From a virus (taxonomy: Duplodnaviria; Heunggongvirae; Uroviricota; Caudoviricetes): DNA of 10,639 nucleotides. Location of the stretch: the IMG/VR virus record IMGVR_UViG_2728369554_000001. One strand, given 5' to 3'. The translations under genes and the position numbers were made by a program. A model generated the notes under the pieces. The model did not search any database and was not told the origin of the DNA. It worked only from the letters and a program-made list of their open reading frames with translations. The stretch's first letter is position 1. Each line of letters starts with the position of its first letter. Positions 1 through 10,639 of this stretch are shown in pieces.

Positions 1-561
1 GCGCCAGTCGCCACTGCCGGAGCCTTCATAAGCAATATCAATGGCCACGGATTCGGTCGGGTTAAACTGCACGCCAGCCCCCCACGCCAGAGACGTGTTG
101 CTGTGGCGACCGTCATCACTTCCGGTCAGCACATCGTGCTTTTTCCCCTTGTTGTCAGTTACGCGAAGATAATCCCCGGAGAAAGTCGACACACGGCTGT
201 AAGCTACACCCGCCATCGCATACGCGCTGAACCATTCATTCACGCGCACAGACGGCCCCGCCATTACGCTGAACCAGCGGTTACGAACGGAATCTTCATG
301 CCAGCGGGTATCGCTGTAACGGGTCAGCTGGCGATTCTTGTCTCCTGCATAGCTGAATGACGTCACCAGCCCCAGTGTGTCCGTAAACTCATAACGGTAT
401 TTCACGTTAATCCCGTTCAGATCATCACTGCCGGGGACGTTCGTCGAGGCATGAAGATACCCCGCGCTCAGCGTGGACTGATGTTCAGACGCCCATGCAG
501 GCGCACCGGATACGGCCAGACAAATGGCTGCGGACAAAATGGCTGCACAAACTTTACGCAT
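1..561 (-). CDS. lom: Lom-family (Ail/OmpX/PagC-like) outer-membrane beta-barrel protein, prophage moron; partial, C-terminus runs off the window start
   Basis: Minus-strand ATG at 561..559 preceded by GAGAGG Shine-Dalgarno; my translation gives MRKVCAAILSAAICLAVSGAPAWA (signal-peptide-like) ... GINVKYRYEFTD ... SAYAMAGVAYSR ... AIDIAYEGSGSGDWR with no stop before position 1. Matches lambda Lom as recalled, and sits immediately downstream of J as in lambda. Absent from the ORF track because it has no in-window stop. Confidence 0.85.
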   Translation of the reverse strand, partial: MRKVCAAILSAAICLAVSGAPAWASEHQSTLSAGYLHASTNVPGSDDLNGINVKYRYEFTDTLGLVTSFSYAGDKNRQLTRYSDTRWHEDSVRNRWFSVMAGPSVRVNEWFSAYAMAGVAYSRVSTFSGDYLRVTDNKGKKHDVLTGSDDGRHSNTSLAWGAGVQFNPTESVAIDIAYEGSGSGDWR

Positions 562-585
562 AATTACCTCTCGCTTTTCTGCAAT

Positions 586-609
586 AAAAAAGGCGCCATT
601 TCTGGCGCC
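586..609 (-). terminator. Rho-independent terminator between J and lom (tJ-like)
   Basis: Perfect inverted repeat GGCGCCA (592-598) / TGGCGCC (603-609) with 4-nt loop; on the minus strand the hairpin is followed by a T6 run (591-586). Lies in the 67-nt J-lom intergenic region. Confidence 0.6.
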
Positions 610-628
610 CGTATATGGGTTATAAAAT

Positions 629-3600
629 TCAGCTGATACTGATGCCTGCGGTGGCTTTCTTCATCACCACAACCAGCAAATCGCTGATACTTGCTGTGGG
701 ATACCAGTCATTTACCAGCCATGCTGACACCGAAAACTCCAGCGTCATGTGACCGTGACCGGCAGGCATATCAATAACGCCACTGTAAATCAGCGTATTA
801 TCCAGCGCGGTACGGTTATAAATTTCAGCACCGTTTTTCCGCACTATCAGACGGCATGAGGAGTAAATATCAGTATGCTCTCTCTCATGTTTAGCGCCGC
901 TGAATGCCACCGCAGGAATAACAATCTGCCGGTCAAACGGCTGATCGTCATAAACCCTGACGGTAATGGTCCCTGATGGCCACCGTTCCGGTGCACGGGA
1001 GTCCCGGGGGAAAGCTTTGCCCACTGTTTTAACGAGATCGCCTTCAATCTGGTTCGCGGACAGTTTTCCCAGAACCCGACAGTTCTCGTTAATCGTGACG
1101 TTGTTGAGCGTCCCGGAGTTCGCATTCACGTTACCGCTGATATCGGCATTTTTCGCCGTCAGCCGCCCATCCGGTGTCAGGGAAAATGCCGGAGGATTAC
1201 CGCCGCTGGTAATGGTCGGAGCCGTCAGGCGTTTCAGGAACACGTCGTTCATGAATATCTGATCGCCCTGACCAACAAACATTGGTCTTGTGTTGCCATT
1301 AGACGGATCAATAAACGCGATACGGTTAGCGGCAACCAGGAACTGGCTCAGTTTGCCTTCCTCCGTGTCCTCCATGCTGAGGCCAATACCCGCGACATAA
1401 TGTTTGCCGTCTTTGGTCTGCTCAATTTTGACGCCCCACATGGCATTCCACTTATCACTGGCGTCCTTCCACTCTTTCGAAAACTCCTCCAGTTTGCTGG
1501 CGTTATCCTCCGTCAGCTCGACTTTTTCCAGCAGCTCCTTGCCAAGATGGGATTCGGTTATCTGGCCTTTGAAAAAATCCAGGTAACCTTCCGCATCATC
1601 GCTCGCCCGACCAACAGCCTCCACGAATGCCGATTTGCCAACGGTGTTCACACTGCGAACGTAAAAATAATAATCATGGCCCGGCCTGATATTGATACTG
1701 GCAGCTATCCAGTACAGCGCAAGATAGCGGGCTGTGGTTTCAACCTGCCTGATATCCGCAATCCGTTTTTCCGAGAACCAGAACTCAAACTGTACCGTCG
1801 GGTCATAAACCGCAAGATGTGGCGTGGCGGTTATCTGAAAATAGCCCGGTGTCAGCTCAATCCGAGACGGCGCTGCCGGTGCGGCAATCCGGAACGATAC
1901 CGATGCCGGATCGCCCTGCAGCCCCCACGCATTTACCGCCCGGACCGTCAGCATGTAACGCCCCAGCGCCAGTTGCGTGAAGCGGTATGTGGTTTCCGTC
2001 GTCCGGGCCGTGCTGACCAGCCGCTCACTGCCGTCATCCGCTGCCACGGTCAGGCGAAGCAGGAAGCTCACGCCCTTCACCACTTTCGGCGTGTCCCAGC
2101 GGGCCAGCACCTGATATTCCCCGCTGTCTGCGGTGACTTCGGCAGTCAGGTGCTGCACCGCTGGCGGCGTGACACCATTCACCGTGCCGCTCTGGTCGCC
2201 GTCAAAGTGCGCCCCGTTATCCACGATGGCCTCTTTCTCCGGTACATGCTGCACGGCAGTGATGGCATACGTGCCGTCGTCGTTCTCACGGATACTCACG
2301 CAGCGGAACAGGCGCTGGCGCAACGTCGGCAACTTCAGCCCCCACACGCTGTATTCAGCAACGCCGTCAGGAACACGGCTCACTTTCACCTTCACGCCGT
2401 CGGTGACGGACTGGACCTCCACGCTGACCGGATTACCCTCACCGTCAACCAGGCTTATCAGCGTGGTGCCGGAGGATGGCAGCGTGATTTCACGGTCGAG
2501 CGTCAGCGTCCGGGTCTGGCTGTTCACCGCCAGCACGCGACCACCGATGCTGATACCGGCATAGTCATCATCGCAGATTTCAATAACATCGCCCGGCACA
2601 TGGCGAAGCCCTTCTGCGCCCACGCTGAAATCCACGGTCTGCGTTTCCAGCAGTTCCGTTTTAATCAGCCACAGCCCGGCTCGGTGTGCCTGCCCCCGAC
2701 TGGTACAACCAAAGGCATCCATCTTCGTGACATTACGACCGTAACGGGCAATGGCCTGCGTATCTTCAACAAGCTCTGTCGCCGTCTCCCAGCCGTTGTT
2801 CGGGTCAATCCAGTTCACCTCAACGGCATTATGGCGGTCCTTCAGGGCGCTGAAGCTGTAGCGGAACGGCGCGCCATCATCCGGCATCACCACATTACTG
2901 CGGTTATAGGTCCACACCTTATCCGATGGCCGGTCCTGCACGAACGTCAGCGTCTGCCCGTTCCATACCGGCATACAGCGCATCGCCGAGCAGAAATCAC
3001 TGAGCACATCCCACGCCTTGCGCTGTGTGGTCAGGTAAGCGTTACAGGTGATGCGCGGCTCCGTGCCGCCAAAGCCGTCCGGCACCGACTGGTCGCAATT
3101 CTGGCCGATGACATACAGCGCCCATTTATCCACATCCGCCGCACCAAGACGTTTCCCCATGCCGTAGCGCGGATGGGTCAGCATATCCCACAGACACCAG
3201 GCCATGTTGTTGCTGTATGCCGGTTTTAACGTTCCGTCCCAGATACCGCTGTATTGCCGCGTCTGCGGGTTATAGTTCGACGGCACCTGCAGAATGCGCC
3301 CGCGAAGATGATAATTACGGCTCACCTGCTGGCTGCCGAACTGCTCCGAATCCACCTGTACGCCGACCAGTGCCGTGTTCGGGTAGCACTGTTTCACATC
3401 GATGATTTCGGTGTATGACGACCAGAGCGTTTTGTTCTGCAGCTGGTCTGTGGTGCTGTCCGGCGTCATCCTGCGCATCCGGATATTAAACGGGCGCGGC
3501 GGCAGGTTATCCACCACCACCGAGGCCAGATACTGCGAGGTGGTTTTGCCCTTAATGGTGATGTCTTTTTCCGTCACCCAGCCACCGTTACGCTGTATCT

Positions 3601-4018
3601 GAACCAGCAGGCGGACTTCCGATGGATTCCTGTCCCCCTTTGAGGTGGTTTCCACCAGTGCCAGCACACCGAAGGTAAAGCGCAGACGGTCGATGTTTGC
3701 CGACGTGATGGTGCGGGTGATCGGCGTGTCATATTTCACTTCCGTACCCAGCACCGTCTCGGAGCCGGAGGATTCAAATCCCTCCGGCGGTGTCTGCTCC
3801 TGCTCACCTGCCCGGAACACCACCGTGACGCCGGAGATGTTGGTATTCCCCTCAGTGTCCAGCACTGGCGTACTGTTCAGCAGCACGCTTTTTAATCCAT
3901 CCACCGGACCTTCAATCGGCCCTTCGCTGATGGCATCGATCACACTCAGCAACTGCGTGGACTTCAGGTTGTCCTTCGCTTCGCGCGGAGTATGCCCCTT
4001 ACTGCTGCCTTTACCCAT
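629..4018 (-). CDS. J: Tail tip / central tail fibre host-specificity protein J (about 1129 aa)
   Basis: ORF-track ORF 629..4063; the first listed M is a GTG at 4063. The lambda-J-like N-terminus [34 protein letters not shown] begins at ATG 4018..4016. Near-collinear with lambda J as recalled over most of its length. Stop TGA at 631..629. Confidence 0.93.
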
Positions 4019-4078
4019 TCCTAACGCTCCATAAACGACAAAACCGCCCGGAGGCGGTTTCACATAAAACGTTTTTCA

Positions 4079-4726
4079 TCAGCGACCAATCACTACAACC
4101 TGACCACCATCCCCTTCGTCTGCCGTGCTGATCTCCTGAGAGACCACCCGCGACCCCACGCGCATTTCACCGTACAGAACGGGCAGAACATTGCCCTGGG
4201 CAACCATGTTATCCAGTGAGGAGAAATAGGTGTTCTGTTTGCCGTTATCTGTACTTGCTGCCGTGGGCGTCCTGGCTTTCGGTGCCAGCATCTGCGCCAC
4301 TCCGCCCAGGATCATACTGGCCCCTGCCGCATACATGCCCGATACAGCCGCGGCACCCAGCCAGCCCACAGGGTTCCACCATGCCACCGCAATCAGCGCC
4401 GCCCCCAGCACCACCTGAAACACACCGCCACTTTTAGCTCCCGCCAGACGCGGCACGATGTGGATCACGGCACCATTTGCCAGCGGCTCATTAAGACGGG
4501 CAGACAATTCGGTTTCACCTGCATCACGCCCGGCAATGCGTACCTGGTACCAGCCGTCGCTCAGTTTCTGACGAAACGCCGGGATCTGCATGGCCAGCGC
4601 CCGGATGGCTTCAGACCCCGTTTTCACTCGAAGGTCGATGCGGCGGCCAAATCGTTGTAAATCCCCGTAAAGGCAGATGCGTGCCATGCCCGGTGACGCC
4701 AGAGGGAGTGTGTGCGTCGCTGCCAT
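4079..4726 (-). CDS. I: Tail tip assembly protein I (215 aa)
   Basis: ATG at 4726..4724; protein MAATHTLPLASPGMARICLYGDLQRFGRRIDLRVKTG ... NGKQNTYFSSLDNMVAQGNVLPVLYGEMRVGSRVVSQEISTADEGDGGQVVVIGR matches lambda gpI as recalled. 60-nt gap before J, as I recall for lambda. Confidence 0.9.
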   Translation of the reverse strand: MAATHTLPLASPGMARICLYGDLQRFGRRIDLRVKTGSEAIRALAMQIPAFRQKLSDGWYQVRIAGRDAGETELSARLNEPLANGAVIHIVPRLAGAKSGGVFQVVLGAALIAVAWWNPVGWLGAAAVSGMYAAGASMILGGVAQMLAPKARTPTAASTDNGKQNTYFSSLDNMVAQGNVLPVLYGEMRVGSRVVSQEISTADEGDGGQVVVIGR

Positions 4727-5367
4727 TTGTCGGTATACCTCTCTCGTTTACTCAGTTGTTCAGGAATATGGTGCAGCAGCTCACCGTCGCCGCAGTAAAT
4801 GGCGGCATGATTCGGCACCGATGAACCAAAACAGCACAGCAGCACATCGCCCGGTTGTGCTGATGACAACGCCACCTGATACAGCCCTGTGGCCTCCAGA
4901 TTATCCAGATAGAGATTCTGACCGTTACGCCACCAGTCATCCCCGCGATGAAAATCCGGCATCTCAATCCCCGCCAGATGATAAGCATCCCGGAACAGCG
5001 TGTAACAGTCCGTCACCCCGTGCTCAAAGCGCCGCCCGGTGAGATGCGGCACACAGCGGAACTTGTGAATCGCCCCCCGGCAGACCAGCCACCACGGCAA
5101 ATCACTCTGCACCTGCAGCCGCCGGTCAGCCTCACTCAGCCAGGGCAGACCACCGGGATGACTGTGGACCAGTGCCACAATCTCACCCTGCATCTCTGCC
5201 TGCAGCCAGTCCTCCGGAGCCATCCGGAAATAATCCTCCGGCTCACCGGAAATATTCACGCAGGGAAAATATCTTTCCCCCTCCGGCGCTCTCACCACGA
5301 AGCCGCACGACTCCGCTGGCGCACATCGCCGGGCGTGCGCCAGAATCGCTGATTCTGTCTCTGTCAT
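4624..5367 (-). CDS. K: Tail tip assembly protein K, JAMM/MPN + NlpC/P60 two-domain protein (247 aa from the ATG chosen here)
   Basis: ORF 4624..5409 in track, but 5409 is a TTG. First ATG is 5367..5365 (MTETESAIL...), 4 nt after the L stop. Contains the JAMM-type motif HSHPGGLPWLSEAD and a downstream Cys/His-containing NlpC/P60-like region (DCYTLF ... HAAIY). 3' end overlaps the I start by 103 nt. Confidence 0.85.
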   Translation of the reverse strand: MTETESAILAHARRCAPAESCGFVVRAPEGERYFPCVNISGEPEDYFRMAPEDWLQAEMQGEIVALVHSHPGGLPWLSEADRRLQVQSDLPWWLVCRGAIHKFRCVPHLTGRRFEHGVTDCYTLFRDAYHLAGIEMPDFHRGDDWWRNGQNLYLDNLEATGLYQVALSSAQPGDVLLCCFGSSVPNHAAIYCGDGELLHHIPEQLSKRERYTDKWQRRTHSLWRHRAWHASAFTGIYNDLAAASTFE

Positions 5368-5371
5368 GGGA

Positions 5372-6070
5372 TTACTGCGAAAGTTTGTTAATGGAAAGGA
5401 AGCCGCCAAAGTTGCCGACGTTATTGCGAAACTTACAGCCGCTCAGGCATTTGCTGCATTTATCCTTCGTGATATCGGACGTCGGCTGGTCATATTCATC
5501 CGCGACTGCCGGACCGTGATAACCGCACTCATCACCGCGATAGGTCCAGGTGCAGGTGTTGGCCAGCATGATACGTCCCGGAAAAACAGCGCCGTCCGTT
5601 TCCGTCGGCGTGGACAGTACAAAAGAGGCACTCACCGCGCTCAGTTCGCTGCACTGCTCAATGCGCCAGCGGCTGATCACCTCCTGCTCCGGATCGGCGT
5701 CACTGTTTCCGTTGACGAAGTTCACCGCATCCAGAAAACGGGCGTAAACCTTACGCCGGACCACCGTTCCGCCGACCAGACTCTGCAGATCTTCCGCCAT
5801 CCCGGTGACCATACCGTACAGGTTAGAAACCGTCAGTGTCGGACGGGCAGCACTGCCCTTGCCGTTCAGTTCAAATCCCGTCCCCTGAATGGGGTATACC
5901 TGATACTGCCGCCCCTGCCAGATAACCGGCTCACCTTTTTCGTTCTGCTCATTACAGAAAAAATAACGTTCACCACCGACCTCTGTCAGATCGATTTCCC
6001 AGNNNNNNNNNNNNNNNNNNNNNNNNNNNNNNNNNNNNNNNNNNNNNNNNNNNNNNNNNNNNNNNNNNNN
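5372..6070 (-). CDS. L: Minor tail / tail tip protein L; N-terminal ~23 codons lie in the N run, start estimated
   Basis: Readable from 6001 downward: WEIDLTEVGGERYFFCNEQNEKGEPVIWQGRQYQ ... CSKCLSGCKFRNNVGNFGGFLSINKLSQ, stop TAA 5374..5372. Matches lambda gpL as recalled from its residue 24 onward. Start at about 6070 is extrapolated, assuming the 153-N run is true length. Confidence 0.8.
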   Translation of the reverse strand, partial: XXXXXXXXXXXXXXXXXXXXXXXWEIDLTEVGGERYFFCNEQNEKGEPVIWQGRQYQVYPIQGTGFELNGKGSAARPTLTVSNLYGMVTGMAEDLQSLVGGTVVRRKVYARFLDAVNFVNGNSDADPEQEVISRWRIEQCSELSAVSASFVLSTPTETDGAVFPGRIMLANTCTWTYRGDECGYHGPAVADEYDQPTSDITKDKCSKCLSGCKFRNNVGNFGGFLSINKLSQ

Positions 6071-6155
6071 NNNNNNNNNNNNNNNNNNNNNNNNNNNNNN
6101 NNNNNNNNNNNNNNNNNNNNNNNNNNNNNNNNNNNNNNNNNNNNNNNNNNNNNNN
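6003..6155. other. Run of 153 N (assembly gap or masked bases) spanning the M end / L start junction
   Basis: Directly visible in the sequence. Confidence 0.99.
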
Positions 6156-6395
6156 TTTCCAGTCATAAGGTGGCGTCCACTGAAATGCACGGACGCCACC
6201 GTGCCGTTCCAGAAAGGCTTTTAAAGATGGGTGGTCACATTTACGAACACGTATCGTCACGCTGTAAGTCGACAACTGGTTATTCAGTCCCGCCGCACGA
6301 CGCTGTTCATAACCATCGCCCAGCTTCACTGTCACCACTTTCGGCTCTGATACCACATTCATATCCGGGCGCACTTTCCAGTGAAACGTCTCCAT
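6066..6395 (-). CDS. M: Minor tail protein M; C-terminal ~29 codons lie in the N run, end estimated
   Basis: ATG 6395..6393; METFHWKVRPDMNVVSEPKVVTVKLGDGYEQRRAAGLNNQLSTYSVTIRVRK ... WTPPYDWK (80 aa readable) matches lambda gpM as recalled. The ATG overlaps the H stop (TAATG). End coordinate extrapolated from the lambda M length (109 aa) as recalled. Confidence 0.8.
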
Positions 6396-9300
6396 TACCG
6401 ATATGCTCCACTTAACCGACCACCATCACGGGCCTGCTGTTGCATAAAGTCCGCTGCCGCTTTTTTCCCGAGGTCATAAACCGCCTTCAGGGCAGCCGGA
6501 CCTATCTGCCCGTTCGTGCCATCGTTATTGATCTCGATGTTGTACTGCGGGGAAAACATCGCCATACCTGACCCCCCAATATCCGCCACAACCCCCAGCT
6601 TACCGTCAGCACCACGACGCAATGGCAGAATGGCTTCAGGTCCCGCTTCCCCCATCACACCCGCGCCTTTTGCAAAAGCAAAAAACGTCGGACGGTTAAC
6701 CACCGTGCCACTGTAACGACTCAAATCAGCAGACTGATAAATCCCCCCATTGGCATTCAGGGAAAGGCTGCTGAGATCAAATCCCAGTACACTGCCAATC
6801 CCTTTTATCGATTTCATCATGGTTGCCTGCGCCAGGATTTTCGCCATATCTGACAGCACAGAAGAGGTGAAGGATTTGAAATTGAGTTTGCCGGTAGTGA
6901 CAAAAGTTGCCAGGCCATTTCCCATGTTGCTGAAGGCTGACGAGAACACCTGTTCTGCTGTTTCTGCCGTATTATCTGCATCCACGGTAAAATCCTGAAA
7001 TGCACGCAGGACTCCGTTTTTCCAGTTACCCTGCACAACTTCAAGCTGTTGCCAGTAACGGCGATTCTCATTCAGTTGTCGGTTCAGGCTCTCCGTCAGC
7101 GCCTGCTCGGCCTTTCTGTAGTCATCCGTGTTATATGTCCCTTTCTGCTCACTATCCCGCCTCAACNNNNNNNNNNNNNNNNNNNNNNNNNNNNNNNNNN
7201 NNNNNNNNNNNNNNNNNNNNNNNNNNNNNNNNNNNNNNNNNNNNNNNNNNNNNNNNNNNNNNNNNNNNNNNNNNNNNNNNNNNNNNNNNNNNNNNNNNNN
7301 NNNNNNNNNNNNNNNNNNNNNNNNNNNNNNNNNNNNNNNNNNNNNNNNNNNNNNNNNNNNNNNNNNNNNNNNNNNNGTCGCTGATGCGCTGCTGCAGAGC
7401 CAGAAGCTGTTTATGCGCTTCTGTCATCCTTTCCGTGGCAATGCCTGCTGACTGTCTGGCAGCAGCAATCTGTCCTTCCACCTGTGCCTGTTGCTGACTG
7501 TACTGCAGCAATAACCGGGTGGCCTCATCATTACGGGTTTCGCGTGTTTTTTTCTTACCGGATGCCAGGGCTTTCTCGTAACGTTCATTTTCACGTTGTA
7601 TCGCCGCATCCCTGACAGCCTGATCGGCGTACTGCATGGCATTAATACGCGCAATTTCACGCTGATGTCGTGCAGCTTCCGTTTCATTCATCCGGTTCAG
7701 TGCAGCATTTTCAGCATTACGGCGTTTCTGTTGCTCCTGATAATTCCGCTCTGCCTGCTCTTTTGCATCCTGCAAATCCTTCTGGCGTTTTTTCTCCTGA
7801 AGATCGTTAAGACGCTGCTGATCGTATTCAACCTGAGAAGATGATGCCGTCCAGGGGAGTCTTTTCGCCCGCGACACTTTCTCCTGTAAAGCGGCAATCT
7901 GTTCATCCAGCGAGTCTTCACGACCAATATTCATGGCCGCATCCCAGAAACGACTCCACAAATCAGACAGATACTTCAGCGTACTGCCAAGCGCATTGAG
8001 GTTATTATCAATATCCGCAGTACGCCGACCGGTTTCCTCTGCCAGTGCAGACATGGCTATCCGTGCAGCATCACTGGACCGCCCCTGCTCCCCAAGGACG
8101 CGTATCTGCTCAAGCTGAGTGGCAGTAAGAAAATGCAGCTCATTGTCCAGAGCCTTCGCGGCATTTACAGGATCATCCTTCAGCCGCTTAAACTGATTTA
8201 TGGTATCGCTGACCGACTGGCCAACCGATCGCTCCATCTGTGCGGCAGCTCTCGCCACCATACCGATATCGTTTCCACGAAATGCACCACTCCCCACCAC
8301 CTGAGCCAGCGCACCGGCTGCAGCATGTTGCGTGATACCATTCCCGGAAATAGCACGACTGAGCGTCCACAGCTGCCCGGCAGTGACTCCGGCATAATGC
8401 CCCGTCAGCGACAGCTGGCGGTTAAATTCTTCCCCCTCCTTCTGACCGTCATACCAGGCTTTACCCAGGCCATAGACAGCCGCGGCAATACCGCCAATAA
8501 CCCCGCCAAGCATCATGCCTTTCGGTGACATCAATGTGTCTATCCACCCAGCACGGTTAGCCAGCGTTATTCCGGATCCCCTCAGCGCACCTAAATTTCC
8601 GCGGGCCAGTTCACCTATCAGAACGCCTATCTCCTGACGGGCCGCTGCANNNNNNNNNNACTGGCGGTTAAATTCTTCCCCCTCCTTCTGACCGTCATAC
8701 CAGGCTTTACCCAGACCATAGACGGCCGCGGCAATACCGCCAATAACCCCGCCAAGCATCATGCCTTTCGGTGACATCAGTGTGTCTATCCATCCGGCAC
8801 GGTTAGCCAGCGTTATCCCGGATCCCCTCAGCGCACCTAAATTTCCGCGGGCCAGTTCACCTATCAGAACGCCTATCTCCTGACGGGCCGCTGCACTTTT
8901 CAGCCCCAGCGAATGCGTGGCTTTTCCTGCCTGCTCCATTTTGCGGATATACACTTCTGCAGCACTGCTTACCCCCAGCTGGGCAGCCTTAGCACGAAGC
9001 AACTCAGAAGAAGAAAGATTCTGGCGGGTTGCCTGCTCTTTAAGCTGACGGATAAACGCCACTTTCTGTCGGGTAGCCTCTTCCTCAGCCTGTGTAAGAA
9101 NNNNNNNNNNTGCCTTAGCACGAAGCAACTCAGAAGATGAAAGATTCAGGCGGGTTGCCTGCTCTTTAAGCTGACGGATAAACGCCACTTTCTGTCGGGT
9201 AGCCTCTTCCTCAGCCTGTGTAAGAACACGGGTTTTCGCCGTAACCTCAGAAATCAGCGCCAGATAATCCTGCTGACCAATCCCGCCACTGTTTCTGGCC

Positions 9301-10069
9301 TGTCGGATCTGCTGCTGAATACGCTGTAATTCCTGCAGCCCCGCACTGGCCTGTTTCACACTGTCAATCTGACGATAAAACGCAGCAGCCGCTTTATCCT
9401 GAGCCTCCGCCAGAGCCATGGCCTGCGCCTGTTCCTCGCGCATTTTCTGGCTCAGTGCCTCCATGCGCTGGCGGGTTTTCTCCACCTCGCGGGCCATGCG
9501 TTCATGAGCCTGTGCGTTCTTCTCCACCGTCTGCGCATGGACGGATGCGGCTGTTGCAGCCGAAGAAGCTGCCTGCGTTGTCTGCCGGGCGGCCTGAGTC
9601 TGACGCTCCATAAAACGCTGCATACGGGCAGAAGACCGTTCTGCATCGNNNNNNNNNNACCCGCACTGGCCTGTTTCACACTGTCAATCTGACGATAAAA
9701 CGCAGCAGCAGCTTTATCCTGAGCCTCCGCCAGAGCCATGGCCTGCGCCTGTTCCTCGCGCATTTTCTGGCTCAGCGCCTCCATACGCTGGCGGGTTTTC
9801 TCCACCTCGCGGGCCATGCGTTCATGAGCCTGTGCGTTCTTCTCCACCGTCTGCGCATGAACGGATGCGGCTGTTGCAGCCGAAGACGCCGCCTGCGTTG
9901 TCTGCCGGGCGGCCTGAGTCTGACGCTCCATAAAACGCTGCATACGGGCAGAAGACCGTTCTGCATCGCTGGCTGCACCATTCAGAAGGTTTTTGATACG
10001 GGGGATTTCATTTTTAAACTCTGCCGCATCAATCCCCAAATCAATGACCAGGTTGGCTATCTGGTCCAT
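6395..10069 (-). CDS. H: Tail tape measure protein (lambda H-like); as assembled it is broken by a 210-N run, three 10-N joins with duplicated flanks and two frame changes
   Basis: N-terminus MDQIANLVIDLGIDAAEF at ATG 10069..10067 with GGAGGTG Shine-Dalgarno 8 nt upstream (track start 10099 is a TTG). Coiled-coil-like Ala/Gln/Arg/Glu-rich middle and a hydrophobic Gly-rich segment (MMLGGVIGGIAAAVYGL). C-terminus INNDGTNGQIGPAALKAVYDLGKK ... RDGGRLSGAYR matches the lambda gpH C-terminus as recalled. Stop TAA 6397..6395. True length cannot be stated from this assembly. Confidence 0.85.
7167..7376. other. Run of 210 N inside the tape measure gene; reading frame differs on the two sides
   Basis: Directly visible. 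The frame carrying H above the run (ORF 7152..9623) is not the frame of the H C-terminal ORF (6395..7165), although 210 is a multiple of 3. Confidence 0.99.
8415..8895. repeat. Direct duplication, 235 bp x 2 (8415..8649 and 8661..8895), separated by exactly 10 N; assembly-join artefact candidate
   Basis: Copies align at offset 246 with 6 mismatches; N run at 8650..8659. Confidence 0.9.
8986..9226. repeat. Direct duplication, 115 bp x 2 (8986..9100 and 9112..9226), separated by exactly 10 N; assembly-join artefact candidate
   Basis: Copies align at offset 126 with 2 mismatches; N run at 9101..9110. Confidence 0.9.
9340..9968. repeat. Direct duplication, 309 bp x 2 (9340..9648 and 9660..9968), separated by exactly 10 N; assembly-join artefact candidate
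   Basis: Copies align at offset 320 with 6 mismatches; N run at 9649..9658. Offset is not a multiple of 3, so it splits the tape measure ORF into two frames. Confidence 0.9.
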
Positions 10070-10391
10070 AACGCACACCTCCGGAAATACCTTCCCCAAG
10101 ATGCATCAGTTCTTCGTCCGTTCGCTCCGGTATCCCGTTCTCTTCCGGTAAAAGGCTGAAATCAGCCACCGCAGCATCACTGCTGCCGGACACCATTCTC
10201 ACGATCAATGCCTTCAGCGAGGCAAACTGCGCATCCATCCACACATCACTGAAGCTCTGCATCCGGAAATAATCGCCCCACTCACCAAGCTCAGTGGCCG
10301 ACATTTCCGACAGCATCCGCCGCCAGTCTGCCCGCCGGAACTCCCGGGCAAGCCGCATGACAAACTGCATTTCCCGCGTCAGGACTTTTCC
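10041..10391 (-). CDS. T: T portion of the tail assembly chaperone GT fusion, entered by -1 programmed frameshift from G
   Basis: The -1 frame relative to G is open from the candidate slip site (10391) to a TGA at 10043..10041 (ORF-track ORF 10041..10370). Position between G and the tape measure and overlap with the G end are the conserved G-T architecture of long-tailed phages. No sequence match to lambda T is claimed. Confidence 0.6.
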   Translation of the reverse strand, partial: GKVLTREMQFVMRLAREFRRADWRRMLSEMSATELGEWGDYFRMQSFSDVWMDAQFASLKALIVRMVSGSSDAAVADFSLLPEENGIPERTDEELMHLGEGISGGVRYGPDSQPGH

Positions 10392-10639
10392 GGCGTCAGC
10401 GCCTCATGCTCATCATCCACGGCATTATCAATGGCCCCCATACCGCTCAGCGACAGAACCATCTCCGCCCCCGCACCCAGGGCATCATACGACCATGTTG
10501 TAATAACGGATGCGCAAAGCGTCTCTACATCCTTAGACTGATCCGCATTCCACAGTGAGCGGGAAACCAGCCAGGCATTGATATCCATCCCCATCCGCAG
10601 AAAAGCAATCTGTCGTTCAGCCTCCGGCAGTTCTCCCTC
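10379..10639 (-). CDS. G: Tail assembly chaperone G-like protein; partial, N-terminus beyond the window end
   Basis: Minus-strand frame is open from the window end (EGELPEAERQIAFLRMGMDINAWLV ... AIDNAVDDEHEALTPEKS) to TGA at 10381..10379. Acidic C-terminus; sits directly upstream of T/H. Assigned by position and frameshift architecture, not by recognised sequence identity to lambda G. Confidence 0.6.
   Translation of the reverse strand, partial: EGELPEAERQIAFLRMGMDINAWLVSRSLWNADQSKDVETLCASVITTWSYDALGAGAEMVLSLSGMGAIDNAVDDEHEALTPEKS
10385..10391 (-). promoter_or_regulatory. Candidate -1 programmed ribosomal frameshift heptamer (G GAA AAG) for G to GT
   Basis: Minus-strand reading ccg gaa aag tcc TGA: heptamer GGAAAAG sits two codons before the G stop; shifting -1 gives gga aaa gtc ctg ... 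in the open T frame. One mismatch to the lambda heptamer G GGA AAG as I recall it. Confidence 0.45.

Follow-up and report, generated by a model that had tools for sequence, protein, structure and literature searches.

The window, by which we mean the whole 10,639-nt stretch of DNA analyzed here, carries distal tail genes of a lambdoid phage on its minus strand. Gene J, encoding the tip attachment protein (central tail fibre), occupies positions 629 to 4018 and is an intact open reading frame of 1,129 amino acids that runs from an ATG to a stop codon without a single run of Ns. Upstream of it, at 4079 to 6001, lie the tail-tip genes I, K and L in the lambda order: I (4079-4726; Pfam Lambda_tail_I), K (4624-5367; Prok-JAB and NlpC/P60), and L (Phage_tail_L), which extends from 5372 to about 6070 and ends in an N run. 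Downstream of J, in the same arrangement as in lambda, is lom (1-561), which encodes an Ail/Lom outer-membrane protein (Pfam Ail_Lom, E = 2.5e-114, and the APEC O1 annotation) and is clipped by the window edge. DNA homology between the window and lambda extends from L through J. Five N runs interrupt the window, which is a scaffolded draft, and contig ends are duplicated within the tape-measure gene; in APEC O1, a near-identical, colinear locus includes the complete head and tail module, from the portal to the tail fibres.

Six gpJ Pfam families (FNIII-A_GpJ, Phage-tail_3, Ig_J, Ig_J_second, Phage_Tail_Tip, and Ig_GpJ_C) are present in J in the same order as in lambda, with E values from 3e-33 to 7e-43. 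This full domain series and the position of the gene within the L, K, I, J, lom operon both identify the product as a gpJ tip attachment protein. Over its whole length, it is 89% identical to lambda J (NC_001416; BLASTP).

The J tip is a recombined cassette

An earlier note on this DNA had described J as lambda-like for about 980 residues and divergent over its C-terminal ~150 residues, and this description holds. Residues 1 to 974 are identical to lambda J at 943 of 976 aligned positions (96.6%), versus 68 of 156 (43.6%) for residues 975 to 1129 (Fisher p = 1e-59 for the contrast before and after residue 974). The earliest amino acid differences at the boundary are at residues 952, 963, and 972, and differences become dense from residue 977. 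At the DNA level, sliding identity to lambda is 92 to 99% and then falls to 50 to 67% across the final ~540 nt of the gene. By blastn, the lambda homology of J ends at window position 1079, and no DNA homology to lambda was detected past that point.

The divergent end has a close relative elsewhere. Up to J nucleotide 2850, DNA identity is 95.0% to lambda and 73.6% to the J gene of VT1-Sakai, an O157:H7 prophage; after nucleotide 2850, these values are 57.9% and 97.8%, respectively. Mismatch counts in 30-nt steps place the switch within a zone in which both relatives match well, upstream of which only lambda does and downstream of which only VT1-Sakai does. This probable crossover zone (1169-1219, minus strand; J nt ~2800-2850, amino acids ~934-951), whose boundary we infer to within ~50 nt, encodes a 17-residue stretch that is conserved in lambda, VT1-Sakai, PhiR55_1, and A8. 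It separates a lambda-like body (1169-4018; amino acids 1 to ~950), comprising the hub domains, two FNIII/Ig domains, the helical shaft, and most of the beta-prism, from an exchanged specificity cassette (632-1168; amino acids ~951-1129) that comprises the last beta-prism layers and the Ig-like receptor-binding domain. The divergent segment had previously been placed at 632 to 1090, which corresponds to residues 977 to 1129 and contains the peptides quoted for it, but the DNA crossover lies slightly upstream, at approximately 1219 to 1169.

Because DNA identity switches from lambda to VT1-Sakai after J nucleotide 2850, we conclude that the J tip is a recombined cassette. Body and tail have discordant nearest relatives, and the same tail is carried by other J bodies, namely, those of VT1-Sakai and of PhiR55_1, the latter with a different shaft that is longer by 28 amino acids. 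The proposal that the tip is a mosaic module is thus borne out. J residues 960 to 1132 were previously described as a single module whose recombination does not depend on the remainder of the protein (Maddamsetti et al. 2018, PMC6646904), and the window J is one instance of this specificity region; the natural alleles were given no receptors in that study. Modular exchange of lambda-like J tips and the receptor class of this allele are already known, and we regard the locus as an ordinary case, a textbook modular swap of a lambda-like J receptor-binding tip.

Fold, loops, and structural relatives of the tip

Although its sequence diverges, the tip retains the lambda pattern at the level of the fold, as the earlier note had suggested. 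Pfam Ig_GpJ_C (PF12421) matches residues 999 to 1129 (window 632-1024) with an E value of 3e-37. We modeled the final 203 residues as a monomer with AlphaFold and used only the receptor-binding domain, which was predicted confidently (pLDDT 78-96 over residues ~994-1122); the beta-prism part (residues 927-993) was poorly modeled (pLDDT <50), which is unsurprising given that this segment folds only as a trimer. Foldseek comparison of the model to the lambda and A8 gpJ tip structures gave E values of 1e-19 to 6e-22. DSSP on the model delineates predicted loops at residues 1002-1015, 1047-1048, 1072-1074, 1085-1090, and 1102-1113 (window 703-1015, minus strand), and these are probably the loops that contact the receptor. 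Indels among the lambda, A8, and window alleles sit in these predicted loops, and polymorphism within the allele family is concentrated at residues 1043-1051, 1088/1090, and 1101/1104. Natural indel hot spots have been reported at lambda residues 1012, 1048-49, 1077-78, and 1107 (PMC6646904).

The top PDB sequence match of J is not lambda gpJ, which ranks behind it, but "A8 gpJ 713" (E = 9e-85), solved as a closed tip (9wca) and as a tip bound to OmpC G17 of EDL933 (9wcb). A8 gpJ has the fold and the receptor class, the trimeric porin OmpC, that would be expected of the window tip, and the two proteins have a common framework and an 18-residue C-terminal strand. Despite this shared fold (Foldseek E = 6e-22), A8 is only 60% identical to window residues 975 to 1129, and, compared with the window tip, 4 residues are deleted from its first loop and 5 are inserted into its 1047-48 hairpin. 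Neither loop lengths nor sequence place the window tip within the A8 type; it is a sister allele of A8 and not the same allele.

The lambda gpJ receptor-binding domain, for which structures with LamB are available (PDB 8xcj/8xck; PMC11101478), has the same domain order as the window J, with the same Ig-like fold and four bottom loops, likewise located where the beta-prism ends. Transmission of the binding signal presumably works in the same way in the two proteins. At 43.6% identity, however, the window tip falls outside the LamB-binding tip of lambda (residues ~975-1132, including the LamB-contacting loops), and its predicted receptor is OmpC, where that of lambda is LamB. An OmpC loop has been found to clash with the open lambda tip (PMC11101478).

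Natural J proteins of this general design include those of the Salmonella prophage Gifsy-1 (PMC12312913) and of phage 434, which we compared with the window J by description only. Both are lambda-like, with the N-terminal ~964 residues conserved and the C terminus replaced, and both use OmpC. The Gifsy-1 C terminus is reported to be 18% identical to that of lambda and to bind OmpX and BtuB as well (PMC12312913). Phi21 was considered as a further natural OmpC-using relative and rejected, as its native receptor is LamB and it uses OmpC or OmpF only by mutation (PMC11336670). A receptor-prediction preprint (10.64898/2026.04.02.716166) was uninformative here, since its gpJ analysis concerns Drexlerviridae and explicitly leaves out the lambda tip.

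Receptor use suggested by the 1A2 chimera

The closest functional comparison is with 1A2, an engineered lambda gpJ chimera (Brödel et al., Nature 2024, PMC11338833). Window residues 975 to 1129 are identical to VT1-Sakai J at 152 of 155 positions (98.1%), and the window tail differs from the 1A2 tail by three clearly read substitutions, R1046K, D1104N, and S1127T. The 1A2 sequence was recovered from the noisy PDF text of the supplement of PMC11338833 by frameshift-tolerant protein-to-DNA alignment, in which 7 residues could not be read and 5 seeming substitutions adjoin evident conversion errors. VT1-Sakai J has exactly K1046, N1104, and T1127, and at the readable positions these three matching sites suggest that the 1A2 and VT1-Sakai tails are the same. 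The window tail, being nearly identical over the last ~155 to 170 residues, belongs with this 1A2/VT1-Sakai cassette. The window, 1A2, and VT1-Sakai proteins have the same architecture, a lambda-type body joined to this tail, and the engineered fusion point of 1A2 (residues 952-963) lies at most ~10 residues from the natural switch in the window J. Unlike the 1A2 body, that of the window does not match lambda exactly (96.6% identity), and the tail DNA of 1A2 is recoded (69% DNA identity to the natural allele).

In cells lacking both lamB and ompC, 1A2 enters via 20 of 23 plasmid-supplied OmpC variants but not via K-12 OmpC (PMC11338833). At the highest MOI, these 20 variants yielded 76 to 99% GFP-positive cells in the MG1655 lamB/ompC deletion strain, compared to at most 2% for the remaining three, G1, G2, and G40 (PMC11338833). 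We identified G1 as the MG1655 (K-12) allele by matching the 1A2 and A8 source-data values of that study. Of the two OmpC variants characterized in detail there, only that of EDL933 is used efficiently by 1A2 (PMC11338833). Wild-type lambda gpJ yielded at most 3% in the deletion strain with plasmid-borne OmpC (PMC11338833), and A8, in contrast to 1A2, accepts K-12 OmpC (PMC11338833).

The near-identity of the window tail to this OmpC-dependent tail supports the earlier suggestion that the J tip uses an outer-membrane receptor other than LamB. The C terminus proved identical neither to that of lambda J nor to that of a lambdoid J with a proven LamB receptor. Judging from a 98%-identical protein, this exact tail would use OmpC in an allele-specific manner. 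We consider it likely that the window encodes the J protein of a lambdoid E. coli prophage, with a lambda-like body and an OmpC-type tip of the 1A2/VT1-Sakai kind. Annotation of the gene by similarity to lambda would wrongly point to LamB, where OmpC is the correct prediction.

The cassette most likely joined the lambda-like body by homologous recombination within the conserved 17-residue stretch. By analogy with lambda gpJ on LamB and A8 gpJ on OmpC, the bottom loops of the trimeric tip would enter the mouth of the trimeric OmpC porin from the outside of the cell, and binding would spread the three receptor-binding domains apart; a signal passing up the prism and shaft would then cause the tail tip to open, allowing the DNA to be ejected. 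Host range would be set by the OmpC allele that the recipient carries (most natural alleles would serve, that of K-12 would not), independently of LamB.

With regard to the fine specificity of the tip, two of the positions that differ from 1A2, R1046 (beside the 1047-48 hairpin) and D1104, are included in the loop region. Because the predicted loops at or next to these positions are hot spots of both polymorphism and indels, the exact OmpC allele range could differ from that of 1A2.

Alternative readings and distribution of the allele

Several other readings of the locus can be weighed against this one. That the junction in J is an assembly artefact joining contigs of two lambdoid prophages from one genome might be suspected from the draft, scaffolded state of the window described above and from the median of 2 copies in E. 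coli genomes that match the tail. J itself contains no N run, however, and many complete genomes (APEC O1, S88, and others) contain the whole window at 99.5 to 99.6% identity in 6 pieces, one more than the number of N runs, so that J lies within a single piece. In addition, the tail matches strain 504838 at 100%. Since complete genomes carry the same colinear J with the same junction, we reject an assembly chimera as having virtually no remaining likelihood. It is also very improbable that LamB has remained the receptor, as it is for lambda, and that the divergence of the tip reflects neutral drift or antigenic variation. The fold and the framework motifs FPR, DRQ, and DMPAG are conserved relative to lambda, and Phi21 J provides a case in which LamB is the native receptor (PMC11336670), but the 1A2 tail, at 98% identity, functions in cells deleted for lamB in an OmpC allele-dependent manner where the lambda tip fails. 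The low identity to the lambda tip, the indel that falls on the hot spot around lambda residue 1107, and the fact that the best structural relative of the window tip is an OmpC-bound tip further argue against continued use of LamB.

Less easily dismissed, though still unlikely, is the reading that the prophage is defective and J persists in it as an inert relic, its receptor specificity now without a biological function. Defects are common among E. coli lambdoid prophages, a 10.6-kb scaffolded window does not show whether this one is complete, and VT1-Sakai J is annotated as truncated by mutation. The window J is nevertheless an uninterrupted 1,129-residue open reading frame flanked by recognizable I, K, L, and lom genes, the near-identical APEC O1 locus has its full head and tail module, and the same variant functions in a phage, PhiR55_1. 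A slightly better prospect, which we nonetheless doubt, is that the R1046/D1104/S1127 variant, through these differences in receptor-contact loops, recognizes a set of OmpC alleles other than that of 1A2, or a further porin besides OmpC. The two patches in which the allele family is most polymorphic (1043-1051 and 1101/1104) contain positions 1046 and 1104, which neighbor predicted loops and adjoin the natural indel hot spots at lambda residues 1048-49 and 1107 (PMC6646904). The OmpC alleles accepted by 1A2 and A8 already differ, and PhiR55_1, with exactly these three residues, has E. coli C as its recorded host. The changes are all conservative, however (R/K, D/N, and S/T), and since 1A2 takes 20 of 23 alleles, use of many OmpC alleles is what one would expect by default. 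A range measurably unlike that of the K1046/N1104/T1127 form, for example, one that includes alleles 1A2 rejects, is accordingly something we would not expect, while allowing it some chance. The reading that we prefer remains a lambda-like body with an OmpC-type tip.

The allele family of the window tail is widespread, with matches in 3,399 of 5,426 complete E. coli genomes. The DNA of lambda's own tip was found in 98 of these 5,426 genomes, and the top five matches listed were laboratory strains. It is lambda that is the unusual case, and the window tail is a common, already characterized E. coli allele; since the lambda tip is rare, divergence from lambda is normal for E. coli prophages. The R1046/D1104/S1127 variant is also found in APEC O1/S88-like strains and in PhiR55_1, the tail of which differs from that of the window solely by V1022I. 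PhiR55_1 is a sequenced phage belonging to a panel of temperate phages used in plaque (efficiency-of-plaquing) assays; as it is viable with R1046, D1104, and S1127, the variant is functional in a viable phage. A literature search that covered sources other than the source paper (Brenes and Laub 2025) returned no report of the PhiR55_1 receptor.

Lambda-type tips can gain the use of OmpC or OmpF by few mutations (PMC11336670), and porin specificity is therefore labile in the gpJ tip fold. The small loop polymorphisms in this family are candidates for tuning OmpC allele range, which is relevant to the design of phage-derived delivery particles. Should the range of the R1046/D1104/S1127 variant differ, single substitutions in the loops of this very common cassette would adjust the choice of E. 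coli lineages open to a lambdoid prophage.

The divergent C-terminus of J

The gene for the tip attachment protein and central tail fiber (gpJ) lies at 4018..629 on the minus strand, a long open reading frame of 1129 amino acids counted from the ATG, and the feature studied here is its 3' end. Pfam finds the complete lambda gpJ domain set in the product (FNIII-A_GpJ, Phage-tail_3, Ig_J, Ig_J_second, Phage_Tail_Tip, and Ig_GpJ_C). The gene order, with L, K, and I upstream of J and lom downstream, is the same in lambda and in the colinear, fully annotated APEC O1 prophage. A mechanical ORF list includes short reading frames in other frames within J (e.g., 847-1125 on the minus strand and 966-1262 on the plus strand), and nothing suggests that these are genes.

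In an alignment with lambda J (NC_001416), the protein is 89% identical overall, with 943/976 positions identical over residues 1-974 (96.6%) versus 68/156 over residues 975-1129 (43.6%; Fisher P of ~1e-59). J nucleotides (nt) 1-2850 are 95.0% identical to lambda and those that follow 57.9%, and blastn homology runs from gene L through window position 1079, with none beyond. These values confirm an earlier note, made by a model from sequence alone, which had described J as lambda-like with a divergent C-terminus at 632-1090. That interval encodes J residues 977-1129, and the peptides cited in the note are present in the translation. Its description holds throughout; only the boundary is refined, as the DNA crossover lies ~80-130 nt upstream of where the note began. 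The fold-level pattern that it saw in the tail is likewise borne out: Ig_GpJ_C matches residues 999-1129 (E = 3e-37), the AlphaFold model of the receptor-binding domain is confident (pLDDT of 78-96 over residues ~994-1122), and the top Foldseek matches to this model are the central-fiber tips of lambda gpJ and of A8 gpJ, an engineered lambda chimera (E = 6e-22 to 2e-19).

Two smaller differences from lambda lie upstream. A two-residue deletion (GT) at residue 766 (window ~1720-1725), relative to both lambda and phage PhiR55_1, changes RYLGTALYW to RYLALYW in the second Ig-like/FNIII domain. Within the lambda-like body, a patch at window ~1262-1328 (J nt 2691-2757, amino acids ~897-919) has 17 mismatches to lambda in 67 nt, including the differences S906, T910, R911, G916, and D919. 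Several of these residues are shared with PhiR55_1 ([13 protein letters not shown]), which suggests that another small patch of recombination lies upstream of the main cassette.

An exchanged cassette

Comparison with J of VT1-Sakai, an O157:H7 prophage, gives the mirror image of lambda: its DNA is 73.6% identical to the window across J nt 1-2850, and identity rises to 97.8% in the final 540 nt. Counted in 30-nt steps, differences from VT1-Sakai are frequent as far as approximately nt 2790 and nearly absent later, and mismatches to lambda increase from approximately nt 2850. PhiR55_1 provides a third body with the same tail; its shaft region is different and 28 amino acids longer, and from residue ~931 to the end V1022I is the sole difference from the window. 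Taken together, these patterns show that the tail is an exchanged cassette rather than a product of local drift. All compared alleles share a conserved stretch at amino acids ~934-951 (...[17 protein letters not shown]...), and the crossover probably took place there. In 2018, Maddamsetti et al. (PMC6646904) had already reported that J residues 960-1132 recombine independently.

Since the window comes from a scaffolded draft, we also considered whether the J junction could be an assembly chimera. This was rejected, as J contains no N and complete genomes are colinear. Complete genomes including APEC O1 and S88 align with the window over its full length at 99.5-99.6% identity as six segments, which is the number of N runs (five) plus one, and strain 504838 has a 100% match to the tail.

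Of 5426 complete Escherichia coli genomes, 3399 have matches to the tail DNA (window 629-1090), the median among them being two copies, and the best match reaches 95% identity or more in 2380 records. Lambda's own tip DNA was found in 98 genomes, and its best five listed matches are laboratory strains, for example K-12 and B derivatives and the DE3 lysogens C41, C43, and BL21. Among sequenced phages, tail identity to the window falls into discrete classes: at least 94% (57 records, mostly Stx-converting and ompW-integrated O157 prophages), 60 to 80% (88 records), and below 60% (105 records, including lambda at 46.7% and the mEp460/2851 type at 43-45%). The divergence that the earlier note perceived thus reflects lambda as an atypical reference.

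OmpC as the probable receptor

Across solved structures, the top match is "A8 gpJ 713" (9wca/9wcb; E = 9e-85, with lambda gpJ at 5e-64), and 9wcb is the A8 tip in its open state in complex with OmpC variant G17 from E. coli EDL933. A8 originates with Brödel et al. (Nature 2024, PMC11338833), who joined the C-terminal parts of naturally occurring gpJ proteins to lambda gpJ with the aim of having particles use OmpC and not LamB; two chimeras, A8 and 1A2, were characterized. The 1A2 gene sequence was taken from the supplement of that study as a machine-read PDF. Since bases had been dropped and added in the text, we used a frameshift-tolerant protein-to-DNA alignment. Over 190 positions, of which 7 were unreadable and 5 were apparent differences beside conversion errors, three substitutions from the window to 1A2 were clearly read: R1046K, D1104N, and S1127T. 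VT1-Sakai J carries K1046, N1104, and T1127 and is identical to the window at 152/155 residues over 975-1129, so the 1A2 tail appears to be the O157-type natural allele, consistent with how efficiently it uses EDL933 OmpC. In 1A2, the engineered fusion falls after residue 952, a lambda-like K, and before residue 963, a window-like N, within ~10 residues of the window's natural switch. VT1-Sakai J (AP000400, locus 1100-4572) is annotated as two overlapping coding sequences, "truncated by a mutation"; the prophage matching the reconstructed 1A2 tail thus itself has a frameshifted J.

In an MG1655 lamB/ompC deletion host, 1A2 particles at the highest multiplicity of infection delivered DNA into 76-99% of cells for 20 of 23 supplied OmpC variants and into 2% or less for each of G1, G2, and G40 (PMC11338833 source data). 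From the source-data values we identified G1 as the MG1655 (K-12) allele. With lambda wild-type gpJ, delivery into the deletion strain with plasmid OmpC stayed at or below 3%, and A8 delivers via MG1655 and EDL933 OmpC alike, whereas 1A2 does so efficiently only via the EDL933 variant (PMC11338833). Given the match to 1A2 and A8 and these delivery data, the window's tail most likely binds OmpC without a need for LamB, and whether it does so would depend on the OmpC allele. Together with the cassette swap, this supports the earlier suggestion of a mosaic module perhaps aimed at another outer-membrane protein. By this analysis, the tail exemplifies a phenomenon already on record, and the receptor of its allele was established earlier on 1A2; Gifsy-1 and phage 434, each with a lambda-like J, a replaced C-terminus, and an OmpC receptor, are further examples.

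From the lambda-LamB structures (PMC11101478) and the existence of an A8-OmpC complex, we infer that, in the trimeric tip, the bottom loops would insert into the porin mouth, that the three receptor-binding domains would then spread apart, and that this change would travel up the beta-prism and helical shaft, so that the tail opens.

Two of the three residues that separate the window from 1A2 lie in or beside predicted loops: in the AlphaFold model, R1046 adjoins the 1047-48 hairpin and D1104 is within the 1102-1113 loop, and the indels separating the lambda, A8, and window alleles fall in these regions. Database representatives of the allele family are most polymorphic at 1043-1051, 1088/1090, and 1101/1104, and natural indel hot spots were reported at lambda residues 1012, 1048-49, 1077-78, and 1107 (Maddamsetti et al., PMC6646904). 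As R1046 and D1104 sit in or beside such hot spots, a shifted set of accepted OmpC alleles is conceivable, though we consider it unlikely. A viable phage, PhiR55_1, carries the exact R1046/D1104/S1127 variant in functional form. This phage is a member of a temperate-phage panel for plaque assays (PMC13190303), and E. coli C is the host named in its record; our literature search found no report of its receptor.

Mosaicism and assembly of the remaining tail module

L, K, I, and the J body (1079-6002) are lambda-like at 92% DNA identity, and the C-terminus of the tape-measure protein H (H and upstream, 6395-10100) is 32% identical to lambda H and 84% to PhiR55_1. On these comparisons, the tail module is mosaic outside J as well. 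PhiR55_1 is reported to undergo modest inhibition by the SNIPE defense system that does not depend on ManYZ, in a study that correlated ManYZ dependence with tape-measure clades (PMC13190303). Given the similarity of the H C-termini, the window prophage may also enter without ManYZ.

The window contains five N runs, at 6003-6155, 7167-7376, 8650-8659, 9101-9110, and 9649-9658 (153, 210, 10, 10, and 10 bases). In the tape-measure gene, the sequence ahead of each 10-N run recurs behind it with a few single-nucleotide polymorphisms (roughly 310, 116, and 236 nt), which indicates overlapping contig ends joined by spacers. These duplications are a draft-assembly artifact without biological meaning, and they account for the broken H reading frames and for the window exceeding the corresponding APEC O1 stretch by ~589 nt.

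Follow-up and report, generated by a model that had tools for sequence, protein, structure and literature searches.

Doubled segments in the tape measure gene of a lambdoid prophage scaffold as a probable artifact of short-read assembly

Unmerged bubble arms in short-read scaffolds (haplotig or paralog duplications) are a known phenomenon in heterozygous genomes and at collapsed repeats, for example multiple lambdoid prophages of E. coli. They involve two near-identical templates and a false tandem duplication whose bounds are set by variant positions and by k-1 nucleotides, both arms being retained in series with an N gap of minimum size between them. Among assemblers, Velvet writes a minimum gap of 10 N, outputs nodes without their k-1 prefix and leaves bubbles of more than 100 k-mers unmerged. 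The window analyzed here, a stretch of 10,639 nt of viral DNA (Caudoviricetes; IMG/VR record IMGVR_UViG_2728369554_000001), contains three doubled segments that share the paired templates, the bounds and the serial arrangement of such bubble arms and do not differ from them in kind; their geometry is clean enough for k=79 to be read from it.

The doubled segments lie in a gene that an earlier note, made from the sequence alone, had taken for a lambda-type tape measure gene. This assignment is borne out by RefSeq, where the gene is labeled phage tail tape measure protein in complete genomes with 99% identity; by Pfam domains, TMP_2 (168 bits, curated cut-off 30.2) and Tape_meas_lam_C (82 bits, curated cut-off 23), with TMP_4 also found; and by the adjoining T gene. 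The gene is placed between homologs of T and M, in line with the position of gpH between the G/T chaperone genes and M-L-K-I-J in the tail module, and the 99%-identical prophages are annotated with this order too. The gene-level features are as follows.

6395..10069, minus strand: tail tape measure gene (H) of lambda type, 3,675 nt as deposited; coordinates mapped from the RefSeq coding sequences of the references L026 and L001
10041..10370, minus strand: tail assembly protein T gene, directly upstream of H, identified by Pfam Phage_tail_T and the RefSeq annotation of relatives
7167..7376: scaffold gap within H, 210 N, where near-identical relatives have 293 nt

The closest known counterpart is the lambda gpH-type tail tape measure protein of E. 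coli lambdoid prophages, for example WP_000372024.1 of strain MS20653; over its first 667 residues, the de-duplicated product departs from this MS20653 protein at one or two positions. Unlike the gpH-type genes of E. coli lambdoid prophages, the deposited copy carries artifactual insertions of 246, 126 and 320 nt (692 nt in all) in addition to the 210-N gap. These three insertions, together with a gap that takes the place of 293 nt, account for the span of 3,675 nt; H is in reality about 3,066 nt long (1,021 aa). Three of the fetched prophages have a gene of 3,066 bp and the other two one of 3,057 bp, and none of them has the duplication. The insertions at the first two joins are in frame, whereas the third, which comprises the duplicate and the Ns, is not a multiple of three, and the reading frame as deposited is therefore broken there.

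Five N runs were found in the window: 6003-6155 (153 N), 7167-7376 (210 N), 8650-8659, 9101-9110 and 9649-9658. The latter three, referred to below as joins 1 to 3, each place exactly 10 N, as a mere placeholder, between two copies of the same segment that are about 98% identical. Ungapped comparison and a repeat search both identified the pairs 8415-8649 and 8661-8895 (235 bp, six mismatches), 8986-9100 and 9112-9226 (115 bp, two mismatches), and 9340-9648 and 9660-9968 (309 bp, six mismatches), recovering the same lengths and mismatch numbers as the earlier note. Repeats so long at 98% identity cannot have arisen by chance, and these three pairs are the only direct repeats of at least 40 nt within 7377-10639. 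Comparison of the flanks of the 153-N and 210-N runs found no overlap, so that an explanation by overlapping pieces was dropped for these two and they were taken as ordinary sized gaps; their lengths come roughly near the 167 and 293 nt for which they stand. An Rfam scan of the window gave no match.

The count of about 14 mismatches claimed earlier holds inside the repeats as delimited above and falls short of the full number of differences. When the first base past each 10-N run (8660, 9111 and 9659) is aligned to 8414, 8985 and 9339, respectively, it is mismatched each time, and hence the duplicated blocks measure 236, 116 and 310 nt and the variant sites number 17. The arms of the three putative bubbles, the joins between them and the variant sites (in coordinates of the left copy) are listed below; the haplotype types are named after the reference prophages L002, L003, L026 and L027.

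8414..8649: bubble 1, first-printed arm, 236 nt, from the first SNP at 8414 to 78 nt past the last SNP at 8571; L003/L027-type prophage haplotype
8650..8659: join 1, 10-N placeholder
8660..8895: bubble 1, second-printed arm, 236 nt, seven differences from the first arm; L002/L026-type prophage haplotype
8985..9100: bubble 2, first arm, 116 nt, last SNP at 9022 plus 78 giving 9100; L003-type haplotype
9101..9110: join 2, 10-N placeholder
9111..9226: bubble 2, second arm, 116 nt, three differences, one of them Q201L; L002/L026-type haplotype
9339..9648: bubble 3, first arm, 310 nt, last SNP at 9570 plus 78 giving 9648; L002/L026-type haplotype
9649..9658: join 3, 10-N placeholder
9659..9968: bubble 3, second arm, 310 nt, seven differences; L003-type haplotype
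Variant sites of bubble 1: 8414, 8469, 8478, 8534, 8547, 8550, 8571
Variant sites of bubble 2: 8985, 9012, 9022
Variant sites of bubble 3: 9339, 9390, 9456, 9465, 9540, 9567, 9570

The boundaries of the blocks follow one rule. At all three joins the distance from the last mismatch to the end of the left piece is 78 nt (8571 to 8649, 9022 to 9100 and 9570 to 9648) and the right piece opens on a variant base. With k=79, therefore, every duplicated block starts at its first SNP and ends k-1 nt past its last. The spacing of SNPs is at most 75 nt inside bubbles, which is less than k, and amounts to 414 and 317 nt between bubbles. A two-template k-mer graph with the arms set in series and separated by 10 N reproduced 7377-10639 (3,263 nt) base for base at k=79, while the exact match failed at k of 31, 55, 63, 75, 77, 78, 80, 81, 91, 99 and 127; the templates of this model were taken from the window itself, and its independent tests are the specificity for a single k and the boundary rule only.

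These observations suggest that the three doubled segments are almost certainly an artifact of short-read assembly, in which both bubble arms of two near-identical templates were written in series. The sequenced DNA would have held two versions of this segment of H with 17 clustered differences, and a de Bruijn graph built at k=79 would have turned every cluster of SNPs into a two-armed bubble. The scaffolder would then have kept both arms and set them one after the other, and an estimated distance between them of zero or less would have caused the minimum gap of 10 N to be written. Each node would have been printed without its k-1 prefix, which would yield a duplicated block extending from the first SNP of the cluster to 78 nt past the last. 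From the sequence alone we infer two templates and k=79, and the assembler was probably Velvet: the 10-N joins, the pieces lacking a prefix, and the 153 and 210 N standing for 167 and 293 nt form a pattern that fits the conventions of Velvet, although a full-text search of the literature found no confirmation of the 10-N minimum gap and the associated conventions.

Comparison with complete genomes supports the same reading. The four pieces of the window map to overlapping coordinates on a collinear reference tape measure gene, the overlaps being 235, 115 and 309 nt, which agrees with the earlier proposal that the duplications are unmerged overlapping assembly pieces. The overlap itself is upheld by these data, while the further description of the pieces as overlapping contig ends has to be amended, as the ends are not arbitrary and correspond to de Bruijn bubble arms with k=79. 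Over its whole length (100% coverage), a de-duplicated stretch of 1,201 nt aligns in one piece to the best complete E. coli genomes, at 99.0-99.8% identity, and alignments covering 80% or more of it are found in 1,822 records; the suspicion that the amino acid repeats in H are not real is confirmed by this unbroken alignment. For bubble 3, matches of 100% identity occur in many complete genomes for the first arm and in 16 for the second.

The alleles of the window at all 17 sites are those of two lambdoid prophages located at 1.70 Mb and 4.56 Mb in the complete genome of E. coli 20Ec-P-124 (NZ_AP017610.1). All but one of the 17 differences are synonymous, the exception being Q201L in bubble 2. 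Since both members of every allele pair occur in the two prophages of one genome and since nearly all the differences are synonymous, both templates are, as judged by these comparisons, real, as the earlier note had held. Sequencing errors as a source of the mismatches were ruled out on the same grounds, the alleles forming natural haplotype blocks and the prevalence of synonymous differences marking them as real alleles under selection. A simulation of bubbles with k=79 on the two 20Ec-P-124 genes gave bubble starts at the same three sites, and the arm lengths of bubbles 2 and 3 equaled the observed 116 and 310 nt. 20Ec-P-124 is not the strain from which the window came. Further differences between its prophages and the window occur at 8589-8643, 8904 and 9240, and in the J region, where identity is only 90-96%. 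MS20653, which is among the nearest relatives (99.8-99.9% identity to positions 1-7166), harbors a second prophage, in which 13 of the 17 sites show the alternative allele. Dense differences separate L003 and L027 from the window at 7887-7989, yet the window has no bubble there; the second template is thus not identical to these reference prophages. A sequence pattern spanning join 1 with its Ns was not found among viral contigs, and a 45-mer specific to the J gene of the window occurred in 22 viral and 10 metagenome contigs but in no species-representative genome; none of these contigs had N runs or was an exact match to the window.

Given the artifact, the two templates probably were the H genes of two lambdoid prophages residing together in one E. 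coli genome. The earlier note had left the choice between paralogs and a mixed population, and paralogs suffice, as one complete genome contains both haplotypes in two prophages; a mixture stays as the alternative. According to this alternative, which we consider possible and clearly less likely, the same artifact was produced from a mixed sample, such as two strains of E. coli, a metagenome, or a culture that was contaminated or polymorphic for the prophage. The window cannot separate a mixture from paralogs, as both yield bubbles; both haplotypes are common among E. coli; and this type of gene, found at 2,035 places in 1,853 genomes (median one), is present in more than one copy in only about one tenth of them. 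On the other hand, the variation is limited to three clusters within 1.5 kb, and positions 1-6002 and 9969-10639 are free of any bubbles, whereas a mixture of strains would be expected to scatter them. Moreover, the complete genomes of 20Ec-P-124 and MS20653 hold these haplotypes as co-resident paralogs.

It is improbable that separate contigs were ordered after assembly, by reference or at submission, and joined by a fixed 10-N spacer with their overlapping ends left untrimmed. The flanks do overlap, and fixed spacers of 10 N are widely used where the size of a gap is not known; however, a contig built from k-mers would start 78 nt before the first SNP, while all three right pieces start on the SNP, and the closeness of 153 and 210 N to the true 167 and 293 nt points to the assembler's own distance-estimating scaffolder. 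Also improbable is a history of gene conversion between co-resident lambdoid prophages, recent or ongoing in culture, behind the two haplotypes. The first arm of bubble 3 is of the L002/L026 type and those of bubbles 1 and 2 are of the L003 type; if gene conversion had occurred, this change of phase after bubble 2, like the lack of differences in the sequence that separates the bubbles, would mark recombination tracts instead of an arbitrary order chosen by the scaffolder, and the duplications would still be artifacts. Real tandem duplications that lengthen the tail, with the Ns as small unsequenced junctions, can be practically dismissed: the length of the tape measure gene varies among phages and two of the joins happen to be in frame, but the boundaries are set by SNP positions and a single k, the frame shift at join 3 is unexpected for a duplication within the gene of an essential tail protein, the fetched relatives lack the duplications and the de-duplicated query aligns to complete genomes unbroken, the copies of each pair match two distinct natural haplotypes rather than a recent copy of one, and the junctions consist of Ns with no contiguous sequence.

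The doubled segments are not a biological feature. The boundary rule described above, by which a block ends k-1 nt past its last SNP, provides a simple test from sequence alone, which could flag the same artifact in other drafts and recover their k. As the order of the arms switches phase between bubbles 2 and 3, keeping all left or all right copies may build a chimeric allele. The record as deposited leads to a tape measure protein with false internal repeats of 82 and 42 aa and a frameshift, and its copy of H would be annotated as broken or abnormally long. Conclusions on tail length, repeat structure or pseudogenization that are drawn from the deposited H would mislead.

The window covers the tail module of an E. 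coli lambdoid prophage, with all genes on the minus strand; the gene order in 99%-identical complete genomes is Lom-like, J, tail assembly protein (I), C40 peptidase (K), L, M, tape measure, T and G. The tape measure gene has Pfam matches to TMP_2 (168 bits), TMP_4 and Tape_meas_lam_C (82 bits), and the adjoining gene matches Phage_tail_T. Once doubled segments are removed, the N-terminal 667 residues of its product have 1-2 differences from WP_000372024.1 (strain MS20653); among the fetched prophages the gene is 3,066 bp long in three and 3,057 bp in two. The G homologue end (10379-10400, minus strand) reads ...CCGGAAAAGTCCTGA, just upstream of the T start at 10370; in lambda-type phages G and T are fused by a programmed -1 frameshift at about this position. 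A 609-aa ORF running antisense through the J gene (1400-3229, plus strand) most probably represents a frame that is open by chance in this long GC-rich gene.

Features of the window
6395-10069, minus strand, tape measure gene
6003-6155, long N run, 153 N
7167-7376, long N run, 210 N
8650-8659, 10-N join 1
9101-9110, 10-N join 2
9649-9658, 10-N join 3
8415-8649 and 8661-8895, repeat pair at join 1, 235 bp, 6 mismatches
8986-9100 and 9112-9226, repeat pair at join 2, 115 bp, 2 mismatches
9340-9648 and 9660-9968, repeat pair at join 3, 309 bp, 6 mismatches

Five N runs are present, two of them long and three of exactly 10 N. Ungapped flank comparison and a repeat finder recovered the near-identical copies that the earlier note had described at the three joins, with the same coordinates, lengths and mismatch counts, and 7377-10639 contains no other direct repeats of at least 40 nt; comparison of the flanks of the 153-N and 210-N runs gave no overlap. 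The total of 14 variants given in that note has to be corrected. The base that directly follows each 10-N run (8660, 9111 and 9659) pairs with 8414, 8985 and 9339, respectively, and is mismatched in every case, so that the duplicated blocks are 236, 116 and 310 nt long and the variant sites number 17.

The window was compared by blastn with L001, a complete prophage.

Collinear pieces of the window on L001 (blastn)
window 7377-8649, L001 8078-9350
window 8661-9100, L001 9116-9555
window 9112-9648, L001 9441-9977
window 9660-10639, L001 9669-10648

The four pieces overlap on L001 by 235, 115 and 309 nt, and the same pattern was seen in four other prophages. A 1,201-nt stretch was de-duplicated in two ways, once by keeping all left and once by keeping all right copies. 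Both versions aligned unbroken over their full length (100% coverage) to the best-matching complete E. coli genomes, with 99.0-99.8% identity, and 1,822 records span 80% or more of the stretch. In the deposited sequence, the first two joins insert 246 and 126 nt, both in frame, and join 3 inserts 320 nt and breaks the reading frame. The amino acid repeats in H, which the earlier note suspected of being unreal, are indeed false, arising from the two in-frame joins, and the genes of relatives are collinear. The doubled segments are thus artefacts of assembly, and the gene that holds them is a lambda-type tape measure gene of the ordinary kind.

Each pair of blocks is referred to below as a bubble, with a left arm (printed first) and a right arm. 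At all three joins the left piece ends exactly 78 nt after the last mismatch (8571 to 8649, 9022 to 9100 and 9570 to 9648), and the right piece starts exactly on a variant base. The largest gap between neighbouring variants inside any block is 75 nt, the gaps between blocks being 414 and 317 nt. This pattern is what a de Bruijn graph built with k=79 leaves behind. In such a graph, variants nearer than k would merge into a single bubble, whose arms would consist of all k-mers holding at least one variant; with nodes printed as the last base per k-mer, an arm would start at the first SNP and end 78 nt beyond the last one. We modeled this by cutting two templates into shared and differing k-mer runs, printing shared nodes once and differing runs as arm A, 10 N and arm B. 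At k=79 the model regenerated 7377-10639 (3,263 nt) base for base, its templates being derived from the window, so that what it tests independently is whether a single k and one printing rule fit all six boundaries, as they do; it failed at all other k tried (31, 55, 63, 75, 77, 78, 80, 81, 91, 99 and 127). At 2% divergence, chance would be extremely unlikely to give the same end distance three times and a mismatched first base three times. The earlier reading of the segments as unmerged overlapping assembly pieces therefore stands, refined to bubble arms bounded by SNPs and k=79.

All but one of the 17 differences are synonymous, the exception being Q201L. The left arm of bubble 3 is found in 751 records at at least 99% identity (60 of the 60 matches listed are at 100%), and its right arm in 16 records at 100%. 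The two templates that the mismatches had been taken to imply are real alleles and not errors. The complete genome of E. coli 20Ec-P-124 (NZ_AP017610.1) matches both bubble 3 arms at 100%, at 1.70 Mb and 4.56 Mb, and the allele pairs of the window equal those of its co-resident prophages L002 and L003 at all 17 sites. In a k=79 bubble simulation on the L002 and L003 genes, bubbles opened at the three sites where those of the window start. The second and third had the same positions and arm lengths (116 and 310) as in the window, and the first was longer because 20Ec-P-124 carries extra differences. The complete genomes nearest to window 1-6002, at 99.8%, are APEC O1, S88 and MS20653, which we take to belong to the ST95 extraintestinal pathogenic E. 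coli lineage. MS20653 (NZ_CP082085.1) has two prophages of this type: L026, 99.8-99.9% identical to window 1-7166, and L027, with the alternative allele at 13 of 17 sites. These two prophage pairs make co-resident paralogues a sufficient and well-precedented source, and we consider them the probable origin of the templates in this sample. A strain mixture, the other source proposed earlier, would yield the same bubbles, and multiple copies occur in just about a tenth of the genomes that have a gene of this type (2,035 places in 1,853 genomes); however, all the variation falls into three clusters that lie within 1.5 kb and the J-to-L region is free of it, and a mixture is the less likely of the two. 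Searches of viral, species-representative genome and metagenome collections did not turn up the contig from which the window derives.

Window 1-6002 (J-to-L) is only 88-96% identical to the other fetched lambdoid prophages, some of which do not align around 1300-1527, as is typical of the mosaic J host-range region. The L002/L003 and L026/L027 pairs share ~98-99% identity over most of the tail module, falling to ~75-80% over a stretch of ~300 nt (L026 12700-13000) that lies in the C-terminal third of the tape measure gene, a sharp mosaic patch in an otherwise near-identical gene.

Velvet prints scaffold gaps estimated at less than 10 bp as at least 10 N, stores nodes without the k-1 prefix and by default leaves bubbles of more than 100 k-mers unmerged. 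The arms of 116, 236 and 310 k-mers all exceed this limit. We infer that Velvet was the assembler; for these conventions the searchable literature offered no confirmation. The 153-N gap, which takes out the L homologue start and the M homologue end, and the 210-N gap, inside the tape measure gene, correspond to 167 and 293 nt in near-identical relatives (L019 and L026), sizes consistent with a distance-estimating scaffolder. The reference prophage pairs differ little at both long gaps, and such differences do not account for the assembly failure there. It is unlikely that separate contigs were joined by a fixed spacer after assembly, since such contigs would retain their first full k-mer and begin 78 nt before the first SNP, not on it. 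A real tandem duplication is ruled out by the N junctions, the join 3 frameshift, its absence from relatives and boundaries set by SNPs and k, and sequencing error as the mismatch source by the natural haplotypes and synonymous bias.

In bubbles 1 and 2 the arm printed first has the L003-type haplotype, in bubble 3 the L002/L026-type one (sites 8414-9890). The scaffolder may have placed the arms in arbitrary order, or the two copies in the sample may be recombinant mosaics. De-duplication keeping one side throughout may build a chimera; yet L001 is a natural haplotype that is almost all-left (15 of 17 sites), so the printed order may also be a true phase. The doubled segments are without biological novelty; what the result offers is a warning to annotators and an easy check for artefacts of this kind.

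What the first reader, a model, noticed from the sequence alone, without database searches (positions are those of the whole stretch)
10369..10393. G-T programmed -1 frameshift with a non-canonical heptamer GGAAAAG
G ends ccg gaa aag tcc TGA, and the -1 frame from this point is open for about 115 codons to a stop that overlaps the tape measure start by 29 nt. This is the conserved tail-chaperone frameshift arrangement. The heptamer differs from lambda's G GGA AAG as I recall it: after the shift the A-site Lys tRNA re-pairs perfectly (AAG to AAA) but the P-site re-pairing (GAA to GGA) is imperfect, so efficiency may differ, or the base may be a consensus error.
Basis: partly seen in the sequence, partly recalled or inferred. 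Interest (0 to 1): 0.45.

Follow-up and report, generated by a model that had tools for sequence, protein, structure and literature searches.

The report
Phage tail-chaperone G-T frameshift site
This is the ordinary lambda-type tail-chaperone (G/GT) -1 ribosomal frameshift site of a common E. coli prophage; its slightly imperfect slip sequence GGAAAAG is not an error but the conserved, already-annotated variant used by phage N15, phi80, Gifsy and many relatives.

Summary
Gene G (PF06894) ends CCG GAA AAG TCC TGA at 10393-10379. The -1 frame (PF06223, gpT) runs 114 codons from 10385 to a stop at 10043-10041, overlapping the tape-measure ATG (10069) by 29 nt. The shift can only occur within 10403-10382, and GGAAAAG (10391-10385) is the only shift-prone sequence there.

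The consensus-error idea is refuted. The same CCGGAAAAG is present in finished phages mEp460, cdtI and Ayreon, and in Gifsy-1, Gifsy-2 and Fels-1 at about 70% identity. G_GAA_AAG also sits at the homologous position in N15, HK225, phi80 and mEp043. It occurs in 212 of 236 loci where a heptamer was scored. N15's GenBank record already labels it the slippery sequence.

The first G is invariant in 33 of 33 sequence clusters, across five preceding codons. This points to two-tRNA slippage, with tRNA-Glu re-pairing on GGA through a central G-U pair.

In vitro, G GAA AAG served as a "less slippery" control against lambda's G GGA AAG, so efficiency is probably low. No downstream RNA structure is conserved. 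A Shine-Dalgarno-like GAGG 10 nt upstream is positionally enriched in this clade and may stimulate the shift; this is an inference.

Verdict: real, functional by comparative evidence, already known, low novelty.

The parts
10379..10639 (-). 3' part of tail assembly chaperone gene G. The start lies beyond the window edge. The gene ends ...ALTPEKS* with TGA at 10381-10379.
   Evidence: Translation. PF06894 Phage_TAC_2, E=6e-20. The region is 99.8% identical to G of mEp460, cdtI and PhiR47_1. Full-length G in relatives is 128 aa.
10385..10391 (-). Shift site G_GAA_AAG. Zero-frame codons are GAA (Glu, P site) and AAG (Lys, A site). After the -1 slip the tRNAs face GGA and AAA.
   Evidence: Sequence. 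It is the only A_AAR-type site in the permissive window. It is invariant in mEp460, Ayreon, PhiR47_1, Gifsy-1, Gifsy-2 and Fels-1. It is present in 212 of 236 scored loci, 107 of 125 unique contexts and 31 of 41 clusters. The same heptamer is annotated as the slippery sequence in N15.
10404..10406 (-). Last stop codon (TGA) in the -1 frame upstream of the shift site. It sets the 5' limit of where a productive shift can occur.
10402..10405 (-). Shine-Dalgarno-like GAGG, 10 nt upstream of the heptamer. It is a candidate frameshift stimulator; this role is inferred, not shown.
   Evidence: Sequence. Core SD-like 4-mers lie 9-13 nt upstream in 18 of 41 clusters, against a mean of 2.9 (max 6) for other positions. 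The anti-SD duplex-energy peak is confined to 7-11 nt in the clade with an early G stop. 21 of 30 clusters reach -4 kcal/mol or lower, against 12.9 +/- 2.6 after synonymous-codon resampling, P about 0.001.
10041..10385 (-). T segment in the -1 frame: 114 codons VLTREMQFVMRLAREF...QPGH plus the stop at 10043-10041. Base 10385 is read twice. Predicted GT fusion is 127 + 114 = 241 aa, assuming a full-length 128-aa G as in relatives.
   Evidence: Translation. PF06223 Phage_tail_T, E=5e-15. Conservation of the -1-frame protein sequence starts right at the heptamer: K-[VA]-[LF]-x-x-E-[LM]-x-F-[VA]-x-x-LARE in the window, Gifsy, Fels-1, N15 and lambda.
9659..10069 (-). 5' part of the tape-measure gene (lambda H homologue). 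ATG at 10069-10067 overlaps the end of T by 29 nt. The gene is interrupted at 9649-9658 by an assembly gap.
   Evidence: Downstream parts match TMP_2 and Tape_meas_lam_C.

Best explanation
This is the programmed -1 ribosomal frameshift site of the lambda-type tail assembly chaperone pair G/GT in a mEp460/cdtI-like lambdoid prophage.

Most ribosomes read G to its TGA and make the chaperone gpG, which is 128 aa in relatives. A small fraction slips back one base on G_GAA_AAG. This happens when peptidyl-tRNA-Glu is on GAA in the P site and Lys-tRNA(mnm5s2UUU) is on AAG in the A site.

- tRNA-Lys re-pairs perfectly with AAA.
- tRNA-Glu re-pairs with GGA through G-C, a central G-U, and A-U.

Translation then continues in the T frame for 114 codons, giving a roughly 241-aa GT fusion with junction ...ALTPEK|VLTREMQ....

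By analogy with lambda, the G part binds the tape-measure protein and the T part recruits the major tail protein. The low GT:G ratio is the purpose of the device.

The heptamer is intrinsically weaker than lambda's G_GGA_AAG. No downstream RNA structure helps it. An SD-like GAGG 10 nt upstream may raise the rate.

Shown here: the gene identities, the frame geometry, and nucleotide-level conservation of the site. Inferred: that the slip occurs, its efficiency, the two-tRNA mechanism, and the SD effect.
For: 1. Gene identity and synteny. G matches PF06894 and T matches PF06223. The order V-G-T-H is annotated in 99.8%-identical phages. H-M-L-K-I-J homologues follow in the window.

2. Geometry. 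T is in the -1 frame. The -1 frame opens at 10403 and G stops at 10379, so only about 8 codons are permissive. GGAAAAG is the only shift-prone sequence among them.

3. Conservation of the heptamer. Sequence upstream of it diverges freely, but the heptamer is fixed. Gifsy-1, Gifsy-2 and Fels-1 are about 70% identical overall and all have CCG GAA AAG. N15, HK225, mEp237, phi80, mEp043 and Flotzy have GCG GAA AAG. The survey of 237 loci is.

4. Synonymous-site constraint. In 33 of 33 clusters with G_GAA_AAR the preceding codon ends in G, although it is CCG, GCG, CTG, TTG or ATG. Glu is always GAA. Lys is AAG in 31 of 33. The third bases of codons -2 and -3 vary freely. Upstream of the shift the -1 frame is not translated, so only an RNA-level signal explains this.

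5. Homologous position to lambda. Lambda-type DE3 has G_GGA_AAG at exactly the homologous position, 13 codons before LARE. Lambda frameshifts about 4% there (PMC3296357; PMC5009743).

6. Prior annotation. The N15 record annotates GGAAAAG as 'slippery sequence for -1 translational frameshift'. Gifsy-1 and Gifsy-2 T are annotated as frameshift products.

7. Precedents for shifting on A_AAG with an imperfect P-site codon. IS1222 uses G_CGA_AAG and B. subtilis cdd uses A_CGA_AAG (PMC5009743). PRFect defines a 'twofour' motif class, which by its naming would include GGAAAA, and discusses G:U re-pairing of tRNA-Glu on GGA (PMC10885494).
Against: - No protein or ribosome-profiling evidence for the GT product of this clade was found.
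- No database protein carries the ...TPEKVLTRE... junction.
- In a reconstituted E. coli system, AUG GAA AAG gave mainly the 0-frame product and was used as the 'less slippery' control (PMC6924986).
- The A_AAG tetramer alone is barely shifty without a stimulator (PMC4066793).
- No downstream structure is supported. Single-sequence folds give z = -1.09 and +0.38. The alignment consensus is -1.78 kcal/mol with no covarying pair.
- An in-frame ATG at 10370 allows, in principle, independent T translation. RefSeq and GenBank annotate it that way.
- The loci sampled are biased towards relatives of the window, and the clusters are not phylogenetically independent.
Confidence: 0.85

Rival explanations
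1. Same -1 frameshift and same GT product, but by single-tRNA slippage. Only tRNA-Lys slips on A_AAG (the tetranucleotide or hexanucleotide mode seen in IS1222 and cdd). The P-site tRNA-Glu does not genuinely re-pair.
For: Re-pairing of GAA to GGA has a second-position mismatch. [quoted passage not shown] A_AAG is the most shift-prone tetramer in E. coli, and CGA_AAG sites are used naturally.
Against: Heptamer position 1 is G in 33 of 33 clusters across five different preceding codons. A Lys-only slip does not require this. G is exactly what restores the first-position pair for tRNA-Glu on GGA. Variants at the same position are also two-codon motifs: G_GGA_AAG, A_AAA_AAG, C_CCA_AAA.
Confidence: 0.2
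2. Consensus or sequencing error: the true sequence is lambda's canonical GGGAAAG.
For: The window is a low-quality scaffold with five N-runs and duplicated contig ends.
Against: GGAAAAG is identical in finished, independently sequenced phages: mEp460, cdtI, Ayreon, PhiR47_1, N15, phi80, Gifsy-1, Gifsy-2 and Fels-1. It is present in 212 of 236 scored loci. The module occurs in 1845 of 5426 complete E. coli genomes. The nearest gap is more than 700 nt away.
Confidence: 0.01
3. No recoding: T is translated on its own from the ATG at 10370, as annotated by PGAP and GenBank ('phage tail assembly protein T', 109 aa).
For: ATG at 10370 opens a 109-aa ORF. T is a separate CDS in mEp460, PhiR47_1 and RefSeq E. 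coli genomes.
Against: That ATG is not conserved. Gifsy-1 and Fels-1 have CTG there, and Gifsy-2 lacks even the next Met. Only GGGAA lies 2 nt upstream of it, which is poor SD spacing. Conservation of the T-frame protein extends upstream of the ATG right to the heptamer. It does not explain the synonymous-site constraint on the heptamer. In lambda the T segment is made as the GT fusion (PMC5009743).
Confidence: 0.05
4. The frame change is made at the RNA level, by RNA polymerase slippage on the A run, rather than by the ribosome.
For: There is an A4 run in the heptamer.
Against: Four A residues is well below the homopolymer lengths associated with productive transcriptional slippage (general knowledge from the recoding literature reviewed in PMC5009743). 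The conserved elements (position-1 G, the AAG end, the codon register) are those of a ribosomal slip site.
Confidence: 0.01

Closest known systems
Phage lambda G/GT -1 programmed frameshift (G_GGA_AAG; Levin, Hendrix & Casjens 1993; Xu, Hendrix & Duda 2004, 2013, 2014)
   Same: - The same gene families are involved (PF06894 and PF06223).
- The location is the same, between the major tail and tape-measure genes.
- The shift is at the homologous codon position, 13 codons before LARE.
- Direction (-1) is the same, and so is the A-site Lys AAG-to-AAA slip.
- No downstream structure was found here.
   Different: - One base differs, at heptamer position 3 (A instead of G). The P-site tRNA is therefore tRNA-Glu re-pairing with a central G-U, rather than tRNA-Gly re-pairing at the wobble position.
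- The G stop is 1 codon after the heptamer rather than 5.
- An SD-like GAGG lies 10 nt upstream, which lambda lacks.
Phage N15 genes 14/15 (GenBank NC_001901.1, misc_feature 10027-10033 'slippery sequence for -1 translational frameshift')
   Same: The heptamer GGAAAAG is identical and sits at the homologous position. The gene order is the same.
   Different: - T is only about 42% identical.
- The preceding codon is GCG, not CCG.
- The G stop is 5 codons downstream.
- There is no SD-like element at 7-13 nt.
A_AAG hexanucleotide shift sites: IS1222 G_CGA_AAG and Bacillus subtilis cdd A_CGA_AAG (Licznar et al. 2003, as summarised in PMC5009743)
   Same: A -1 shift driven by the shifty E. coli lysyl-tRNA on A_AAG, with a P-site codon that is not of the XXY type.
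   Different: - Here the P-site tRNA can still form three pairs, one of them G-U. The conserved position-1 G suggests it does.
- The biological context differs (transposase or cdd versus tail chaperone).
- Stimulation of IS-element frameshift sites by pseudoknots or hairpins was seen in the papers read, but whether IS1222 itself uses one was not checked here.
E. coli dnaX -1 frameshift (A_AAA_AAG, with an SD-like element 10 nt upstream and a downstream hairpin)
   Same: - AAG is the A-site codon.
- An SD-like element lies at about 10 nt upstream (GAGG in the window, GAGGTG in the commoner allele).
   Different: - The heptamer is weaker.
- No downstream hairpin was found.
- The expected efficiency is a few percent or less, not about 50-80%.

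Membership tests
Lambda-type tail assembly chaperone G/GT -1 PRF | Upstream ORF is a gpG homologue | tested here: met
   PF06894 Phage_TAC_2, E=6e-20, 71.8 bits against a cut-off of 27.
Lambda-type tail assembly chaperone G/GT -1 PRF | Downstream ORF is a gpT homologue, lies in the -1 frame relative to G, and overlaps G's 3' end | tested here: met
   PF06223 Phage_tail_T, E=5e-15.
Lambda-type tail assembly chaperone G/GT -1 PRF | The pair lies between the major tail protein gene and the tape-measure gene | tested here: met
   The tape-measure gene starts 29 nt before the T stop in the window. The major tail gene lies beyond the window edge, but it is immediately upstream of G in 99.8%-identical mEp460 and PhiR47_1.
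Lambda-type tail assembly chaperone G/GT -1 PRF | Canonical X_XXY_YYZ slippery heptamer in the overlap | tested here: not met
   G_GAA_AAG: the XXY codon is GAA, not GGA. This does not exclude membership, because the family includes annotated members with this same heptamer, such as N15.
Lambda-type tail assembly chaperone G/GT -1 PRF | A conserved shift-prone sequence at the homologous position, constrained at synonymous sites | tested here: met
   212 of 236 scored loci and 31 of 41 clusters have GGAAAAG. Position-1 G is kept in 33 of 33 clusters over five codons.
Lambda-type tail assembly chaperone G/GT -1 PRF | A GT fusion protein is made at a low ratio to G and is required for tail assembly | not testable with these tools
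   No proteomic or reporter data exist for this clade in the papers searched. No database protein carries the predicted junction.
dnaX-type stimulated -1 PRF | SD-like element about 10 nt upstream of the heptamer | tested here: met
   GAGG at 10405-10402, spacing 10 nt. The position is enriched in the clade. Function was not tested.
dnaX-type stimulated -1 PRF | Stable downstream stem-loop or pseudoknot 5-9 nt after the heptamer | tested here: not met
   z = -1.09 (90 nt) and +0.38 (50 nt). RNAalifold on 14 divergent relatives gave -1.78 kcal/mol with 0 compensatory pairs.
A_AAG tetra/hexanucleotide shift sites (IS1222, cdd) | A_AAG in frame, with a P-site codon unable to re-pair canonically | tested here: inconclusive
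   A_AAG is in frame. However, the P-site tRNA-Glu can form G-C, G-U and A-U pairs on GGA, and the conserved position-1 G argues that it does.

The most novel reading that the evidence does not exclude
G_GAA_AAG is treated by biochemists as a poorly slippery control. In one large clade of enterobacterial prophages (mEp460, cdtI, Gifsy, Fels-1) it may be made functional by a conserved upstream Shine-Dalgarno-like element 10-13 nt away (4-mer spacing). That would make the G/GT signal of these phages a two-part 'weak heptamer + rRNA-pairing' device.

The N15/phi80 clade uses the same heptamer without the SD-like element. It would then run at a markedly lower GT:G ratio, or use some other unrecognised stimulator.
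Probability: 0.3. Interest if true: 0.4.

Novelty: already known. Interest (0 to 1): 0.15.

Why it matters
For biology, little is new. The G/GT frameshift is a textbook case, and this heptamer is already annotated in N15.

Three practical points follow:

1. RefSeq and PGAP annotate T in this module as a stand-alone 109-aa protein. The module is present in about a third of complete E. coli genomes. No database protein carries the predicted GT junction, so the real product is systematically missing from annotation.

2. Frameshift finders limited to X_XXY_YYZ will miss this heptamer, which was the commonest in the sample of this family taken here.

3. A sequence used in vitro as a 'less slippery' control is under strong purifying selection as a natural shift site. 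It would be a convenient natural test case for how weak heptamers are tuned, for example by an upstream SD-like element and by mnm5s2U34. Both tRNAs on the site, Glu and Lys, carry that modification.

Tried and rejected
- **Downstream stimulatory structure.** Single-sequence folds of 50 and 90 nt were no better than shuffles. An alignment fold of 14 divergent relatives gave essentially no consensus structure and no covariation. Rejected.
- **Rfam scan of 10000-10639.** Only chance-level hits, far below gathering scores.
- **Promoter and terminator scan of 9900-10639.** Nothing relevant on the coding strand.
- **Literature for an explicit description of GGAAAAG as a phage slip site.** Full-text searches gave only primer hits, apart from Peng et al. 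2019, which uses it as a control. Licznar et al. 2003 (NNA_AAG series) is not held, and access to Xu et al. 2004 was not attempted. It therefore remains unknown whether its efficiency has been measured.
- **Genome-contig scan with the window's T protein.** It returned only near-identical loci. The first viral-contig scan with an alignment did the same. Diversity was obtained instead by querying with distant T homologues and by tblastn against phage records.
- **Search for annotated GT fusion proteins of this clade.** Four fused proteins were found. All are singletons, and their sequences are consistent with deletions or frame errors rather than annotated slippage products.
- **Bock et al. 2019 thermodynamic model.** It does not cover second-position changes, so it cannot predict this site.
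- **bioRxiv 2025.10.02.679949.** Nothing on this heptamer turned up in a term search.

Full report
**1. What is in the sequence**

The genes of this window run on the minus strand. Reading that strand, the zero-frame codons GAG GCG CTG ACG CCG GAA AAG TCC TGA occupy 10405-10379.

- The upstream ORF runs off the window edge at 10639. It translates to ...MGAIDNAVDDEHEALTPEKS*.
- The -1 frame has a TGA at 10406-10404. It is then open from 10403 to a stop at 10043-10041.
- A ribosome that slips on GAA AAG re-reads base 10385 and translates 114 further codons (VLTREMQFVMRLAREF...QPGH).
- The next gene starts at ATG 10069, 29 nt before that stop.

Every number in the finding is therefore right, to within one codon. 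The heptamer GGAAAAG is 10391-10385.

The heptamer alone is not statistically remarkable. There are 2 copies in the window against 1.45 expected. Its position is remarkable: it lies in frame inside the only 25-nt stretch where a productive -1 shift is possible.

**2. Gene identities and context**

- The upstream ORF matches Pfam PF06894, the lambda tail assembly chaperone G (E=6e-20).
- The -1 ORF matches PF06223, minor tail protein T (E=5e-15).
- Downstream on the same strand lie tape-measure domains (TMP_2, Tape_meas_lam_C), then homologues of lambda M, L, K, I and J.
- The 640 bases around the site are 99.5-99.8% identical to phages mEp460, cdtI, PhiR47_1, Tritos and others. In those phages the annotated order is major tail protein - G - T - tape measure, with the same 29-nt T/H overlap.
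- The module is present in 1845 of 5426 complete E. coli genomes.

**3. Is the odd base an error?**

No. The stretch CTGACGCCGGAAAAGTCCTGACGCGGG is identical in mEp460, Ayreon and PhiR47_1.

The Salmonella prophages Gifsy-1, Gifsy-2 and Fels-1 are only about 70% identical over this region, and their sequences upstream of the site are unrelated. They nevertheless keep CCG GAA AAG YCC TGA.

I then collected 237 loci encoding T homologues with 30-100% identity to the window's T. For each, I extracted the G/T overlap mechanically.

| Heptamer at the homologous position | Where found |
|---|---|
| GGAAAAG | 212 of 236 scored loci; 107 of 125 unique contexts; 31 of 41 clusters (<75% identity upstream). 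Includes N15, HK225, mEp237, phi80, mEp043 and Flotzy as GCG GAA AAG |
| GGGAAAG | Lambda-type DE3, PhiR12_2, a Stx2a phage |
| AAAAAAG | Stx2_14040 |
| CCCAAAA | Two Vibrio phages |
| GGCAAAA, GGAAAAA or GGGAAAA, followed directly by TAG | A few loci |

The N15 GenBank record annotates exactly GGAAAAG (10027-10033) as 'slippery sequence for -1 translational frameshift'. The Gifsy records describe T as part of a frameshift product.

One caveat applies. My sample was seeded from relatives of the window, so the proportions do not describe the whole family.

**4. Evidence that the heptamer is a functional RNA signal**

Among the 33 clusters with G_GAA_AAR:

- The codon before GAA is CCG, GCG, CTG, TTG or ATG. 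These are four different amino acids, yet the third base is always G.
- Glu is always GAA, never GAG.
- Lys is AAG in 31 of 33 clusters.
- The third bases of the two preceding codons vary freely: G12/T9/C7/A5 and G8/A5/T11/C9.

The -1 frame is not translated upstream of the shift, so protein coding cannot explain the invariant G. A slip site in which the P-site tRNA must find G at the first position of its new codon does explain it.

In addition, conservation of the T-frame protein begins exactly at the heptamer. The motif is K-[VA]-[LF]-x-x-E-[LM]-x-F-[VA]-x-x-L-A-R-E in the window, Gifsy, Fels-1, N15 and lambda. By contrast, the ATG at 10370 that annotators use as a T start is not conserved.

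**5. Mechanism**

What is known about the tRNAs comes from PMC5009743 and PMC3296357, plus one piece of general knowledge:

- E. coli has one tRNA-Lys (mnm5s2UUU) for both AAA and AAG. It is notoriously shifty on A_AAG.
- tRNA-Glu carries the same U34 modification (general knowledge).

After a -1 slip, tRNA-Lys pairs perfectly with AAA. tRNA-Glu (anticodon 3'-CUU*-5') faces GGA and forms G-C, G-U and A-U pairs.

Peng et al. 2019 (PMC6924986) used exactly AUG GAA AAG in a reconstituted E. coli system as the 'less slippery' comparison to G GGA AAG. It gave mainly the 0-frame product with wild-type EF-G, but it did shift with EF-G domain-4 mutants.

Sharma et al. 2014 (PMC4066793) found the following:

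- A_AAG alone is barely above background.
- With a strong pseudoknot it reaches 5.6%.

The site is therefore expected to be weak. Weak is what the system needs: lambda keeps about 96% of ribosomes in frame, and a roughly 30:1 G:GT ratio is critical.

Natural use of A_AAG with non-canonical P-site codons is documented for IS1222 (G_CGA_AAG) and B. subtilis cdd. The PRFect authors list a 'twofour' motif class among annotated tail-chaperone frameshifts, and they invoke G:U re-pairing of tRNA-Glu on GGA.

**6. Stimulators**

Downstream structure is not supported:

- The 50 and 90 nt after the heptamer fold no better than shuffles, with z = +0.38 and -1.09.
- An RNAalifold consensus over 14 divergent relatives is -1.78 kcal/mol with no compensatory pair.

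Upstream, the window has GAGG at 10405-10402, 10 nt before the heptamer. The commoner allele has GAGGTG.

- Across 41 clusters, core SD-like 4-mers (GAGG, GGAG, AGGA) sit 9-13 nt upstream in 18. Other 5-nt windows average 2.9, with a maximum of 6.
- These elements are built from different codon pairs in different lineages: GAG-GYG, GAG-GAA, GCG-GAG, ATG-GAG, AAG-GAC, CAG-GAC and GTG-GAG.
- An anti-SD duplex-energy profile shows a single peak at 7-11 nt (8-mer 3' end to heptamer). The peak appears only in the 30 clusters whose G stop lies 0-1 codon after the heptamer, which is the window's group. It is absent from the 11 N15/lambda-type clusters.
- Resampling synonymous codons while keeping the protein gives 12.9 +/- 2.6 clusters at -4 kcal/mol or lower, against 21 observed, P about 0.001.

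The spacing matches the SD-like stimulator of dnaX, which lies 10 nt upstream. The existence of an upstream SD-like stimulator in dnaX is mentioned; the 10-nt figure is general knowledge.

This is suggestive, not proven. The clusters are related, and the acidic C-terminal tail of G makes GAG-G common.

**7. Rivals**

- **Consensus error.** Excluded by section 3.
- **Independent initiation of T at ATG 10370.** Unlikely. The ATG is not conserved, there is no properly spaced SD, coding conservation extends upstream of it, and it does not explain the constrained heptamer.
- **Transcriptional slippage on A4.** Implausible.
- **Single-tRNA (Lys-only) slippage.** This variant of the same event remains possible. 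The invariant position-1 G argues against it.

**8. Comparison with known systems and novelty**

This is a member of the lambda G/GT tail-chaperone frameshift family. It has the N15-type heptamer rather than the lambda-type one. The canonical X_XXY_YYZ criterion is not met, but that criterion does not define the family.

Nothing here is new in kind. The instance is 99.8% identical to published phages. Three residual points of interest remain:

- There is an annotation gap. T is annotated as a free-standing protein across RefSeq E. coli, and no database protein has the ...TPEK|VLTRE... junction. The four fused G-T proteins found are singletons whose sequences look like deletion or frame-error products.
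- The efficiency of this heptamer is unmeasured, as far as the accessible literature shows.
- The SD-like element is a possible stimulator.

**9. Quality of the window**

The window is a scaffold with N-runs at 6003-6155, 7167-7376, 8650-8659, 9101-9110 and 9649-9658. Each of the three 10-N gaps is flanked by 97-98% identical direct duplications. This makes the tape-measure gene look broken. None of it touches the frameshift site.

Noticed in passing
window 9340-9959, 8415-8895, 8986-9226 (gaps at 9649-9658, 8650-8659, 9101-9110): Three 10-N gaps lie inside the tape-measure gene. Each is flanked by a near-identical direct duplication (300 nt at 98%, 235 nt at 97%, 115 nt at 98%). This looks like un-merged overlapping contig ends from scaffolding, not real repeats. 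Complete E. coli genomes cover the same query span in a shorter stretch.
   Followed up: partly
window 7167-7376 and 6003-6155: Two long N-runs (210 and 153 bases). The first splits the tape-measure gene into two apparent ORFs: 7152-9623 with TMP_2, and 6395-7165 with Tape_meas_lam_C. The second lies in the M/L minor tail gene region. The apparent frame break at about 7166 is a gap artefact rather than a pseudogene.
   Followed up: yes
window 10402-10405 (minus strand) and homologous positions in L004-L006, L128, L163, L220 and others: A Shine-Dalgarno-like element (GAGG, GGAG or AGGA) lies 9-13 nt upstream of the heptamer. It is built from different codons in different lineages. It is enriched only in the clade whose G stop lies 0-1 codon after the heptamer, and is absent in N15/lambda-type loci.
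   Followed up: partly
loci L221-L231, L233 (GGCAAAA TAG); L110-L113 (GGGAAAA TAG); L232, L234, L235 (GGAAAAA TAG); L109, L112, L114-L116 (GGAAAAG TAG): In some relatives the G stop codon TAG follows the heptamer directly, and in most of these (not the last group listed) the last codon is AAA rather than AAG. One group has G_GCA_AAA, where the P-site codon cannot re-pair at all. This suggests a different sub-mechanism: a slip on A_AAA with a stop codon in the A site.
   Followed up: no
proteins P0085, P0086, P0087, P0105: Four singleton database proteins are in-frame G-T fusions, apparently created by deletions or frame errors of different sizes around the junction. They are natural or artefactual 'hard-wired' GT variants, and none has the predicted slip junction.
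   Followed up: partly
window 10417-10419 (minus strand codon GTG): The window has GCC GTG GAT (Val) where mEp460, Ayreon and PhiR47_1 have GCC GGG GAT (Gly). This is a private substitution in the acidic tail of G, 26 nt upstream of the heptamer.
   Followed up: no
RefSeq E. coli genomes, for example NZ_AP018808.1 2138970-2139609: PGAP annotates 'phage tail assembly protein T' and 'phage tail assembly chaperone G' as separate CDSs in every listed genome, with no GT product named. The frameshift product of this very common prophage module therefore appears to be unannotated.
   Followed up: partly
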